From the NCBI GenBank assembly GCA_022793195.1, contig JAAWCJ010000023.1, positions 38,812-102,811 on the forward strand: a DNA stretch of 64,000 nt, written 5' to 3'. How positions within the stretch are numbered: the first letter of the stretch is position 1; the number at the start of each line of letters is the position of its first letter. Source of the stretch: Lachnospiraceae bacterium. Its GTDB lineage: Bacteria > Bacillota > Clostridia > Lachnospirales > Lachnospiraceae. Made by a program: the position numbers and the translations under genes. Below, one piece after another: positions 1 to 64,000 of this stretch. The notes under the pieces are model-generated. The model was not told the origin of the DNA. It ran no database searches and saw only the letters and a list, made by a program, of their open reading frames with translations.

Positions 1-31
1 GTTATTTGGATAGCTTTGAATAGGTGATTGT

Positions 32-697
32 ATGTTACGGAAACAAGCTTTTTCACCAGAAAAATATGATAAAAACATAGTGGCTACTCTCCCATATTAT
101 GAAGAATATTTCAAACAAATAATAGACATTGTCCATACGGCTTTTCCGATACCGACGGCATGGTTAGACATAGGTTGCGGGACTGGAAAAATGGCAGATA
201 TGGCGATTAGAAATCTTCAAGTGGAGAAGATGGTTTGCTGTGACAATTCAACGCAAATGATAAAGATAGCGAAAGAACGTGTCTGTTCCCCAAAGGTTGA
301 TTTTCAGGAAACCCCAATACAAAATTTGCAATACAATTCAGACTTTGACGTCATAACGGCAATTTTAATCACTCATTATCTTGAATATGAGGAAAGAATT
401 GTAAGCATCAGAAATTGTTACAATGCCCTAAAAAAGAATGGTCTGTTTTTCACAGTAGAAAATTTTGCACCTGATAACGATATGTTTAAAAGATTATATC
501 TGGAACGGTGGAAAAAGTATCAGTACAAAAATGGAAAAAGCGAAGAAGAATGTCAAAGCCATATACTTAGATATAATACAGAATACTTTCCTGTCACTAT
601 TATAGAGCAAATTCATATATTACAAAAATGTGGATTCAAAAATGTAGAAATTTTCTGGTGTTCCTATATGCAAGTTGGAATCTTAGGAATGAAATAA
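32..697 (+). CDS. class I SAM-dependent methyltransferase
   Basis: 221-aa ORF with SAM-binding motif I (LDIGCGTGK) followed by an acidic loop (CCDNS). AT-rich coding sequence. Confidence 0.75.
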   Translation: MLRKQAFSPEKYDKNIVATLPYYEEYFKQIIDIVHTAFPIPTAWLDIGCGTGKMADMAIRNLQVEKMVCCDNSTQMIKIAKERVCSPKVDFQETPIQNLQYNSDFDVITAILITHYLEYEERIVSIRNCYNALKKNGLFFTVENFAPDNDMFKRLYLERWKKYQYKNGKSEEECQSHILRYNTEYFPVTIIEQIHILQKCGFKNVEIFWCSYMQVGILGMK

Positions 698-759
698 GCG
701 GAATGGTTTCCGACTTTTTTTCATAGGCTGGAACAAAAGCCTTGAATCGAGGAATGGGA

Positions 760-1398
760 ATGTTGAATTATCTGTGGGGAGGCATGATCCTCATCGGCGT
801 CGTATGGGGAATCCTTTCGGGAAAACCGGCGGAACTGACCGACGGGATTTTGACTGGGGCGAAGGACGCGGTTTCCCTCTGTATCACCATGGCCGGGGTG
901 ATGGCCTTCTGGTGCGGAATCATGGAGGTGGCAAAAGAGGCGGGCATTATCAGGGGGTTGACCAGGTTTCTTCATCCTCTAGTGAGGTTCCTGTTTCCCA
1001 GGTTGCCGGAGGGGCATAAGGCGGAGGACGAGATTTCAACAAACATCGCGGCCAATGTGCTAGGGCTTGGATGGGCGGCCACCCCAGCGGGGCTTAAAGC
1101 TATGGAAAGCCTGGAAGAACTGGAGGAAGAACGCAGGAAGAGCGGGAAGCAGACGGGGAGAAAAAGAGACGGGCAGCTACCGGCTCCCCGCGGGGTGGCC
1201 AGCAATGAGATGTGTACGTTCTTGATTTTGAATATCTCGTCCCTGCAGCTGATTCCAGTGAACATGATCGCTTACCGGAGCCAGTACGGAAGCGTGAACC
1301 CGACAGCCATCGTGGGGCCGGCCATTGTGGCGACCGCGGTGAGTACGGCGGTGGCAATCATATTTTGCAAGGTGATGGACAGGAACCGGAGAGTGTAG
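760..1398 (+). CDS. spmA: spore maturation protein A / nucleoside-recognition-domain membrane protein
   Basis: The sequence MLNYLWGGMILIGVVWGI...NIAANVLGLGWAATPAGLKAM is typical of SpmA/Gate-domain proteins. The start was moved to the ATG at 760, which has GAGGA upstream; the track start at 742 is a TTG. Confidence 0.75.
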   Translation: MLNYLWGGMILIGVVWGILSGKPAELTDGILTGAKDAVSLCITMAGVMAFWCGIMEVAKEAGIIRGLTRFLHPLVRFLFPRLPEGHKAEDEISTNIAANVLGLGWAATPAGLKAMESLEELEEERRKSGKQTGRKRDGQLPAPRGVASNEMCTFLILNISSLQLIPVNMIAYRSQYGSVNPTAIVGPAIVATAVSTAVAIIFCKVMDRNRRV

Positions 1399-1417
1399 GC
1401 TCTCCGGTTTTGCTTTT
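1386..1417 (+). terminator. intrinsic terminator after spmA
   Basis: Hairpin CCGGAGAG-TGTAGG-CTCTCCGG overlaps the stop codon and is followed by TTTTGCTTTT. Confidence 0.6.
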
Positions 1418-1528
1418 ATCGTATAGGAAACTTCGTTCCCTATACGATAAAAAGCCCTCCGGGAGTTCGCACTGCGGCGGAACGGAATGATCTTGCTGAC
1501 GCAAGCCGCCGCAGGATTCTTTTTTATA
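1416..1528 (+). repeat. left copy of a hairpin-containing direct repeat (partner at 8936-9001), carrying a 47-bp internal hairpin insert
   Basis: Positions 1416-1463 match 8936-8983 with 2 mismatches by eye, and 1511-1528 is identical to 8984-9001. It contains the perfect stem TTATCGTATAGG/CCTATACGATAA. Confidence 0.85.
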
Positions 1529-1665
1529 ATCCGGGAAAGTCCTTTAAATAATGATTCATTATGTACAAAGATATGTGAACAGAGTATAATACAAATGATG
1601 GATCCTTTGAGATTATGCCGTTGTAATAACTGCCACACTGAAAAGGTGGAAAGAGGTGAAGAAAG

Positions 1666-2997
1666 ATGCTGCAGGAAAGTAACCGTATAGAGTTGAAGGC
1701 CACATTAAATGATAAAATGGAAAAAGAGGTTGTAGCTTTTTTAAATAACCGTGAGGGCGGGGTACTGTATATAGGCATTGATGATAAGGGATGCCCTGTT
1801 GAAAATTCGGACATAGATTCTATGCAGTTAAAAATAGCAGATAGAATTAAAAATAATATCCTCCCGTCAACTTTAGGATTATTCGATATTGTCAGTGAAG
1901 CTGTGGAAAATATACCAGTGATTAAGGTAATTGTATCCAGCGGCCTTGAGAAGCCTTATTATATTAAAAATAAAGGAATGTCGCCAAGCGGCTGTTATAT
2001 GAGGATTGGAACCTCAACACAGTCTATGCCTGCGGCGCTGATAGATGAATTATATGCAAAGAGGGTTCATACAACATTACGTAACATTCCTTCACCCAGG
2101 CAGGATCTTACCTTTGCACAGCTTAAGATATATTATCAGGAACGTGGCTTGGAACTGAATAGACAGTTTGCCAATAGTCTTGAATTACTTACGCCTGAAG
2201 GAAAATATAATTATATTGCATATTTATTGGCGGATGAAAATGGTGTATCCATTAAGGTTGCAAAATATGCAGGAAAAGATAAAGTTATCCTGAAAGAAAA
2301 TGAAGAATACGGATATTGTTCTCTGATTAAGGCAACGAATCATGTTTTGGAAAAAATGAAAATCGAAAATGCTACAAAGGCAAAAGTAACCAGTACAAAG
2401 CGGATAGAAAAAAATCTGGTGGAACCAGTTCCGTTGAGGGAAGCATTGATCAATGCGATTGTTCATAATGACTTTTCAAAAGAAATACCGCCGGTATTTG
2501 AAATTTTCAATGATCGGATGGAGTTTACATCTTACGGAGGCTTGATTCGGGGACAGAGCAGAGAGGATTTTTTCAGTTGCAGCAGTATGCCAAGAAACAG
2601 GGAACTAATGCGAGTGTTTAAGGATGTGGGGTTGGTTGAGCAGCTGGGGTCGGGGATGAGCCGCATTTTAAATGCTTATGACAGAACTGTTTTTGAAATA
2701 TCCGAGCATTTTATTAAGGTCATTTTCCCGTTTTCATGGGCAGATGAAAAAGAAAACATTGCAGTTGGAAATATAAATGGCGATGAAAATGGCGATGAAA
2801 ATGGCGATGAAAATGGCGATGAAATAAGAATTCTGTCAATATTGAAAAAAGAACCTTCCATCAGGGCTAAAGAATTAAGTGAAAAGACAGGGTTTAGTAC
2901 CAGAAAAGTCAGCCGCCTGATAAAGAAGCTTCGGGAATCAGGAAAAATAACCCGTATCGGTTCTGACAGAAAAGGTTATTGGGCAATCAGCAAATAA
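1666..2997 (+). CDS. AlbA_2 (Schlafen-like 'divergent AAA') + HATPase_c_4 + C-terminal winged-HTH putative regulator
   Basis: The N-terminus ESNRIELKATLNDK...GGVLYIGIDDKG...YYIKNKG...YMRIGTST is typical of the AlbA_2 domain. The middle region LREALINAIVHNDF...LVEQLGSGMSRI is typical of HATPase_c_4. The C-terminal ILSILKKEPSIRAKELSEKTGFSTRKVSRLIKKL is an HTH. The gene is AT-rich. Confidence 0.7.
   Translation: MLQESNRIELKATLNDKMEKEVVAFLNNREGGVLYIGIDDKGCPVENSDIDSMQLKIADRIKNNILPSTLGLFDIVSEAVENIPVIKVIVSSGLEKPYYIKNKGMSPSGCYMRIGTSTQSMPAALIDELYAKRVHTTLRNIPSPRQDLTFAQLKIYYQERGLELNRQFANSLELLTPEGKYNYIAYLLADENGVSIKVAKYAGKDKVILKENEEYGYCSLIKATNHVLEKMKIENATKAKVTSTKRIEKNLVEPVPLREALINAIVHNDFSKEIPPVFEIFNDRMEFTSYGGLIRGQSREDFFSCSSMPRNRELMRVFKDVGLVEQLGSGMSRILNAYDRTVFEISEHFIKVIFPFSWADEKENIAVGNINGDENGDENGDENGDEIRILSILKKEPSIRAKELSEKTGFSTRKVSRLIKKLRESGKITRIGSDRKGYWAISK
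2776..2823 (+). repeat. perfect 12-bp x4 in-frame tandem repeat (AATGGCGATGAA; encodes NGDE x4)
   Basis: Read directly from the sequence. It forms the linker between the HATPase_c_4 region and the wHTH of the 1666-2997 ORF. Confidence 0.95.
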
Positions 2998-3056
2998 AGT
3001 ATTAAAGACCGCCAGACGAGGCTGCGGCGGGAAAAGATCGAAACGAGGTTGAGATC

Positions 3057-6000
3057 ATGGATGTTAAGGAATATGAGAAAATTTTACAGGCAGTGCCGGC
3101 TACGGGAGTGTTCATTATCCGGGAGGATAATCATGAAATTTTGTATTATAACGAGCGGGTACGGGAGGCATCGCCCCATGTGCATAAAGGGATGGCCTGC
3201 CATGAGCTGGGGGATCATTCCTGCGCCAACTGTCCGCTTTTAACCATCGGGGAGAGGGAGACCAATCAGAGTATTAGCTACAACAATGCTTTTGGTGAAA
3301 TTGTGGATATCACAGCAGTGAGAACCATGTGGGAAGACAGGATCCCGGCCTTTATTATTACAGTGGCCCCCCATGTACAAGCTATTAATTATACATATTA
3401 TAAGATACTGAGGATTAATCTGACACAGGACAGTTATGAAGTGGTGAAAATGAGGCCGGAAGACAGGGGGATAGGCTATGGAAAAGATACTTTTTCCGGC
3501 TGGCTGGGGCAGTTTATCTACAGCGGTGACATCCATCCTGACGATATGAACAGTTTCATATCATTTACCCATCCGGATCATTTGAAAAAGGCCCTGGAAG
3601 AGGGGCAGAAGGTGCTGACCTGCTGTTACAGAAGGCGTTTGGGGGATGATTATTCCTGGAACCTCCTGGAGGTGGTGCCGGACTTTTCCGCCGGAGACCA
3701 GTTCGTTTTCCTGTACGTAAAAGATGTGAATGATATTTTGCAGGAAAGCCTGAAGCTGGATGATACAAATCTCCGTATCCAGGAAGTGATCCGAACACTT
3801 GGAGAACAGAATTTCGGTATTTATGGCGTTGACCTGGATACAGGAGAGGCCAACCTGGTACGGGAAAACGGCCATACTCATACAGGCTGGAAATCCTGGA
3901 CGGTTCAATGGGGCGAAATCATGGATTCCCGCCTTGTGAGGCAGATTCATCCGGCGGACAGGGAGAAGTTTTGTGAGAACTTTTCTTTGGAGGGGCTGCA
4001 GCAGACAAAGGAGACAGGTGTACATAAAACAGACATGCTCTGTAAGTGGCGGGGGGAGGAAGACCACGAGTACCGTTATATGGCTGTGATCGCCTATTTT
4101 GGAGAGCAGTATAATACAAAGAATTATACCATTGTAGCCCTGCAGAATGTGGATAAGCGTGTGCGCCAGGAGCAGACACTGTCGCTCCGTGACATGCAAC
4201 TGGCGGCAATCCTTAAATCCAGATATAGTGTTATGACGACAGTTTATTTGGAGAATGGCCAGTGTGAGCGGGTCTGGATCAATGGAGACAGTAAAATGCA
4301 GGGGGTTCAGACAGGAAATTATCATCAGTATTTTCACCAGGCGCTGGAAAGTATCGTTTACCCGGAGGATGTAGAAAAGTTTCAGGAGATTATGAGCCCG
4401 GAGCACTTATATCAGAAGGCGGCCAATACACGGGATTATTCAGAAGAAATCTGCCAGTACCGCATAGAAGGAGAATCTTTGCAGTGGCTGGAGCAGCATG
4501 TGATCTATTCAAGGCAGGGAAGCAGGATGTCCGTAAATATCCTGGGACGGGACATCACCGACGAAAAACTGGAAGAGGAGACCCGGCTTAAAGAAGAGCA
4601 GGAGCAGGAGAATATTATCCGTACATTGGGCAGCATGTTTTTTGCCACTTATTATGCGGATTTAGAGCAGAATACATTCCGCAGTGTGACGCAGCTTCAG
4701 GAAGTGGAAAAGGTATTGGAAGGAAAAATGGACTATGCGGCGGGCCTTAAGGCCTATGCGGAAAGCTTTATCCACCCTGATGACCGCGAAGAATATTTGA
4801 ATGTTTTGGGAATTGAGAATCTGCGGCGGAATTTAAGCAGAAAAACTCCTTATGTAACGCTGGCGTATCGGAAAATTCCTGAAGGTTCCAATGTAAAGCC
4901 GGAGGAATACGGATGGATTCGCGGTACTGCCGTGATGTCCCAGGCTGATGGGGAGGGGAAAGCCAGGTCCATTGTGTATGCGGCGCAGGACGTGACAGAA
5001 AGTAAGCGCAAGGAGATGAGGGAGCAGCAGGCCCTTCAGGCAGCATGCGAGGCGGCAGACCAGGCCAATGCTTTCCGAAGGGAATTTCTTGCCAGCATGA
5101 GCCATAATATCCGCACTCCGATGAATGGCATACTTGGTATGCTTAAGATTGCGTCAGACCATATAGACGATCATGAAAGAGTAAAGGACTGCCTGGAGAA
5201 AGCGTTTGTTTCCAGCCACCAGCTTCTTTCCATGCTCAATGAAATCCTGGATATCAGCCTGATTAAAGCCGGAAGCTTTGCACTGAAGGCGGAAGCCTTC
5301 TGCCTGTCTGAGCTGATGGAGGAGGTGGTCTCTGCCGTCAGCGCCGACATGCGGGAAAAGGCCCTGCAGATGAAAATTCACCCCATGCAGGTGATTCATG
5401 AAAATATTCTGGGAGACAGGCAGCGGCTTTTGCAAATATTTCTGAATATTTTAGGTAATTCCATAAAATATACGCCGCCTGGCGGAACCCTGGAAATTTT
5501 GGTTGTTGAACATGAATCAGGGGAGCATGGCTGCAGTTCCTATGATTTTGTTTTTCGTGACAGTGGTATCGGCATGGACGAAACGTATCTACCCCATATT
5601 TTTGAACCCTTCAGCCATGCCGAAGACCCTTACATTGCCAGGGCGGATGGCGTCGGTCTGGGGATGTCCATTGCCCAGAATATAGCGCGTATGATGGGCG
5701 GGACCATCAGCGTGGAAAGTACGCCTGGAAAAGGTTCCGAATTTACGGTGACGATTATTTTAAGACGGCAGAATTCCGATGAGGCGCCGGGAAGCCTGTC
5801 CGGTTTAAACCAGGAAGATTTTTCAGACATTTCCTTCGGTGGCTTCAAGATTCTTTTGGTGGAGGATAATGAATTGAACCGGGAGATTGCCATGGAGCTG
5901 ATTGGAGAGACCGGAGCCATGGTGGAATGTGCCGGGGATGGGCGGAAAGGCCTGCAGCGTTTTGCTGAAATGCCGGAGGGATACTATGATCTGGTGCTTA

Positions 6001-6224
6001 TGGATATTCAAATGCCGGTCATGAACGGTTTTGAGGCGACACGCGCCATTCGTAAGCTTCCACGCGGGGATGCCGCCACAATCCCTATTATTGCGTTGTC
6101 TTCCAATGTTTCGCCGGAGGACATTGCCACAGGGCGGGAATCAGGGATGAATGGGTACATCGCGAAACCCCTGGATATCCCGCAGTTGATGGAACGTATG
6201 AATTTCTGGTTAAAAAACAGGTAA
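3057..6224 (+). CDS. cytoplasmic multi-PAS hybrid sensor histidine kinase / response regulator
   Basis: 1055 aa with no obvious TM segment. H-box FLASMSHNIRTPMNGILG, N/G boxes LGNSIKYTPPGG and DSGIGM...GVGLGMSI, and a C-terminal receiver ILLVEDNELNREI...DLVLMDIQMPVMNG...KP. Confidence 0.85.
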   Translation: MDVKEYEKILQAVPATGVFIIREDNHEILYYNERVREASPHVHKGMACHELGDHSCANCPLLTIGERETNQSISYNNAFGEIVDITAVRTMWEDRIPAFIITVAPHVQAINYTYYKILRINLTQDSYEVVKMRPEDRGIGYGKDTFSGWLGQFIYSGDIHPDDMNSFISFTHPDHLKKALEEGQKVLTCCYRRRLGDDYSWNLLEVVPDFSAGDQFVFLYVKDVNDILQESLKLDDTNLRIQEVIRTLGEQNFGIYGVDLDTGEANLVRENGHTHTGWKSWTVQWGEIMDSRLVRQIHPADREKFCENFSLEGLQQTKETGVHKTDMLCKWRGEEDHEYRYMAVIAYFGEQYNTKNYTIVALQNVDKRVRQEQTLSLRDMQLAAILKSRYSVMTTVYLENGQCERVWINGDSKMQGVQTGNYHQYFHQALESIVYPEDVEKFQEIMSPEHLYQKAANTRDYSEEICQYRIEGESLQWLEQHVIYSRQGSRMSVNILGRDITDEKLEEETRLKEEQEQENIIRTLGSMFFATYYADLEQNTFRSVTQLQEVEKVLEGKMDYAAGLKAYAESFIHPDDREEYLNVLGIENLRRNLSRKTPYVTLAYRKIPEGSNVKPEEYGWIRGTAVMSQADGEGKARSIVYAAQDVTESKRKEMREQQALQAACEAADQANAFRREFLASMSHNIRTPMNGILGMLKIASDHIDDHERVKDCLEKAFVSSHQLLSMLNEILDISLIKAGSFALKAEAFCLSELMEEVVSAVSADMREKALQMKIHPMQVIHENILGDRQRLLQIFLNILGNSIKYTPPGGTLEILVVEHESGEHGCSSYDFVFRDSGIGMDETYLPHIFEPFSHAEDPYIARADGVGLGMSIAQNIARMMGGTISVESTPGKGSEFTVTIILRRQNSDEAPGSLSGLNQEDFSDISFGGFKILLVEDNELNREIAMELIGETGAMVECAGDGRKGLQRFAEMPEGYYDLVLMDIQMPVMNGFEATRAIRKLPRGDAATIPIIALSSNVSPEDIATGRESGMNGYIAKPLDIPQLMERMNFWLKNR

Positions 6225-6233
6225 AGTTATGGC

Positions 6234-8435
6234 ATGGAGGCTTTTGACATGGATTCTTTATTTCATGAAAAAAGGGATGCTGCGCACAGAGGGGGAGCTC
6301 TTGTGCTGGCCTTTGCACTGATTGTTGTTATTCTTTTGGCACTGGTCATTTCGACCGGATGGTTTATGGAATCTGCTCAGAAGACGACAGAGATTTCTGT
6401 CCATAATGTAAGTGAATTTTATCTGAAGGAGCTATCTGCCCAGACAGGGCGTCAGCTGCGAAACAGCCTGGATTATCAGCTGCGGAATCTCAAAGCGGCC
6501 ATTGATATTGCCGGAGAAAAAGAGTCGGAAAACCTGGTTTCTTTTCAGCAGTATATTTCAAAAATGGAAATGCTTTATGGATTCGACTTTTATGTGATGG
6601 TGGATGAAAATGGAACCGTATACACACGGGACGGCGAATATCCAGATAGGGTAACGTCGGATTTTGTGGCGAAAGCAAATTTTCAGGCGCCGGAAATTTT
6701 TGTGGACCAGGGGCAGGGAGGGCAGAATACGGTGATCATTACCGCGCCGGCCCAGGGTATGAAACTTGATGGAAAATCTTTAGTGGGCGGTATGGCCGGC
6801 GTTAGCGCCGACACCATATCCGGCGGACTTTTTCTGAAGGATGACGAAAATCAGATTTTTTCCAATGTAATTCTCAAAGATGGCTCTTATATAGTAAAAA
6901 CTCCCCATAGCCATATGAAAAGCAGCAGTGATGTTTTTTCTGCGTTGGAGGAACAGGCGGTTTTTCATAAAGGAAATTTTACAGAGCAGATGCAAAAGGA
7001 TATGGAGGCAGGAAAAAGTGGGATTATTACATACTACCTTGAAGGGATTTTGCACTACACTTATTATGCCCCGGCAGCAGGGACAGACTGGTATCTTACC
7101 ACGACGATTCATTATGATACGGTCAGTACGAATATAGAGGCCGTCAGCGCCGCAATTACCAGAAATAGCATGATTCAGCTCCTTTTGGTGCTGTTTGTGG
7201 TGTTGGTGGTATTTGTGGTGTATTTCTGGCAGCGCAGGAAAAATGAGATTTTATATCTTGAAAAAATCCAGGCGGAGGAGAGCAGTAAAGCGAAAAGCCA
7301 GTTTCTTTCTAATATGTCCCACGATATCCGCACACCGATGAATGCCATCATTGGTTTCACAGATCTGGCGCTCCAGTGTGAACCAGGTGCCGATGCAGGA
7401 CGCATTGGTGATTATCTGACAAAAATCCGTACAGCCAGTACACATTTGCTGGGCCTTATTAATGATGTACTGGATATGAGCCGGATTGAGAGTGGAAAAA
7501 TGCATTTGGATATGACGCCCTGCCGTCTCTCTGATATTTTATCTGAGATAGATGATATTGTCCGGGGACAGGCCGGGGAGAGACAGCAGACATTTCGGAT
7601 TGAGACCGCCGGCCTTAGCCATGACTGTATTTATTGCGATAAGCTGCGGCTGAACCAGATTCTTTTAAATCTTTTGGGGAATTCCATCAAATTTACGCTA
7701 CAGGAAGGAGAGATTTCTCTGACGGTGTTGGAGAAGCCTGGCGCCCACAGTGGATACGGAGCCTATGAATTCAGGGTAAAAGACAATGGAATTGGCATGA
7801 CGCCGGAATTCGCAAAAAAGGTTTTTGAACCATTTGAACGGGAAAGGACCTCTACAGTCAGCGGTATTCAGGGAACCGGCCTTGGCATGGCAATTACGAA
7901 AAGTATCATTGACCTGATGAATGGTTCCATCTTTGTGGAGACAGAACTGGGCAAGGGAACAGAATTTATCCTGAATGTGGAATTTAAGCTTCAGGAAGAG
8001 AAGGATTATGAGGCGGCGCCAAAGGCCCGGGGGGAATGTCAGGCGGTGGATTTCAGTGGAAAGAAAATCCTCCTGGTGGAAGACAATGAGCTGAACCGGG
8101 AAATCGCAGTGGAGCTTTTAAAAGAGTATGGCTTTGAAATTGAAGAGGCGGGGGATGGCACCGAGGCGGTGGAAAAGATAAAAGATGCCAAACCCGGAGA
8201 ATATGATTTGATTCTCATGGATATCCAGATGCCGGTTATGGACGGATATACGGCAACCCGGAAAATCCGGGGTTTAAAGGATTCGGCCTGTGCAGATATT
8301 CCCATTATTGCAATGACGGCAAATGCTTTTGAGGAAGATAAAAAGCAGGCGCTGGAAAGTGGAATGAATGAACATGTTGCCAAGCCGGTAGATATCGAGG
8401 ATTTGAAAGCAGTACTATCCAATGTTTTGAGATAA
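6234..8435 (+). CDS. membrane hybrid sensor histidine kinase / response regulator with extracytoplasmic (Cache-like) sensor domain
   Basis: Two TM segments flank a ~280-aa extracellular region. H-box FLSNMSHDIRTPMNAIIGF, ATPase motifs GNSIKFT and DNGIGM...GTGLGMAI, and receiver ILLVEDNELNREI...LILMDIQMPVMDG...KP. Confidence 0.85.
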   Translation: MEAFDMDSLFHEKRDAAHRGGALVLAFALIVVILLALVISTGWFMESAQKTTEISVHNVSEFYLKELSAQTGRQLRNSLDYQLRNLKAAIDIAGEKESENLVSFQQYISKMEMLYGFDFYVMVDENGTVYTRDGEYPDRVTSDFVAKANFQAPEIFVDQGQGGQNTVIITAPAQGMKLDGKSLVGGMAGVSADTISGGLFLKDDENQIFSNVILKDGSYIVKTPHSHMKSSSDVFSALEEQAVFHKGNFTEQMQKDMEAGKSGIITYYLEGILHYTYYAPAAGTDWYLTTTIHYDTVSTNIEAVSAAITRNSMIQLLLVLFVVLVVFVVYFWQRRKNEILYLEKIQAEESSKAKSQFLSNMSHDIRTPMNAIIGFTDLALQCEPGADAGRIGDYLTKIRTASTHLLGLINDVLDMSRIESGKMHLDMTPCRLSDILSEIDDIVRGQAGERQQTFRIETAGLSHDCIYCDKLRLNQILLNLLGNSIKFTLQEGEISLTVLEKPGAHSGYGAYEFRVKDNGIGMTPEFAKKVFEPFERERTSTVSGIQGTGLGMAITKSIIDLMNGSIFVETELGKGTEFILNVEFKLQEEKDYEAAPKARGECQAVDFSGKKILLVEDNELNREIAVELLKEYGFEIEEAGDGTEAVEKIKDAKPGEYDLILMDIQMPVMDGYTATRKIRGLKDSACADIPIIAMTANAFEEDKKQALESGMNEHVAKPVDIEDLKAVLSNVLR

Positions 8436-8540
8436 CCGGTACGGGGGCTTGTGGCTGCAGACGTTTTGTGCTAAAATGTGATGACATGGGCAGACGGGCA
8501 TCAGCAAAAGCCTATAGCCCAAAAGACAGGAGGAATTTTT

Positions 8541-8906
8541 TTGGAGGAAAGGCACACTCACATTCACATAGGGGAAAATGGAGAATTGATAGAGCACAGC
8601 CACGGCGGGAGCGGGCATAATCATGAAGGGCATATTCATGGCCATGTGCATACCAATACGAAAGCCGTATTGAACCGGCTCAGCCGGGCCATCGGACATC
8701 TGGAATCCATCCGGCGGATGGTGGAAGAGGGAAGGGACTGCAGTGAGGTTTTAATCCAGCTGTCGGCCGTGAAATCAGCCATCAACAATACGGGGAAGGT
8801 CATCCTGCAGGACCACATTGAACACTGCATCGTGGATGCGGTGGAGTCCGGCGACCATGAAGCGCTGGAGGAGCTTTCAAAAGCCATTGACCGCTTTATA
8901 AAATGA
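8541..8906 (+). CDS. CsoR/RcnR-family metal-sensing repressor with His-rich N-terminal extension
   Basis: The core LNRLSRAIGHLESIRRMVEEGRDCSEVLIQLSAVKSAINNTGKVILQDHIEHC carries the C...H...C ligand pattern of CsoR-type DUF156 proteins. The likely start is the in-frame TTG at 8541, 8 nt after AGGAGG; the track ATG at 8478 lacks an RBS. The N-terminus is HTHIHIGENGELIEHSHGGSGHNHEGHIHGHVH. Confidence 0.75.
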   Translation: MEERHTHIHIGENGELIEHSHGGSGHNHEGHIHGHVHTNTKAVLNRLSRAIGHLESIRRMVEEGRDCSEVLIQLSAVKSAINNTGKVILQDHIEHCIVDAVESGDHEALEELSKAIDRFIK

Positions 8907-8910
8907 AAGA

Positions 8911-8937
8911 AGGCCAGGAATTCCTGGCCTTTTTATT
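8911..8937 (+). terminator. intrinsic terminator after the CsoR-like gene
   Basis: Perfect palindrome AGGCCAGGAATTCCTGGCCT followed by TTTTATT. Confidence 0.7.
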
Positions 8938-9001
8938 ATCGTATAGGAAACTTCGTTCTCCATACGATAAAAAGCCCTCCGGGGCAGGATTCTTTTTTAT
9001 A
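8936..9001 (+). repeat. right copy of the direct repeat (partner at 1416-1528)
   Basis: See the 1416-1528 feature. This copy lacks the 47-bp insert. Confidence 0.85.
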
Positions 9002-9081
9002 CAAAGAAGAATTTCCAAATTTTGGGAAAGAATATAAAATTGCGTAATGACCCCGGATATGGTAAAATGGGTAACGGATGA

Positions 9082-10077
9082 ATGAAGGAAACAGAAAGGG
9101 GGCGCTCGGACGTGGATTATATTGTGCTGGATTTGGAATGGAATCAGAGCCCCAGAGGAAAATCCGGAGAGCGCTACGGACTGCCTTTTGAGATTATTGA
9201 AATTGGGGCGGTAAAATTGGATGAGAGCCGGAGGGTTTGCGGACAGTTTAACGAAAGAATTAGGCCGGCAGTTTACCGCCAGTTTCACTATAAAACGAAA
9301 GAAATTCTTCAAATTGACATGAAGGAGCTGGATGAGGCCAGAAGCTTTAAAGAAGTGGCACAGGATTTTTTCGACTGGTGCGGGCAGGAATATGTGTTGT
9401 GTACCTGGGGTTCCATGGATTTGACGGAACTTCAGCGGAACCTCCGTTATTTCAGGGTGGAAAATCCTATGAAAAAACCGCTTCTTTATTATGATATCCA
9501 AAAGCTGTTCAGCCTTCTTTACGAAGACGGCAAAAGCCGCCGTTCTTTAAAGGATGCGGTGGAATATTTGAAAATAGAGGAAGATATTCCCTTTCACCGG
9601 GCGTTGGATGACACCTTGTATACGGCAAAGATTATGGAAAAGATGGATATGGATGCAGTACGGCAGTATTTATCCGTGGATTATTTTCATGTTCCGGGAA
9701 AAAAGGAAGAGGAGCTTCATATGGTGTTTGATGGATATGCCAAGGATGTTTTTCGGATTTTTCCTACAAAAGAGCATCTGATGGAAGATAAAGAAATCGT
9801 TTCCACGAAATGTTATCGCTGTAAAAGAAGCCTGCGGAAAAAGGTAAGATGGTTTTTGGCAGGAGGGAGGAATTATCTTTGTCTGGCATTTTGCCCGGAG
9901 CATGGATATATGAAGGGAAAGCTGAGGATAAAGAAAGCGGAAAGAGGCGGTGTTTTTGCCGTAAAAACATTAAAACTCATTTCAGAGGAAGAGGCGGAAT
10001 CAGTCCGGGAAAAAAAGAAAGAACAGGAAAAAAAGAGGCGGGCGAAGAATAAGGCGGCTAAGAAAACTGCCGATTAG
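9082..10077 (+). CDS. DEDD-family 3'-5' exonuclease domain protein with Lys-rich C-terminal tail
   Basis: ExoI motif YIVLDLEWNQ, then FEIIEIGAVKL, and an ExoIII-like HRALDDTLYTA (DEDDh). The tail is KKKEQEKKRRAKNKAAKK. An alternative GTG start lies about 30 nt downstream. Confidence 0.7.
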   Translation: MKETERGRSDVDYIVLDLEWNQSPRGKSGERYGLPFEIIEIGAVKLDESRRVCGQFNERIRPAVYRQFHYKTKEILQIDMKELDEARSFKEVAQDFFDWCGQEYVLCTWGSMDLTELQRNLRYFRVENPMKKPLLYYDIQKLFSLLYEDGKSRRSLKDAVEYLKIEEDIPFHRALDDTLYTAKIMEKMDMDAVRQYLSVDYFHVPGKKEEELHMVFDGYAKDVFRIFPTKEHLMEDKEIVSTKCYRCKRSLRKKVRWFLAGGRNYLCLAFCPEHGYMKGKLRIKKAERGGVFAVKTLKLISEEEAESVREKKKEQEKKRRAKNKAAKKTAD

Positions 10078-10081
10078 AAGA

Positions 10082-10143
10082 AATATGCCCGGTTTCCATC
10101 TGCCTGCCAGGCAAAAGCAAGGACAGTCAGGGCCGGGCATATT
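10082..10143. terminator. bidirectional hairpin between convergent genes
   Basis: AATATGCCCGG ... CCGGGCATATT with an inner stem TGCCTG/CAGGCA. Confidence 0.45.
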
Positions 10144-10167
10144 AAAAACAGAGAATAAAAGCAGACT

Positions 10168-11652
10168 TTATCTGCGCTCCATGGTCTCATTTTTTCTGTG
10201 GAACCGTTTATGGCGCTTGCGGTAGCGGCGCCTGAAATCTTTTTTTGCTTGTCTGGCTCTCACCAGGGTGGGATTTTTAGGGGGCCTGCGCCTTTGGAGC
10301 CTTCGGAATAAGATAATCAGAAGGATAATGGCAAGAATTCCGGCGGCGGCTCCACCTATGATCCAGGGGTTAATGAAAGAAAGGGAAAAACGGGAGAAGA
10401 AACTGCTTTTGGAATCTTCTGCCTGTTTGTCTGCCGCCGATTCTGCTTCGGAAGGCTTGTGAGCGTTAAAATCAAAATGTTCTTTTTGGCTGTCCACCAG
10501 AAGCAGGGAACCATACCCCAGAGGGACTCCCTGGTAGGAATATGTGATGTCTGCCATTACATTGGTGGCAGAGGTTGTATTTAAGGTCAACTGGGGTTCC
10601 AGCTGTGCGACATTGAGGTTGTTTGGGAGGATGGCCCAGCTGTTTTCCGACAACTCAAAAGAAGCGGCTGAAGTGTCAAAAATACTTTGGGAAGCAGAAA
10701 GATAATCGGTTTTGGACAGGGCAGCAATCTCTGCATTTGCCATGTTATAAGAAGTAAAATTCTCAAACCCAAAGTCAAACATGGCAATGGTATCATCGTA
10801 ATGCTTCCAGTTGGATTTCATGGAAACAGCGATCAGCTCCAGACCGTCGCGGGCAGCATATGTCACCAGAGTATTTCCCGCCTCAGGAGTATAACCGGTT
10901 TTTCCTGTTATGGTGCTTTCGTAAGCATATTCTGAATTGGAGACAAGCATTTTATGGCTTTGGTTCAGGTAGCGGGATTCTGTCTTTGTATTGGTGGGGC
11001 CGATGACGTACTGATGGGCGGAGGAAAACTGGATAAAGGCCTCATTGTGAATCAGTTCCCTCATAATCAGCGCCATATCATGGCAGGAAGAATAATGGTT
11101 TTCGTCATGAAGGCCATGGGCATTGACAAAATGCGTGTTGGTGCATCCAAGCTGGGCAGCCCGGTTATTCATCATTTCGGCAAAGGCATCCATGCTGCCG
11201 GCCACATGTTCAGCCAGGCCATTGGCCACGTCATTGGCAGACTGGATGAGGAGGGCATACATACACTGCTCGACAGTCAGCTGTTCGCCTTCATCGACGG
11301 CAATGCTGCTGGAGCCGACTTCAATGCTGAAAACAGCGTCATGGGAAAATGTTACCACATCTGACAGAGAGGCATTTTCAAGAACAAGGAGAGCGGTCAT
11401 CAATTTGGTAATGCTGGCGGGATAAAGGCGCTCGTCCGCATTTTTTCCAAAGAGGACAGTTCCTGTTTTTGCATCGATCAAAATACCGGCTTCTGCTTCC
11501 AGGGCCGGGCCGGAAGGCCACTCAGCCAGGGAGGAAGGCGTCGGCGTACCGGAAGGCTGCCCCTGTGAGGCCAGGGCTGTCCGGCCGCATAAAGCAGAAA
11601 AGAGGTATAAAGCCCCAAGGATCAGACAAAATACCCGAGATGTCTTTTTCAT
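10168..11652 (-). CDS. D-alanyl-D-alanine carboxypeptidase (serine-type, PBP5/DacB-like) with C-terminal TM anchor and basic tail
   Basis: Signal peptide MKKTSRVFCLILGALYLFSALCG and active-site SxxK motif (ASITKLMTALLVLE). The start was set at the ATG at 11652, which has AAGGAG upstream. Confidence 0.8.
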   Translation of the reverse strand: MKKTSRVFCLILGALYLFSALCGRTALASQGQPSGTPTPSSLAEWPSGPALEAEAGILIDAKTGTVLFGKNADERLYPASITKLMTALLVLENASLSDVVTFSHDAVFSIEVGSSSIAVDEGEQLTVEQCMYALLIQSANDVANGLAEHVAGSMDAFAEMMNNRAAQLGCTNTHFVNAHGLHDENHYSSCHDMALIMRELIHNEAFIQFSSAHQYVIGPTNTKTESRYLNQSHKMLVSNSEYAYESTITGKTGYTPEAGNTLVTYAARDGLELIAVSMKSNWKHYDDTIAMFDFGFENFTSYNMANAEIAALSKTDYLSASQSIFDTSAASFELSENSWAILPNNLNVAQLEPQLTLNTTSATNVMADITYSYQGVPLGYGSLLLVDSQKEHFDFNAHKPSEAESAADKQAEDSKSSFFSRFSLSFINPWIIGGAAAGILAIILLIILFRRLQRRRPPKNPTLVRARQAKKDFRRRYRKRHKRFHRKNETMERR

Positions 11653-11846
11653 TTTATAGATTACTCCTTTTTTCAAGGTAAATGCTGCGGTTATACGCAG
11701 AAAATATCCGGAAGAAGTCCGGGACATTTTTATACATTATAATAGAAAATGCGTTCGGTGGCAAGTAAATCCCACGATATTCCGGGATTTTTTACTGAAA
11801 GTGGGGGGAAAGCCCTGAAAAACTACGGAAATTTGAGGTTTCAGAT

Positions 11847-12488
11847 ATGAGATTAAGAAATGTAAGAGGAGCCAGGGAAGTTTTGGCGAAAAGCGCTTAT
11901 GTGATAGCAGAGCCGGAAATGCACAAAGGAAATTGGAAAAAAGTTTTTGAAAATGAAAATCCGATTCATATGGAAATTGGCATGGGAAAAGGAAAGTTTC
12001 TTCTGGAGCAGGCGGCGCTCCATCCGGAAATCAATTATATAGGGGTGGAGATGTATGCCAGTGTGTTGGTTCGTGCCGTTCAGAAACTGGAAGGGCTGCC
12101 GGAAATCCCCAATATACGGTTCTTAAATTTTCCGGCAGAACAACTGGAGAAGTTTTTCGCGCCGGAAGAGGTGGAAAAAATCTATTTGAATTTTTCGGAT
12201 CCATGGCCGAAAGCGCGCCATGCCAAACGGCGTCTCACTTCGCCGGTCTTTTTAAAGAGATATGAGAAAATTTTGAAGCGGGGAGGTATCCTGGAGTTTA
12301 AGACGGATAACAAACCTTTGTTTGAATATTCGCTGGAGTCGGTAAAGGAGAGCGGATGGGAACTTTTGGCATACACCTTTGACCTTCACGGGGATAAGGT
12401 GATGTCACAGGGAAATGTAATGACTGAGTATGAACAGAAATTTTCCGGGCAGGGGCAGGCCATTTGCAAACTGGCGGCTGTCCGTTAA
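11847..12488 (+). CDS. trmB: tRNA (guanine46-N7)-methyltransferase
   Basis: 213 aa. The motifs IHMEIGMGKGKFL, YIGVE, FSDPWPKARHAKRRL and EFKTDN are characteristic of TrmB. Confidence 0.9.
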   Translation: MRLRNVRGAREVLAKSAYVIAEPEMHKGNWKKVFENENPIHMEIGMGKGKFLLEQAALHPEINYIGVEMYASVLVRAVQKLEGLPEIPNIRFLNFPAEQLEKFFAPEEVEKIYLNFSDPWPKARHAKRRLTSPVFLKRYEKILKRGGILEFKTDNKPLFEYSLESVKESGWELLAYTFDLHGDKVMSQGNVMTEYEQKFSGQGQAICKLAAVR

Positions 12489-12674
12489 TAAAAAGGCGCA
12501 TATTATAATAAAAAAGACCGGGGAAATGGAATTTGAAAAGAAATATGAGTTTACAGGAAAAACTGTCCCGCTGCTTCTGCGATAAAAAGGATCTGAACAG
12601 GAAAGCCCTTAAGATACAAAGGTGCCTGAAAGAAGTGGAGGAACTGCTGAATAAAACCAGTCCGTCCTGTAAGT

Positions 12675-12966
12675 GAGGGGTAGGGGAAGATGTGGGGGGC
12701 TGTTGCAAAATATAAAATATCCTGATATTTATATCTGCCCGGCCCCCTTCCTGTTTTCGTTTTCGTCCACGTTGATTTTTAGGTTTTGTTTTGCCGCCTA
12801 TTGCCGCCAGCCGCCGCTTCCATAGAAGCCCGTCAGCGGGACTGGCGCCGCTAGCCTCACAAAACCTGCAAAATCTGCCTATCGGACAAACACGAAGACA
12901 GGAAGGGGGGCCGGGCACATACAAATTCTGATATTTTGCAACAGCCCCTCATATTTTCCCCACTCC
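12675..12966 (+). repeat. hairpin-repeat family, copy A (conserved core about 12745-12908, variable outer inverted arms)
   Basis: Long imperfect palindrome. The core is about nine-tenths identical by eye to the reverse complement of 16780-16941. The outer arms GGGGCTGTTGCAAAATAT / ATATTTTGCAACAGCCCC are specific to this copy. Confidence 0.85.
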
Positions 12967-13051
12967 ATCATTTAGAAATTTCAATATACACGGCCTCAGT
13001 GCAGTACACGAAGCCTTGTGCTGGCTGGCAGCGTTTTGGCAAATCCTCCCA

Positions 13052-13765
13052 TCAGACAAATACCGCAGCCACGGGGAATACGATAATGCAAAGCCCCAGG
13101 AAGAACCAGTCGTATCCATGGACGCGCACCGGCTGAAAATCGGTGCGTTTTTCATGGCCGGAAAACCCTTTTGATTCCATGGCAATGGACAGTTCCTCCG
13201 ACCATCGGACAGATTTCACGAGAAGCGGACCAAGCAGGGCGGGGGAAACGGCAAAGGTGCGGATGCCCCTTGCCTGGAAGGCGGCCCTTGTCCGCCTGTA
13301 TTCCTGCATCATATGAGGGAGGATTCCCCAGGCGGCCAAAAGGCCGTAGGCAAAAATCTGCGGCAGATGAAACTGCTTTTGGAAGGAACGGACCAGGAGG
13401 ATCCGGTCGGTGGTCAGGGCAAACAGATAACCGATTCCCGCGAAGGCCAGAACACGGGAGGCCAGAGTCAGCCCATTCCAAAAGGAAGAGGAGGCAAATG
13501 CCATGGTTTTTTCGTTGACAGGCATATCGCTTCCGGCAGAAAAGTAAAAGCCGGTAAAAAACATGCCGACGGCAAACAAAAGCACCGGAGACATAAAGAG
13601 GAGCAGCGATTTTACTTTTACTCTGGCGGACAAAATCAACAAGATACTGAGCACGGATACGATTAGGTTCAGTACCGGGTCATGGCGCCAGGCGAGCACG
13701 AAAGTAACAGCCAGAAGTCCGGTGAATTTACATGCCGGGTTCAGAGAACGCATGGAGCACACCAC
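13052..13765 (-). CDS. ECF transporter transmembrane (T) component, CbiQ/EcfT/YkoC-like
   Basis: 237-aa polytopic protein with the conserved Arg-rich coupling region (YRRTRAAFQARG). It is the last gene of an ECF-type operon. Confidence 0.75.
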   Translation of the reverse strand: MVCSMRSLNPACKFTGLLAVTFVLAWRHDPVLNLIVSVLSILLILSARVKVKSLLLFMSPVLLFAVGMFFTGFYFSAGSDMPVNEKTMAFASSSFWNGLTLASRVLAFAGIGYLFALTTDRILLVRSFQKQFHLPQIFAYGLLAAWGILPHMMQEYRRTRAAFQARGIRTFAVSPALLGPLLVKSVRWSEELSIAMESKGFSGHEKRTDFQPVRVHGYDWFFLGLCIIVFPVAAVFV

Positions 13766-15155
13766 CTTTCAACTGTAAAATCTCATCGGCATAATCTTTT
13801 GCAAGCTGTCTGTCATGAGTGGAAAAGATCAGGGCTGCGTGGTGAAGCCGCGCCTGTTGACAGAGGGATTCCATGATTGCCATGGTATTGATTCTGTCCT
13901 GGGCATAAGTGGGCTCGTCGCATACCAGCACCTGACAGTCATATGCCATCAGGGCGGCGACGCCTAAACGCCTTTGCTGTCCCTGGCTTAAAAGGTAGGG
14001 GGACACGTCGCGGTAGCGCCACAGGCGGATTCCTCTCAAAATTTCTTCTGAAATATCCGCCGCCTTTGGATTGCCTTTTAGGCTGGTCAAAATCTCCTGG
14101 CGGACAGTGCCGCCCACAAACTGATCCTGGGGATTCTGGGTGACAAACCCCATCCGTCCCCCCAGCTTTTTTCGGTTCTTCTTAAGTTCTTTTCCCTGGA
14201 AAAGAATACTGCCGCGGTATTTGTGAAGCCCCGAAAGGACACCGAAAAGGCTGCTTTTTCCGCATCCGCTTTCCCCGACCACCGCATAAATGATTCCGCG
14301 GCAAAAAGAGGCGGTCACGCTTTTCAGGATGTCCTGTTCTCCGTAAGAAAGAGAGACATCTTTAAGTTCCAGAATAGTTTCCCCCGGTTCAGAGAGCGAA
14401 AGTTTCGGACGGTAGGAACGGCCGGGGACGATGATTCCGTGGGATTCCAGAATTTTTTCATCAAAAGCAGCCGGATTTATGGCTCCGGGAAGCAATGTCC
14501 CGTTTTCCAGGACGCGGACTTCGTCGGCGATGGAAAGCCAGTTGTCCAGGCGATGGTCGACAGCCAGAATTCCCATATGGAACTTTTGGTGAAGTTCCTT
14601 AAGTTTTCCGGCAATAGCCCGTGCCGCCTCATTATCAATGTTGGCAAATGGCTCGTCCAGCAAAAGCCATCTGGGGCAAAGGGCGGTGATACATGCCAGC
14701 ATGACTTTCTGGCGCTCCCCTCCCGAAAGGGAAAGGAGCGTCCTGTCTTTCAGATGCCTGATTTCACAAAAATCCAGAGCCTGGTCTATGGTTTTTTCTA
14801 TGGCCTCCGGTGCGGTGCAGATATTCTCCAGACAAAAAACAAGCTCATTTTTTACGGTGTCCATACAGAACTGGAGTTCCGGATTCTGGAACATCATTCC
14901 CGCCAGGAGGCATCGCTTCTTTGGAGAAAGAGGCTCAGGTAAAGAACCTTCTACAGTAACGTCTCCACTGTGGAGAAAACCTCCGCCATGGGGATAAATC
15001 CCTGCTGCCAGATAAAGGAGGGTGGATTTCCCGCAGCCGGAAGCCCCCGTCAATATGGTTATTTTCTCTTTCTCAAACTCTGCCGAAAAGTCGGAGAAAA
15101 GAGGTTTTCCCGATTCCGTATAGCCAAAAGTCAGGGATTTAAACTGGATACTCAT
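13728..15155 (-). CDS. ECF transporter fused double ATPase (YkoD-like)
   Basis: 475 aa with two ABC cassettes. Walker A motifs GASGCGKST and GESGCGKSS, signature motifs LSGGERQ and LSQGQQRR, and Walker B motifs LLLDEP and LVCDEP. Confidence 0.85.
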   Translation of the reverse strand: MSIQFKSLTFGYTESGKPLFSDFSAEFEKEKITILTGASGCGKSTLLYLAAGIYPHGGGFLHSGDVTVEGSLPEPLSPKKRCLLAGMMFQNPELQFCMDTVKNELVFCLENICTAPEAIEKTIDQALDFCEIRHLKDRTLLSLSGGERQKVMLACITALCPRWLLLDEPFANIDNEAARAIAGKLKELHQKFHMGILAVDHRLDNWLSIADEVRVLENGTLLPGAINPAAFDEKILESHGIIVPGRSYRPKLSLSEPGETILELKDVSLSYGEQDILKSVTASFCRGIIYAVVGESGCGKSSLFGVLSGLHKYRGSILFQGKELKKNRKKLGGRMGFVTQNPQDQFVGGTVRQEILTSLKGNPKAADISEEILRGIRLWRYRDVSPYLLSQGQQRRLGVAALMAYDCQVLVCDEPTYAQDRINTMAIMESLCQQARLHHAALIFSTHDRQLAKDYADEILQLKGGVLHAFSEPGM

Positions 15156-16033
15156 TGGGGAAAGAACTCGTTGGTATATTCTTTTTCCATACGGGCTTTG
15201 ATGACGCCCGCATCAATTAAAAACTCGGCCATGCGGTTCCAGCGTTTTTCGCTGATTCGTCCCCAACGCCCGTTTTCATCCAACAGGATGGGAGCCAGAT
15301 GCTTCTGGCTGCGGATTAAAAGGGTATCTGAGGCGTCCTGCGGCAAAAGCTCCCGCACTTCCAGTACCGTGCCCTCCGGGTCGGCAGCTACAGCCTGGTA
15401 AGCCTTGTCGAGGATTCCCAGGAATTTTTTCACTGCTTCAGGATGTTCACGGAGTACCTGGTGGGAAGCGGCCATGGCAGGGGCGCAAAAGTCAAAGACA
15501 GGGTCGATATCGCCCAGGTTAAAATAGTTAATTTCCTTTCCGGCTTCAATCAGTACCTGATTTTCCCAATTTTCGTATACCCAGGTGGCGTCTGCAATAT
15601 TTCCAAGTGTCGCCACGATATCTCCCACATCCATGTTTACCAGATGGATTTTGTCATAATCGCCGCCGTCCTTTTCCACCAGCCTGCGGACGGATTTATG
15701 GAACCATTCCGGTGTCCAGTGGGTGAGGCGCTTTCCTTCCAATTCCCGGGGCCTTGTGATACCGGCTTCCTTCAAGGACACAATGCCGGAATCACATTTT
15801 TGTGTCATGACGGCCACTGCTGTCATACCAATGCCGCGGTTCATACATTCCAGCATGGCGATTTCCGGGCCGCATACGAAGTCACCGCCGTGGAAATCCA
15901 TTTCGCCGTGGACTTCCCCGCAGATTTCCACGTCAAGTCCCGCTTCTTCAAACCAGCCCCGTTTCTTTGCCAGTAAAAATCCTGTGTGATTGGTATTGGG
16001 AAACCAGTCCAGTACAACTTTCAGTTTTTCCAT
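15152..16033 (-). CDS. NMT1/THI5-like protein (ThiY/HMP-related) with no signal peptide
   Basis: The sequence MEKLKVVLDWFPNTNHTGFLLAKKRGWFEEAGLDV is the typical N-terminus of NMT1/THI5-family proteins. The start was set at the ATG at 16033, after GAGGAGG. No hydrophobic leader or lipobox is present. Confidence 0.7.
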   Translation of the reverse strand: MEKLKVVLDWFPNTNHTGFLLAKKRGWFEEAGLDVEICGEVHGEMDFHGGDFVCGPEIAMLECMNRGIGMTAVAVMTQKCDSGIVSLKEAGITRPRELEGKRLTHWTPEWFHKSVRRLVEKDGGDYDKIHLVNMDVGDIVATLGNIADATWVYENWENQVLIEAGKEINYFNLGDIDPVFDFCAPAMAASHQVLREHPEAVKKFLGILDKAYQAVAADPEGTVLEVRELLPQDASDTLLIRSQKHLAPILLDENGRWGRISEKRWNRMAEFLIDAGVIKARMEKEYTNEFFPQ

Positions 16034-16037
16034 TGTT

Positions 16038-16649
16038 TTAATCCTCCTCATCATAAATGGTTCCTGTGTCGGCGGCAGCCCCTATGGCATAGCTTTTCAC
16101 CACGCCGGTTTTTGCCAGTCCGTCGCCGGCCAGCTTGCAGATGACGCCGGAAAAGAGAATGGCGCTGACGAAACGCACCCCCAACTGGGCGGCCAGCAAG
16201 GCAGGGGACAACAGGTAATAGCTTAAATAATACAGTTCATAGCAGAAAATAAATACGGCGGACAGCATACCGGCCAGGCTCATGGAGATAAAATTCCATT
16301 TTTTGTAGCGGAAAGCGGCAAATACAAGCTCCGCGCCAAGGCCCTGGATTATTCCGGTCAATACCACGGTGAGGCCTCCGGAATTACCCATCAAAAGTTC
16401 AATGGCGGAGGCCAGAACCTCTGCGATCAAGGCTGCGCCTGGCTTTCGGATGATGTAGGCGGCCAGGGTGGCGGCCATAAACCACACGCCGTAAATCAGT
16501 TCAAAGCCAAAGGCGGAAAGCCCCATCGGGGTAAGGGCTGTGGAAATAGCCATACCTCCATAGAATACGGCCATATAGACGGCGGCAAATACCACCCCTA
16601 AAACGGCCATCATAATGACATCTTTCAGTTCCCATGTGTTTTTTTTCAT
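16038..16649 (-). CDS. ECF transporter substrate-specific (S) component, YkoE-like (thiamine/HMP precursor)
   Basis: 203-aa, 6-TM protein starting MKKNTWELKDVIMMAVLGVVF. It is the first gene downstream of a TPP riboswitch. The track ORF extends to 17051 only because it reads through repeat B. Confidence 0.75.
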   Translation of the reverse strand: MKKNTWELKDVIMMAVLGVVFAAVYMAVFYGGMAISTALTPMGLSAFGFELIYGVWFMAATLAAYIIRKPGAALIAEVLASAIELLMGNSGGLTVVLTGIIQGLGAELVFAAFRYKKWNFISMSLAGMLSAVFIFCYELYYLSYYLLSPALLAAQLGVRFVSAILFSGVICKLAGDGLAKTGVVKSYAIGAAADTGTIYDEED

Positions 16650-16741
16650 TGTCGTTTTGTCCTTCCTTTTTGCCCGTGCGAGACGAAATTTTCTATGAGA
16701 TTTGAGAAGCAAAAATTTCGGATCCTCCATGGCTGCCCTCA

Positions 16742-16987
16742 AATTGTACAAAGGTTTCGTGAACGGTGTCCACCTGGCGCCCTTCCTGTCGTTGTTTCTG
16801 TCCGATAGGCAGATTTTGCAGGTTTTGTGAGCATAGCGGCGCCAGTCCCGCTGACCTGCTTCTGTGGAAGCGGCGGCTGGCGGCAAAAGGCGGCGGAACA
16901 AAACCCAAAAATCAACGTGGACAGAAACAACGACAGGCAGGGTGTCGGGTAGACATAAATACCGGAAACAAAACCTTTGCACAATTT
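16742..16987 (-). repeat. hairpin-repeat family, copy B (inverted relative to copy A)
   Basis: The core 16780-16941 equals the reverse complement of the copy A core. Its own outer arms are AATTGTACAAAGGTTT / AAACCTTTGCACAATT. Confidence 0.85.
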
Positions 16988-17032
16988 GACGGCGGCGCCG
17001 GGAATCTAAAATTTTTACTCCTTGAATCTCAT

Positions 17033-17063
17033 AGAAAAAGACCGCCGGCACGTGCCAGCGGTC
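17033..17063 (-). terminator. riboswitch expression-platform terminator
   Basis: On the minus strand: GACCGCTGGCAC-GTGCCGGCGGTC followed by TTTTT, immediately 3' of the TPP aptamer. Confidence 0.6.
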
Positions 17064-17082
17064 ACAATGATTGAAAGTCCAT

Positions 17083-17180
17083 ATCGCTCCCTACGCTGGC
17101 ATTATCCAACAGGTTCAAAGGGTCATGAGCAATACGGCTCATTTCTCAGCCGGACTTCATCCGGCTCCCCACAGATAACT
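17083..17180 (-). promoter_or_regulatory. TPP (THI-box) riboswitch aptamer
   Basis: The minus strand reads GGGGAGCCGGATGAAGTCCGGCTGAGAAATGAGCC...ACCCTTTGAACCTGTTGGATAATGCCAGCGTAGGGAG. It contains the invariant CUGAGA and ACCUG...GGAUAAUGCCAGCG THI-box elements. Confidence 0.9.
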
Positions 17181-17227
17181 TTAGTCCCGAAGGGAGAATT
17201 TGTCAAGTGTACAATGAAAAATTTCTG

Positions 17228-18237
17228 TTAATCTCCATCATAAGTTAGAATAACTTTGACGGCCTCCTTCGCCTCCATCAATTCAAATCCTTTTTCCCAC
17301 TGGGATAAAGGCAGTTTATGGGTGATCAGGGCGCGGGCGTTTAGTTTCCCGCTGGAAAGGAGCGCCAGGCAGTTTCTCCAGGATTCCGTGTCGTACCCCA
17401 TGTGGCCCTGGATGGTGATCTCCCGGTTTGAAATTTCGTTGATGGAAAAATCCAGGGGGTCTAACCGCGTCCCCACCCTGACAAATTCCCCGTTGGGGCG
17501 CAAAACCTCAAGCCCCTGTCTCAGGACGGGGCCGGAGCCGACGCAGTCCACGATCAGCCCGCAGCCATTGGGGCCGCAGATTTGCCTGGCTTTTTCCACA
17601 GGATCTTCGGAGGAACTGTCGATAAAGTGGGTCATGCCCGTTTCCCGCGCGATTTTGAGACGTACCTTTTCATCGCCCTTTCGGCCCACCGCCAGGATAT
17701 TTACGGCGCCCATCAGTTTTGCGATCTGGATGGACGCCATGCCCAAAGGCCCCATCCCATAGACGACCACATTTTGGCCGGGCAGCAGATGGGATTTCTG
17801 GGCGATTGCTTTATAGGCGTTGCAGATGGGATCCAGGATGGCGGCTTCTTCAAAGGAAACGCCTTTTGGGATTTCCCAGATGGCGCGTCGGTGTATTTTT
17901 AAAATCTCACCGGGGATTTTTACATATTTGGCAAAAGCGCCGTCAAGCCCTGTACCCAGGTTTTTCCTGCTGGGACAGAGGAGGAAGTCCCCATTTTCAC
18001 ATGCAGGGCAGACACCGCACACATATCCTGTATTATCAGAGACTATCCTGGTTCCTGCTTTCCATTCTGTCACATTTCTGCCGGTTTTTACGATGACACC
18101 GGAAAATTCGTGGCCGCGTATATGGTTAAACCGGCTGGAACCATTTTCTATACGGAAATGCTTCCTGTCGGCGCCGCAGATTCCGGCAGCCTTCACTTCG
18201 ATGATCAGGTCGTCGGCGCCGCAGGACGGTTCCGGCC
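17228..18237 (-). pseudogene. Zn-dependent medium-chain alcohol/sorbitol dehydrogenase, 5'-truncated
   Basis: The frame reads ...PEPSCGADDLIIEVKAAGICGADRKH...GHEFSGVIV...CGVCPACENGD...GMGPLG. About 20 N-terminal codons and the start codon are missing, and the frame is closed by a TAA just upstream. The first possible start is a GTG at 18196. Confidence 0.55.
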
Positions 18238-18629
18238 TTCTGGCTTTTGCGTTCCTTTAAGATGGGGAACATATCATACATCCGCTGCAAATCTTTTTTG
18301 ATTTCTTCTTTATTTTTCCGCAGGTAAGCGCCTGCCATCAGATTGTCCTGGACAGAGATACGCGGAAAGATATGTTTGCCTTCCGGCACCATCACGATGC
18401 CTGTTTCGAGGATTTTGTGGGTTGGAAGGGCGCTTATATCCTGTCCTCCAAATTCAATTTGGCCGGATTTACAAGCAGTCATTCCCATAATAGTCTGCAT
18501 TAATGTGGATTTTCCCACGCCGTTGGAGCCTATGACAGAGACGATCTGTGATTCATGGACTTCCATGGAAATATCCTGCAGGACGGTGGTATCCCCGTAT
18601 CCCGCTTTAAGATTGGTTATCTTTAACAT
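18126..18629 (-). pseudogene. livF: branched-chain amino acid ABC transporter ATPase LivF, 3'-truncated and fused out of frame to the ADH remnant
   Basis: Normal LivF sequence (Walker A GSNGVGKST, Q-loop VPEGKHIFPRISV) runs up to ...FPILKERKSQKAGT. It then continues with 33 unrelated residues read from the ADH gene in another frame. The LSGGQ signature, Walker B and H-loop are absent. Confidence 0.65.
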
Positions 18630-19362
18630 AACTGTCATCCCCCAAATAAGCCTTTATCACATGTTCATCATGTACGATTTCTTCCGGCAGGCCTTCGGCA
18701 ATTTTTTGCCCGGCTTCCAGTACGATTACGCGGTCGGAAATGTTCATGATTACTTCCATAATGTGTTCGATCAACAGTATGGTAATCCCGTTTTCCCGGA
18801 GCTTTCGGATAATGACCAGGGCGTCTTTGATTTCCGATGAATTTAACCCGGCCATTACCTCATCCAGCATGAGGAGGCGGGGTTTCGTGGCCGCGGCGCG
18901 GACAATCTCCAGGAATTTTTTGTCCACCGTTGTCAGATTTTTGGCCGGGCTGTCCCTTAGCCGCCTGAGAGCCCCAAGATCATATTTTTCCAAAGTCTCT
19001 TCCGCGATTTTTTTCGCTTCCTTTGCATTACCTGTGCGGCAGAAAGCACCGATCATGGTGTTTTCCAAAACAGTAAGCTCCGGCAGCATCTGCGTAAGCT
19101 GGAAAGTTCTGGCAATTCCCCGTTTGCACACGGCATTTGCTTTTTTACCGGTAATGTCGGCGCCGTCAAAGAAAATTTTCCCTTTGGTGGGAGGGAAGTA
19201 ACCTGCGATACAGTTAAACAGAGTGGATTTCCCGCACCCGTTTGGCCCCACGATACCGACGATTTCCCCGCGTTTTATTTCCAGGGAGATATGGTCATCT
19301 GCTTTTACGCCGCCGAAATATTTACACAAATTTCGGACTTCCAGTATATGCTCACTGTTCAT
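18607..19362 (-). CDS. livG: branched-chain amino acid ABC transporter ATPase LivG-type
   Basis: Walker A GPNGCGKST, C-terminal Walker B LLMLDEVMAG, and IEHIM. The start was set at MNSEHILEV, after GGGAGG. Confidence 0.8.
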   Translation of the reverse strand: MNSEHILEVRNLCKYFGGVKADDHISLEIKRGEIVGIVGPNGCGKSTLFNCIAGYFPPTKGKIFFDGADITGKKANAVCKRGIARTFQLTQMLPELTVLENTMIGAFCRTGNAKEAKKIAEETLEKYDLGALRRLRDSPAKNLTTVDKKFLEIVRAAATKPRLLMLDEVMAGLNSSEIKDALVIIRKLRENGITILLIEHIMEVIMNISDRVIVLEAGQKIAEGLPEEIVHDEHVIKAYLGDDSYVKDNQS

Positions 19363-20362
19363 GATGTTCCTCCCTTCCGCCTGCGTTATTTTCTGGTTTT
19401 GCAAAGCGGGCTCTGATTTTTGAGAAGATACCGATCATTCCGCGGGGTTGATAAAGAACCATGATAAGCATTAAAAGGCCGTAGACGATCATGTCGATAC
19501 CGCTTCCCGTTCCACCGATCAAAGTCCTGGAATACTCCGCGATGGGGATCAGGATACAGGCCCCGATCACCGGCCCCCATATGGTCCCCATGCCGCCAAA
19601 GACAGCCACGAGAGCCATCAGCATGGACTTGTCGGCGGATATGATGCTGACTGGATCCACAAAAAGCACATACTGGGCATAGAAAGTCCCGCCCACCGCC
19701 GTAAACGCGGCGCCCAGGCAGATGGCAATGGTTTTATAAGTCCTCACGGACACCCCCAGGCTCTCCGCCGCATCCTGGTTCATGGTGATGGTCCGCAGAT
19801 AATACCCCAGCTTGGAGCGGTTTACATAATGCATCACGATCAGCACGATAATCAGGATTCCTAAGATAATGTAATAAAAGGGGAGCTTTCCCTTAAACTG
19901 CATCCAGAAAAAGCTGGATTCCCGCACACGGATATTTAAACCGACGGCCCCGTCCAGGAACCGCTGTTTGGAGACCAGCACATTCATAATCTGGAGAAGG
20001 GCGATGGTGGCCAGCGTAAAATAATATTTCTGAAGACGGAAACAGGGGATGCCGATCAAAGCTGCAAATATCACTGCCAGTATGACGCCCACAATCATGC
20101 CTATCCACGGCGTGATATTAAAATAGAGCAACAAAACGGTGGAAGTATAAGCGCCGATTGCAAAGAACATGGCGTTCCCAAAAGAGTTCTGGCCCGCATA
20201 CCCGCTTAAGACATTCCAGCCGGAGCCAAGCACTGCATATACCATCATAAGAATCAGCACATTCTGGTTGTATACGGTCTGAATTACCAGGGGCAGTATC
20301 AGCGCTGCCAGCAAAAGCAGGGCGCAGCCTGCAGTTTTTTTGAGTTTTTCTGTTGTTTTCAT
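19352..20362 (-). CDS. livM: branched-chain amino acid ABC transporter permease LivM-type
   Basis: 336-aa polytopic permease located between the LivH-type and LivG-type genes. Confidence 0.75.
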   Translation of the reverse strand: MKTTEKLKKTAGCALLLLAALILPLVIQTVYNQNVLILMMVYAVLGSGWNVLSGYAGQNSFGNAMFFAIGAYTSTVLLLYFNITPWIGMIVGVILAVIFAALIGIPCFRLQKYYFTLATIALLQIMNVLVSKQRFLDGAVGLNIRVRESSFFWMQFKGKLPFYYIILGILIIVLIVMHYVNRSKLGYYLRTITMNQDAAESLGVSVRTYKTIAICLGAAFTAVGGTFYAQYVLFVDPVSIISADKSMLMALVAVFGGMGTIWGPVIGACILIPIAEYSRTLIGGTGSGIDMIVYGLLMLIMVLYQPRGMIGIFSKIRARFAKPENNAGGREEHHEQ

Positions 20363-20366
20363 AGGC

Positions 20367-21221
20367 TCACCATCCCTTTAATCCTTTTGGTTTAAAGATC
20401 ACCACCAGAATATATACTAAGAATACAATGGCATATTTGTAGGCACTGTCAAACAGGAATCCGGCCATACTTTCCACGATACCGATGATAACTCCGGCGA
20501 TCAACGCGCCAGGTACGCTTCCGAACCCTCCCAGGGCGATGACGGCGAAAGAGATGTTTCCAAAGTTCTGGCCCACAAGGGGATAGACGTAATAATGGCT
20601 CATCAGTACGGAACCGGCGATGGCCACGCAGGAAGCCCCGATTACAAAGGTAATGGTAAATACCTTCTGCGAATTCATGCCCATCAGGGAGGCGGCGGTC
20701 CGGTCCATGGACGTGGCGCGCATGGCCAGGCCGATTTTTGTTTTATTTAAAATCAAAATCAGAATGATAAAGGCACAGACGCTGATCAGGGCGGCGGCCA
20801 GCTTTCCTGCTTCAATGATAAGGTCGCCGAATACCAGGGAATGATCCAGTAAGGCGTCGCTGATATACCGGAAATTGTTGGTGAAAAACAGTACACAGGT
20901 ATATCGTATGACCATGCCGAGGGCATAAGTCGCCAGTGTCTGGGAAAGCATCGGGGCGTCCACGACTTTTTTGATTACAAATTTGTATGTTAAAAATCCC
21001 AGGAGGGCGCTGAGCATGACTGCGATGGGGATGGAAAATAACGGGTCAAGCCCAAATAAAACAAACATCCAGAAACAGGTGTACATACTCACCATCATAA
21101 AATCACTGTATGCGAAATTTACGATTCCGACAACGCCGAATACCAGGCTAAGCCCCGCGGCATTCAGTGCGTAGATGCACCCCATTAAAATTCCGTCGAT
21201 CAATAGCTGTAAAAACAACAC
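20367..21221 (-). CDS. livH: branched-chain amino acid ABC transporter permease LivH-type
   Basis: 284-aa polytopic permease starting MLFLQLLIDGILMGCIYALNAAGLSLVFG, a typical LivH N-terminus. Confidence 0.8.
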   Translation of the reverse strand: MLFLQLLIDGILMGCIYALNAAGLSLVFGVVGIVNFAYSDFMMVSMYTCFWMFVLFGLDPLFSIPIAVMLSALLGFLTYKFVIKKVVDAPMLSQTLATYALGMVIRYTCVLFFTNNFRYISDALLDHSLVFGDLIIEAGKLAAALISVCAFIILILILNKTKIGLAMRATSMDRTAASLMGMNSQKVFTITFVIGASCVAIAGSVLMSHYYVYPLVGQNFGNISFAVIALGGFGSVPGALIAGVIIGIVESMAGFLFDSAYKYAIVFLVYILVVIFKPKGLKGW

Positions 21222-21325
21222 TGTTTTTCACCTCTTTCTGTTTTATGCATCCGTATAAAAGGAGAATCCTTCCCCCGCGGAGCAGACACCCCCGCATCGG
21301 CCCTGCAGGAGAAGGATACGATGAA

Positions 21326-22693
21326 CTAAGGTCTTTCACTCCATGCCGGAATGGGGTATACGTAATCGGCGCCGGCAGAATCAAATGGCCATGTCACCAG
21401 ATATTCTCCGTCAAAAATCTGAGTCATCAGAAGGGATGCGTGTTTATTGTCATGGGACGCCTCGTCAAATTCGATGCCGTACGCTGTGATCAGTTTACCG
21501 GCGTCAATATTCGTTTCCAGGAGGGCATCAAAGATGGCTTTGTTTTCTGTGCTCCCCGCCCGGTTGATGGCGTCGCATATGGTGATCATGCCGTTAAAAG
21601 ACCTGGCATTTACGCCGTCCATCATTTTGTCGGCGCCGTACATGGACTGATAGATTTCATTGACCTGAGTGACAAGGGGCTTTGTTTCCCCCAGGGAAAT
21701 GCTCCAGGTGTCCAGGCAGGAATAATAATTTCCGTCGGAATTTACAGCTTCCAGATACTGGGGTGTGGTGAAGCCGCCGGAACAGGCCAGGAGCATTTTG
21801 GGGTTATAATTGAGGGCTTTGTAAGCTTCCGTGTATAAGATGGCATCTGAAACATAAGTCCCGTGTATGATGACGTCCGGGTCTGCCGCTTTTATTTTTT
21901 TAGCTTCGCTGGACACGTCTGTGGTTGAGCTGGGGTAAGAAACCTCCAGGACGATTTCGTAGCCCCGCTTTTCCGCCAGTTCCCGCTGGGAATCGGAGGC
22001 GGTGATTCCGGCTTCGGAATTTTCATATACAAGCGCCAGGGTATTGATTTCTTCGCCTTTTTCCCGCAGGGCATCCATATAGTCAAAATAGCCTTCAGCG
22101 GTGGCGGTTTCCACAAAACCTGTCCGGAAATGCCATTCATATCCTTCGTTGTTCAAAGACAGGCTTTTTGAGGCGCAGTCGGCATTGATGAAAGGCACTT
22201 CGTATTGCTGGCAAATCTGGGAGATGGTCAGGCCGACGCTGCTGTTGAAACAGCCTACGATGGCGACGACGCCTTCCTGGGTGATCATACGCTCAGCTTC
22301 CGACTGTCCGTAGATGGGGTCGCCCTGGGTATCGCCGAGGACTACTTCGATTTTTGCCCCGTTCAGGTTGGGAAGCCCTTCCTCGGCTGCCAGAGGCATG
22401 TCCAGGTCGGGATAGGAACCGTTGATAATTTCAGCTGCCATAATGCATGCCTGCTGGCAGGTGAGGCCGATGACGGAACTGCTCCCGGTGGTGGGATAAA
22501 GTACGCCGATTTTAATGACGTCTTCCTGGACATTTCCGCCTGGCTGTTTTGACTCCGACTGGGAGCCTACGGTTTCCTTTGATTCTTCTTTTTGCGCGGC
22601 CGTTTCCTTTCCAGGTTCTTCCGCCTTTTTTCCACAGGCTGCGCAGCTGAGGGTGAGCAACAGGCACATAAAAATGCTGATTAATTTTTTCAT
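21326..22693 (-). CDS. ABC transporter substrate-binding lipoprotein (LivJ/Peripla_BP_6-like) with low-complexity linker
   Basis: Lipobox LTLSCAACG, then an E/K/Q-rich linker, then a type-I periplasmic binding fold. The start was set at the ATG at 22693, after GGAGGA. Confidence 0.75.
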   Translation of the reverse strand: MKKLISIFMCLLLTLSCAACGKKAEEPGKETAAQKEESKETVGSQSESKQPGGNVQEDVIKIGVLYPTTGSSSVIGLTCQQACIMAAEIINGSYPDLDMPLAAEEGLPNLNGAKIEVVLGDTQGDPIYGQSEAERMITQEGVVAIVGCFNSSVGLTISQICQQYEVPFINADCASKSLSLNNEGYEWHFRTGFVETATAEGYFDYMDALREKGEEINTLALVYENSEAGITASDSQRELAEKRGYEIVLEVSYPSSTTDVSSEAKKIKAADPDVIIHGTYVSDAILYTEAYKALNYNPKMLLACSGGFTTPQYLEAVNSDGNYYSCLDTWSISLGETKPLVTQVNEIYQSMYGADKMMDGVNARSFNGMITICDAINRAGSTENKAIFDALLETNIDAGKLITAYGIEFDEASHDNKHASLLMTQIFDGEYLVTWPFDSAGADYVYPIPAWSERP

Positions 22694-22798
22694 ACAAAAT
22701 CCTCCGTATATCATGAGTACTCTTTCATGTTTTTTGTGTCTCTAAAATGGTTTTCCTTAAATTGCCCTCTGCAATGGCATCTCCTCCTCCCGGCCTTT

Positions 22799-23508
22799 TT
22801 ACAGTTCAAATAAGCTTCCAAAACCTTTTATTTTATCGTTGATACCGCAGCTTCTCATGGCTGCCCACATGGAACTTTGGTTGCTGGAGATCACAGGAAT
22901 CTTAAGGTCGTTTTCCAAAAGCTCAATGATTTCAATACTGCGGATATCTGTACAGCTTAAGACGAGGGCTTCGGTCTCCGGCTTAACGATGGATCTGGCC
23001 AGGCGGTATACGGTTTCCGGATAAGTCTGACCGCCCAGGTAATTGTTGGTGATCCTGAGGCTGTCCAGGGAAACCACATTTAATCCGTAGTATGCTAAAT
23101 ATTCTTTCCATCGTTCATTGACATCGTCCAGATAAGGTGTGGTTACACTGATTTTTTTACGCCTAATTGTTTCAGTGCACGGACCACGGCGCCCGAAGTG
23201 GTAATGGCTTTTGTGCCGGAGGCTTTTTCCATCCGTTCCACCAATTCCTGCTCCCATTTGGGTCCGCCCACAAAGCTGCCGCTGGTACATGCATAGACGA
23301 TGGTATTGCACATGGTGGTTCCCAGTTCATAGCTGGCCCGCTCCGTATCTTTTGCCAGATTGAACAGGATTTCCACGGAATTTTCCAGGCTCACCATCCG
23401 TGAAGCGTGGATGGATACGCCTTCCGGCTTCATGGTGTTAAATTCTGATTCCACCGCTGTGTTTGTAGAAGGCACGATTGCCCCTATCCTTGCCCGCCAA
23501 CCATACAT
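22799..23508 (-). pseudogene. Asp/Glu/hydantoin racemase-family (maleate isomerase / arylmalonate decarboxylase-like) gene with a -1 frameshift in a poly-A tract
   Basis: The N-terminal ORF (MYGWRARIGAIVPSTNT...ALKQLGVKK) and the C-terminal ORF (KKISVTTPYL...VLSCTDIRS...SSNQ) join into one protein if the A7 run (T7 on the plus strand, 23152-23158) is read as A8. Confidence 0.7.
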
Positions 23509-23656
23509 TTTAAATACCTCCTGTATTATAGTTATTGTACTGAATAATATATTCGTGTAGAAAATGGGGGAATAATGCCATACAGCAGAATTATTCCAAT
23601 CATTTAGTTTCATATTTCTATTCGTGTAGATTTTTCGGTAAAAAAGAGAAACGCTT

Positions 23657-24673
23657 TTAAGCGCTTTCTCCGATCACCAGCCGCATGGGCAGATAGATGT
23701 CCCCGACATTTTCTCCTCTGATAAGGGAGATTAACCCGTGTGACACATGTTTGGCAAATTCGCTTTTGGAAAAATCCACAGTGGTAAGCGCGGGGGATGT
23801 AATGGATGCGACGTTGGCGTTATCCATCCCGGTGATGGCGATGTCTTCCGGAACCCGGATTCCAAGCTGTTTTAAATATTTCATGACCTGGGCGGCAAGG
23901 TAATCATTCATAACGGCAAGCGCGGTGGGCCTTTCCGAAGGACTTAGGGAAAGCATATTAAAAATGCTGTCACAAATTGTCTCCAGGGAAGCAGTATTCA
24001 TACACACAAGCCGTTCGTCTAAGGGAAGGCCGTTTAGTTCCATTGCCTCCACATAGCCGCGCATGCGGAAATCATTGCCGGAAAGTCCATGGATGCCATA
24101 GCGCAAGGTCGGGATGTATCCAATCCGTTTATGTCCTTTCAATGAGAGATAATTAATTATTTTTTTTACGCCGTCTTCGTAGAGGGGGGCGACGGTGGCG
24201 ATTCCCGGCCCCAGAGGCTGGTCGTATGCCTTTGTTTTAAAAAGAATGATGGGTACTCCCGAATCTGCCAGGCCGTTCAACTGCTGTTCATTGAAATAAT
24301 TACTCATCAGATAAATGGCATCATACTGGCGCTGTGCGATCATCTGTAAAAAGGAACCGGTGGGCTGGCTGTGGCACATGGACACGTAATACTGTTTTTC
24401 AAACAGAATGTTTTCAATGTTGTAAAGCCATTCATTGTACAATATATTTTCACAGACAAGAGCGATCTGAAAGGTTTTGTTTGTGCGGAGGGCCCTGGCG
24501 GAAACATTAGGATAGTATCCCAGCTGTTCCACCGCAGCCCAGACCGCCTTCCTTTTGTCGTCGCTGACACAGTCCATATCGTTTAAAACATAAGAAACGA
24601 CGGCCGAAGAGACTCCGGCTAATTTTGCCACATCGTTTCTGGTTGGTTTTTTGGGGCCATTTGTTTTTTTCAT
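23657..24673 (-). CDS. LacI-family transcriptional regulator
   Basis: N-terminal HTH (PTRNDVAKLAGVSSAVVSYVLND) plus a periplasmic-binding-like effector domain. Confidence 0.85.
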   Translation of the reverse strand: MKKTNGPKKPTRNDVAKLAGVSSAVVSYVLNDMDCVSDDKRKAVWAAVEQLGYYPNVSARALRTNKTFQIALVCENILYNEWLYNIENILFEKQYYVSMCHSQPTGSFLQMIAQRQYDAIYLMSNYFNEQQLNGLADSGVPIILFKTKAYDQPLGPGIATVAPLYEDGVKKIINYLSLKGHKRIGYIPTLRYGIHGLSGNDFRMRGYVEAMELNGLPLDERLVCMNTASLETICDSIFNMLSLSPSERPTALAVMNDYLAAQVMKYLKQLGIRVPEDIAITGMDNANVASITSPALTTVDFSKSEFAKHVSHGLISLIRGENVGDIYLPMRLVIGESA

Positions 24674-24867
24674 ATCAAATTCTATGCTCCGTTTTTTTTG
24701 CGGCGACCAAATCTACTCGTGTCGTTTTTTAAAAAATACCACATAAAAAGGGAGGTGTCAAGAGGGGGGCACAAAATAATAAGATATTTTGCAGAACCCC
24801 CTTAACGATGACTCGGAAAAACAAAAACACCGTCCCCAATGACATTTCATCAAAGACAGTGCTTTCG

Positions 24868-24940
24868 TGCGCCGCCAGGGGCTCGAACCCTGGACACCCT
24901 GATTAAGAGTCAGGTGCTCTACCAACTGAGCTAGCAGCGC
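24868..24940 (-). tRNA. tRNA-Lys (anticodon CUU)
   Basis: The minus strand reads GCGCTGCTAGCTCAGTTGGTAGAGCACCTGACTCTTAATCAGGGTGTCCAGGGTTCGAGCCCCTGGCGGCGCA, 73 nt. It folds as a cloverleaf with a 7-bp acceptor stem (one G-U pair), a GTTCGAG T-loop, and anticodon loop CT-CTT-AA. No CCA is encoded. Confidence 0.92.
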
Positions 24941-24985
24941 GTATTGTCCGTACCTGAGGAAGATTGTCCTGTAGGCACGGACATT

Positions 24986-25014
24986 ATTATATCTCAATGT
25001 TTTTATAAATGCAA
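24986..25014 (-). promoter_or_regulatory. sigma-A-type promoter for tRNA-Lys
   Basis: On the minus strand: TTGCAT, 17 nt, TATAAT, about 45 nt upstream of the tRNA 5' end. Confidence 0.55.
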
Positions 25015-25157
25015 GTGTTTTTTTTATTTTTTTCGAGGTTTTTTTATATAGGATTGGGGCGTCAAAAGTCTTTGCTCCATAAGGTTGTCGTCAAATTACA
25101 CAGCCAGAATAGGTTTCTGTTCCGTTTTGCGGGTCTTAAATTTCTAAGCGTTCAGAT

Positions 25158-25277
25158 ACCGTCGATTGACAAGAGCCTACACGGCCGGATAAGGGTGAAT
25201 TTTGCCATAGACTGCGTTACTTTCGCTCCGTGTACGTCTCTGTACACGTCGTTTAAGTGCCTTGTCAATCGACGGTA
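25158..25277. repeat. 120-bp element bounded by perfect 17-bp inverted repeats
   Basis: TACCGTCGATTGACAAG (25158-25174) pairs with CTTGTCAATCGACGGTA (25261-25277). There is an inner 7-bp inverted repeat CGTGTAC/GTACACG, and a third related half-site GTTGACAATCGAAGG at 25335-25349. Confidence 0.8.
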
Positions 25278-25335
25278 TAATCCGATCAAACTTTCGACAC
25301 CTGAATTTGAATAGTAAACTTAAAACAATAAAAAG

Positions 25336-25364
25336 TTGACAATCGAAGGCGAAACTTTTATAGT
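25336..25364 (+). promoter_or_regulatory. putative sigma-A promoter of bioB
   Basis: TTGACA, 17 nt, TATAGT, about 90 nt upstream of the bioB ATG. Confidence 0.45.
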
Positions 25365-25452
25365 TATTATGGAACCAGTTACCATTGTTGAGAAGGACAT
25401 ACACGCTCCGGTCTGCACAAAATAGCGGTATGGATGCCGGAAGGAGGAATAT

Positions 25453-26502
25453 ATGGAATTGCAGGAATTAAAAAGGAAGGTACTGAATGGAAAACTGATC
25501 GGAAAAGAGGAAGCTCTTTGGCTGGCAGAGGAGCCTTTGGAGGAGCTTTGCAGCGCAGCCAATGAGATCAGGAAAGCATTTTGTGGAAATAGTTTTGATA
25601 TCTGTACGATTATTAATGGAAAGAGCGGGCGCTGTTCGGAAGACTGCAAATACTGTGCCCAGTCGGCATTTTATCATACCGGGGCCGGGGAATATCCGCT
25701 TCTGGGAACGGAGGAGATTACCGCCCAGGCACGTTATAATGACGAACGGGGTGTGCTCCGCTATTCCATTGTGACTTCAGGAAAGAGACTTTCCGACCGG
25801 GAAGTGGACAGGATGTGCGAAAGTATCCGTGATATTAAGGAAAAGACAGAGATCTCGGTGTGCGTTTCCTTCGGTTTGCTAAATGAAGGCCAGTATCGGA
25901 GGCTTAAGGAAGCGGGAGCAGAAAGGGTACATAATAATCTGGAAAGCTCCGAAAATTATTTTCCCCAGGTCTGCACCACTCATTCCTACGACGATAAACT
26001 GGCGGCCATCCGGGCGGCAAAAGCGGCGGGGCTCAGTGTGTGCAGTGGAGGTATCATGGGGCTGGGGGAGACGATGGAGGACCGCATCGACATGGCGCTT
26101 ACAATCAGAGAATTGGGAATCCGCTCTATCCCGGTGAATCTCTTAAACCCCATTCCGGGTACACCTTATGAGAATAATGAACGGCTTAGCCCGGAGGACA
26201 TGCGGCGCATTGTGGCTGTGTTCCGCTTCCTTGTCCCGGATGCTTCCATCCGTTTGGCGGGAGGACGGGGGCTTCTTCCAGATAAAGGCCGGGCATGTTT
26301 TCTTTCCGGTGCAAACGCCGCCATTTCAGGGGACATGCTGACCACGGCGGGCATTACCATCGGACAGGATATGGAGATGCTTTCAGAACTGGGCTATAAG
26401 CCGGAGCGCTTAGATTTTGCGCAGTCTTTATCCTCAAATCCCAGGAACCAGGTGAGGAGAAAGGTGGCGACGATGGTTACGGCCACGGAAAGTAGTACGT
26501 AA
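25453..26502 (+). CDS. bioB: biotin synthase
   Basis: Radical-SAM motif CSEDCKYCAQS, plus YSIVTSG, and HNLESS... consistent with BioB. The last ~35 codons overlap the convergent EIIC gene. Confidence 0.88.
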   Translation: MELQELKRKVLNGKLIGKEEALWLAEEPLEELCSAANEIRKAFCGNSFDICTIINGKSGRCSEDCKYCAQSAFYHTGAGEYPLLGTEEITAQARYNDERGVLRYSIVTSGKRLSDREVDRMCESIRDIKEKTEISVCVSFGLLNEGQYRRLKEAGAERVHNNLESSENYFPQVCTTHSYDDKLAAIRAAKAAGLSVCSGGIMGLGETMEDRIDMALTIRELGIRSIPVNLLNPIPGTPYENNERLSPEDMRRIVAVFRFLVPDASIRLAGGRGLLPDKGRACFLSGANAAISGDMLTTAGITIGQDMEMLSELGYKPERLDFAQSLSSNPRNQVRRKVATMVTATESST

Positions 26503-27512
26503 GAGAAGGTGCTGCCCAGGAAAATAGGAAGAGTAATAATACTGGGGGAAGCGTAGGCAACAGCGCGGATGCCGGAAGATCCGGCCACGATGCCTCCGAT
26601 GGCGGCGCCGATCATACTGGCGATATAAGGTCGTTTCATGGGAAGGAGAACGCCATAAATAGATGGCTCCGTGACGCCCATGTAGGCCACCAGCGCAGTC
26701 TGAAGCGCCAGGTGTTTTGTGCCACGGATTTTGGACTTTAAGGATACGGCCAGGGAAGCGGTAGCAATGGCAATGTTGACAGTTAAAAAGGCAGGGCGGC
26801 TGAAGGCTTCAAAGCCGACGGCCTCAATGGAGGCCAGGGCCGGGGGCAGGAAACAGAGGTTGAAGCCGGCAACGATGAGAAGCGGTCCCAAACCTGCCAG
26901 AAGGGCAATGGCCGGCCAGCCGATTTTTTCATGGATGAAAAGCAGGCTTTTGCTCAAAGCGTCACCTGCCAGCAGCCCCACTGGACCCAGCACAAAGAGA
27001 ATCAGAGGGGCTGCGATAAGGGTGGTCAAAAGGGGGACGGCAAAGAAAGAGATCATATCGGGAATCCATTTGCGCAAAAACTTTTCCAGGACAGAAATAC
27101 CCCAGCCAATGAGAAACGCGGGAATCACGGTGGAGCTATAAGACTTCATGACGACGGGAAGAGTGAGAAAAGTCAGGTTTCCGCCGTTTTCCACAATATT
27201 TACAAAATCCGGGTGGAACAGGCTGGCAGTGAGGAATACGGCCAGATAAGGGTCGCCGCCGCAATGCCTGGCGGCAGAATGGGCCAACAGCAGAGGAAGA
27301 AAATAAAAGCCTGCGTTGGAAACAAAAGAAAGGATATAATAAGTATTACTGTCTTCGTTCAAAAGATGCATGGCAGCCAGAAGAAGAAGGAGCGCTTTCA
27401 GGATTCCGGCTGCCGTAATGACAGACAGGACAGGATGGAATATTTCGGAAATAAATGCGATGGCCCGGTCTATATGGGGCCCTTTTTTGGTACTTTTATG
27501 TACAGAATTCAT
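26394..27512 (-). CDS. PTS EIIC-only permease (glucose/beta-glucoside/sucrose superfamily)
   Basis: 372-aa polytopic protein. The sequence ...GVTEPSIYGVLLPMKRPY... matches the conserved GITEPAxFG-type EIIC motif. There is no EIIB Cys domain or EIIA domain, in the ORF or in adjacent genes. Confidence 0.7.
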   Translation of the reverse strand: MNSVHKSTKKGPHIDRAIAFISEIFHPVLSVITAAGILKALLLLLAAMHLLNEDSNTYYILSFVSNAGFYFLPLLLAHSAARHCGGDPYLAVFLTASLFHPDFVNIVENGGNLTFLTLPVVMKSYSSTVIPAFLIGWGISVLEKFLRKWIPDMISFFAVPLLTTLIAAPLILFVLGPVGLLAGDALSKSLLFIHEKIGWPAIALLAGLGPLLIVAGFNLCFLPPALASIEAVGFEAFSRPAFLTVNIAIATASLAVSLKSKIRGTKHLALQTALVAYMGVTEPSIYGVLLPMKRPYIASMIGAAIGGIVAGSSGIRAVAYASPSIITLPIFLGSTFSYVLLSVAVTIVATFLLTWFLGFEDKDCAKSKRSGL

Positions 27513-27675
27513 GGTAACAGCCTCCGGTTGAATAATTAAGTCGTAAGTCCGCTGCTATTATACGGCAGCAGGGGAAAAAAGAAAAGAGAAAATGTAATAA
27601 TGTTCGGGTCAATTTTTGAAGACAGAAACAATATTTCCGAGAGCCGCCTGACATGTTTCTTAAGAAAGATTTAAG

Positions 27676-27704
27676 TTTACAATCCCCGAAGAATGTTTTA
27701 CAAT
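27676..27704 (+). promoter_or_regulatory. possible sigma-A promoter upstream of the HTH/acidic-repeat gene
   Basis: TTTACA, 17 nt, TACAAT, about 150 nt upstream of the ATG at 27851. Confidence 0.3.
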
Positions 27705-27850
27705 CGAATTATGCTTCCAGGCGGTGTATCATTGCCGGAGGAAATTTGAGGGCAGGTATTTTTACATCTATTTTTAGAAAGGATTCGAGAGTCAAAAAAG
27801 ATGATAAGCCAATGTTTTTTGACGTCCGAATCCGAAGGGGGATTCAAATT

Positions 27851-30394
27851 ATGGAATTGACCTTTGGCGAACAGATTAAAATTATTTTAAAAAGAAAAAA
27901 TATGACGATCCGCCAGCTGGCGGAGCTGGTGGAAGTCCAGACGGGAAAACCCATGTCACGTCAGAATCTTACCCAGAAGTTAAACAGGGATAACTTTCAG
28001 GAGCAGGATATGAAAGAGGTTGCGCAGGCGCTTGGCTGTACGGTACAGATATCTGTGATTGATTCTGAAAAAGCCGCCTCACCTGCCATTCAGAATGTGC
28101 CCGGGCAAAGCCTGCCGGAAGAGGCAGCTTCAGTGGAGGAGGCCGGAATCGGTGGAGAGCCGGAAAAAGCCGGGCTGCAAAAAAAAGGAAGGCGAAAAGC
28201 AGGGAAGCCTTCTGTGGGACGGCTGAGGGCCGTACACCCGGCTGGTGCTTTGCCAAAGCCGCAGCCGTCAAAACAGGAAGAACCGGCAGAACCGGCACAG
28301 GAAACGCCGGTACGGGAAGCGCGGGAGCTGGCGGAATTAGAAGCTGCGATTACAGAGCAGCCGATACCGGCAGATCATGAGATACCGGCAGGGAAAGAGA
28401 CAGTAGCAGAAGGTACAGATGTGAACGCTGATGTATTGAAGGAAATAGAGATGGCGCTTTTGGAATCTGTCCGAAAAGAGTTGGAGCAGTCCGGCGTACA
28501 AGAACCGGAAAGTCAGGAGACAGGGGATTCGGGGGAAACTGTGCCGGAAGAACCGGAAGCAGATTCTTTGGCCTGGGCGCGTCAAAAGCCATCTGTGTGG
28601 CCAACGTTAACTGTACCGACTGGAAGTTGGATGAGTACGATGCCATTTGGAGAAGATGAGCTGTTAATAGATGCAGGAAGCCCCGCTGATGCAGAAGTGC
28701 CTCTTGACGCAGGACTTTTGATGGACCTCCCGGAAGAGACAGAACTGGCGTCAAAGCGGGAGCGGGGGCCGGAGGAATCGCCCGAAGAGGAAGGGCAGCC
28801 GGAAACAGAGACGTTGCCAGATGCGCAAGAGGGGAGCGAGGCGCAAGAGAAACCGGAAGCAGAGATAGCGCCAGATGTGGAAGAAGAACGTGAGGCGGAG
28901 GCAGCGCCGGATGTGGAAGAGAAGTCAGAAGCAGAGGTAATATCAGATGTAGAAGAAGGAGCCACGGCAGAGGTAACGCCGGATGTGGAAGAGCAGCCGG
29001 AAGCAGAGGCAGCGCCGGATGTAGAAGAAAGAGCCGCGACAGAGATAGCATCAGATGCGAAGGAGGAGCGTGAGGCGGAGGTAGCGCCGGATGTGGAAGG
29101 GCAGCCGGAAACAGAGGGGTTGTCCGATGCGGAAATAAATCAGGGCCCGGAAGAAAATGTAGCAGAAGGGCAGGAAAGCCCGGATGATTTGGAATTTTTT
29201 GATTTGGCTGATTTCGGTGGAGGTGAGATTTCACAGGTGTCTGCTCCTTATATTATGAAACGGGAACGGTCGTCAGAGAAGAAAATGCTCCTTGGGAAAA
29301 GAAATACCCAGGAAAAGAGAGTGTTGCCGGAGAAAAAAAATCTGCAGGAAAAGAAATTGTTGTCCGGCAGAAAGGACCTGAAAGATAAAAACGAAGAGGA
29401 TATATCTTTTGCTTCGGCACCTTATGTGATTTCGAGAGAACCGGAAGAAAAAGCAGAAGAAACGCCGGAAAAAGAACAGAAAGAAGAGGAAACAAAGGAG
29501 AAAAAGGCAGAAGAAGTATTTCAGGAGGAATTGCCGGAAGAAGATGCAGAAGGATTCAGGGCATTTGATATTCTTTCGGGGAGCCGAAAAGGAGACATTT
29601 CTTCTGTGTCGGCGCCTTATGTGATCCCCAGAGAACCAGAAAAAGAAACAGTGCAGGAAACAGAAAGGGAACAGGCGGAGGAACCTGTCGGAGAGTGGGG
29701 CAATGAACCGGACGAAGAAGATTCCACAGAGGAAGAGTGGCCGGAGTGGTCCTTAGAAGAAGAGGAAGAAGACCCCCCGGAGCCGGCCCTGGAAGAGAAA
29801 ATCGCTTCCTGGGATGCTGCCGTAAAGAGGCGGCTGGAGAATCCTTTTGTGATGTCTCTGGAAGAACGTAAAGCGCGCCGCATGGCAAAGGAAGAAGAAT
29901 CGGCCAGGATGAAAAAAGAAAAGAAGATGCCGGTACAGGAAAAAGAAGAAGTAACTGCAGACAGGCGGGAAACAGAAGAAAACCGGGAGGCCGGTTCCAG
30001 GAACGAAAAAGGTATGGAAATTGAAGGGCAGGCAGAGGCTGGAAACAGGCCGGAGGAAAAAAGACAGGAAGAATCAGAAGGACAGACGATAGTAGAAGTT
30101 GAGAACAACGCTGCAGGCTCGGAAGAACCGGAAAGAGTAAATAATATAAGGGGGGAAGAGGAAGGAGAACCGGTAAAGAAGCAGGGACCGGATATCAATC
30201 CCCTTACCGGAAAGGAGTATGAGACAAATACGGTAAAACATCATCCGACGAAACCGGATATGCTGCTGGTATATGACCAGGATGAACATAGGTGGATTGA
30301 GCAGGCGGAACGGGCATTTTTGAATTTCCAAATCAATAAGAGGGCCCTGCTGGGAAAAGATTATGAGCCGCCGGTTTATTTAGACGAAAGGTGA
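27851..30394 (+). CDS. XRE-type HTH protein with a very long acidic, repeat-rich disordered region and a conserved C-terminal module
   Basis: The start was set at MELTFGEQIKIILKRKNMTIRQLAEL..., after GGGGGA; the 66 upstream codons in the track have no RBS. The HTH spans about residues 1-70. About 700 E/P/A-rich residues follow, containing 12-aa repeats and three ISxxSAPY(V/I)xxRE motifs. The C-terminus is DINPLTGKEYETNTVKHHPTKPDMLLVYDQDEHRWIEQ. Confidence 0.7.
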   Translation: MELTFGEQIKIILKRKNMTIRQLAELVEVQTGKPMSRQNLTQKLNRDNFQEQDMKEVAQALGCTVQISVIDSEKAASPAIQNVPGQSLPEEAASVEEAGIGGEPEKAGLQKKGRRKAGKPSVGRLRAVHPAGALPKPQPSKQEEPAEPAQETPVREARELAELEAAITEQPIPADHEIPAGKETVAEGTDVNADVLKEIEMALLESVRKELEQSGVQEPESQETGDSGETVPEEPEADSLAWARQKPSVWPTLTVPTGSWMSTMPFGEDELLIDAGSPADAEVPLDAGLLMDLPEETELASKRERGPEESPEEEGQPETETLPDAQEGSEAQEKPEAEIAPDVEEEREAEAAPDVEEKSEAEVISDVEEGATAEVTPDVEEQPEAEAAPDVEERAATEIASDAKEEREAEVAPDVEGQPETEGLSDAEINQGPEENVAEGQESPDDLEFFDLADFGGGEISQVSAPYIMKRERSSEKKMLLGKRNTQEKRVLPEKKNLQEKKLLSGRKDLKDKNEEDISFASAPYVISREPEEKAEETPEKEQKEEETKEKKAEEVFQEELPEEDAEGFRAFDILSGSRKGDISSVSAPYVIPREPEKETVQETEREQAEEPVGEWGNEPDEEDSTEEEWPEWSLEEEEEDPPEPALEEKIASWDAAVKRRLENPFVMSLEERKARRMAKEEESARMKKEKKMPVQEKEEVTADRRETEENREAGSRNEKGMEIEGQAEAGNRPEEKRQEESEGQTIVEVENNAAGSEEPERVNNIRGEEEGEPVKKQGPDINPLTGKEYETNTVKHHPTKPDMLLVYDQDEHRWIEQAERAFLNFQINKRALLGKDYEPPVYLDER
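28790..29134 (+). repeat. in-frame tandem repeat with a 36-bp (12-codon) period, about 8-9 units
   Basis: Units of the form APDVEE-x-x-EAE-x, for example GCGCCGGATGTGGAAGAG..., recur with a 36-bp period inside the 27851-30394 ORF. Confidence 0.85.
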
Positions 30395-30412
30395 TTCTTT
30401 AAGGAGTAAGAG

Positions 30413-31087
30413 ATGGACAGGAAAGATAGAAAAAAAGAATACAAAGGGATTATTTTTGATTTGGACGGGACTTTGATTAATACATTGGAAGATTTGGCGG
30501 ACAGTGTCAATGAAGCCCTTGAACGGATGGGGTATCCGGTGTGGCCCACAGAGGCGTACCGGATGAAAGTGGGAAGGGGATTTAGAAACCTGATGGAAAA
30601 CAGTGTGCCGGAGGCAGTCAGGGAGGATACGGCAGTTATCGACCGGATGCTGGGATTTTTTGTGGAGGCGTATGACAGGAGATATATGAAAAAAAGCCAT
30701 CCATACGAAGGGATTGACGACCTTTTGGATGAATTGGCGGCCAGAGGGATTTATATGGCGGTTAATTCCAATAAGCGGACGGATTATACGGAGAAGCTGA
30801 TTGACAAGCTGTTTCACAGAATTCCCTTTGTCGGGGTATTTGGGGAACGGGCCGGTGTACCTAAAAAACCGGATCCGGCGGGGGCCCTGGAGCTTTGCGG
30901 CAGAATGGGCCTGAAACCGGAGGAAGTGCTCTATGTGGGGGACTCCGGAACGGATATAAAAACAGGAAAAAATGCAGGTATGGATACCATTGGCGTTGGC
31001 TGGGGGTTCCGGGGATTTGGGGAACTGAGGGAAAACGGCGCAGTATATCTGGCGGAATCAGTAAAGGATATTTTGGATATTTTATAA
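30413..31087 (+). CDS. HAD-IA family hydrolase (phosphoglycolate phosphatase-like)
   Basis: Motif I FDLDGTLINT, motif II SNK, and motif III/IV YVGDSGTDIKTGKNAG. Confidence 0.8.
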   Translation: MDRKDRKKEYKGIIFDLDGTLINTLEDLADSVNEALERMGYPVWPTEAYRMKVGRGFRNLMENSVPEAVREDTAVIDRMLGFFVEAYDRRYMKKSHPYEGIDDLLDELAARGIYMAVNSNKRTDYTEKLIDKLFHRIPFVGVFGERAGVPKKPDPAGALELCGRMGLKPEEVLYVGDSGTDIKTGKNAGMDTIGVGWGFRGFGELRENGAVYLAESVKDILDIL

Positions 31088-31209
31088 TAGTAATTTAGAA
31101 AGAATTAAGAAAATCCCACGTGGATTTTTGGATTGACCTGCTATGATGAAAGCGGGGACAGGGCAGAAAAGAATATGACAGAGAAGAAAAAGCAGGAGGG
31201 GTACGGAAA

Positions 31210-31911
31210 ATGGATGAAATCACGGTGTTAGTATGTGACGATGACAGGGAAATCGTCGAGGCGATAGATATTTACCTGAGGCAGGAAGGCTATCATGTTT
31301 TGAAAGCTTATGACGGAGAGGAGGCCATCCGCCTGCTGAAAGACAACAAAGTGGAACTTCTTTTAATAGATGTGATGATGCCAAAACTGGACGGGATACG
31401 GGCGACACTTAAGATTCGTGAGACAAGCAGTATTCCCATCATTATCCTCTCGGCAAAATCAGAGGATGTGGATAAGATTCTCGGGTTAAATATCGGGGCA
31501 GATGATTATATTACGAAACCATTTAATCCATTGGAACTGGTGGCAAGGGTAAAATCCCATATCAGACGGTACACGAAATTGGGAACCATGGCCATGGAAA
31601 ATGGTGAGACAATCCATAAAACAGGGGGGCTTTGCATCAATGACGATACAAAGGAAGTGACTCTGGACGGGGAGCTGGTGAAGCTGACGCCGATGGAATA
31701 CAATATTCTCCGGTTTTTGGTAATGAACGCAGGGAAGGTATTTTCCATTGAGCAGATATATGAAAATATCTGGAATGAAGAAGCAATCGGTGTGGACAAT
31801 ACGGTGGCAGTCCATATCCGTCATATCAGGGAGAAAATTGAAATCAACCCCAAGAACCCCACTTATTTAAAAGTGGTTTGGGGCGTGGGCTATAAAGTGG
31901 AGAAACTTTAA
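31210..31911 (+). CDS. OmpR/PhoB-family response regulator
   Basis: Receiver domain (VLVCDDD...LLLIDVMMPKLDG...KP) plus a winged-helix output domain (LTPMEYNILRFL...GVGYKV). Confidence 0.88.
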   Translation: MDEITVLVCDDDREIVEAIDIYLRQEGYHVLKAYDGEEAIRLLKDNKVELLLIDVMMPKLDGIRATLKIRETSSIPIIILSAKSEDVDKILGLNIGADDYITKPFNPLELVARVKSHIRRYTKLGTMAMENGETIHKTGGLCINDDTKEVTLDGELVKLTPMEYNILRFLVMNAGKVFSIEQIYENIWNEEAIGVDNTVAVHIRHIREKIEINPKNPTYLKVVWGVGYKVEKL

Positions 31912-31929
31912 GAAAACGGAGGGCCTGCC

Positions 31930-34806
31930 ATGAAGGTGCGCAGATATACGCAGAAAAAGAAATTGGGAGCAGTACTGTTGTTTGTCCTGTTTATGTGTAT
32001 AACGGTGGCCGGAGGGGCAGGCCTTTATTATGTCAATAATTTTGGCGATTATCTCTACAGCAAAAAAGAACTGATGCAGACGGCGCGGTTTGAAAATACG
32101 GCCACGCTGGAACAGAAAATTTTAAGAGATACGGAAAATATTTTTGAGTACGCCTCCTTATCGCAGTTTTTTGTGAAGTCTGACGAGGCGAACCGCCAGA
32201 TGCCCATGTACTGCGCCGAAATTAACGGCACACAGTATTATCTTTGTATTGAAGATTTGGAAAATATTTATCAGGTTCTCCAGGAAAAAGAAGTACAAAG
32301 TGAGGACAAAGAGGAGCTTCAAGCGGAACAGGAAGTGTCGGAAAGCGGGGGCAGGCGGGACCTGGAAATCCCGGAGCTTGAGGAGGAAGATATTGATTTT
32401 GAAGTAAGCGGCACGGAGGTTTCTGAGACAATCCTGGAGTATGTCAATACCCATGATGAGGAGTATGCCGACTATTATGTGCAATATATTGAAGAGAATT
32501 ATGGTACGGATGATATCAGATCGGCCAAAAAGGACTGGTATGGGTTGTCGGATGCAAAAAAGCTGAGGATTATCTCCATCATGGGGTGGCCGGGGTCGGA
32601 GTATATTACTTTGATACCTTTGAAAAATACAGCTGAAATTTCTGTTTACCCAGGCCAGGCCTGCCTGTTGTCTTATGATTTTCTGCAGCAGAAGGAGGTC
32701 CGGTATGAGGAGGTTTTGCTGACAGATTTGTATGAGCGGGGGAAAGGGCTTTTAGAACGGTATTATGAACTGGCCAACCGGCTTGATTCAGAAAAAACCA
32801 ACCTGCGTTATTTAATTTACGAAGAAAGCTCTCTGCTGTGGCAGACCAATGATGAAAATACGGCGGGAGAAATCACGGATTTTGAAAAATATATTTCTTA
32901 TGATAATGACACCCATATTATTAAGAGCAATTTTACAAAAACCGATTTAAATTTGTGGAACCTGGATTACCTGGCATCGTCGCTGGTGGGGGTGAACTCC
33001 GGCGCTTCTTTCCATATAGGCCTGGATACAAGATATCTGGTGGAAGATGATTATAAACTGATGGCGGAGGGCTTTGGCCAGTGCCGCCCGGTGCTTCTTT
33101 TGTCTCTGTTTGCCATTGTCATCGGTATGGTTGGAAGTATTTTGTTTTTCATCTATCTGATGGCATCGGTGGGACACCGGGAAGGCCATGAGGAAATCTG
33201 CCTGGACAAATTTGACCGGTGGCCCACAGAGCCGGCGGCTTTCCTGATTATTGCGGGAATTCAGGTGTTTGTTATGCTTTGCGGCTGGCTGGCCCAGGTT
33301 TTTGCCGACAGCTTTTTCACATCACGGCAGATTTATACGGTGATGCAGATCATTTCTGTGGCGGTTTCGGTGATTATTGGGCTTATCGGCTTTTTCAGCC
33401 TGGTAAAGCGGCTGAAAGCCGGGATTGTATGGAAAAACAGCTTACTCAGAAAGGCTTGCGTGAGACTCAGAAGATGGGGAGGGGCACTGATTCGGAACTG
33501 GCCCACCAGCGGAAAAACGGCGGCAGTCATTATTTTGTATTGGGTCGTGACAATCCCCCTCTGTATGTTTGTCACCATCAACCGGTTTTGGGGTTCTTTT
33601 TTCCTCTATGTGACAGGCATTATTGCATTTATCGCGGTTCAGATTGCTGCCGCCGGACTTATTTTGTGGGCTGTCATTAACCGGAAACGGATTTTAGATG
33701 GGGCAGAGCGGATATCCGGCGGGGATTTGGAATATGTGATAGGAGACGAGGGGCTGTTTGCCGATGATAAACGGCTGGTGGAGGCCATTAACAATATCGG
33801 GGCAGGCTTTCAGGATGCGGTGGATACGGCGGTAAAAAGCGAACGGATGAAGGCGGACCTGATTACGAATGTATCTCATGATATCAAGACGCCGCTTACT
33901 TCTATTATTAATTATGTGGATTTGATGAAACGGGAAAACATAGAAGACGAGACTTTAAAGCGATATTTGGAAGTTCTTGACCAGAAATCCCAGAGGCTTA
34001 AAAACCTGACGGAAGATTTAGTGGAAGCCTCCAGGGCAACCTCCGGCAATATTAGCCTGCAGTGGGAGAGGATCAATTTTGTGGAGCTGGTGCGGCAGGC
34101 ATGTGGAGAATTTTCGGAGAAGTTTGACGAGCGGGGACTGACTCCGGTGGCTACGTTCCCGGAATATTCCCTTCATGTGATTGCAGACGGAAGGCGGGTA
34201 TGGAGGATTCTGGAGAATTTATTTCAGAATACGAAGAAATATGCCATGCCGGGAACAAGAGTCTATATCAGTGTGACCCAGGTGGATAATTATGCCACAT
34301 TTGTGATGAAAAATATTTCAGAATCGGAGCTTAATATCACCCCGGAGGAATTGACAGAGCGTTTTACCAGGGGAGATAGTTCGCGTACCACGGAGGGAAG
34401 TGGGCTGGGGCTTTCCATTGCGAAAAGCCTGACGGAGCTTCAGGGCGGAATTTTTGAGATTTACTTAAATGGAGATTTATTCCAGGTGACAGTGCAGCTT
34501 GAGCTGGCTGAGGATGAACCGGAGGATATGGATGAGGATTTCGGTGAGGAACTGGAAGAGGATGCAGAAGAAGGGATGGAAGATGAGGCTGAAGAGGATG
34601 TGACAGAGGACTTTGGTGAAGGAGAAAAGGATACGGGTGAAAACTTTGACGAGGGGGCCGAAGAGGATACGGGAGAAGCTCCTCCAATGATTGGAACGAC
34701 AGATGAAGAGGCGGCGGAGAGGGAGGCCAGATTTTTGCAGGAAGCGTTGGAAGAGTTGGAAAGCAGCGGCCTCATGCGGCGCGGCGGCAGGCAGGATATG
34801 GGTTGA
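31930..34806 (+). CDS. sensor histidine kinase with ~360-aa extracytoplasmic domain, multi-TM region and acidic C-terminal tail
   Basis: H-box ITNVSHDIKTPLTSIINYVDL, N-box LFQNTKKYAMPGT, and G-box GSGLGLSIAKS. The tail is DEPEDMDEDFGEELEEDAEEGMEDEAEEDVTEDFGEGE... Confidence 0.85.
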   Translation: MKVRRYTQKKKLGAVLLFVLFMCITVAGGAGLYYVNNFGDYLYSKKELMQTARFENTATLEQKILRDTENIFEYASLSQFFVKSDEANRQMPMYCAEINGTQYYLCIEDLENIYQVLQEKEVQSEDKEELQAEQEVSESGGRRDLEIPELEEEDIDFEVSGTEVSETILEYVNTHDEEYADYYVQYIEENYGTDDIRSAKKDWYGLSDAKKLRIISIMGWPGSEYITLIPLKNTAEISVYPGQACLLSYDFLQQKEVRYEEVLLTDLYERGKGLLERYYELANRLDSEKTNLRYLIYEESSLLWQTNDENTAGEITDFEKYISYDNDTHIIKSNFTKTDLNLWNLDYLASSLVGVNSGASFHIGLDTRYLVEDDYKLMAEGFGQCRPVLLLSLFAIVIGMVGSILFFIYLMASVGHREGHEEICLDKFDRWPTEPAAFLIIAGIQVFVMLCGWLAQVFADSFFTSRQIYTVMQIISVAVSVIIGLIGFFSLVKRLKAGIVWKNSLLRKACVRLRRWGGALIRNWPTSGKTAAVIILYWVVTIPLCMFVTINRFWGSFFLYVTGIIAFIAVQIAAAGLILWAVINRKRILDGAERISGGDLEYVIGDEGLFADDKRLVEAINNIGAGFQDAVDTAVKSERMKADLITNVSHDIKTPLTSIINYVDLMKRENIEDETLKRYLEVLDQKSQRLKNLTEDLVEASRATSGNISLQWERINFVELVRQACGEFSEKFDERGLTPVATFPEYSLHVIADGRRVWRILENLFQNTKKYAMPGTRVYISVTQVDNYATFVMKNISESELNITPEELTERFTRGDSSRTTEGSGLGLSIAKSLTELQGGIFEIYLNGDLFQVTVQLELAEDEPEDMDEDFGEELEEDAEEGMEDEAEEDVTEDFGEGEKDTGENFDEGAEEDTGEAPPMIGTTDEEAAEREARFLQEALEELESSGLMRRGGRQDMG

Positions 34807-34843
34807 CCGGAGGAGGAAGGATTTTCCGGCTGTATGAAAATAC

Positions 34844-34872
34844 TTGACTTGCCAAATAAATTAAACCATAAT
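34844..34872 (+). promoter_or_regulatory. putative sigma-A promoter of the aconitase-family gene
   Basis: TTGACT, 17 nt, CATAAT, 37 nt upstream of the ATG. Confidence 0.45.
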
Positions 34873-34908
34873 GAGAAGGAAAATGACAGTGCCTAAGGAG
34901 GACAAACG

Positions 34909-37197
34909 ATGGTTAAATTATGGAAAGGCGGCGCTTACCTGATTAATGGTACGGAGCTGATTGAGGACGGCGGGGACTGTGCGGAGAAGCTTAAGGCCAG
35001 GCTCGGTGTCTGCCCGGACAAAGAAGAGGCGGTTAAAAATACCATGGCATATGGGATTTTGGCGGCTCATAATACGTCCGGGAATATGGATAAACTGAAA
35101 ATTAAATTTGACAAACTGACTTCCCACGATATTACTTTTGTGGGGATTATTCAAACGGCCAGGGCCAGCGGGCTGGAGCGTTTTCCGATTCCCTATGTGT
35201 TGACAAACTGCCACAACAGCCTGTGTGCAGTGGGTGGCACCATCAATGAGGATGACCACATGTTTGGCCTTACATGTGCGCAGAAATACGGCGGCGTATA
35301 TGTGCCGCCCCATCAGGCAGTGATTCATCAGTATGCCAGGGAAATGCTGGCAGGGTGTGGAAAAATGATTTTAGGTTCCGACAGCCATACCCGTTATGGC
35401 GCCCTCGGTACGATGGCAGTGGGGGAAGGCGGCCCGGAGCTGGTTAAACAGCTTTTGAACAAGACTTATGACATCAATATGCCTGGCGTGGTGGGGATTT
35501 ACCTCACAGGAAAGCCGGAGAAAGGGGTTGGCCCCCAGGATGTGGCTTTGGCCATCATCGGCGCGGTGTTTGAATGTGGTTATGTAAATAATAAAGTAAT
35601 GGAATTTGTGGGACCCGGCGTCAAAAATTTAAGCGCGGATTTCAGGATTGGCGTGGATGTGATGACGACGGAGACCACCTGCCTTTCTTCCATTTGGACA
35701 ACGGATGAGAAAATACAGGAATTTTATGAAATTCATGGACGTTCGGAAGAATATAAGGAACTGAATCCCGGCGCGGTGGCTTATTATGACGGAATCGTGG
35801 AAGTGGATCTTGGCGCGGTGAAGCCCATGATCGCCATGCCTTTCCATCCCAGCAATACTTATACCATTGAAGAAGTCAACAGCAACCTAAGCGATGTACT
35901 GGCAGATGTGGAGAAACGGGCGAAGGTAAGCCTGGGCGGCGCCGTAGCTTTCTCTCTGGCAGACAAAGTACGGGATGGAAAGCTTTATGTGGAACAGGGG
36001 ATTATCGCCGGATGCGCAGGCGGCGGTTTTGAAAATATTTGTGATGCGGCCGATATTCTTGATGGGGCCAGCATTGGAAACGGGGCATTTACTTTGAGCG
36101 TATACCCTGCCAGTATGCCCGTTTATATGGAGCTGATTAAGAACGGCGCGGCGGCGAAGCTCCTTAAGACGGGGGCGGTTATGAAAACAGCTTTCTGCGG
36201 GCCTTGTTTTGGCGCAGGGGATACGCCTGCCAATAATGCATTCAGTATCCGTCATTCCACCCGGAATTTCCCCAACAGGGAAGGCTCCAAGCTTCAGAGT
36301 GGGCAGATCGCTTCCGTGGCGCTTATGGACGCCCGTTCCATTGCAGCCACAGCGGCCAATAAGGGGCGCCTGACTCCGGCCACGGAGATGGATGTGAATT
36401 ATACAAAGCCGAAATATTATTTTGATAAAACCATTTACGAGAACAGGGTGTTTGACAGCAAGGGCCAGGCGGATGCTTCCGTAGAGATTCATTTCGGTCC
36501 CAATATCAAGGACTGGCCGTCCATGTCGGCGCTGACGGACAACCTGCTTCTTAAGGTGGTGTCGGAGATTCACGATCCGGTGACAACTACAGATGAGCTG
36601 ATTCCTTCCGGAGAAACATCTTCTTACCGTTCCAATCCGCTGGGACTGGCGGAGTTTACCCTTTCCAGGAAGGATCCGGCTTATGTGGGACGGGCCAAGG
36701 AGGTACAGGCGGCGGAAGAGGCCAGAAGAAACGGAAAGGCCCCTTGTGCAGCGCTTCCCGAAATCCATGAGGCCATGGAGGCAGTGCGGACAAAGTACGG
36801 GGATGCAAGCGGGGAGAACACCGGAATCGGCAGTACGATTTTTGCCGTGAAGCCGGGGGATGGTTCCGCCAGGGAGCAGGCGGCCTCCTGCCAGAAAGTA
36901 CTGGGCGGCTGGGCTAATATTGCCAATGGCTATGCCACAAAACGTTATCGTTCCAATTTGATCAACTGGGGAATGTTGCCGTTTTTAGTGGATGCAGGAG
37001 AGCTTCCCTTTAAAAATGGAGACTGGATTTTCATTCCGGGAATTAAAGAGGCTGTGAAACAGAAAAAGACAGAGATTCCGGCCTATGTGGCAGGCGACGG
37101 CATGAGGGAATTTGTGCTGAAGCTGGGAGAACTGACTGACGATGAACGGCAGATTATCCTGGATGGGTGTCTGATCAATTACTACAGGGAATCTTAA
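34909..37197 (+). CDS. aconitase-family [4Fe-4S] hydro-lyase (aconitate hydratase-like)
   Basis: 762 aa. The motifs GSDSHT, CGPCFG and [11 protein letters not shown] correspond to the aconitase cluster-ligand and substrate motifs. Confidence 0.75.
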
Positions 37198-37210
37198 AAA
37201 TTCAGATGTA

Positions 37211-37238
37211 AACCCCCGGCTTTCTGCCGGGGGTTTTC
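37211..37238. terminator. bidirectional intrinsic terminator
   Basis: AACCCCCGGC-TTTCT-GCCGGGGGTT followed by TTT, between convergent genes. Confidence 0.8.
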
Positions 37239-37247
37239 GTCTGGATT

Positions 37248-37661
37248 TTAAAGGAAATCGTCGATATCGATGCGTCCGTCGCCGTTGCGGTCCATCATTC
37301 CGCTTCCGGTGGAAAAGATCTCCCGCCCGGCAACGCCTTTGCGGGTCCGCTCTTCTTCGATCAGATTGCTGAGCATTTCCTTGACGGCCCTGCTGTGTTT
37401 GATGTTTTTAAGGGTTAAAACAGGGTCGGAGGAATCTGTGGTCCGCAGCGTAATGGTGCCGGTGCCAAAAAGGCGGTTTCCGAGAGTCCGCGTCAGGGAA
37501 ATATCCAGAATCCGGTACAAAAGGCACTCATGTTCATCCTGCCTGAGAAGGCCGTGACGGCAGTACAGGCGGTTGTTGGCGATATAGTACCGGTCAAAGG
37601 AAAAAGGAAACCACATCACATGTCTTCTGTCCTTCCAAAGTTCATCTTGTTGTTTTTTCAT
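37248..37661 (-). CDS. bacterial PH (bPH_2/YdbS-like) domain protein with C-terminal EF-hand-type Ca-binding loop
   Basis: The sequence FSFDRYYIANNRLYCRHGLLRQDEHECLLYRILDISLTRTLGNRLFGTGTITL is typical of bPH_2. The C-terminal DRNGDGRIDIDDF fits the canonical 12-residue EF-hand loop pattern. Confidence 0.65.
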   Translation of the reverse strand: MKKQQDELWKDRRHVMWFPFSFDRYYIANNRLYCRHGLLRQDEHECLLYRILDISLTRTLGNRLFGTGTITLRTTDSSDPVLTLKNIKHSRAVKEMLSNLIEEERTRKGVAGREIFSTGSGMMDRNGDGRIDIDDFL

Positions 37662-37711
37662 AACGAGCTCCTTTCATTTTATAGCTAACAGTTGCGGAAA
37701 ATTGAAATTTT

Positions 37712-37921
37712 TTTAAACTTGAATTATTATTCTTTGAGCGGAAGAAGGGGGACTTTTTCATGGACAAAACTATTAAAAAGCGCCGGTACTTAGAATTCTG
37801 GAACGAAAAGTGAACAGAATTCTTTAGTACCGCTGCAGCTTTTTCTAAGCGGAAGCGTGTTTTGGAATGAAAAAGTCCCCCTTCTTCCGCTATTTAAGAA
37901 CATAAAAATTCAAGTTTTTAA
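37712..37921. repeat. nested palindromic element (copy D-type; not obviously homologous to A/B/C)
   Basis: Perfect 25-bp arms AGCGGAAGAAGGGGGACTTTTTCAT (37737-37761) and ATGAAAAAGTCCCCCTTCTTCCGCT (37867-37891). Outer arms are AAACTTGAATT/AATTCAAGTTT. The inner inverted repeat is GGTACTTAGAATTCTG/CAGAATTCTTTAGTACC. Confidence 0.85.
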
Positions 37922-39693
37922 AGATCTTTTTGGCTTTCAATCCATTTATCCATATAAGATTCAATGGTGGGGAAGGCGCAGGGCCCCATATCAAGAAGGA
38001 ATTTATGGAATTCTTTCAGGTTGAATTTTTCTTCCAGCTGGTCTTCGGCTTTTTCGCGGAGCAGCAAAAACTCCAGATAGCCTCCGTAATATTTCAGGTA
38101 ATAGGCCGGTTCGCTGACGATCAGGTCGTAAAGCTCCTGGACGGATTCCTCCCCAAGGTCGCCAAAGTAAGAGAACAACAGCCCCCGGACTTCTTCCGGA
38201 GTATAGCCCTCATAGTGGATTTTCAGATCTATAAGGGCATGAACCGCTATGGAAATAGAAGAATTCAGCCGGTGGAGCCGGGCGATATTTTCCGACTGGG
38301 TTGTCAGCTTGTCATTCATGGCATAGGATTCATGTTCCACATAAAGGCCCCAGCCTTCGGAATACCCCAGATAAGAGAGAAGGCTTCGGAGGGGGTTGGA
38401 AAATGTGGCGTGGGCATAAACCATCTGATAAAGGTGGCCGGGATAGCCTTCGTGGGCTAGTGTGGAAAACAGGGAGCTTTCGTCAGTCTGGCTGTTGTTG
38501 ATATAGATGGTATTCTCCTCCGGGAGGTCAAAAGGCGGCGTCATGTAAAGGGCCGGGCTGGTGCTGGCCTCCATATATTTGGGGACGTATTTAATCTGGT
38601 AAGAGGCGTTGACAGGAAGCTCCGGATAATCTTCCTTCATGGCTTCCGCCAGATATTCCAGGATTTCTTCGGGCGTCCGGTCTTCCGGGATGGAACCGTC
38701 AAAGCTTTCGATTAGCTCCGGGGAAGCGCTCATGATCATCATCATTTCTGTAAGGTCTTTTTGAATCTGGTCTTCCACCAGGGCAAGCATTTCCTCCGGC
38801 GTGTGTCCGGAACCTACCATGCTTTTTAACAAATAGGCGTAATAGTCGTTGCCGCCGTCAGTATGGCAAAGCCCCTGGACATTGGTTCCTGTTCCGCGGA
38901 CTTCCTGGAGGCAGCGGCCGATTTTTTTGTAAGAAGGGATAATCTGCTCTTTCAGGATTGTCTGGTTTTGTTGGATATACTCAGCTTTTTTGGAATCGGA
39001 AAGGTCAGAAAGCCCTGCCAGGCGTTCTTCAAAAGAAGTAAGGAAAATATTATTTTCCCCCGAATTTAAAAATTCCTGGACGCTTTCAAAAACATCGTCA
39101 ATGGTGCTGTCCGGCATGGCGTAACCCATTTTGGAACGGGCTTTTTCAAGGGCGATCAAAGAATCGACGTAGTCAGGGATGAGGGTTAAAAGTTCCAGAT
39201 AATCCTGCACATCCCGCTCCCGCCGGAAAGAATATTCTGCCAGGGTAATGGAAAGGTTGGACTGGAATCCCATAATGGGAGAAAAAGGTTCATAAAAATA
39301 GTAGAAATCGTCTCCCTCCAGGGAGGTGTTCAGGTATTCTTCCAGTACATCATAGGTGAGTTTGTCGTCGGAAGGGAGAAGTTTATAATCTATGGATTCT
39401 AGTTCATCTAAAACTTCGCGGATCTGATCATAGTCTTCCTCTTCGGAGCTGGGGCTTACAGTCGGGAAGGCGACTTCATAGTCGGTAATCCCGTAATTTT
39501 CAGGATAGGCCAGAGTATAATGCAGGTTGATGGTGTTTGAAAGGAGCTCTGAACGGAATAAGTCTTCTGAAAATTCTGTAAACCGTTTGTGTTCAGCTTC
39601 TTTATCCTGTGGAGACTGGCCGGTGCCGCAGCTGCAGGTGAATAAAACGACAGCCATAAGAAGGGCCAACAGGCGCGTGATTCGTTTTTTCAT
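37918..39693 (-). CDS. DUF885-family lipoprotein
   Basis: Lipobox LFTCSCG, plus HEGYPGHLYQ and the surrounding sequence typical of DUF885. Confidence 0.7.
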   Translation of the reverse strand: MKKRITRLLALLMAVVLFTCSCGTGQSPQDKEAEHKRFTEFSEDLFRSELLSNTINLHYTLAYPENYGITDYEVAFPTVSPSSEEEDYDQIREVLDELESIDYKLLPSDDKLTYDVLEEYLNTSLEGDDFYYFYEPFSPIMGFQSNLSITLAEYSFRRERDVQDYLELLTLIPDYVDSLIALEKARSKMGYAMPDSTIDDVFESVQEFLNSGENNIFLTSFEERLAGLSDLSDSKKAEYIQQNQTILKEQIIPSYKKIGRCLQEVRGTGTNVQGLCHTDGGNDYYAYLLKSMVGSGHTPEEMLALVEDQIQKDLTEMMMIMSASPELIESFDGSIPEDRTPEEILEYLAEAMKEDYPELPVNASYQIKYVPKYMEASTSPALYMTPPFDLPEENTIYINNSQTDESSLFSTLAHEGYPGHLYQMVYAHATFSNPLRSLLSYLGYSEGWGLYVEHESYAMNDKLTTQSENIARLHRLNSSISIAVHALIDLKIHYEGYTPEEVRGLLFSYFGDLGEESVQELYDLIVSEPAYYLKYYGGYLEFLLLREKAEDQLEEKFNLKEFHKFLLDMGPCAFPTIESYMDKWIESQKDL

Positions 39694-39902
39694 AATTTCC
39701 TCCGGGTTGTTTTTGGTTTCTATAAACCATATTCATCTGTAATACAGAATAGTCGTCCAAATTCATTATAGACGATGGAAGGTTCCTGTACAAGGAAAAA
39801 ATTCTCACACAAACGATACATTCTGTAGTATAATGAAAAGCAAATTGATTTCAGGGAAAAATCCCAAATAGAAGATTCATTATGTTATGGAGGAATATTT
39901 AT

Positions 39903-41858
39903 ATGGCAAAGAAACCTTATTATATGACGACGGCGATTGCATACACATCCGGCAAGCCCCATATTGGAAACACTTATGAGATTGTCCTGGCGGACAGTAT
40001 CGCCCGCTACAGGAGAGAGCAGGGATATGATGTTTTTTTTCAGACAGGGACGGACGAGCATGGGCAGAAAATCGAACTGAAAGCCCAGGAGGCGAAAGTG
40101 ACGCCCAAGGAATTTGTGGATAGTGTGGCGGGGGAGATCAGGAGGATATGGGATTTGATGGATACCTCCTACGACAAATTTATCCGCACCACCGACGCAG
40201 ACCATGAGGCCCAGGTGCAGAAGATTTTTAAGAAGCTGTATGACCAGGGAGATATTTATAAAGGATATTATGAGGGGCTTTACTGTACGCCGTGCGAATC
40301 CTTTTTCACAGAATCCCAGCTGGTGGACGGGAAATGTCCCGACTGCGGACGTGAGGTACAGCCGGCAAAGGAGGAAGCATATTTCTTTAAGATGAGTAAA
40401 TATGCCCCGAAGCTGATTGAGCATATCAATGCCCATCCCGAATTCATCCAGCCGGTATCCAGGAAGAATGAGATGATGAACAATTTCCTGCTTCCGGGCC
40501 TACAGGATTTATGCGTGTCCAGGACTTCTTTTAAATGGGGGATTCCCGTGGATTTTGACCCGAAGCATGTGATTTATGTGTGGCTGGACGCCCTGACAAA
40601 TTACATTACCGGAATTGGGTACGACTGTGGCGGTGAGGGCAGCGAACAGTTTAAGAAGCTGTGGCCTGCGGATCTTCACTTGATTGGAAAAGATATTATC
40701 CGCTTCCATACGATTTACTGGCCAATTTTCCTGATGGCTCTTGGTATTCCGCTGCCGAAGCAAATATTTGGTCATCCCTGGCTTTTGCAGGGGGACGGCA
40801 AAATGAGCAAGTCCAAAGGAAATGTACTTTATGCCGATGATCTGGTGGAATATTTTGGCGTGGATGCGGTTCGTTATTTTGTACTTCATGAAATGCCGTT
40901 TGACAACGATGGCGTGATCTCCTGGGAGCTTTTAGTGGAGCGGCTTAATTCTGACTTGGCCAATACGCTGGGCAACCTGGTGAACAGGACTATTTCCATG
41001 TCAAATAAATATTTTGGCGGAGTGGTGGAAAACACAGGCGTGACGGAGCCGGTGGATGAGGACCTTAAAAATGCGGCCATGGAGGCGGTTAGGAAAGTCA
41101 ATGCCAAGATGGACGAATTGCGGGTGGCCGACGCCATCAGTGAGATTTTTGTGCTCTTTAAGCGGTGTAATAAATACATTGATGAAACAATGCCCTGGGT
41201 ATTGGCGAAGGAGGAGGCGACGAAGCCGCGTCTGGCGACAGTGCTCTATAATCTGGTGGAGGGGATCTGTATCGGCGCCAGTCTGCTGGAATCCTTTATG
41301 CCTTCCACATCGAAGAAGACTCTGTCCCAGGTGAACGGGAAAAAGAGGAGTCTTGACGAGATGAAGGAGTTCGGCCTTTACCCTTCGGGGAATAAGGTGA
41401 CGGAAAAACCGGAAATCCTGTTTGCGCGCCTGGACATCAACGAAGTTTTAAAGGATGTGGAAAAGAAGTTCGGAAAGCCGGAGGAAGAAAAGGCGGAGAC
41501 GGAGGAGGCCGGAATCTGCGTGGAGGCGAAGCCGGAAGTGACCATTGAGGATTTTGGAAAACTGCAGTTTCAGGTGGGAGAAGTGATCGCCTGCGAGGCG
41601 GTAAAGAAATCCAAGAAGCTTCTCTGTTTTAAGATCAAAGTGGGAAATCAGGTGCGCCAGATCGTGTCGGGAATCAAGGCCCACTATACACCGGAGGAAG
41701 TGATTGGCAAAAAAGTGATGGTCATCACAAATTTAAAGCCGGCAAAATTGGCAGGGCTTCTTTCGGAAGGTATGCTTTTGTGCGCGGAAGATGCAGACGG
41801 GCATCTGGCCCTGATGACACCGGACAAAGACATGCCCTCCGGCTCTGAGATTTGCTAA
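39903..41858 (+). CDS. metG: methionine--tRNA ligase with C-terminal tRNA-binding (EMAP/Trbp111-like) domain
   Basis: HIGH-type motif (KPHIGN), KMSKS, a Zn knuckle CPDCG, and a C-terminal VGEVIACEAVKKSKKLLCFKIKVG OB-fold. The start was set at the ATG at 39903, after GGAGGA. Confidence 0.92.
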   Translation: MAKKPYYMTTAIAYTSGKPHIGNTYEIVLADSIARYRREQGYDVFFQTGTDEHGQKIELKAQEAKVTPKEFVDSVAGEIRRIWDLMDTSYDKFIRTTDADHEAQVQKIFKKLYDQGDIYKGYYEGLYCTPCESFFTESQLVDGKCPDCGREVQPAKEEAYFFKMSKYAPKLIEHINAHPEFIQPVSRKNEMMNNFLLPGLQDLCVSRTSFKWGIPVDFDPKHVIYVWLDALTNYITGIGYDCGGEGSEQFKKLWPADLHLIGKDIIRFHTIYWPIFLMALGIPLPKQIFGHPWLLQGDGKMSKSKGNVLYADDLVEYFGVDAVRYFVLHEMPFDNDGVISWELLVERLNSDLANTLGNLVNRTISMSNKYFGGVVENTGVTEPVDEDLKNAAMEAVRKVNAKMDELRVADAISEIFVLFKRCNKYIDETMPWVLAKEEATKPRLATVLYNLVEGICIGASLLESFMPSTSKKTLSQVNGKKRSLDEMKEFGLYPSGNKVTEKPEILFARLDINEVLKDVEKKFGKPEEEKAETEEAGICVEAKPEVTIEDFGKLQFQVGEVIACEAVKKSKKLLCFKIKVGNQVRQIVSGIKAHYTPEEVIGKKVMVITNLKPAKLAGLLSEGMLLCAEDADGHLALMTPDKDMPSGSEIC

Positions 41859-41983
41859 TAAAAGTCCCGGCCAGTGGTCATACGGCGGCCGCAGGAGTGT
41901 GGCCGGCCGCGAACTTTGAGGAAATAGACCGGGGAGCAGGGGGAGCGCCCCCGGTTTGTTATAGCATGTAAAGGAGAAGATTT

Positions 41984-42598
41984 ATGGAGATTAAAAAGAT
42001 AACAGACAAAGCGTTTCAGAAATACGGGGCAGTGATCGAAGGCATGGATTTTTCCGAGCTTCTGGAATGGGCAAAGACAACCCCGGCGCCGGATCATGTG
42101 ATTTATGAGCCTTCCATTAAAGAAGCGGAAGCCCTCGGTGCCGCAGAAGACATCTGTCGCCAGGTTTATGGGGAAATGCCCATTCAGATTGGCTACTGCA
42201 ACGGCAAGAACCACAGGAATGATACTCTGGAATACCACAGAGGTGAGGAGTTGGATATCGCTGTGACCGACCTGATTGTGGTGTTGGGAAGCCGCAAGGA
42301 TATGGACAGCCTGACTTCCTTTGACCTGGCCCATGCGGAAGCATTTTTGATACCTGCGGGGACAGGCGTTATGCTTTACAGCGATACCCTTCATTATGCA
42401 CCTTGCAGCGTAGGCGATGATGTGTTCCAGTGTATTATTGTGCTGCCTCAGGGAACCAACTATCCCAGCGAAAAGGAAAATATCCAGAAGACAGATGAAG
42501 ACAAGCTGCTGTGTATGAAAAACAAGTGGGTGATCACCCATCCCGACAGCGGGGAACCCTACTATCCCGGCCTGAAAGGGGATATCATAATGGTATAA
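41984..42598 (+). CDS. DUF4867-like (ureidoglycolate-lyase-fold) protein
   Basis: 204-aa ORF with a strong RBS (AAAGGAGAAG). The sequence composition looks coding, unlike the overlapping 283-aa antisense ORF. The family assignment is from memory only. Confidence 0.5.
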   Translation: MEIKKITDKAFQKYGAVIEGMDFSELLEWAKTTPAPDHVIYEPSIKEAEALGAAEDICRQVYGEMPIQIGYCNGKNHRNDTLEYHRGEELDIAVTDLIVVLGSRKDMDSLTSFDLAHAEAFLIPAGTGVMLYSDTLHYAPCSVGDDVFQCIIVLPQGTNYPSEKENIQKTDEDKLLCMKNKWVITHPDSGEPYYPGLKGDIIMV

Positions 42599-42625
42599 TA
42601 CCTGTGATATATAGAAACTCTTCAG

Positions 42626-42792
42626 GGCAGGGCCTGTCCCATGCGGCGGACACGTCGATTTTGAGGAATTTCCTGCGCCGCCTATTGCCGTCTGCGTCGC
42701 TTCCATTAAACAAGGTCAGCGGCGCAGACGTCTCTATGCTCAGAAATTCCTCAAAATCTTCCTATCGTCCGCAGCATGGGACAGGCCCTGCC
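42626..42792 (+). repeat. hairpin-repeat family, diverged copy C
   Basis: It has the same architecture and conserved loop sequences as copies A and B, with different but still complementary stems. Basal stem: GGCAGGGCCTGTCCC / GGGACAGGCCCTGCC. Confidence 0.75.
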
Positions 42793-42910
42793 TTGAGGAA
42801 TTCTGTATTATCGTAGGCATATACCTTATTGAAACGGCCGAATGGCCACGTGTGCCCTATGGGTATAATGGGGTACCCGAAGGGTATAAGATATCAGAAA
42901 GAGGTATTAT

Positions 42911-43699
42911 ATGATTTTTGACACTCATGCCCATTATGACGACAGGGCATTTGACAGTGACAGAGAAGGGGTTTTGGAGTCTTTAAAAGAAAACGGCATT
43001 GGCCGGGTGGTGAATATCGGCTGCAGTCTGGAGTCCATAGAAAGGACGCTTGAACTGGCCAGGCGGTATTCTTTTGTTTATGGGGCGGCCGGGGTTCATC
43101 CCAGCGATACCGGAGAGCTTACGGAAGAGAACTTTGGAAATATCAGGGAGGCCCTTAAAGAGCCGAAGACTGTAGCGGTGGGAGAGATAGGGCTGGATTA
43201 CCATTGGGATACGCCGGAGCGGCCTGTTCAGCAAAAATGGTTTGAGAGGCAGCTTTTTTTGGCAAAAGAGATGGATATGCCGGTGGTGATACACAGCAGG
43301 GAGGCGGCGCAGGATACGTTTGAGATGGTGAAAAGCGCCGGAGTCAGGGAGTTTAATGCCGTGCTGCACTGTTTTTCCTATGGTGTGGAGCTGGCCAGGG
43401 AATACCTTTCCATGGGGTATTATCTTGGAATTGGCGGCGTGGTTACTTTTTCTAATGGGCGGAAATTGAAGGAAGTGGTCCGTTACATGCCCATGGAGCA
43501 GATGCTTTTGGAGACAGATTGTCCATATCTGGCCCCGGTGCCTTTTAGAGGGAAACGAAATTCTTCCTGTTACCTTCCTTATGTGGTGAAAGCAGTTGCA
43601 GAGCTTAGGGGGATTTCGGAGGAAGAGGTGGAGAGGATTACTTTTGAAAACGCCTGCCGTTTTTACCGGCTTTCGCCGGAAATAAAAGAGAGAGGGTAA
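42911..43699 (+). CDS. tatD: TatD-family metal-dependent hydrolase (DNase)
   Basis: MIFDTHAHYDD..., GEIGLDYHW, VVIHSREA, HCFS and ETDCPYL. Confidence 0.88.
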   Translation: MIFDTHAHYDDRAFDSDREGVLESLKENGIGRVVNIGCSLESIERTLELARRYSFVYGAAGVHPSDTGELTEENFGNIREALKEPKTVAVGEIGLDYHWDTPERPVQQKWFERQLFLAKEMDMPVVIHSREAAQDTFEMVKSAGVREFNAVLHCFSYGVELAREYLSMGYYLGIGGVVTFSNGRKLKEVVRYMPMEQMLLETDCPYLAPVPFRGKRNSSCYLPYVVKAVAELRGISEEEVERITFENACRFYRLSPEIKERG

Positions 43700-43703
43700 A
43701 GCC

Positions 43704-44579
43704 ATGGCAAATCTGGGAAATCCCAAGAATACGGTAGAAGTTATTCAAAAGCATGGATTTATGTTTCAAAAGAAATTTGGACAGAATTTTCTCATTGACA
43801 CCCATGTGCTGGATAAAATTATCCGGGCGGCGGGAATCACAAAGGATGATTTTATTCTGGAGATCGGGCCGGGCATCGGCACCATGACGCAGTATCTGGC
43901 AGAAGCTGCGGGAAAGGTCTGCGCCGTGGAAATCGACAGGAACCTGATTCCGATTCTCGGGGAGACGCTGGCGGATTATGACAATGTTACGATTATAAAT
44001 GAAGATATTCTGAAAGTGGACGTGGCAGGACTGGCAATGGCAGAGAACGGCGGACGCCCTGTTAAAGTAGTGGCGAATTTGCCGTATTATATCACAACTC
44101 CGATTATAATGGGACTTTTTGAGAGCGGGGTGCCTGTGGAAAGTATTACGGTTATGGTGCAAAAAGAGGTGGCTGAGCGGATGAAAAGTGGACCGGGAAG
44201 TAAAGATTATGGCGCGCTTTCTCTGGCAGTCCAATATTATGCGGAAGCTTATCTGGTGGCAAATGTACCTCCCAACTGTTTTATGCCGCGGCCGAAAGTG
44301 GGGTCGGCGGTGATTCGCCTGACCCGTCACAGGGAACCTCCGGTGAAGGTGACAGATGAGAGGCTTTTGTTTCAGGTGATTCGGGCTTCCTTTAACCAGA
44401 GAAGGAAAACCCTGCAAAACGGCCTGGGAAATTCGCCGGAACTTCCTTTTACAAAGGAGACAGTTGCAAAGGCTCTCGAAGATATGGGACTTTCTCCCAT
44501 AGTGAGGGGGGAGGCGCTTAGCCTGGAACAGTTCGCAGAACTTGCGAACCATCTGTGCGGTTTGGCGATGATTCCATAA
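43704..44579 (+). CDS. rsmA: 16S rRNA (adenine1518/1519-N6)-dimethyltransferase
   Basis: KKFGQNFLID, LEIGPGIGTMT, NLPYYITTPI and FMPRPKV. Confidence 0.92.
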   Translation: MANLGNPKNTVEVIQKHGFMFQKKFGQNFLIDTHVLDKIIRAAGITKDDFILEIGPGIGTMTQYLAEAAGKVCAVEIDRNLIPILGETLADYDNVTIINEDILKVDVAGLAMAENGGRPVKVVANLPYYITTPIIMGLFESGVPVESITVMVQKEVAERMKSGPGSKDYGALSLAVQYYAEAYLVANVPPNCFMPRPKVGSAVIRLTRHREPPVKVTDERLLFQVIRASFNQRRKTLQNGLGNSPELPFTKETVAKALEDMGLSPIVRGEALSLEQFAELANHLCGLAMIP

Positions 44580-44700
44580 AACTATAAAGTATGAGAAACT
44601 GTTGCAGTTTCCCGGCGGTGATTATATAATATAGAGAGCGTTTGTCCTGGCGTTTTCCATAAAAGAGGCAGGATAATTATAAAAACCATGGGGAAATGTT

Positions 44701-45861
44701 ATGTATTGTACAAAGTGTGGAAAAGAAATCGAAGAGGGGGCAAGATTCTGTACCTCCTGTGGAGAGCCGGTTGACTTTTACTATTCTGACACAGAGGCGC
44801 CGCAGGAGCCGTATTATGGGGACGAAGGTATACCGTCGGATTATTTTTATTATGGCGGGGAGGAAGAGGAACCGTCCTTTGATGATTTTGCTACCCAGCC
44901 GTTGGGGATGGATAGAGGTTATCTCAATATGGAGGATTTGGATAATCCCCCGAAGAGGCCTGAAAAGAAAAAGTCTGTGGTTCCGGTTGTGCTGTTAAGC
45001 ATTTTTTGTGTTCTGTTGGCAGGGGCCGTCGCAGTGATGGGATATAAGCTGCTGAAGAAAAAAGAACCGGCATCCGGCATTGAGATTGCGGAAGAGTCTT
45101 CTGAGACAGAGGGGGAGGATTCCAGCCGGGAAACACGTGCTGAAGAACAGAAAGAAAGTTCAAAAGAGACAGAGCCGGCTCCCAAGGAGACATTTTCCCC
45201 GAAGGAAACACACGCCCCGGTTCAGCCTTCTGCCCCGCCGGAAACGCAAGGGTTTGAGCTTCCTTACATAGGCGCGTCAGTTCCGGCCGTGGTCAGCTCC
45301 GGATCCGATTTCGTGTCCCAGGCCAGCCCGGACGGGACGCATACTTTTATGTATCCGATGGATTATTTTTATACGTCTGAGTATATAGATCAGGAAACCT
45401 CAGGGTACACGCTGACGATGTCAACGGCTGACGGTTTTACGGCGGTCAAATTTACAAAGATGGCTGCGCCTTATCAGGGAGATGCATATACAAACGGGGT
45501 GTCTTTGTATAAAGAGGTATATAATGAGTGTCTGCGGGAGCCTACATGCCCTTATGAACATATGGGGGAGAGCGCCGATGAGGAGGGATATGTCCATATG
45601 ATCATCGGCGGGCCGCTGGAAAGAGATCCTTCCCGGGGGATCTATTGCTGTATCGCGGCCAGCGACACAGCGGTCTACAAGATGGAGGTTTTTTATGACG
45701 TGGAAGATTATGACGGGATTGGTGTGGATTATACCAGGACGGGATATCTGGTTGACTGCCTTTACCGCGGTTGGTCTTTAAGTGGCTCCACTTATGCGCT
45801 GCGGACTTTTGACCAGTATATGAATGACGATATGGGAGATAAAAAACCGGGTGAATCATGA
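44701..45861 (+). CDS. zinc-ribbon / single-TM membrane protein with extracytoplasmic domain
   Basis: MYCTKCGKEIEEGARFCTSCGEPV zinc ribbon, a TM segment VVPVVLLSIFCVLLAGAVAVMGY, then an acidic linker and a globular C-terminal domain. Confidence 0.6.
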   Translation: MYCTKCGKEIEEGARFCTSCGEPVDFYYSDTEAPQEPYYGDEGIPSDYFYYGGEEEEPSFDDFATQPLGMDRGYLNMEDLDNPPKRPEKKKSVVPVVLLSIFCVLLAGAVAVMGYKLLKKKEPASGIEIAEESSETEGEDSSRETRAEEQKESSKETEPAPKETFSPKETHAPVQPSAPPETQGFELPYIGASVPAVVSSGSDFVSQASPDGTHTFMYPMDYFYTSEYIDQETSGYTLTMSTADGFTAVKFTKMAAPYQGDAYTNGVSLYKEVYNECLREPTCPYEHMGESADEEGYVHMIIGGPLERDPSRGIYCCIAASDTAVYKMEVFYDVEDYDGIGVDYTRTGYLVDCLYRGWSLSGSTYALRTFDQYMNDDMGDKKPGES

Positions 45862-46841
45862 TGAAAAAAAGGAATCTGGTCTGTGTTTGTATGGTGGCAG
45901 TTTTTAGTCTGATTGGCGGCTGCGGCCGGTTTCCTGAGGAGAAACAGTCTGTGGCCGAAGAGTCCCTGACGGTTTTAGCCGGGGAAACAGAAGAAATCCG
46001 CACATTGCCGGAAGAAGGCGGATCCCCGGCCACTGCCCGGACAGAAGAAACGGAAACGGATGGTGCGCAGGGAAGGACAGAATATGAATTTCGGACGGAA
46101 CCTCTTGTCATTGAGCTGGATCCCGGCCACGGAGGGGACGGAGGCGCCGAAAATGAAAAGCATGGCCTTTTGGAAAGGGAGGTGAATTTGCAGATCGCCC
46201 TGAGACTGAAAGAGGAACTGGAGGCATATGAAAACGTGGCCGTTTATCTTACAAGAGAGGATGACAGCGCTGTGGAGCTGGAGGAACGTGTGGCAAAAGC
46301 GGCGGACGACGGCGCGGATGTGTTGATAAGCCTCCACAACAATGCTGCCGGAAGTATCTGTGATTATTATAATGGCTGTACGGTTCTGGTGGCCAGGGGA
46401 GCCGGACAGGCGGGGCTTTCTGTGGTTACTCAGGAACTGGGGTGTTACATTTTAAATGAGCTTGCGGCCGCCGGGGTGGAGAACCAGGGGCTCATGTTCC
46501 GGGTAACGCAGGATGAATTGTATTATGATGACGGTTCCCTGTGCGATTACTATAGCATTGTAAGGAATTGTGTGAAGGCGGGGATCCCCGGAATCATTGT
46601 GGAACATGCTTTTTTGGACAGTGAGGAGGATTACAGGAAGTTTTTTGCGGATGATGATAAAATCAATGAGTTGGCCCTGGCCGATGCCAGAGGGATTGCG
46701 GGATATTATCATTTGAAACGGAAGGACAGCGAGGAGGTTCCGGTGATTTTGAAAAATCATAGGGAAAAAATCACGCTGATTGTTTCAGATTATTATCAGG
46801 ATAATACTTATTTAGAGAAAACATATTTTGTTGACAAATAA
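45858..46841 (+). CDS. N-acetylmuramoyl-L-alanine amidase (Amidase_3) lipoprotein
   Basis: Lipobox LIGGCG. Also IELDPGHGG, ISLHNNA and VEHAFLDSEED. The start overlaps the upstream stop codon (ATGA). Confidence 0.8.
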   Translation: MMKKRNLVCVCMVAVFSLIGGCGRFPEEKQSVAEESLTVLAGETEEIRTLPEEGGSPATARTEETETDGAQGRTEYEFRTEPLVIELDPGHGGDGGAENEKHGLLEREVNLQIALRLKEELEAYENVAVYLTREDDSAVELEERVAKAADDGADVLISLHNNAAGSICDYYNGCTVLVARGAGQAGLSVVTQELGCYILNELAAAGVENQGLMFRVTQDELYYDDGSLCDYYSIVRNCVKAGIPGIIVEHAFLDSEEDYRKFFADDDKINELALADARGIAGYYHLKRKDSEEVPVILKNHREKITLIVSDYYQDNTYLEKTYFVDK

Positions 46842-46862
46842 GAAAAAGCAGGGGATGCCCCG

Positions 46863-47798
46863 ATGAAAAGGGTATCTGCCGGAAAGCAGAGGGGGAAAGG
46901 TATGTCGTATTGTGGTCATTGTGGGAAAATGGTAGAAGAAGGAAGTAAGTTCTGCAACAACTGTGGAGCGCCTGTATCTGTGGAGACAAACGAGGGGCCT
47001 CAGGGCCAGCCGACCGGGAATGATTTTGACCGGACGAGACCGCTTTATAATGATGGAGCTCCGGGATATGGCCAGGCTTCAGGCGGGTATATGCCAGGCG
47101 GCCAGGGGCCAAACAGCTATATGGCAGAGGGGCCGCAGCCGCCGAAGAAAAAGAAAAAAACAGCGCTGGTGGTTACCCTGGTCAGCCTTTTAGTTGTGGC
47201 GGCAGCCGTAGCGGCCATTCTGATCATAGTTGTCTTTAATCCGGAAAAGAAACTGAAACAGTATGTGGAAGAGAGGGACTGGACAGAAGCCGATGCCTTG
47301 TATGAAAAAAGTTTTCAGGGAAAAAGCAGGGAAGATAAGGCAGATGAGCTTTTTGAGGAGGCGGTGGATCTGCTGGAAGAGGAATATGAGGACGGTTTAA
47401 TGGACGCCTCCACAGCCAGGCGCCATCTGAAGGATATCGAGGATTTCTGGGATGACAGAAGTGTGGAAAAACTGCTGGAAAAGATTGACCGGCAGGAGGC
47501 GGAGAAGGAGATTGTCGGGACATGGAGGCTTACCAGGATTGAAGCAGCAGGGGTGACTATGGATATAGATGAGTTTTTGGTAATATCCGGTATGGAAGGC
47601 ACCACCAATGAAATGGAACTGAAGAAAAACGGAACTTTCTCCATGGAAATGGTGGGAGAGAGAGGAAGCGGAACCTGGGAGCGTAAAGGGGCAGGAATTG
47701 TCCTGACTGATGAAGCAGGGGACTCTGTGGAGGCAACCTATGAAGGCGGGGAACTGTCTATGGATCTGGAAGGCGTGGTTATGATTTTTGTAAAATAA
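46863..47798 (+). CDS. zinc-ribbon / single-TM membrane protein
   Basis: YCGHCGKMVEEGSKFCNNCGAPV zinc ribbon and a TM segment ALVVTLVSLLVVAAAVAAILIIVVF. The start may be the internal ATG at 46902. Confidence 0.6.
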   Translation: MKRVSAGKQRGKGMSYCGHCGKMVEEGSKFCNNCGAPVSVETNEGPQGQPTGNDFDRTRPLYNDGAPGYGQASGGYMPGGQGPNSYMAEGPQPPKKKKKTALVVTLVSLLVVAAAVAAILIIVVFNPEKKLKQYVEERDWTEADALYEKSFQGKSREDKADELFEEAVDLLEEEYEDGLMDASTARRHLKDIEDFWDDRSVEKLLEKIDRQEAEKEIVGTWRLTRIEAAGVTMDIDEFLVISGMEGTTNEMELKKNGTFSMEMVGERGSGTWERKGAGIVLTDEAGDSVEATYEGGELSMDLEGVVMIFVK

Positions 47799-47875
47799 GC
47801 AAACCACGGAACAGATATTACTGACGCACTCGCCGCAGGCGGAGAGGAAATTACAAGGAAAAGAGACGGGAAGAT

Positions 47876-49234
47876 ATGAAGATTATAATTGTCGGAATCG
47901 GTAAAGTCGGCTACACGCTGGCAAAGCATTTATCGGCTGAGGACAATGATGTGGCGGTGATTGACAAATCCCAGGAAGCTGTGGACCGGGCCGGGGACAG
48001 CCTTGATGTCATGTGCTTAAAAGGGAGCGGGCTTTCCACCAGCGCCCTTTTGGATGTCAATGTCCGGGAGACGGATTTGATCATTGCCACCACACCCAGT
48101 GATGAGGTGAATATGCTTTGCTGCCTGACGGCGAAGCGCCTCGGCGCCAAAAATACCGTGGCCAGGATTCGTGACCCGGAGTATGCCAGGGAGGTATCGG
48201 TCTTAAAACAGGAATTGGGTATCAATATGATTATCAACCCGGAGCTGGAGGCTGCCAACGAAATCGGCCGGGTACTTCGTTTTCCCACGGCCATCAATGT
48301 GGAAACCTTTGCAGGAAGAAAAGTGGAGTTAGTTGCATTCCGGGTAAAGGCAGGGGACAAGATGGTGGGCAGACGCCTGGCAGATGTCATGAGTTCCATC
48401 CGGCTTCCGGTGCTTTTTTGTACGGCGGTCCGGGAGGATGAGGTGATCATCCCTGACGGAACTTTTGTGCCGCAGGAAGAAGACCTTATGTATATTGCCG
48501 GAAAGCCTTCTGCCATCACTGATTTTTTCAAATATGAAGGGAAATATCAAAAACAGGTGAAGACAGCCATTCTTGTGGGCGGAGGCCGTATTGCTTATTA
48601 CCTGGGCTTAGGCATGAGCCAGATGGGGATAAAAATAAAGATTATTGAGAGAAACAAAAGGCGTTGCCAGGAGCTTGATGAACTGCTTCCCAACTGTGTA
48701 ATCATCAATGGAGACGGTACGGATAAAGAGCTTCTGGAGGAAGAACATATGGGGGCTGCCGGGGCGGTGGTGACGTTGACCGGGCGGGATGAGGAAAACT
48801 TGCTTACGGCGCTGTTTGCCAGCCGTATGGAAGTGCCGAAAGTCATTGCAAAAATCAACAGGGGGAATTATGAGGGTATTATAAAGACCCTGGGGATTGA
48901 TTCCATCGTCAGCCCCAAGAATGTGACGTCGGCCCAGATCATCCGGTATGTGCGGGCGCTTAGAAATACCATCGGCAGCAATGTGGAGACGCTTCACCGG
49001 ATTGCCGACGGGAAAGCGGAAGCCCTTGAATTTATTGCCAGGGAAGGCAGTAAACATCTGGGAGAGCTTTTTAAAGACATACGGTTTAAAAAACATTTCC
49101 TGGTAACGGCCATTGTGAGAAACGGAAATATTATTATACCCACCGGGAATGACTGCATAAAAGTCCATGACAATGTCATTGTAGTCACCCGTTCTTCAAA
49201 CGTAAATGATCTGAATGATATTTTTGAGGATTAA
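47876..49234 (+). CDS. trkA: Trk potassium uptake system NAD-binding subunit
   Basis: Two RCK_N/RCK_C repeats, with Rossmann motifs IIIVGIGKVG and ILVGGGRIA. Confidence 0.88.
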   Translation: MKIIIVGIGKVGYTLAKHLSAEDNDVAVIDKSQEAVDRAGDSLDVMCLKGSGLSTSALLDVNVRETDLIIATTPSDEVNMLCCLTAKRLGAKNTVARIRDPEYAREVSVLKQELGINMIINPELEAANEIGRVLRFPTAINVETFAGRKVELVAFRVKAGDKMVGRRLADVMSSIRLPVLFCTAVREDEVIIPDGTFVPQEEDLMYIAGKPSAITDFFKYEGKYQKQVKTAILVGGGRIAYYLGLGMSQMGIKIKIIERNKRRCQELDELLPNCVIINGDGTDKELLEEEHMGAAGAVVTLTGRDEENLLTALFASRMEVPKVIAKINRGNYEGIIKTLGIDSIVSPKNVTSAQIIRYVRALRNTIGSNVETLHRIADGKAEALEFIAREGSKHLGELFKDIRFKKHFLVTAIVRNGNIIIPTGNDCIKVHDNVIVVTRSSNVNDLNDIFED

Positions 49235-49255
49235 AGCGGGGAGGCACGAAAAAAC

Positions 49256-50710
49256 GTGAATATTGCACTTGTATTATATGTGGTGGGGCATGTGCTGTGC
49301 ATTGAGGCAGCGCTTATGCTGGTTCCCATGGCGGTTTCAGTCCTTACCGGAGTGGGAGACTGGATTTATTTTGTATATACCATTATTCCGCTTATACTGG
49401 CCGGTTTTTTTCTGAGGCTTAAAAAACCGAAGATCAAGAAGATGACCACCAGGGAGGGGCTTGCCGCGGTGGCGTTCTCCTGGATTTTTCTGGCGGCCTT
49501 CGGCGCCCTGCCCTTTTACTTCAGTGGCTACTTTAACAGCTATATAGACTGTTTTTTTGAGACAGTATCCGGCTTCACCACCACGGGGGCTACGATTCTG
49601 ACAGATATCGAAGGACTGAAAAACGGAGGCCTTATGTTCTGGCGGAGTTTTACCCACTGGATTGGGGGAATGGGAGTCCTGGTTTTTGTACTGGCCATCC
49701 TTCCCAACATGGATGCCTCCAATATTCAGCTTTTAAAGGCAGAAAGCCCGGGGCCGACGCCTGGAAAGGTGGTTCCCAGGCTGAAGGAAACAGCCAGGAT
49801 TTTATATCTGATTTATTTTGGCCTGACAATTTTACATGTTTTCTGCCTGCTGGCTACAGGGATGCCACTTTTTGATTCCCTGATTCATTCCATGGGCAGT
49901 GCGGGAACCGGTGGCTTTTCCAATATGAATGCCAGTGTGGGAGCTTATGGGAATCCGGCGGCGGAATGGGTTATTGCTGTATTTATGATGCTTTTCGGCG
50001 TGAATTTCAGCCTTTATTACCTTCTCCTCAAAAAGCAGGTGAAGGACGTATTTAAAAATGAGGAATTTCGGCTTTACCTTGGAATCATTGGCGCGGCCGT
50101 AGTATGCATCACTTTGAATATTGCCAGGGATTATTACGATGGCTCCTGGCCGGACGCCATCCGGGCAGCGTTTTTCCAGGTTTCTTCTGTGATGACGACT
50201 ACCGGATATAGTACGACAGATTTCAATTTGTGGCCTACCTTTAGTAAGATGCTGATTGTGGTTCTGATGATTGTGGGAGCCAGCGCCGGCTCCACGGGAG
50301 GCGGTATCAAGGTGAGCCGTCTGCTGGCGCTTTTTAAATCACTGAGGGAGGAATTTCGCAGGCTGATTCATCCCAGGAGAGTACATGCGCCCAGGATGGA
50401 TGGGAGGATTATTGAAAAAAATACCTTAAAAGGTATCTTGATTTTTTTCTTTACGTATATTATGATTGCCGGAGCAGCCATGGTTATTATCTCGCTGGAT
50501 GGCTATGACATGGAATCGACCATGACAGCAGTATTTTCAGCGTTGGGCAATATCGGGCCGGGTTTGGGGGCTGTGGGACCCATGGGAAATTTCAGTGGAT
50601 TTTCTGCGTTCAGCAAGCTGGTGCTTTCTTTCTGCATGCTGGCGGGCAGGCTGGAGCTTTTCCCCATGTTGATTCTGTTTATCCCCTCCTCCTGGAAAAA
50701 ATCTTATTGA
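49256..50710 (+). CDS. trkH: TrkH-family potassium uptake permease
   Basis: 484-aa polytopic protein with selectivity-filter-like motifs (SGFTTTGAT, GTGGFS, TTTGYST, GSTGGGIKV). The start codon is GTG. Confidence 0.88.
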   Translation: MNIALVLYVVGHVLCIEAALMLVPMAVSVLTGVGDWIYFVYTIIPLILAGFFLRLKKPKIKKMTTREGLAAVAFSWIFLAAFGALPFYFSGYFNSYIDCFFETVSGFTTTGATILTDIEGLKNGGLMFWRSFTHWIGGMGVLVFVLAILPNMDASNIQLLKAESPGPTPGKVVPRLKETARILYLIYFGLTILHVFCLLATGMPLFDSLIHSMGSAGTGGFSNMNASVGAYGNPAAEWVIAVFMMLFGVNFSLYYLLLKKQVKDVFKNEEFRLYLGIIGAAVVCITLNIARDYYDGSWPDAIRAAFFQVSSVMTTTGYSTTDFNLWPTFSKMLIVVLMIVGASAGSTGGGIKVSRLLALFKSLREEFRRLIHPRRVHAPRMDGRIIEKNTLKGILIFFFTYIMIAGAAMVIISLDGYDMESTMTAVFSALGNIGPGLGAVGPMGNFSGFSAFSKLVLSFCMLAGRLELFPMLILFIPSSWKKSY

Positions 50711-50728
50711 TAAAGACGGAGAACAGAG

Positions 50729-51298
50729 ATGTTTATAATAGCTGGCCTCGGGAATCCGGGGCTTAAGTATGCCGGAACCAGGCATAATGTAGGCTTTGGG
50801 GCCATTGACGTGCTGGCGGAAAAATATGGAATCGGGGTAGATACGAAGAAGCATAAGGCGTTGATGGGGAAGGGAATCATAGAAGGGCAGAAGGTGGTTC
50901 TTTTAAAGCCGCAGACATATATGAATTTAAGCGGGGAGAGTATCCGGGGGGCGGTGGATTATTATAAATTGTCGGCCGAAGAGATTCTTGTGATCTACGA
51001 TGATGTCAATCTGGACGTGGGCCGCCTCAGGATCCGGGAAAAAGGAAGTGCCGGCGGCCATAATGGTATGAAGAATATCATTGCATGCCTGGAATCGGAC
51101 GAGTTTCCAAGAATCCGTGTCGGGGTGGGGAACAAGCCGCCGCGCATGGATTTGGCGGATTATGTACTGGGTCGTTTTCCGGAGGAAGAGCTTCCCGATG
51201 TGCGGGAAAGTATCAAGGAGGCCGCGCAGGCGGCAGTCCTGGTTGTAAACGGACAGATAGAAGCGGCTATGAATCAGTTTAATGGGAAAAAGAAATAG
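50729..51298 (+). CDS. pth: peptidyl-tRNA hydrolase
   Basis: GLGNPG..Y..TRHNVGF and GGHNGMKNI. Confidence 0.92.
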   Translation: MFIIAGLGNPGLKYAGTRHNVGFGAIDVLAEKYGIGVDTKKHKALMGKGIIEGQKVVLLKPQTYMNLSGESIRGAVDYYKLSAEEILVIYDDVNLDVGRLRIREKGSAGGHNGMKNIIACLESDEFPRIRVGVGNKPPRMDLADYVLGRFPEEELPDVRESIKEAAQAAVLVVNGQIEAAMNQFNGKKK

Positions 51299-51315
51299 AA
51301 GACGGAGGTGATCGG

Positions 51316-54300
51316 ATGGCAGCTTCTTTCCACAATCCGCTGCCGGAGCTTAAGGAATATGCAGATACGAAAGAGGACCTTTGCAGAGGCAGGGGTCCTG
51401 TTTCTGTCAGTGGAGGGACAGATTCGCAAAAGGTGCATCAGATGGCGGAGCTTGGGAGGGAATTCCCACTTAAGTTAGTTGTGACATACAGCGATGCGCG
51501 GGCGAAGGATATCTATGATGATTATCGGAATTTTGATACGGAGGTATTTTTGTATCCGGCCAGGGATTTATTGTTTTCCGGCGCGGATATCCAGGGAAAG
51601 CTTCTGACAGGGAAGCGGCTTATGGTACTGAAGCAGCTTCTGGAGCGGAAGAAGGGGACAATTATCACCACAGTGGACGGCTGCATGGATCATCTGATGC
51701 CTCTTTTGGCCATTGAGAGCAGTGTGATTTGCCTGGAGGAGGGGGAGGAACTGTCTTTCGATGGACTGAAAGCGCAGCTTGTAGGTATGGGATATGAACG
51801 ATGCGCCCAGGTGGAACAGGAGGGGCAGTTTTGTATCCGGGGCGGTATCCTGGATATTTTTCCCCTGACGGAAGAAAATCCTGTCCGAATTGAGCTTTGG
51901 GGGGATGAGGTGGATTCCATCCGTTCTTTTGATGTGGAAAGCCAGCGGTCCATAGAACGGCTTTCCAAAGTGAGGCTGTATCCGGCCAGGGAGTTGGTGG
52001 TTTCCGGTGAGGACCTTGAGGCGGGAATCTGTAAAATGAAGAGGGATCAGGAGACGGCAGGGAAAAAGCTTCGGGAACTTGGAAGGACAGAAGAAGCCCA
52101 CAGGCTGGACACCATTGTAAATGAAATGGTGGAAGAGCTTTCGGAAGGGTGCTTTCTGGGGGCGCTGGAGGGCTGTATCCGTTATTTTTGTTCCGATACG
52201 GTTTCCTTTGGGGAATATTTTGGGGAAGAGGTTCCTGTTTTTCTGGATGAGCCGGCCAGGGTGCTTGAGAAAGCAGAGGTATTGGAAGCGGAGTTCCGGG
52301 AGAGTATGCAGAACCGGTTGGAGAAAGGATATCTTTTGCCGGGACAGGCAGATATTCTATATTCTGCCGGGCAGGTGTCTGCGGTCCTTTCCAGGAAGCG
52401 GAGTGTGCTTTTTTCCGCCCTGGAGCAGAAGGCCTTTCCTGTACAGAAGCGTTACAGTATGACCGTAAAGAACGGGAATTCTTATAAAAGCGGATTTGAA
52501 CTTCTGGTATCCGACCTTAAAAAGTGGAAGAGGGAAAAGTGGCGGGTGGCGCTCCTTTGCGGTTCCCGTACCAGAGGGGCAAGACTTGCAAAGGATCTGC
52601 GGGAGCAGTATGACCTTCTGGCCTATTATACGGAAGACGAGGACAAGGAAATCCTTCCAGGCGAAATATGTGTCCTTTACGGGAACCTGCACAGGGGTTT
52701 TGAGTATCCCATGATTAAGTTTGTGGTAATCCCGGAAAGCGATATGTTTGGGGCGGAAAAGAAAAAACGCCGGAAACGGACAACGTATGAGGGGCGGAAA
52801 ATCCAAAGCTTTTCAGAGCTTTCCATAGGGGATTATGTGGTTCATGAAAATCATGGGCTTGGGATTTACCGCGGAATTGAAAAGATTGAAGTGGACCGTA
52901 TCACCAGAGATTATATTAAACTGGAATATGGCGGAAACGGGAGCCTTTATCTGCCTGTCACCCAGCTGGATATGATACAGAAATACGCCGGGGCAGGTGC
53001 AAAGGCGCCAAAACTAAACCGCCTGGGCGGGCAGGAATGGGGGCGCACCAAGGCCAGGGCTAAAGGTGCGGTCAAAGAAATCGCCAGGGATTTGGTGGAG
53101 CTTTATGCGGCAAGGCAGCGGAGCGAAGGCTTCCACTATGGGCCGGATACGGTCTGGCAGCGGGAATTTGAGGAATTGTTTCCCTATGAGGCTACGGAAG
53201 ACCAGGAAGCGGCCATTGAAGCAGTCAAAGGGGATATGGAAAGCGGAAAGATCATGGACCGCCTGATCTGTGGGGATGTGGGGTACGGGAAGACGGAAAT
53301 TGCCATCCGCGCCGCCTTCAAAGCGGTTCAGGAGGGGAAGCAGGTGGTTTACCTGGTGCCCACTACCATTCTGGCCCAGCAGCATTACAATACGTTTATC
53401 CAGCGGATGATGAATTTCCCGGTGCGGGTGGATATGCTTTCCCGGTTCCGGACCGCTTCAGAACAGAAAAAGACACTGGCAGACCTGAAAAAAGGACTGG
53501 TGGATATTGTCATCGGTACTCACAGGGTACTTTCAGGAGATGTGGTATTTAAAGACCTGGGGCTTTTGATCATTGATGAAGAGCAGAGGTTCGGTGTGGC
53601 CCACAAGGAGAAAATCAAAAAATTGCGGGAAAATGTGGATGTGCTGACTCTGACAGCTACGCCTATTCCGCGGACGCTTCATATGAGCCTGGCAGGCATC
53701 CGGGATATGAGTGTCCTCGAAGAGGCACCCACAGGTCGGGTGCCCATCCAGACTTACGTGATGGAATATAATGAGGAGATGGTCCGGGAGGCCATCGAGC
53801 GGGAACGCTCCAGAGGGGGCCAGGTTTATTATGTGTACAACAGGGTAAGGGACATTGAGGATATCACTGCAAAGATTGCTTCTCTGGTGCCGGATGCTAC
53901 GGTGGTCTATGCCCACGGCCAGATGCGGGAGCAGCAGCTGGAGAGGATTATGCTGGATTTTATCAATGGTGAAATTGATGTGTTGATTTCCACCACCATT
54001 ATTGAAACAGGGCTGGATATTTCCAATGTCAATACCATGATTATCCATGATGCGGACAGGTTTGGGCTGGCGCAGCTTTACCAGCTGAGGGGACGGGTGG
54101 GCCGCTCCGGGCGCACGGCATATGCTTTCTTAATGTATAAGCGGAACAAGCTTTTGAAAGAAGATGCGGAGAAACGGCTGGCAGCCATCCGGGAGTTTAC
54201 GGAGCTGGGCTCCGGTATCCGTATTGCCATGAGGGATCTGGAAATCCGCGGCGCCGGGAATCTCCTGGGGGCAGAGCAGCACGGGCATATGGAGGCCATC

Positions 54301-54834
54301 GGGTATGACCTGTACTGTAAGCTTCTCAATGAGGCGGTAAAGGCCATTAAGGGGGAGGGGACGCAGGAAGCATTTGATACGGTGATTGACTTTAATATCG
54401 ATGCATTTATTCCTCCTTCTTATATTAAGAATGAAGTGCAAAAGCTGGAGATCTACAAGCGAATCTCCGGTATTGAGAATGAAGAAGAGGCCATGGATAT
54501 GAAGGATGAGCTCATTGACCGGTTCGGGGATTTACCGCGGGCAGTGGAAAATCTTCTGGATGTTTCCCTGCTTAAAGGGCTGGCCCACAGTGCCTATGTG
54601 ACGGAGCTATCCGGTACTTTGCGGGAAGTCCGGCTGATGATGTATGAAAAAGCGCCTTTCCGTGTGGAGAATATCCCCGAGCTTGTGTCCCGGTATGGGG
54701 GCGCCCTTAAGTTCAGCGGAGCGGAATCTCCATATTTTACGCTGATGGACCGGAAAAAAGAAAATAAAGAGCCCAGGCAGATGGCAGAAAAGGTGAAAAT
54801 CCTGTTAAATGACATAAAAGAGTTGCTAGTTTGA
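51316..54834 (+). CDS. mfd: transcription-repair coupling factor
   Basis: 1172 aa with a CarD-like domain ([14 protein letters not shown]), helicase motifs ([16 protein letters not shown]) and a TRG motif region. Confidence 0.93.
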
Positions 54835-54895
54835 GGGATTGGTATTATAATAGCAAATGCCTGTAGCTATGCAGGCAAAGGAGGAAACTGTTATT

Positions 54896-55984
54896 ATGAA
54901 CAAAATTATGAGGAAACTGGCGCCTGTGGCTGTGGCTGCCCTTTTACTGGGGACAGCGGCCGGATGCGGACGTACCAGGGTGACTTTGGAAAAATATCCT
55001 GATACGGTGGTGGCGACGCTGGGAAGTACGGAAATTTATATGGATGAGGCCAATTATATGGCCAGGACCAGCCAGTACAACAATGAGTATGCTTATAGTA
55101 TGTATGGCATGGATCCCAAGGAGATGTGGCAGTCCGACCTGGGGACAGGCACTACCCTGGAGGCATATACGAAAGAAAGCATCATGAAGGGCCTTTACCA
55201 GACTTATGTTCTGAAAGCCAAAGCGGAAGAGCTGGGGCTTACCCTGGATGAGGAAGACTTGAAAAAGGTGGACGATGCGGTAAGCTTAACCATGGCAAGT
55301 ATGGATGAAGCTGTGAAAGAAGCGACAAATATTACGGAGGAGCGGTTAAAAGAGATTGTCACAGGAAATGCCCTGGCCATGAAGGCTTATCAGGAAGCGG
55401 TCAAGGATGTGGATAAGGAAGTCAGTGACGAGGAGGCCGCCCAGCGTATCATCCGCTATATCCTGGTGAAGGACGGGGAGGACGCAGAAGCCGCCAAAAC
55501 CAGGGCGGAGGATATCAAGGCTCGCGTGGAGGCTGGGGAGAATTCTGCAGAGGCCATGGAAGCCATAGCAAAGGAAGATGAAAATTCTTCTTATATGAGA
55601 AATACTTACGGAGCCGGAGACTTTGACAATACGGTAGGCGATCTTGGCATGTCTTTAAAGACCGGGGAAACGGGAAGCGCTTACCAGGAGGGTTATGGCT
55701 GGTATGTGGTTTACTGTGAGACAGATTTCGACCGGGAAGCCACGGATAAGGAAAAACCCAATATTGTTCTCAAGAGACAGAGCGAGCATTTCCAGACTGT
55801 TTACGGGGAATGGGTGAAAGAGATGCCTTCCTTTAAAGTGGATGAGAAGGTATGGAGCCAGCTTACCTTTGATACAAATTTGTATAAAGTGCCGGAAACC
55901 ACAGAAGCTCCGGCTGCAGTTTCCGCCCCGGAGACGACGGCGGCAGAAAGCAGCGCAGCGGAAACAACCGGGACGGCGGAATAA
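54896..55984 (+). CDS. PrsA/parvulin-like peptidylprolyl isomerase lipoprotein
   Basis: Lipobox LGTAAGCG, a SurA-N-like region and a degenerate parvulin region (RYILVK...GWYVVYCE). The start was set at the ATG at 54896, after AAAGGAGGA. Confidence 0.65.
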   Translation: MNKIMRKLAPVAVAALLLGTAAGCGRTRVTLEKYPDTVVATLGSTEIYMDEANYMARTSQYNNEYAYSMYGMDPKEMWQSDLGTGTTLEAYTKESIMKGLYQTYVLKAKAEELGLTLDEEDLKKVDDAVSLTMASMDEAVKEATNITEERLKEIVTGNALAMKAYQEAVKDVDKEVSDEEAAQRIIRYILVKDGEDAEAAKTRAEDIKARVEAGENSAEAMEAIAKEDENSSYMRNTYGAGDFDNTVGDLGMSLKTGETGSAYQEGYGWYVVYCETDFDREATDKEKPNIVLKRQSEHFQTVYGEWVKEMPSFKVDEKVWSQLTFDTNLYKVPETTEAPAAVSAPETTAAESSAAETTGTAE

Positions 55985-55996
55985 GATGTAGAATGA

Positions 55997-56031
55997 AAAG
56001 GCAGTCAATCGCAAGGTTGATTGCCTTTTTG
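55997..56031 (+). terminator. intrinsic terminator
   Basis: AAAGGCAGTCAA...TTGATTGCCTTT followed by TT. Confidence 0.65.
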
Positions 56032-56088
56032 CAGATTGCATGGCCCCGGGATATTTGATACAATGAAAAATATAAAGGGGGAAGTGGT

Positions 56089-56841
56089 ATGAAGCGCAAG
56101 ATGGAAATCAACGGCCTTACCATAGAGGCAGAATATCCAGATAAAACGGTGGAAACCATATTTTTACCGCTGTTGTCCGGTTTAAGCCGGAAGCAAAGGG
56201 AGCTTGGAAGACGGCTGGTGGTGCTGCTGGCAGCGCCTCCTGCCACAGGAAAAAGTACATTGGTTAAATTTCTCACACAGCTTTCGGGGGAAACGCCGGG
56301 ACTTGTCCCGGTGACGGCGGTGGGCATGGACGGGTTTCACCATTATCAGGAATACCTGCTTTCCCATACGGTTTTCCGGGATGGAAAGGAAATCCCGATG
56401 ACTTATGTGAAGGGGGCGCCCGTCAGCTACGATCTCGATGGTTTTCGGGCCAGGCTTTCCAGAGTCCGCACGGAAAAGGCCTGCCCCTGGCCGGAATACA
56501 ACAGGAAGCTCCATGATCCTGTGGACAATGCGGTTTTGATTGAGGGGGATCTTGTGTTGATCGAGGGGAATTATCTGCTTCTCGACCAGGACGGATGGCG
56601 GGATTTGAGAGATTATGCGGACTATACGATACGGATCCTGGCAAAGGAGGAAGATGTGAGAGACAGGCTCATCTGGCGGCGGGCCAGCAACGGTGTGCCT
56701 CAGAAAGAGGCAGAGTACATGGTTGACAGCAATGACCTCCCCAATGTGCGCCTCTGCATGGAAGAGTCCATGGAAGGCGACCTGACCCTGCGGCTTGACG
56801 GAAGCGGGGACTATGAATACGTATCCGGGAGACTGCCGTGA
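56089..56841 (+). CDS. P-loop nucleoside/nucleotide kinase family protein (uridine kinase/PRK-like)
   Basis: Walker A APPATGKST and the pattern LIEGNYLLLD typical of PRK/udk-like kinases. GC content is like the backbone. Confidence 0.55.
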   Translation: MKRKMEINGLTIEAEYPDKTVETIFLPLLSGLSRKQRELGRRLVVLLAAPPATGKSTLVKFLTQLSGETPGLVPVTAVGMDGFHHYQEYLLSHTVFRDGKEIPMTYVKGAPVSYDLDGFRARLSRVRTEKACPWPEYNRKLHDPVDNAVLIEGDLVLIEGNYLLLDQDGWRDLRDYADYTIRILAKEEDVRDRLIWRRASNGVPQKEAEYMVDSNDLPNVRLCMEESMEGDLTLRLDGSGDYEYVSGRLP

Positions 56842-56981
56842 GGCGGGGAACGGTTCGAGCGTATTGTTGTCAGCGAAGGCCGGAATTTTTTTACGGTGTA
56901 TGATTGCGAAAGAGAATAAAGTTGGTTATACTGTAATTATAGATTCATTCGCAGAAGGATTGCCGGAAAGGATGGCATAAT

Positions 56982-58130
56982 ATGCTGAAAAGATTTACAG
57001 TAAAAAATTTTAAAAATTTTAAAGACAGTATAAGCATAGATTTTGAAAATATCGCCGGTTATCAATTTAGTACGGATTGTATTGTGGACGGATTGATCGG
57101 CAAGATGCTGATTTATGGAAGAAATGCGACAGGAAAGACGAATTTAGGAAAGGCGATTGCGGATATCCGCTTTACATTGTTTGGAGGACTGGTTAAAACA
57201 GGAAGTTTTCTTAATGTAGATTCACAAGAAGAGTCCGCTGCTTTTTCGTATGTGTTTCAATTTGGAGACAAGGAGCTTACTTACCGATATGCCCGGTATT
57301 CGGAACGAGAAATGCGTGAAGAGGAGCTGCTTATAGATGGGCAGACGATCTTCAGGTGTGATTTTTTCAATGAAGAGTATAATTTTGATAATCTGAAATA
57401 TATCGGCGCAGAGACGGCGAATACGGAAAGGTATTTACAAAATTCTCTTGATGAAGATGATATGGAGGAGACTTTAGGCCCTAGATTGCCTTTCTTGAGA
57501 TGGCTGACCAGCAATGTGGCCTTTGGGAATGATTCGCCGGTAATCCGCTTATCCGATTATGCCGAAAAAATGTTATTTATCACTGTAGGAAGTGTTACGG
57601 CATTTCGTTATCGGAGAATCAATGACAGATTTTTTGAAGCATTGGAAAATGAGGGAAACCTGAAGGGTTTGGAAGAGTTCTTAAATGCCATGGGGGTTGA
57701 ATGTAAATTGGTATTAATGAAATTACCGGACGGGCGGAAGGAGTTGTATTTTGCCCATGAAACGAAGCTGCTACCTTTCTATGAAAGCGCTTCCAGCGGT
57801 ACTCTGGCGTTAGTGGATTTATATCGTATAATTTTAAGAGCAGGAAGCGCTTCTTTCTTATATCTGGATGAATTTGACGCATTTTATCATTACGAGATGG
57901 CGGAAACGGTAATCCAATTTTTTAAAAAGAAGTATCCAGGTTGCCAAATGATTATTACCACGCATAACACCAATTTGATGACGAACCGGCTGCTGCGTCC
58001 GGACTGCCTGTTTATTCTGTCAAGGACCGGGACATTGACGGCGCTTTGTAATGCGACGATGAGAGAGCTGAGGGAAGGGCATAACCTGGAGAAAATGTAT
58101 ATCAGCGGGGAGTTTGAAAAATATGAATGA
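56982..58130 (+). CDS. ABC-like AAA ATPase (AAA_15/AAA_21-type), candidate defence ATPase
   Basis: MLKRFTVKNFKNFKD... N-terminus, Walker A GRNATGKTN, a signature-like SASSGT, Walker B FLYLDEFDAFYH, and an H-loop IITTHNTNLM. Strongly AT-rich. Confidence 0.75.
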   Translation: MLKRFTVKNFKNFKDSISIDFENIAGYQFSTDCIVDGLIGKMLIYGRNATGKTNLGKAIADIRFTLFGGLVKTGSFLNVDSQEESAAFSYVFQFGDKELTYRYARYSEREMREEELLIDGQTIFRCDFFNEEYNFDNLKYIGAETANTERYLQNSLDEDDMEETLGPRLPFLRWLTSNVAFGNDSPVIRLSDYAEKMLFITVGSVTAFRYRRINDRFFEALENEGNLKGLEEFLNAMGVECKLVLMKLPDGRKELYFAHETKLLPFYESASSGTLALVDLYRIILRAGSASFLYLDEFDAFYHYEMAETVIQFFKKKYPGCQMIITTHNTNLMTNRLLRPDCLFILSRTGTLTALCNATMRELREGHNLEKMYISGEFEKYE

Positions 58131-59151
58131 TTATTGGGGGACCGGGAGAAAACGAGGCCGGAGCCTGTTGATTGTAGAGGGGAATCACGAGAAAAATAAG
58201 TTATTCCGGCTGATTTTCCAGTGTTTTCCTGAAATTCATATTGATATGGATGATATCTGGATTTATGGTACTAACATATATGTACTCTATGGAGATATTG
58301 TGAAAGAATATGGCAGTGGGTGGAGCGAGGATGATACTGTCGGTATTGATTTGCCGTTTATCATCAGTAAGAAGCAGCATCCGGCTCAGCTCTGTTATAA
58401 AAGGGATTTTATAAACATTATTTTAGTGTTTGACTACGAACGCCATGATACGAACTTTTCAGAAGAAAAAATCTTGGAATTGCAAAATTATTTTGTTGAT
58501 GGGACAGATATGGGGAAACTGTATATCAATTATCCTATGATAGAATCTTACCAGCATTTAAGGTCATTGCCAGACGAGGAGTACGTAAACAGGAAAGTAT
58601 CTGTGTCTTTACGGCCGGGAAAAGAGTATAAAGCATTGGTCAGGGATGAAACAGTGCTTTCTGCACATTTTGGTTTTACGCATAAAGTGGAGGGATTGCT
58701 GAAAGAACATTTTGAGATTCAGGAAGAACAGATATGGAAGAGGTGTTATACGGCAATTTTAAATATTTCTAATGTATCAGATATGGACGCGACATTGGTG
58801 GATACTTTGCAAAATCATATTGGAACAGACCAGCTGCGGACAGCAAAGTATCAGTTTAAAGATTTAATACTGAAGCAGGGATACATACAGAATGGCCAGA
58901 CCTATTGGGAATATATGCGGGATGTGTTCAAACAGATTATATACCATAATATCCGTAAAGCAAAGCATGTTCAGAGTGGCTATCATGAGATCGAAGAAGG
59001 TCAGTATAAAGAGTGCTTTGAACAGCTGGATTTGGCAGAGATCTTAAAGATACAAAATTTGGGCAGCCGGGATGCTGAAACAGGATTTATCTGGGTGTTG
59101 AATACCTGCGTGTTTTTTGTAGCAGAGTATAATTTTGGATTGGTAGTGTAA
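58123..59151 (+). CDS. Toprim-like RloB/DUF4435-related protein with unrecognised C-terminal helical domain
   Basis: The ATG overlaps the upstream stop codon (ATGAATGA); the track start is a TTG at 58114. LLIVEGNHEKNKLF, ILVFDYERHD and INYPMIESYQHL resemble the RloB motifs (IvcEGekTE.nYF, vvfDrD, P.FE.W..H). The family call is from motif memory. Confidence 0.6.
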   Translation: MNDYWGTGRKRGRSLLIVEGNHEKNKLFRLIFQCFPEIHIDMDDIWIYGTNIYVLYGDIVKEYGSGWSEDDTVGIDLPFIISKKQHPAQLCYKRDFINIILVFDYERHDTNFSEEKILELQNYFVDGTDMGKLYINYPMIESYQHLRSLPDEEYVNRKVSVSLRPGKEYKALVRDETVLSAHFGFTHKVEGLLKEHFEIQEEQIWKRCYTAILNISNVSDMDATLVDTLQNHIGTDQLRTAKYQFKDLILKQGYIQNGQTYWEYMRDVFKQIIYHNIRKAKHVQSGYHEIEEGQYKECFEQLDLAEILKIQNLGSRDAETGFIWVLNTCVFFVAEYNFGLVV

Positions 59152-59162
59152 TTATTTATTAC

Positions 59163-59426
59163 TTCCACGGACGATTACATTGCCTGCCAGAAAAGCGCCG
59201 CCGAGATTGGCAACGGTTATTAAAGACAAATGAACGATACCCTCAAAAATCCCACAGACGGCTTTCCGCCCGTATCCTTAAGCATTGGCGGCGCCTTTTC
59301 CGCGCAAGGGTTCTCTGAAAATCTCTCTATGTGAAGGCTGACAGCGCCCTTTACGCCGTCAAGGAATATGGGAGGTGTGGGTGCCAGTTTTATGAGGAAA
59401 AGAATCAGCAGAATATGGATACATAA
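59163..59426 (+). pseudogene. 3' remnant of a GGDEF (diguanylate cyclase) domain gene, frameshifted
   Basis: ...PVSLSIGGAFSAQGFSENLS, then a frameshift near 59330, then VKADSALYAVKEYGRCGCQFYEE-stop. This matches the characteristic end of GGDEF domains (vSiGia...ADeALYrAKr.GRn). Upstream TSTDDYIAC may be a degenerate GGDEF site. There is no start codon or N-terminal part. Confidence 0.45.
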
Positions 59427-59474
59427 AATGCTTTTTATGCCAAGTGGCCAATATTATCATCCGGTTTTTATGAG

Positions 59475-59503
59475 GTATAAAATTCCTTCGTTTACAAATA
59501 CTA
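59475..59503 (+). promoter_or_regulatory. possible forespore (sigma-G/F-type) promoter of spoVT
   Basis: GTATA, 17 nt, AATACTA, compared with the consensus GHATR-N17/18-CATxxTA. Confidence 0.3.
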
Positions 59504-59548
59504 GTATCACGCAAAATACCAGTATGGATAAACGGAGGAATTTTTATT

Positions 59549-60097
59549 ATGAAAGCAACAGGAATCGTGAGAAGGATAGATGATTTGGGACGGGTGGTGA
59601 TTCCAAAAGAAATCCGCCGGACTTTACGGCTCAGAGAGGGTACGCCGCTGGAAATCTTTACCGACAGAGAGGGCGAAATTATCCTGAAAAAATATTCTCC
59701 CATGGCGGAGCTTGGGAATTTTGCGAAGCAGTATGCGGATGCATTAGCCCAGTCCACCGGCCTTGCGGTCTGTGTCACCGACAGGGATCAGGTCATTGCG
59801 GTGGCCGGAGGAGCGAAAAAGGAGCTTTTGCAGAAGGGAATCAGCAAAGCGTTGGAACAGTCCATTTTAAACAGAAATAATGTGATGGCAGGAAAAGAGG
59901 AGGGGCAGTTTATCCCGGTGACTGATGATGATACGGATGAGTATTCCGGTGAAGTGACGGCGGTTATCCTCTGTGAAGGGGATGCCATTGGTTCTGTCCT
60001 CCTGCTTTCCAAAGATCCGAAATATAAGATGGGGACGTTGGAGCAGAAATTGGCGTCCACAGCGGCAGGTTTTTTGGGGAGGCAGATGGAAAGCTGA
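59549..60097 (+). CDS. spoVT: stage V sporulation protein T (AbrB-family regulator)
   Basis: MKATGIVRRIDDLGRVVIPKEIRRTLRLREGTPLEIF SpoVT/AbrB swapped-hairpin N-terminus plus a GAF-like C-terminal domain. It occupies the conserved position after mfd. Confidence 0.9.
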   Translation: MKATGIVRRIDDLGRVVIPKEIRRTLRLREGTPLEIFTDREGEIILKKYSPMAELGNFAKQYADALAQSTGLAVCVTDRDQVIAVAGGAKKELLQKGISKALEQSILNRNNVMAGKEEGQFIPVTDDDTDEYSGEVTAVILCEGDAIGSVLLLSKDPKYKMGTLEQKLASTAAGFLGRQMES

Positions 60098-60137
60098 CGG
60101 AAAATATGTTATGCTTTAAAACAGGAGGATAAAAAGA

Positions 60138-60548
60138 ATGGAGACAAAAGAAAAATATACATTTGAGGAACTAAAGGAAATCATTGCTAAACTTCGCTCA
60201 GACCATGGCTGCCCCTGGGACAAGGCCCAGACCCATGAATCCATGCGAAAATGCCTTCAGGACGAGTGTGATGAAGTCCTTGAGGCCATTGATAAAAAGG
60301 ATATGGAAAATCTCTGTGAGGAGCTGGGGGATATCCTTTTGCAGGTTATGATGCACAGTCAGATTGCCGCGGAAGAAGGGGATTTTACGGTGGAAGAGGT
60401 TATTTCCGTTTTATGCCGGAAGATGATCAGACGCCACCCCCATGTGTTTGGCGGGGAAAGCTATGAAACTGCTGAGGAAAGCAAATCCCGCTGGGACGAA
60501 ATCAAACGTCAGGAAAAGGAAGCCAGGAGAATGGGGATAAAGTTGTAG
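60138..60548 (+). CDS. mazG: MazG-type nucleotide pyrophosphohydrolase domain protein
   Basis: CPWDKAQTHESMRKCLQDECDEVLEAI...ELGDILLQV and RRHPHVFG. Confidence 0.85.
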   Translation: METKEKYTFEELKEIIAKLRSDHGCPWDKAQTHESMRKCLQDECDEVLEAIDKKDMENLCEELGDILLQVMMHSQIAAEEGDFTVEEVISVLCRKMIRRHPHVFGGESYETAEESKSRWDEIKRQEKEARRMGIKL

Positions 60549-60564
60549 GAATGGAGGAAATTTC

Positions 60565-60593
60565 TTGACAAAACGCTCTTATCAGTTTATAAA
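60565..60593 (+). promoter_or_regulatory. putative sigma-A promoter of hup
   Basis: TTGACA, 17 nt, TATAAA. Confidence 0.45.
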
Positions 60594-60648
60594 TAATTGG
60601 AGAGCAATATTGATTTCTATGAACAAACCGTAGGAGGAACAGTTAATT

Positions 60649-60924
60649 ATGAACAAAACCGAATTAATTGCAGCGGTGGCTGAAGAGGCGGCGCTGTCCA
60701 AAAAAGATGCCGAAAAGGCGGTTTCTGCATTTATTGACGTTATCAGCGAGCAGCTGGTAAAAGGAGAAAGGGTACAGCTTGTGGGGTTTGGCACTTTTGA
60801 AGTGTCTGAGAGAGCCGCAAGGGAAGGAAGAAACCCCAGAACCGGGGAGACCATGAAGATTGAGGCTTCCAAAATGCCCAGATTCAAGGTTGGCAAAGCG
60901 CTGAAGGATAAAGTAAACAGCTGA
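60649..60924 (+). CDS. hup: HU-family DNA-binding protein
   Basis: [12 protein letters not shown]...[42 protein letters not shown]. Confidence 0.95.
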
Positions 60925-60997
60925 TCGGATGTGTGAGAAATCAGGAGCTGACGCAGGAGAGGTCTGCGGCAGCTCTTTTGTTACAGAGGAAAAGTAT

Positions 60998-61237
60998 ATG
61001 AGACTTGATAAATATTTAAAGGTTTCAAGAATTATTAAAAGAAGGACAGTGGCAAATGAAGCTTGTGACAGCGGCCGGGTATTTGTCAACGGGAAACAAG
61101 CCAGGGCTTCTTTAAATGTCAAAGAAGGGGACATTATTGAGGTTCAGTTTGGGAACCGGTCCGTAAAGGCGGAAGTGTTAAAGATACAGGAAAGTACAAA
61201 AAAGGAAGATGCGGGAGAAATGTTCCGTTATCTGTAG
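60998..61237 (+). CDS. yabO: S4-domain RNA-binding protein (YabO/Hsp15-like)
   Basis: MRLDKYLKVSRIIKRRTVANEACDSGRVFVNGKQAR. The start was set at the ATG at 60998. Confidence 0.8.
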   Translation: MRLDKYLKVSRIIKRRTVANEACDSGRVFVNGKQARASLNVKEGDIIEVQFGNRSVKAEVLKIQESTKKEDAGEMFRYL

Positions 61238-61300
61238 TCATAGGCGCTTTTTTCTCCGCATAGAATCCCAATAGGACTCGGGCAGAAGGGAGAGAAAGGC

Positions 61301-61588
61301 ATGGAGGAGCAGAGGCAGAGGGCAAAACCCCATAAGATGACGCTGGATAAGCGGGCCTATGCTGTTATAAGCGGAGTAGAGGATGTAATATCTTTTGACG
61401 AGAAAGAAATAATTCTGGAAACAACCCTTGGACGTCTGACCATCAAAGGGGAGGATATGAAGGTGAGCCGCCTGACGGTGGAACAAGGCGAGGTGGAGAT
61501 CGGGGGCCGTATGGACAGCTTTGTCTATTCGGAAAGTCGCGGCAGAAAGGCGCAGGGAGAATCTTTCCTTGGCCGATTGTTTAAATAA
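61301..61588 (+). CDS. yabP: sporulation protein YabP
   Basis: HKMTLDKRAYAVISGVEDVISFDEKEIILETTLGRLTIKGEDMKVSRL is typical of YabP, and the synteny is conserved. Confidence 0.85.
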   Translation: MEEQRQRAKPHKMTLDKRAYAVISGVEDVISFDEKEIILETTLGRLTIKGEDMKVSRLTVEQGEVEIGGRMDSFVYSESRGRKAQGESFLGRLFK

Positions 61589-62214
61589 TGAGCGGCATGA
61601 TCCGCCAGGAGGCGGATTTTCTTTTGGTATCCCTGTTTTGGGGGGTGGGACTGACTGCTGTTTATGATTGTCTGCGCATTATAAGGGTTGCGGTCAGACA
61701 TGCTTCCTTCGCCATTGCTGCAGAGGATTTTCTTTACTGGGTTTTTGCCGCTTTTTCGCTGTTTATCCTTTTATTTTCCATGAATGACGGAAATCTCCGG
61801 TGGTATGCCCTGGCCGGGGCGGGGGCCGGAATGTGGCTTTACCATATTACTTTGAGCCGCTTTCTTGTGAAATGGCTGGGGGCTCTTTTAAGCCTGGTCA
61901 TGAAAGGACTGGCCTTTCCGATGAAAATCTTGGGGGGGCTATTGAAAAAACGGGTAAAATGGCTTACAATAAAACTTAAGAAAAAGAAACAGGACATGAA
62001 ACAGAGCCGGGCGCCGGGGAAAAAGAGCAGGGAGGAAAGCGGTGGCAGGAAGCAGAGAAAAGAAAAGATACCGAAGACAAAGCAAAACAGTCGTCATGGG
62101 AATTCTTCTGGTGACTCTTCTCTTTTGCGGAATTCTTTTTTACAAGACAAAGACGCTGCAGGCCAGGGACAGCCGGTACGCAGAAAAAGAAAGCAGACTG
62201 GAAGGCCAGATTGA
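61588..62214 (+). CDS. yabQ: spore cortex biosynthesis protein YabQ with long basic C-terminal extension
   Basis: A 4-TM N-terminal ~130 aa (FLLVSLFWGVGLTAVYDCLRIIR...), then a K/R-rich tail that overlaps the next gene by 173 nt. The position after yabP is conserved. Confidence 0.7.
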   Translation: MSGMIRQEADFLLVSLFWGVGLTAVYDCLRIIRVAVRHASFAIAAEDFLYWVFAAFSLFILLFSMNDGNLRWYALAGAGAGMWLYHITLSRFLVKWLGALLSLVMKGLAFPMKILGGLLKKRVKWLTIKLKKKKQDMKQSRAPGKKSREESGGRKQRKEKIPKTKQNSRHGNSSGDSSLLRNSFLQDKDAAGQGQPVRRKRKQTGRPD

Positions 62215-62353
62215 GGAGGAAAAGAAGACAGCGGAAAAATTAGAGGAACAGGAAATTTACATGCAGACAAAAAAATACATAGAAGAAATTGCAAAGACAA
62301 AACTGGGGTTGGTAAATCCCGGGGAAACCCTTATGAAACCGAAAGAGGAATAA
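62042..62353 (+). CDS. divIC: septum formation initiator family protein (DivIC/FtsB-like)
   Basis: Basic N-terminus, TM segment VVMGILLVTLLFCGILF, a coiled coil, and the C-terminal IEEIAKTKLGLVNPGE motif typical of the family. The true start may be an internal ATG. Confidence 0.75.
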   Translation: MAGSREKKRYRRQSKTVVMGILLVTLLFCGILFYKTKTLQARDSRYAEKESRLEGQIEEEKKTAEKLEEQEIYMQTKKYIEEIAKTKLGLVNPGETLMKPKEE

Positions 62354-62357
62354 GACA

Positions 62358-62413
62358 AAAGCGGGGACCGCTGTAGAATACATAATCCTGTATTCTGCAA
62401 TCGTCCCCGCTTT
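62358..62413 (+). terminator. long-stem terminator after divIC
   Basis: AAAGCGGGGAC ... GTCCCCGCTTT with an inner stem TGTAGAATACA/TGTATTCTGCA. Confidence 0.6.
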
Positions 62414-62414
62414 C

Positions 62415-62480
62415 TGTCGAAAACTTTTTTTCCAGGCCTGTCCACTTTCGACAGCCTTCCTGAATATAAAAGGTTATAAT
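62415..62480 (+). promoter_or_regulatory. spoIIE promoter region with two inverted Spo0A-box matches
   Basis: TGTCGAA at 62415-62421 and its reverse complement TTCGACA at 62447-62453. A TATAAT lies at 62475-62480 with a poor -35 that overlaps the second box. Confidence 0.5.
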
Positions 62481-62502
62481 AGTCTCTCAGGGAGGTATCG
62501 CC

Positions 62503-64000
62503 ATGAAAAGAGAGACATTTATCAGAACGGCGCTGGCGCTGATGACAGGTTTTATTTTAGCAGCGTTTTTGGCACAGGGGAAGGCATTGGCTTCTGTCCT
62601 CAGAGCCGGGCTTTATTTCAGCGTACTGTTTACCGGATATAAGTATGGAGCAGGGATTGGAGCTGTGGCGGGGACAGGCTGTGGCGTCATAGAGGCGATT
62701 ATGCAGGAAGACATTTCTTCCATGGGGATGCTGTGCCTGGCGGGAGTCATGGCCGGGGTATTTCGGAGTTTGGGAAAAATGGGGAGTACCCTGGGATTTT
62801 TAGCTGGAGCGGCAATTTTGGGAATCCTTTATCTTCCGCAGGAAATAAATCAGGGAATGGGAGTCTTTTTTACGGCGGCGGTGGCATTTTTGCTGGTGCC
62901 GGAGAGTCTTTGTACAAAAACAGAGATAAAAAAAGAATACATACGTCCCATTTCATTTTATACACAGGGACAGGAACAGACGGCAGCCGAACGGATTAAA
63001 TCTGTGTCGGATGCAATGGAAAGGCTTGCAAAAACGTTCGGACAGCCGGAGGAGGAAGAGGAGGAGGATGAAAATGTGGTGGCAGAAGGGATTCCTGTGA
63101 TTCCCGGGGATACGGCTGCCATTTCCCTGGAAGGGCTGGCCTGGAAAGAACGTTATGAAGAATGTAGGGATACGGTGGCGGAAAGCTTTCGGGAGATGGA
63201 GCGAATCCTTTCAGAACTTTCCGTGGATATCGGGGCCACGGGGGATGTTTCGGGAAAGTATAAAGAAAGACTTTCCAGGGAACTTAAGTTTCGGAGGGTT
63301 CGGTTAAGTAATTTGACGGTATTGGAGAAGAATGGAGAAAAGCGGGAAGTTTATCTGCGGGTTAAGGCGGCGGGGAACAGGTGCATGACAGTGAGAGAAT
63401 TGTCCGAAACTGTCAGCGGGGTTTTGGAGGAGCGGTTTGTACCGGCTTTAGACAGCCGGAGGATTATAACGAAAGAGCCTTGCATGGTGCAACTGATGAA
63501 AGCGCCTCATTATATGATGCTCCATGGAATTTCCAGGGCTGCCAGAATGGAAAAGGAACTTTCCGGGGATAATTTTACATTTTGCCCTCTTCCCGACGGA
63601 CGTATACTTTTTGGCGTGGCGGATGGCATGGGTTCCGGCAGCAGGGCTTTTAAAGACAGCGAAGTGGTGATGGAACTGGCAGAGCAGCTTCTCTCCAGCG
63701 GTTTTGGGCTGGAGCAGGCGCTGCGGCTGATGAATTCCGTACTTCTTTTAAAGGATCGGGAGCAACGGCCGATTACGGTGGATTTGGCGGTGGCAGATTT
63801 ATATACAGGAGTCTGCCGTTTTGTGAAAGCCGGAGGCGTGACAACTTTTGTTAAGAAAGGGCGGGATATTGAAACCATACGTGCCGATGGCTTGCCGGCA
63901 GGGGTGCTTAAAGATGCCCGGCCCGAATATTTAGAAAGGACACTTGAAGACGGAGATAAGATTATCATGGTGACAGATGGAATTTTGGATGCCCTGGCAG
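62503..64000 (+). CDS. spoIIE: stage II sporulation protein E (PP2C phosphatase), 3'-partial at window end
   Basis: This frame is absent from the track because it runs off the window. ATG at 62503 follows GGGAGG. A ~130-aa TM region, then ...SGDNFTFCPLPDGRILFGVADGMGSGSRAFKDSE...VTDGILDAL (PP2C/SpoIIE domain). It follows divIC, as in Bacillus. Confidence 0.85.
   Translation, partial: MKRETFIRTALALMTGFILAAFLAQGKALASVLRAGLYFSVLFTGYKYGAGIGAVAGTGCGVIEAIMQEDISSMGMLCLAGVMAGVFRSLGKMGSTLGFLAGAAILGILYLPQEINQGMGVFFTAAVAFLLVPESLCTKTEIKKEYIRPISFYTQGQEQTAAERIKSVSDAMERLAKTFGQPEEEEEEDENVVAEGIPVIPGDTAAISLEGLAWKERYEECRDTVAESFREMERILSELSVDIGATGDVSGKYKERLSRELKFRRVRLSNLTVLEKNGEKREVYLRVKAAGNRCMTVRELSETVSGVLEERFVPALDSRRIITKEPCMVQLMKAPHYMMLHGISRAARMEKELSGDNFTFCPLPDGRILFGVADGMGSGSRAFKDSEVVMELAEQLLSSGFGLEQALRLMNSVLLLKDREQRPITVDLAVADLYTGVCRFVKAGGVTTFVKKGRDIETIRADGLPAGVLKDARPEYLERTLEDGDKIIMVTDGILDALA

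What the first reader, a model, noticed from the sequence alone, without database searches (positions are those of the whole stretch)
12675..12966. Family of long hairpin repeats (three copies in the window) with conserved loop sequences: a structured RNA/ssDNA element or a MITE-like repeat
Seen: copies at 12675-12966 (A), 16742-16987 (B, inverted) and 42626-42792 (C) are each long imperfect palindromes, and all are intergenic. All three share the following elements. First, a tip loop: TTCCATAGAAGCCCGTCAG in A, TTCCACAGAAGCAGGTCAG in B reverse-complemented, TTCCATTAAACAAGGTCAG in C. Second, an asymmetric internal pair of conserved strings: ACGT(T/C)GATTTT on one arm and AAAATCT(G/T)CCTATCG on the other. 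These cannot fully pair with each other and they define the element's orientation. Third, GCCGCCTATTGCCG on the left arm. Each copy additionally has its own unrelated outer inverted arms. Examples are GGGGCTGTTGCAAAATAT/ATATTTTGCAACAGCCCC in A and AATTGTACAAAGGTTT/AAACCTTTGCACAATT in B. The ORF track translates A and B into look-alike peptides on opposite strands (CPIGRFCRFCE.SGASPAD.LLWKRRLAA.GG.TKPKNQRG). Neither has an RBS or a sensible start, so this similarity is nucleotide conservation, not a gene. Inference: conserved unpaired regions plus maintained pairing argue for a selected structure. Candidates are an sRNA, a transcript-stabilising or processing hairpin, or a ssDNA hairpin recognised by an HUH-type transposase or recombinase. 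The alternative is a simple decaying repeat. I do not recognise it as a named Rfam family.
Basis: partly seen in the sequence, partly recalled or inferred. Interest (0 to 1): 0.7.

Follow-up and report, generated by a model that had tools for sequence, protein, structure and literature searches.

The report
Mobile long-hairpin repeat family in Lachnospiraceae
The three look-alike hairpins are real copies of an undescribed, non-coding, mobile palindromic DNA repeat found in a few gut Lachnospiraceae, with arms that stay complementary as they diverge and a conserved asymmetric centre; its mobilising enzyme and any function remain unknown.

Summary
Copies A (12670-12974 +), B (16693-17030 -) and C (42616-42802 +) share a ~117-nt core and fold into very stable hairpins (z -12 to -16). 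No Rfam family, plasmid, phage or paper matches it.

I found ten more copies, giving 13 in at least 8 assemblies. All are Lachnospiraceae, and two are in the isolate Marvinbryantia formatexigens DSM 14469.

The element is mobile. The closest relative (YkoE 94% identical) has a clean empty site where B sits, so all 338 nt of B, outer arms included, are an insertion. Other genomes carry copies at other loci.

Pairing is actively maintained: 90% of cells are paired against 74% in shuffles, with 109 double changes against 36. Four observations point to a DNA-level or strand-symmetric cause rather than a sense RNA:
- G-U intermediates are rare.
- Both strands fold about equally well.
- Orientation relative to neighbouring genes is mixed.
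- One copy has symmetrised an asymmetric block.

The 64-kb window encodes no transposase, recombinase or reverse transcriptase.

Best reading: a non-autonomous, MITE-like palindromic element whose conserved asymmetric blocks are a recognition module for an unknown trans-acting enzyme. A structured RNA is not excluded.

The parts
12670..12974 (+). Copy A, full palindrome. The element proper is about 12696-12948 (GGGGCTGTTGCAAAATAT ... ATATTTTGCAACAGCCCC). The outermost arms 12670-12695 and 12949-12974 extend the symmetry into host flank.
   Evidence: (I4, I7). A's outer arms are homologous to those of the L021 and L001 copies. The outer flank symmetry was reached by 15 of 5000 shuffles. The left flank TAAGTGAGGGG is orthologous host sequence in L008.
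12768..12884 (+). Conserved core of A. In order: CACGTTGATTTT, a stem, GCCGCCTATTGCC, the apical stem, the tip GCTTCCATAGAAGCCCGTCAGC, the apical stem, CGCTAGCCTCA, a stem, AAAATCTGCCTATCG.
16693..17030 (-). Copy B, a 338-nt insertion lying between the TPP riboswitch terminator and the ykoE ribosome-binding site.
   Evidence: The empty site in L008 reads ggtctttttctat|aaaatccctctgtgcacggg. The filled site in the window reads ...ctat[GAGATT...AATCTCATAG]aaaatttcgtctcgcacggg. The covariance model finds no copy in L008-L011.
16803..16919 (-). Conserved core of B.
   Evidence: 199 bits.
42616..42802 (+). Copy C, the strong palindrome. Weaker symmetry reaches 42590-42830, which includes the DUF4867 stop codon at 42596-42598.
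   Evidence: (I6, I8). The outer symmetry was reached by 7 of 5000 shuffles. Identical sequence appears in the independent assemblies L005 and L006.
42651..42767 (+). Conserved core of C.
17040..17181 (-). Context only: the TPP riboswitch aptamer (17071-17181) and its intrinsic terminator (17040-17063), immediately upstream of copy B.
   Evidence: (62.1 bits against a gathering score of 54.3).
16743..16772 (-). An outward-facing sigma-70-like site, TGGACA-18-TACAAT, in the right arm of B. It points at ykoE. This is a consensus match only.
12545..12676 (+). Context only: a conserved 43-aa Cys-rich small ORF. Its last codons lie inside A's outermost palindrome arm.
   Evidence: Orthologues of 47-48 aa are called in L008, L012 and L016.

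Best explanation
This is a non-coding, non-autonomous mobile DNA element, about 190-340 bp long, that is palindromic along its whole length. It is MITE-like and confined, as far as sampled, to a clade of gut Lachnospiraceae.

Shown:
- It inserts into intergenic DNA just downstream of stop codons or terminators, often between convergent genes.
- It is present or absent between close relatives.
- Its arms remain complementary while their sequence turns over.

Inferred:
- The conserved asymmetric blocks are CACGTYGATTTT, GCGCCGCCTATTGCC, CGCTATGCTC and AAAATCTGCCTATCG. I read them as the recognition module for a trans-acting enzyme encoded elsewhere, probably on a folded single strand or a cruciform. 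Copies that keep these blocks are the ones that propagate.
- The arms are kept complementary mainly by DNA-level mirroring, meaning intra-palindrome template switching or fold-back copying. The same process occasionally symmetrises an asymmetric block and spreads the palindrome into flanking host DNA.
- When transcribed from either side, the element forms a very stable hairpin. That hairpin can act on neighbouring genes as a 3'-end stabiliser or terminator, or as an obstacle in a 5' UTR. This would be a side effect, not the element's reason for existing.
For: Family and spread:
- 13 copies were found. The covariance model scores them 64-199 bits on the element strand.
- They come from the window MAG, MAGs CAOKOS01, JAAWRC01 and JAAWAV01, three metagenome contigs, and two loci of M. 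formatexigens DSM 14469.

Mobility:
- A clean empty site against a 338-nt filled site at B, in a relative whose YkoE is 94% identical.
- The A site also lacks the element in L008-L015.
- L016 carries a copy at a different site in the same neighbourhood.
- L002 and L003, from one MAG, are about 93% identical over about 228 nt at unrelated loci.

Pairing is maintained:
- 90.4% of cells are paired, against 73.6% in shuffles and 37-48% in slid controls.
- 28 of 45 pairs show changes on both sides.
- 109 cells show changes on both sides against 36 in shuffles, with 0 of 500 shuffles reaching that value.

The cause looks strand-symmetric or DNA-level:
- Only about 11 one-sided changes are seen.
- 10 G-U cells compare with 25 A-C cells.
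- RNA MFE of the minus strand is equal to or lower than that of the plus strand in 10 of 13 copies.
- Orientation relative to tandem flanking genes is B and C co-oriented, L003 and L021 antisense.
- In L023, block 1 is replaced by the exact complement of block 5.
- L002 and L003 differ by an adjacent dinucleotide that is mirrored in both arms.
- The palindrome extends into host flank, including stop codons, at A and C.

Not coding.

Known mechanism: quasipalindrome template switching is established in E. coli (PMC7202029). It has been shown to create and maintain hairpins with one-step compensatory changes (PMC8794818).
Against: - No transposase, recombinase or reverse transcriptase lies in the window, and none is linked to any copy in a consistent way. 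Integrases near L023 and L024 may be coincidence.
- No clear direct target-site duplication was found. B allows at most a TA. L002 has a candidate AAATTTTT on both sides, but L003 does not match it cleanly.
- The element termini are not conserved between subfamilies while the centre is. This is the reverse of a classical MITE.
- Copy number appears low outside the window genome.
- Genome-wide copy number could not be measured, because the collection scans were exhausted.
- High conservation of the blocks across genera could equally reflect host-level function, such as an RNA or a protein-binding site.
Confidence: 0.55

Rival explanations
1. A structured non-coding RNA: either an sRNA gene with its own promoter, or a cis-acting hairpin that stabilises, processes or terminates transcripts. 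On this reading the conserved internal loops and tip bind a protein or form tertiary contacts, and the multiple copies arose by duplication or horizontal transfer.
For: - Covariation is strong in four helices while the loop blocks stay conserved.
- Folding z-scores are extreme.
- A, B and L021 share a left-arm TGCAAA-N17-TATTTA box.
- C is preceded by TGgTATAAT.
- Most copies sit just 3' of stop codons, where RNA 3'-end hairpins act.
- Minus-strand loops are purine-rich, with G-A and A-A mismatches typical of RNA motifs.
Against: - There is no Rfam hit even at E up to 10.
- G-U pairs are rare, and A-C cells outnumber G-U cells 25 to 10.
- Neither strand is thermodynamically preferred in a consistent way.
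- Orientation relative to transcription is mixed, 2 to 2.
- The element is present or absent between close relatives at a clean insertion site, which an ordinary RNA gene would not show.
- Near-perfect duplexes of 30-70 bp would be RNase III substrates (general knowledge).
- The tip domain is replaced in L022, and one asymmetric loop is lost in L023.
- No T-run follows A, B or C.
Confidence: 0.2
2. A folded single-strand DNA recombination substrate, comparable to an integron attC site, the CTX-phage attP hairpin or IS200/IS605/REP hairpins. A structure-specific tyrosine or HUH enzyme would read the extrahelical and asymmetric bases to choose the strand, and would move the hairpin as a unit.
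For: - Architecture: a long imperfect hairpin with a conserved asymmetric internal loop and conserved mismatches (C-U, U-C) that define orientation.
- Pairing is Watson-Crick dominated and strand-symmetric.
- Insertion leaves no obvious direct repeat.
- Two of 13 copies lie within 0.2-9 kb of tyrosine recombinase genes.
Against: - No such enzyme lies in the window.
- The attC R-box consensus GTTRRRY / RYYYAAC is absent, by inspection.
- There is no cassette array.
- The CGTC tag of REPs is present in only some copies, with CGTT in most.
- The resemblance of the tip to the left arm of B. subtilis dif is recalled from memory only. It lacks the other dif half, and L022 lacks the tip altogether.
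Confidence: 0.15
3. A dead, decaying repeat or chance palindromes with no maintained structure, or an assembly artefact.
For: Copy number is low, distribution is narrow, and most sequences come from MAGs.
Against: - Compensatory changes far exceed the shuffled and slid controls.
- The blocks are more than 90% conserved across genera, while the stems have turned over completely.
- Independent assemblies and an isolate genome carry the element.
Confidence: 0.03

Closest known systems
Bacterial MITEs and long stem-loop intergenic repeats. Examples recalled from memory are ERIC, Correia/NEMIS, RUP and enterococcal EFAR. The general class is surveyed in PMC1590033.
   Same: Both are short, non-coding, dispersed, intergenic and palindromic along the whole length. 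Both are often found 3' of genes or between convergent genes, fold into RNA hairpins when transcribed, and show insertion polymorphism between relatives.
   Different: - Here the centre is conserved across subfamilies and the termini are not.
- The arms co-vary instead of decaying.
- No clear direct target-site duplication was found.
- No parent insertion sequence was found.
- Copy number is low.
- The palindrome spreads into the flanking DNA.
REP/BIME repeats and their RAYT transposases (PMC3733652, PMC2817692).
   Same: Both are extragenic palindromes with an unpaired tag at the foot of the hairpin. Both prefer sites between convergent or unidirectional genes, and both are proposed to be mobilised in trans as ssDNA hairpins.
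   Different: - REPs are 20-40 bp and usually number more than 100 per genome. This element is 190-340 bp and low-copy.
- A GTAG tag is absent. CGTC occurs only in some copies, with CGTT in most.
- No RAYT gene was seen.
Integron attC sites.
   Same: Both are imperfect hairpins of variable length and sequence. In both, the structure together with a few asymmetric or extrahelical bases is what is conserved, and this defines the strand.
   Different: - There is no R''/R' GTTRRRY core.
- There is no cassette array and no intI gene.
- In attC the variable part is central. Here the centre is conserved and the outer stem varies.
- This element is larger.
Quasipalindrome template-switch mutagenesis, and hairpins created by template switching (PMC7202029, PMC8794818).
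   Same: It explains three observations here: one-step compensatory changes, conversion of an asymmetric block to perfect complementarity (L023), and inverted copies of flanking DNA.
   Different: It is a mutational process, not an element family. It does not explain why the asymmetric blocks are conserved, nor how the element reaches new loci.

Membership tests
MITE (non-autonomous DNA transposon) | Short, non-coding and present in several dispersed copies | tested here: met
   The element is 190-340 bp. Reading frames are broken by stop codons. Three copies lie in the window and 13 were found overall.
MITE (non-autonomous DNA transposon) | Insertion polymorphism, seen as empty against filled sites | tested here: met
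   The B site is empty in L008-L011 and filled in the window.
MITE (non-autonomous DNA transposon) | Terminal inverted repeats conserved across the family | tested here: not met
   The arms are inverted repeats within each copy, but the terminal sequences differ between subfamilies while the core is conserved.
MITE (non-autonomous DNA transposon) | Direct target-site duplication of fixed length | tested here: inconclusive
   B allows at most a TA, and only by assuming one substitution. L002 has AAATTTTT on both sides, while L003 has only AAAATT. A and C show inverted, not direct, flank similarity.
MITE (non-autonomous DNA transposon) | A cognate autonomous insertion sequence with matching ends | not testable with these tools
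   There is no transposase in the window and no plasmid or phage match. The genome-wide scans were exhausted.
REP/BIME | A 20-40 bp unit with a GTAG or CGTC tag, high copy number and an associated RAYT | tested here: not met
   The unit is at least 190 bp. The tag position reads CGTT in most copies and CGTC in some. No RAYT lies in the window. Definition taken from PMC3733652.
Integron attC | R''/L''/L'/R' boxes with GTTRRRY, arranged in arrays next to intI | tested here: not met
   The consensus is absent from the sequences. The copies are scattered among housekeeping genes, with no integrase in the window.
Any Rfam 15 RNA family | A score at or above the family's gathering threshold | tested here: not met
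   Only tRNA and TPP pass. At E up to 10, the only hit on a copy is a spurious miRNA hairpin at 29.8 bits against a gathering score of 100.
IS200/IS605-derived PATE | Distinct subterminal left-end and right-end hairpins, insertion 3' of a fixed tetra- or pentanucleotide, and a TnpA(Y1) gene in the genome | not tested
   The element is a single hairpin rather than two subterminal ones. Too few boundaries are defined to judge the target motif. The genomes could not be scanned for TnpA.
Intrinsic (Rho-independent) terminator | A short GC-rich stem followed by a T-run | tested here: not met
   No T-run follows A, B or C. Only the L016 and L002 copies have A-tract and T-tract feet.

The most novel reading that the evidence does not exclude
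The element could be a new kind of hairpin mobile element, recognised through its asymmetric core by a structure-specific enzyme that has not been linked to it. On this reading the arms are regenerated from one another by fold-back or template-switch copying at each propagation. The element would therefore self-palindromise and capture flanking host DNA as new inverted outer layers. This would be a Firmicute counterpart of attC-like or REP-like ssDNA elements with a distinct architecture.
Probability: 0.12. Interest if true: 0.75.

Novelty: new variant of a known kind. Interest (0 to 1): 0.45.

Why it matters
If the reading is right, this adds an undescribed repeat family to gut Lachnospiraceae. 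Its architecture inverts the usual MITE logic: the centre is conserved and asymmetric, and the ends turn over quickly while staying mutually complementary.

It is a natural case for separating two sources of covariation: that created by DNA-level template switching and that created by RNA selection. This distinction matters for every covariation-based RNA motif screen.

Practical consequences:
- The element breaks short-read assemblies at its palindrome.
- It can land inside regulatory leaders. Copy B separates a TPP riboswitch from the genes it controls.
- One host, M. formatexigens DSM 14469, is cultivable, so transcription, protein binding and mobility can be tested directly.

Tried and rejected
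- **Rfam.** I searched at gathering scores and at E up to 10. No family matches.
- **Exact-pattern scans.** Viral contigs gave 0 hits twice. Genome contigs gave 3 true hits. JGI metagenomes gave 1 hit, which lacks the other blocks and is a chance match.
- **blastn.** The core and A's outer arm were searched against plasmids and phages. The result was nothing, or chance hits at E of 1 or more. The remembered resemblance of A's termini (GGCTGTTGCAAAAT) to ISL3-type inverted repeats therefore stays an untested lead.
- **Searching translated core frames as pseudo-proteins.** The minus frame found P0121 and, with the exhaustive library, P0122, P0123, P0125 and P0126. The plus frame found nothing. 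P0124 and P0128 are unrelated repeats.
- **Extending the window contig through end proteins.** This returned only short contigs.
- **Coding hypothesis.** Rejected, because the frames carry stop codons and shift between copies.
- **Strand choice from wobble pairs or folding energies.** No consistent preference was found.
- **Promoter and terminator scans.** Only consensus-level matches were found, and none is shared by all copies.
- **Host-flank palindromy at B.** Not significant, with 466 of 5000 shuffles as good.
- **Literature.** Searches for the motif strings and for Lachnospiraceae MITEs found nothing relevant.

Full report
**1. Observation**

- AAAATCTKCCTATCG and GCCGCCTWTTGCCG occur without mismatch only in the three copies. 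For the second motif, six matches at up to 2 mismatches compare with 1.3 expected, and no shuffle reached six.
- The repeat finder pairs A with B as a 189-nt, 86% complementary inverted repeat. It also reports the internal arms of each copy.
- Each copy folds as one long hairpin, with z-scores of -15.7, -12.1 and -14.3.

Details needing correction:
- B has GCCGCCTTTTGCCG.
- The palindromes are longer than stated.
- GATTTT pairs with AAAATC, so the 'non-pairing' strings form an asymmetric internal loop.

Independent assemblies reproduce C and half of B. Their contigs break inside the palindrome. The structure is therefore real.

**2. Anatomy**

An alignment of 13 copies gives this order from outside to centre:
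- an outer stem P1, whose sequence is specific to each subfamily;
- CACGTYGATTTT, facing AAAATCTGCCTATCG. This gives six invariant pairs plus an asymmetric loop in which the 3' strand carries extra CCUAUC;
- stem P3;
- GCGCCGCCTATTGCC, facing CGCTATGCTC. This is a conserved imperfect helix with C-U and U-C mismatches;
- the apical stem P4, whose sequence is fully variable;
- the tip, GCTTCCAYNRAAGCNGGTCAGC in 11 copies.

The motif GC(C)TAT recurs three times in the same orientation. P2 and P3 look like a tandem duplication (TTGATTTT twice, facing GCAAAATCT twice). Both points are read directly.

**3. Context in the window**

All annotated neighbours are housekeeping genes.
- A lies after trmB and a conserved 43-aa ORF, and faces the 3' end of a ykoC/cbiQ-type gene.
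- B lies between a TPP riboswitch with its terminator and ykoE, the first gene of a thiamine-precursor ECF/ABC operon.
- C lies between a DUF4867 gene and tatD/ksgA.

Pfam annotation of 50 ORFs across the 64 kb finds no transposase, integrase, HUH protein or reverse transcriptase.

**4. Relatives**

Rfam has no match. Plasmid, phage and viral collections have none.

The exact-pattern scan of one genome per species found three copies in two Lachnospiraceae MAGs: L001 from one, and L002 and L003 from the other. The JGI metagenome scan gave only a chance hit.

Gene callers sometimes translate the element, so I searched its translated frames as pseudo-proteins. This found BRYFOR_05131 of Marvinbryantia formatexigens DSM 14469, and four more pseudo-proteins in the exhaustive library. 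Their contigs hold copies L020, L021, L022 (two copies), L023 and L024.

With L016, the family has 13 copies in at least 8 assemblies, all Lachnospiraceae where named. The window genome is a 'Lachnospiraceae bacterium' MAG.

**5. Mobility**

I recovered orthologous loci through YkoE homologues.
- In the closest relative (94% identity; four assemblies, L008-L011) the covariance model finds no copy.
- There the B site reads ggtctttttctat|aaaatccctctgtgcacggg. The window has 338 extra nucleotides exactly at that point, with the flanks otherwise collinear. All nested arms of B therefore belong to the inserted DNA.
- The A site is also unoccupied in L008-L015, although that interval has diverged, so the boundary is not clean.
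- L016, a relative at 88% identity, has a diverged copy at another site, next to a tRNA gene.
- L002 and L003 are about 93% identical over about 228 nt at unrelated loci of one MAG.
- A's outer arms recur in the L021 and L001 copies, so the cluster-1 element is about 250 nt long, not 190.

**6. Is the structure selected, and at what level?**

On the MAFFT alignment, 45 consensus pairs give these figures:
- 90.4% of cells are paired, against 73.6% in column shuffles and 37-48% when the partners are slid.
- 28 pairs show changes on both sides.
- 109 cells show changes on both sides against 36, with 0 of 500 shuffles reaching that value.

This is not a passively decaying repeat. The pattern, however, is not that of a sense-strand RNA:
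- One-sided (G-U type) changes are rare, at about 11.
- G-U cells (10) are outnumbered by A-C cells (25).
- RNA folding energy of the complementary strand is equal or better in 10 of 13 copies.
- Among copies flanked by tandem genes, two are co-oriented (B, C) and two are antisense (L003, L021). The remaining copies lie between convergent genes, where orientation carries no information.

Three further observations point to arm-to-arm copying at the DNA level:
- In L023, block 1 is replaced by the exact complement of block 5.
- L002 and L003 differ by an adjacent dinucleotide that is mirrored in both arms.
- At A and C the palindrome continues into host flank, including stop codons of host ORFs. 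These matches were reached by only 15 and 7 of 5000 shuffles. At B the flank symmetry is not significant.

Template switching in quasipalindromes is an established mechanism (PMC7202029). It is known to generate one-step compensatory changes in hairpins (PMC8794818).

**7. Interpretation**

The best-supported reading is a non-autonomous, MITE-like palindromic mobile element.

The four asymmetric blocks stay more than 90% identical across genera while every stem has turned over, and despite a demonstrable tendency to symmetrise. They must therefore be under selection. I infer that they are the recognition module for a trans-acting enzyme. This step is inferred, not shown, and no partner was found.

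Effects on neighbouring genes are plausible by-products: a hairpin at mRNA 3' ends, a 338-nt hairpin in the thi leader, and an outward promoter-like site in B. None of these was tested.

The main rival is a structured RNA, possibly read from the strand I call minus, whose loops are purine-rich. It remains possible at about 0.2.

**8. Comparison with known systems**

The element resembles long stem-loop intergenic repeats and MITEs (PMC1590033). In logic it also resembles REP/RAYT (PMC3733652, PMC2817692) and attC sites.

It fails the defining tests for REP (size, tag, copy number) and for attC (core sites, arrays). It also fails two classical MITE criteria, conserved termini and a clear direct target duplication.

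I therefore file it as a new variant of the palindromic intergenic repeat kind, not as a member of any named family.

**9. Limits**
- Only 13 copies are available, and several are closely related.
- The alignment of the outer stems is imperfect.
- No genome-wide copy number, expression data or enzyme is available.
- The link between the relative with empty sites (L011) and the MAG carrying L001 rests only on a shared sequencing run.

Noticed in passing
window 1414-1468 and 8918-8983: Two copies, 96% identical, of a different short palindromic repeat (TTATCGTATAGGAAAC..GTTCCCTATACGATAAAAAGCCCTCCGGG). They are in direct orientation and bracket a 7.5-kb block encoding a Schlafen/AlbA_2-HTH protein, two hybrid histidine kinases and a CsoR-like repressor. 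They could be duplicated terminators or the ends of an inserted block.
   Followed up: no
window 16693-17181 (- strand): Copy B separates the TPP riboswitch and its terminator (17040-17181) from the ykoE ribosome-binding site. Its right arm carries an outward sigma-70-like site, TGGACA-18-TACAAT (16772-16743), pointing at ykoE. If that site is active, the thiamine-precursor transporter operon could escape riboswitch control in this strain.
   Followed up: partly
window 28845-29134, inside ORF 27653-30394: A 36-bp tandem repeat of at least six copies, 65-75% identical, lies inside a 913-aa ORF that has no Pfam match. It encodes a 12-residue repeat protein.
   Followed up: no
window 12545-12676 (+): A conserved Cys-rich 43-aa ORF (MSLQEKLSRCFCDKKDLNRKALKIQRCLKEVEELLNKTSPSCK) lies downstream of trmB. 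Orthologues of 47-48 aa are called in three related genomes. Copy A abuts its stop codon.
   Followed up: partly
L023 10014-10198 (-): In this copy the left block CACGTTGATTTT is replaced by AATAGGCAGATTTT, the exact complement of the right block. The asymmetric loop is therefore lost. A trio of tyrosine recombinases lies 4-9 kb away.
   Followed up: partly
L022 295-494 (+) and 621-823 (-): Two diverged copies sit head-to-head, 126 nt apart, on a 1-kb contig. Both carry a different apical domain (GCAAACTCGCCTGC..GCAGGCTCAGACA) in place of the usual tip loop.
   Followed up: partly
L024 10035-10226 (-), M. formatexigens ACCL02000008: The second copy in the isolate lies between the stop codon of a histidine kinase gene and the integrase end of a Tn916-like element. 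Its left arm is tandemly duplicated.
   Followed up: no
L005, L006 and L029 (contig ends): Short-read assemblies of the same strain end inside the palindromes of copies C and B. The element therefore fragments assemblies and will be under-counted in MAGs.
   Followed up: yes
window 17228-26394 compared with L008: The relative L008 lacks the window's roughly 9-kb block holding an alcohol dehydrogenase, a branched-chain amino-acid ABC transporter, a LacI regulator and tRNA-Lys. In L008 and L016 the tRNA sits next to the riboswitch region in different orientations. The neighbourhood has been rearranged.
   Followed up: no

Follow-up and report, generated by a model that had tools for sequence, protein, structure and literature searches.

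A PDC-M12 candidate defence operon in an apparently variable slot of a Lachnospiraceae sporulation cluster

In the genome of a gut Lachnospiraceae bacterium, the sporulation-cluster backbone pth-mfd...spoVT-mazG-hup-yabO-yabP-yabQ-divIC-spoIIE is interrupted, upstream of spoVT, by two overlapping genes that this conserved order does not normally include. What is this pair, how might it have come to lie there and what could it do? The window analysed is the whole 64,000-nucleotide stretch containing it (assembly GCA_022793195.1, contig JAAWCJ010000023.1, positions 38,812 to 102,811). A first-pass annotation, made from the sequence alone, had proposed an AT-rich, horizontally acquired cassette of an ATPase and a Toprim-like protein, possibly a new variant of anti-phage system. 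Its hand counts of G+C (13, 20, 35 and 34 of 60) are exact, and a windowed GC check agrees with them: the pair has a GC content of 0.396, whereas 2.17-kb windows average 0.482 (sd 0.026) over the whole stretch, and its value is tied lowest among the 619 windows of that size. Similarly, GC3 is 0.42-0.43 in the pair; of nine flanking genes measured, seven lie at 0.52-0.63, and YabQ (0.517) and YabO (0.417) fall below that range. The features of the locus, in window coordinates, are these.

56844 to 59466, unstranded: accessory segment, comprising the cassette and a 315-bp non-conserved tail (blastn against sister-species locus L089)
56880 to 56896, unstranded: 17-bp palindrome CCGTAA-(T5/A5)-TTACGG, here CCGGAATTTTTTTACGG, with one mismatch
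56904 to 56932, plus strand: predicted sigma-A-type promoter-like site, TTGCGA, 17 nt, TATACT (consensus scan)
56965 to 56972, plus strand: ribosome-binding site GGAAAGGA, 9 nt before the ORF1 ATG (sequence)
56982 to 58130, plus strand: ORF1, predicted ABC-type ATPase (PDC-M12A; AbiLi-like) (Pfam, PADLOC, invariant motifs)
58123 to 59151, plus strand: ORF2, PDC-M12B long form, with a predicted Toprim-like N-terminal and helical C-terminal domain (PADLOC, AlphaFold2 model)
58159 to 58602, plus strand: ORF2 residues 13-160, four-strand alpha/beta domain (model, invariant columns)
58675 to 58908, plus strand: ORF2 residues ~185-262, helical insert of the long (clostridial) subfamily only (alignment A2)
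58909 to 59148, plus strand: ORF2 residues 263-342, C-terminal helical segment common to short forms (alignments A1 and A2)
59152 to 59466, unstranded: non-conserved tail from ORF2 to the spoVT leader, with no similarity to the fetched loci

The limits of the accessory segment were drawn by comparison with a sister species. In the blastn alignment with locus L089, backbone homology stops at 56843, the stop of a kinase gene, and restarts at 59467, 82 bp before spoVT. At L089 and at two further sister-species loci (L091 and L094), an alpha-amylase and other genes occupy the kinase-spoVT interval instead of the pair. With this site occupied by different genes in the sister species, the comparison supports the earlier view of a horizontally acquired module in a conserved backbone, with the kinase-spoVT interval as a variable slot or hot-spot. 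The immediate neighbours of the pair are backbone genes, not integrases, and there is no tRNA within 30 kb of the cassette, in line with what had been noted of its borders; neither flanking direct repeats nor inverted repeats at the two borders were found. Beyond the ORF2 stop no sequence is conserved across loci, and a search for a plus-strand terminator between ORF2 and spoVT found none. Two frames of the tail translate to ...SLSIGGAF... and ...ADSALYAVKEYGR..., and the match to the Pfam GGDEF domain has an E-value of 0.18, a weak hint that the tail may derive, as a frameshifted remnant, from the C-terminus of a GGDEF domain.

ORF1 begins with ATG and encodes 382 amino acids. ORF2 encodes 342 from the ATG at 58123, which is favoured over an alternative in-frame TTG at 58114 because its homologues begin MNxY... 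The two reading frames share 8 nt (58123-58130, ATGAATGA), as had been read from the sequence, and this overlap indicates that they are translationally coupled. All the motifs quoted previously are present in the translations: GRNATGKTN, LYLDEFD and ITTHNTN in ORF1, and LLIVEGNHEKNKLF, ILVFDYERHD and INYPMIESYQHL in ORF2.

The AAA_15/21 layout claimed for ORF1 holds, since the protein matches both Pfam AAA_21 (5.3e-22, 79.7 bits, cut-off 27) and AAA_15 (3.2e-9, 37.3 bits, cut-off 32.1) above their gathering scores. Residues G51/K52/T53, S271/G273/T274, D296/E297/D299 and H328 are invariant in 21 ORF1 homologues; we assign them to the Walker A motif, a signature-like motif, the Walker B motif with D-loop, and the H-loop, respectively. 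These data support the identification of ORF1 as an ABC ATPase of the AAA_21/AAA_15 type. Among PADLOC models the match to PDC-M12A (PDLC04426) stands out at 1.1e-91, aligning residues 1-379 with profile positions 1-368 of 369. AbiLi (PDLC02335) follows more weakly at 3e-43 and the AriA models lie far below both (1.3e-22 and 8.4e-10), matches that agree with the AbiL/PARIS-type architecture suggested at the outset. Single-sequence and profile searches of PDB sequences with ORF1 gave nothing useful, AriA being unmatched and the profile finding only PtuA (0.0023).

ORF2 is matched by two PDC-M12B models, PDLC04431 (2.3e-31, residues 13-176) and the 251-position PDLC04430 (3e-30, residues 14-336), which mainly cover its N-terminal half. 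By these profile matches the pair is a member of the PADLOC candidate defence family PDC-M12; the enterobacterial plasmid pair that is the family's archetype reaches 6e-176 and 9e-120. The family is already catalogued and therefore the cassette is not the new variant that it had been thought possibly to be. PDC-M12 corresponds to cassette CAS_00072 of Payne et al., proposed on account of its occurrence inside BREX, DISARM or type I RM loci (bioRxiv 10.1101/2024.01.29.577857). A full-text literature search for 'PDC-M12' returned no paper, the name appearing only in a supplementary table, and we found no literature record of a defence assay on any member. Related candidates that gave no protection when assayed are HEC-01 (in one study), PDC-M63 and PDC-S04.

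How widespread is the family? We collected 734 ORF2 homologues, as well as 1279 representatives at 50% clustering. At nearly all of 88 loci the ORF2 homologue directly follows the ATPase gene, and at most of them the gene coordinates are consistent with an identical 8-nt overlap. The genomic contexts run to dozens and are unrelated to one another, with unrelated neighbours at more than 70 loci, and wherever composition was compared (71 of 71 loci) the pair exceeds its flanks in AT content. On ColE1-type plasmids of 4.0-4.4 kb, the annotation shows, apart from the pair, only replication or mobilisation genes and sometimes one short hypothetical. Relatives are also encoded in non-sporulating Proteobacteria and on 43 viral contigs; a tblastn search of the INPHARED phage collection gave no match. 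Most loci lie outside recognisable defence islands. A few adjoin Wadjet, type III CRISPR, Lamassu or Avs genes, and a handful of known defence genes was seen among 130 immediate neighbours at 33 loci, a suggestive figure that is a raw count with no background rate.

The nature of ORF2 is harder to establish. It had been recognised as carrying a Toprim/RloB/DUF4435 motif set, and the lack of a match to any such profile had been named beforehand as grounds for abandoning that reading. Taken literally, this is what Pfam returns for ORF2 itself: no match at E<=1, Toprim, RloB and DUF4435 included. NCBIfam likewise gave nothing, PHROGs returned only families of unknown function, and searches of PDB sequences, with single sequence or profile, gave no match or helical-bias noise (interferon, 0.006). 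In PADLOC, ORF2 matches neither AbiLii nor AriB; AriB was also unmatched by the relatives scanned and DUF4435 (PF14491) is absent from both ORF2 and the 25 relatives, so that this part of the claim finds no support. The RloB part survives only through relatives, below threshold: 11 of 25 match AbiLii (best 1.3e-7) and five match RloB (PF13707; best 2.7e-5), the latter with scores of 19.7-27.1 bits, under the Pfam cut-off of 31.5. These alignments are collinear and start at profile position 1. Lone relatives weakly match Pfam Toprim (0.013) and OLD-like_TOPRIM (0.027), and hhalign of the ORF2 family profile with P0428, a protein with a precomputed RloB call, gives a probability of 99.5%.

An AlphaFold2 model of ORF2 built from a diverse alignment (pLDDT 94, pTM 0.91) places beta1 at residues 13-18, beta2 at 45-47, beta3 at 96-104 and beta4 at 131-137, followed by a helical domain. 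It replaced a first model from a shallow alignment (pLDDT 78, about 60 in the N-domain) whose Foldseek matches (MDA5, EF-G, lumazine synthase) were meaningless. With the better model, AriB (8ux9_A), Ts OLD (6p74) and Xcc OLD (6njv) rank 1, 2 and 6 in the PDB, at non-significant E-values of 0.066-1.1, and the top BFVD match is a 'RloB-like protein', again non-significant (E 0.25). E19, D104 and E141 are invariant among members of 25-48% identity and are situated after beta1, at the end of beta3 and after beta4, respectively; the equivalent of the canonical Toprim DxD is here D104-Y-E106. Candidate active-site residues are E19/E23, D104/E106 and E141, plus K170 or K279 of the helical domain, and we regard ORF2 as a putative nuclease, distantly RloB/Toprim-like.

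The roughly 190 C-terminal residues had been taken for an added domain, an idea that the alignments do not bear out, a helical C-terminal region being found in all family members. Only residues ~185-262, modelled with pLDDT above 90, are specific to the long form, short forms (244-269 aa) being gapped across them in alignment A2. The last ~80 residues are common to the short forms and carry the motifs hNIxKA (with the invariant K279), ILxxQ and vLNTCxF..DYN.

Upstream of ORF1, the leader contains a conserved element of its own. The palindrome, at up to one mismatch, occurs in 81 of 98 sources, once per locus in 1.6 Mb searched and once in the window, starting some 58-162 nt ahead of the ATPase gene's ATG. 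It is found at 40 of the 43 viral-contig loci and, in degenerate form, on the proteobacterial plasmids, so that PDC-M12 modules share it across Bacillota chromosomes, ColE1 plasmids and viral contigs, at protein identities down to below 30%. It adjoins the predicted promoter, whose -35 TTG and -10 TATACT are kept at constant spacing in 43 aligned leaders from unrelated contexts, as is the ribosome-binding site consensus GAAAGGATGG in the leader alignment. There is no Rfam match in 56700-59650. Although the stem is often lengthened, with compensatory changes, the hairpin formed by the window's copy is weak (-3.1 kcal/mol) and thermodynamically insignificant; structure alone is therefore not the conserved feature, and a purely hairpin role was rejected. 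The palindrome would most likely serve operon autoregulation, as with toxin-antitoxin operators. A more speculative proposal, and on our estimate an unlikely one, makes it a functional third component because it is found before the ATPase gene across the family and its stem shows compensatory changes. Either the ORF2 helical domain or the ATPase could then bind it, as an operator or hairpin, and so set the toxin/keeper ratio; or it could be the DNA site by which a cassette lacking an integrase moves between replicons. With the long-form insert added, PDC-M12 would stand as a separate ATPase-Toprim defence family, spread across phyla and having a cis-regulatory logic of its own.

Our preferred reading, which we think reasonably probable, is that the cassette is a self-contained, horizontally acquired PDC-M12 operon, a sister of AbiL within the ABC ATPase and Toprim nuclease defence class (OLD, Gabija, PARIS, AbiL, HEC-01), acting by keeper/effector abortive infection. 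Abortive-infection or toxin-antitoxin-like defence is the likely function. The module would bring its own 17-bp palindrome, promoter and ribosome-binding site. By analogy with such systems, ORF1, as a catalytically competent ABC ATPase, would be both infection sensor and keeper, holding ORF2 inactive in a complex until a phage cue led to its release or activation. ORF2 would then act as a metal-dependent Toprim-like nuclease on host or phage nucleic acid, perhaps tRNA (the PARIS target) or DNA (that of OLD and Gabija), and cleavage would stop growth and so abort the infection.

The translational coupling of the two genes and the conserved promoter-proximal palindrome, the latter typical of autoregulated toxin-antitoxin operons, would also fit a mainly selfish addiction module that stabilises its carrier DNA, with ORF2 as toxin, ORF1 as antitoxin or keeper, the palindrome as operator and defence absent or incidental. 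The pair is nearly the sole annotated cargo of the small ColE1-type plasmids beyond replication and mobilisation, most chromosomal copies are 'solo' rather than in defence islands and PARIS itself behaves as a type II toxin-antitoxin pair (PMC13064643). Such a role is, however, compatible with defence, many toxin-antitoxin-like systems being abortive-infection systems; moreover, the family was first found embedded in BREX, DISARM and RM loci, and AbiL, its closest characterised relative, confers phage resistance (PMC13064643). We therefore hold pure addiction to be unlikely. The character of ORF2 raises another doubt, namely that its Toprim-like domain is degenerate and serves in binding or regulation, the effector lying elsewhere, for example in ATP depletion by ORF1 or in the helical domain. 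The absence of significant Toprim/RloB profile matches and of significant Foldseek neighbours for ORF2 points that way, as does DYE in place of the canonical DxD, but E19, D104 and E141 stay invariant in members only 25-48% identical, acidic residues ending beta1 and beta3 and following beta4 are what a metal site would lead one to expect (compare Bp OLD), and relatives bridge to AbiLii and RloB. A non-nuclease ORF2 accordingly seems improbable to us.

Finally, the position of the pair directly upstream of spoVT might hint at a factor for DNA transactions, with a housekeeping or sporulation-linked role and a tie to that gene. The arrangement recurs in a second lineage, at Acetatifactor loci L005-L008 and L014; L010 has hup-yabO-yabP-yabQ some 6 kb downstream; and the lack of a plus-strand terminator found between ORF2 and spoVT would suit such a link. 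Against this, the pair is missing from sister species that keep the backbone, its neighbours are unrelated at more than 70 further loci, its composition is foreign and the family extends to non-sporulating Proteobacteria, plasmids and viral contigs. Nor do the pair and spoVT seem to travel together or to preserve an ancestral junction, an idea that was rejected: similarity between the window and Acetatifactor begins only 22 nt before the spoVT ATG, the junctions sharing nothing beyond that, and most loci have no spoVT nearby. The distribution thus largely refutes a spoVT-linked role, to which we give very little credence.

The cassette thus places one member of a candidate defence family of wide distribution in a hot-spot within the conserved sporulation cluster of a gut Lachnospiraceae. 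The analysis supplies several handles: the operon limits, the conserved promoter and palindrome, and candidate catalytic residues (K52 in ORF1; E19, D104, E141, K170 and K279 in ORF2), while the natural contrast between long and short forms isolates the ~80-aa insert. If active, PDC-M12 would be a further branch of the ABC-ATPase and Toprim class beside AbiL, PARIS, OLD and Gabija, and would imply that RloB-like nucleases have diverged well past current Pfam models.

Compared with the archetypal PDC-M12 plasmid copies, the window's pair has the same gene order, strand and overlap, and the same palindrome before the ATPase gene. The archetypes, however, are enterobacterial short forms with a B protein of ~260 aa, whereas B in the window is the 342-aa clostridial long form with its ~80-aa helical insert. 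The function of PDC-M12 is itself a prediction, its anti-phage role being that of a candidate only. AbiL of Lactococcus lactis (AbiLi and AbiLii) likewise has two genes in one operon, an ABC/Rad50-like ATPase gene preceding that of a Toprim-type protein, and confers phage resistance (PMC13064643). ORF1 matches AbiLi at 3e-43 and relatives of ORF2 weakly match AbiLii and RloB, but ORF2 itself matches neither, ORF1 fits PDC-M12A far better and, of the two systems, AbiL alone has a known abortive-infection phenotype.

PARIS (AriA and AriB) also combines an AAA_15/21-type ABC ATPase with a Toprim-containing effector of ~35 kDa, and in it the ATPase is a sensor from which a tRNA-cleaving Toprim nuclease is released (PMC11464382). 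Among PDB structures, Foldseek puts AriB (8ux9_A) first for the ORF2 model, albeit non-significantly (E 0.066, TM 0.17-0.19). The differences are that DUF4435 (PF14491) is not seen in ORF2 or 25 relatives, and that ORF1 reaches at best 1.3e-22 with AriA, 69 orders of magnitude short of its PDC-M12A value. In OLD nucleases the catalytic region consists of a Toprim domain and then a helical domain; its metal ligands are E...E after beta1, DxD after beta3 and an acidic residue that starts the helical part, and the helical domain contributes a lysine (PMC6755086). For Bp OLD the acidic residues are E400, D455/D457 and E508 (PMC6755086). E19/E23, D104/E106, E141 and K170/K279 of ORF2 would correspond to those of the OLD proteins (P2 Old, Class 2 Bp/Xcc OLD and GajA), a correspondence we infer without superposition, and the helical C-terminal region of the ORF2 family is a further likeness. 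In contrast, the sequence and structure matches of ORF2 to OLD are non-significant, and OLD and GajA fuse in one polypeptide the ATPase and nuclease that are here encoded by separate genes.

The two genes of the pair lie exactly where the first-pass annotation had placed them, and all the peptide motifs quoted there are found in the translations:

56982-58130, + strand: ORF1, ABC-type ATPase gene, 382 aa
58123-59151, + strand: ORF2, downstream partner gene, 342 aa counted from the ATG

The ORF1 stop is overlapped by the ORF2 start in ATGAATGA at 58123-58130. An upstream in-frame TTG is an alternative start for ORF2, the ATG at 58123 being favoured because homologues open with MNxY.... The segment had been called AT-rich from hand counts of G+C (13, 20, 35 and 34 of 60), all exact on recount: the pair has a GC content of 0.396 (GC3 0.42-0.43) against a window mean of 0.482, and ties for top in AT-richness among 619 overlapping 2.17-kb windows. 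Nine flanking genes were measured for GC3: seven lie at 0.52-0.63, and the lower values belong to YabQ (0.517) and YabO (0.417).

The pair had been regarded as foreign to the conserved pth-mfd-...-spoVT backbone, and the interval as worth comparing among related genomes. That comparison bears the idea out, since sister species, which also hold the nearest relatives of the upstream kinase gene (78-82% amino-acid identity), carry other cargo at this place. Locus L089 has the full backbone, pth-mfd-prsA-like-kinase ... spoVT-mazG-hup-S4(yabO)-yabP-yabQ-divIC-spoIIE, and the contents of the kinase-spoVT interval in three comparison loci are as follows:

L089, 8843-12345: alpha-amylase gene and SLFN_AlbA_2/HATPase_c_4 gene
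L091, 937-8876: amylase, AAA_14/DUF4143 ATPase and BlaR/BlaI-like pair
L094, 7068-14884: amylase, methyltransferase and peptide ABC transporter

Nucleotide homology between the window and L089 ends at 56843 and restarts at 59467, which defines a 2.6-kb variable segment. The kinase-spoVT interval is a cargo hot-spot. A search for a tRNA, integrase or border repeat marking the insertion found none, in agreement with the borders as originally described, free of integrase and tRNA.

Several further features were seen around this site. None of the fetched loci holds a relative of the tail that separates ORF2 from the spoVT leader (59152-59466); this tail contains peptides resembling a GGDEF C-terminus in two frames (SLSIGGAF... 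and ADSALYAVKEYGR), with an E-value of only 0.18 against Pfam GGDEF, and two terminator-like hairpins on the - strand at 59196-59274. It may be a decayed leftover of earlier hot-spot cargo. The spoVT leader holds an inverted repeat (59479-59544, with 29-nt arms at 59479-59507 and 59516-59544) just before the spoVT ATG at 59549. As RNA it forms a strong hairpin (-26.2 kcal/mol, z -5.6) whose 3' arm includes the Shine-Dalgarno sequence GGAGG, and L089 retains it, with 94.8% identity across 154 nt and a self-inverted blast match; the repeat may control spoVT at the level of translation or transcription. A second low-GC stretch of the window, 1200-3000 (GC 0.41-0.43), includes an ORF at 1666-2997 (443 aa) with a fourfold GDEN repeat and an HTH-like C-terminal tail. 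This may be another accessory gene, since it is weakly similar to the SLFN_AlbA_2/HATPase_c_4 protein of the L089 hot-spot (BLASTP E 5e-4). In Acetatifactor (L005-L008 and L014), a homologous pair at 6860-9029 lies directly upstream of spoVT (9244-9789) in otherwise different surroundings; at the junction of pair and spoVT these loci and the window have no sequence in common, so that this looks like an independent insertion or coincidence.

The reading of ORF1 as an ABC-like ATPase of the AAA_15/21 type holds, with Pfam scores of 79.7 bits for AAA_21 and 37.3 bits for AAA_15, both above Pfam's own thresholds. In PADLOC-DB the PDC-M12A match takes in the whole of ORF1 (1.1e-91); further matches are AbiLi (3e-43) and AriA (1.3e-22). 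No solved structure close to it in sequence was found. Among 21 homologues of 48-70% identity the invariant positions include those that we assign to the putative Walker A (G51/K52/T53), a signature-like SSGT (S271/G273/T274), Walker B with D-loop (D296/E297/D299) and H-loop (H328), and ORF1 therefore looks like a catalytically competent ATPase.

ORF2 is less easily placed. It has no match in Pfam at E<=1, in NCBIfam or, even with a profile, among PDB sequences, but all five PADLOC PDC-M12B models recognise it (best 2.3e-31, residues 13-176), one of them covering residues 14-336. A collection clustered at 90% contains 734 homologues, all of ~340 aa and without any Pfam domain, including an exact copy in a Lachnospiraceae MAG; at 50% clustering there are 1279 representatives, among them short forms of 244-269 aa. 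Scanning 25 diverse family members gave matches to PADLOC AbiLii in 11 (best 1.3e-7), to Pfam RloB in five (best 2.7e-5) and to Toprim (0.013) and OLD-like TOPRIM (0.027) in one each. The RloB alignments of these relatives are collinear from profile position 1, but at 19.7-24.9 bits they fall short of the gathering score, 31.5. P0428, a protein with a precomputed RloB call, aligns to the ORF2 family with 99.5% hhalign probability and is classed as a clear PDC-M12B member; at 27.1 bits it, too, stays below that score. ORF2 had been assigned to the RloB/DUF4435 type: the RloB side survives as a sub-threshold bridge through distant relatives to RloB and AbiLii, but ORF2 itself lacks a Pfam match and no member scanned gave a DUF4435 signal. 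We conclude that PDC-M12B lies outside Pfam as a sub-threshold sister of RloB/AbiLii and, as far as sequence can tell, is not AriB-like.

A first structural model of ORF2 from a shallow alignment had a poor N-terminal domain, and its Foldseek matches were set aside as meaningless. The second, from a diverse alignment (pLDDT 94, pTM 0.91), shows a four-strand beta/alpha core (beta1 13-18, beta2 45-47, beta3 96-104, beta4 131-137) followed by a helical domain at 165-342. E19 lies directly behind beta1, D104 ends beta3 and E141 comes shortly past beta4; the diverse alignment shows no variation at these three positions, nor at K170 and K279 of the helical domain. Among 350,542 PDB chains, Foldseek ranked AriB of PARIS first (8ux9_A, E 0.066), Ts OLD second (6p74, E 0.5) and the Xcc OLD C-terminal region sixth (6njv, E 1.1), while in BFVD a 'RloB-like protein' came top (E 0.25), followed by Toprim primases. 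These neighbours of the predicted model are of the right families, without statistical significance. Taken together, sequence bridges, topology and structural rankings make a Toprim-like, RloB-related fold very likely, and we infer that ORF2 is a putative nuclease.

The first-pass annotation saw an extra C-terminal domain here. Alignment leads elsewhere: short forms lack only residues ~185-262 and share the final ~80 residues (motifs hNIxKA, ILxxQ and vLNTC..DYN), so the C-terminal half is a family-wide helical domain. The clostridial long form is set apart by an ~80-aa helical insert, with no appended sensor domain.

Conservation at the DNA level covers ~105 nt upstream of ORF1, across unrelated contexts. 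Alignment of these leaders defines four features:

56880-56896: palindrome CCGTAA-(TTTTT or AAAAA)-TTACGG, one mismatch in the window
56904: -35 element TTGCG/TTGTG, 7 nt past the palindrome
56927-56932: -10 element TATACT, at a constant 17-nt spacer from the -35, also found in a separate scan
before ORF1: ribosome-binding site GAAAGGA, then ATG

At up to one mismatch, the palindrome occurs in 81 of 98 sources (1.6 Mb), never twice in one locus and in every case upstream of the ATPase gene. Of 43 viral-contig loci, whose proteins are only 25-43% identical to ORF2, 40 have it ahead of the ATPase gene, and on proteobacterial plasmids it is near-perfect or degenerate (CCGTAAAAAAAATACGG in Pectobacterium, GTGTAATTTTTTTACGG in Escherichia and Raoultella). 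Many loci have a stem longer than the core, the flanks differing yet remaining complementary: in a permutation test 320 of 568 flank positions are paired where 269 +/- 9.3 would be expected, a value that none of 5000 shuffles attained. A formal stem count over 84 sequences gives 71.4% paired cells against 65.9 +/- 0.8 when shuffled (0 of 500), with 149 double-sided changes against 97 +/- 7 and slid controls at 35-44%. Strong single-strand folding of some copies (-13 to -19 kcal/mol) further supports the longer stem; the window's copy has no significant fold (-3.1 kcal/mol, z -0.18), and an Rfam search of the region gave no match. A structural or mobility role is possible, but we read the palindrome as a putative integral regulatory site of the module, most likely an autoregulatory operator. 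The palindrome-bearing leader is newly described here as a conserved cis element.

The family occurs in varied settings. In a survey of 80 GTDB species representatives and eight metagenomic loci, where a locus has room for it the ATPase gene almost always lies directly before the ORF2 homologue, the same 8-nt overlap fits the coordinates in most, and the neighbours are unrelated between loci. Archetypal short-form pairs (PADLOC 6e-176 and 9e-120) sit on ColE1-type Escherichia and Raoultella plasmids of 4.0-4.4 kb (L096, L098, L099) whose other annotated genes are only for replication or mobilisation (Rop, MobA, HTH protein), some plasmids having a single short hypothetical besides; a 9-kb Pectobacterium plasmid (L100) also carries a pair. 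Such small mobilizable plasmids would make a handy natural test construct for the family. Relatives are encoded on 43 IMG/VR viral contigs; none was found in the INPHARED phage collection. At every one of 71 loci the pair is richer in AT than the DNA on either side (mean -0.11), and its GC follows that of the host (r = 0.80), which suggests partial amelioration. Among 130 immediate neighbours at 33 loci are a few known defence genes (JetA, Csm4/5/6, LmuA, Avs1a, PDC-S70), most copies being 'solo'.

Fusion variants also exist. P0421 (411 aa) joins an HD domain (PF01966) to a segment of PDC-M12B type that is 50% identical to P0250 across 47% of the latter, and the first ~400 of 1071 positions of phrog_5836, a family of ~1070-aa phage proteins, align with ORF1, hinting at ATPase-effector fusions. 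In L062 a ~35-nt sequence that differs little from the opening codons of spoVT (AbrB/SpoVT N-terminal domain) occurs at 2500-2535, 5832-5866, 8300-8335 and 12959-12994, indicating several AbrB-family paralogues around the PDC-M12 pair there.

The pair is real, a horizontally acquired, self-contained operon of an ATPase and a Toprim-like partner. It had been thought a possibly new variant, but PADLOC already lists the family: PDC-M12 is cassette CAS_00072 (count 272 in the supplementary table), one of 145 'guilt-by-embedding' candidates put into PADLOC (bioRxiv 10.1101/2024.01.29.577857). A literature search for an experimental test of PDC-M12 found none. The kind is thus already catalogued as a candidate, to which the pair adds a member. 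Of most use among the new findings are the limits now defined for the module, the comparison of the hot-spot between species, the insert of the long form and the palindrome shared across the family.

Among known systems, the layout of ORF2 mirrors the published catalytic region of OLD (PMC6755086), where a helical domain comes after the Toprim domain and the residues concerned are E400/E404, D455/D457, T506/E508 and K562, with residue correspondences that we infer without superposition, and OLD nucleases likewise have the helical C-terminal domain found throughout the ORF2 family. AbiL, a two-gene lactococcal abortive-infection system, joins a Rad50-like ABC ATPase, AbiLi, to a predicted Toprim/OLD-like AbiLii (PMC13064643). 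In PARIS, AriA and AriB come together in a single immune complex, with three monomers of AriB to each hexamer of AriA, and on triggering the Toprim nuclease AriB cuts host tRNA (PMC11464382; bioRxiv 10.1101/2025.02.04.636281). These papers would provide the mechanistic template for the pair. Despite falling outside Pfam RloB, AbiLii and AriB/DUF4435 by membership, it most probably works like RloB/AbiLii/AriB-type systems, and is best filed as a long-form PDC-M12 member, sister of AbiL.
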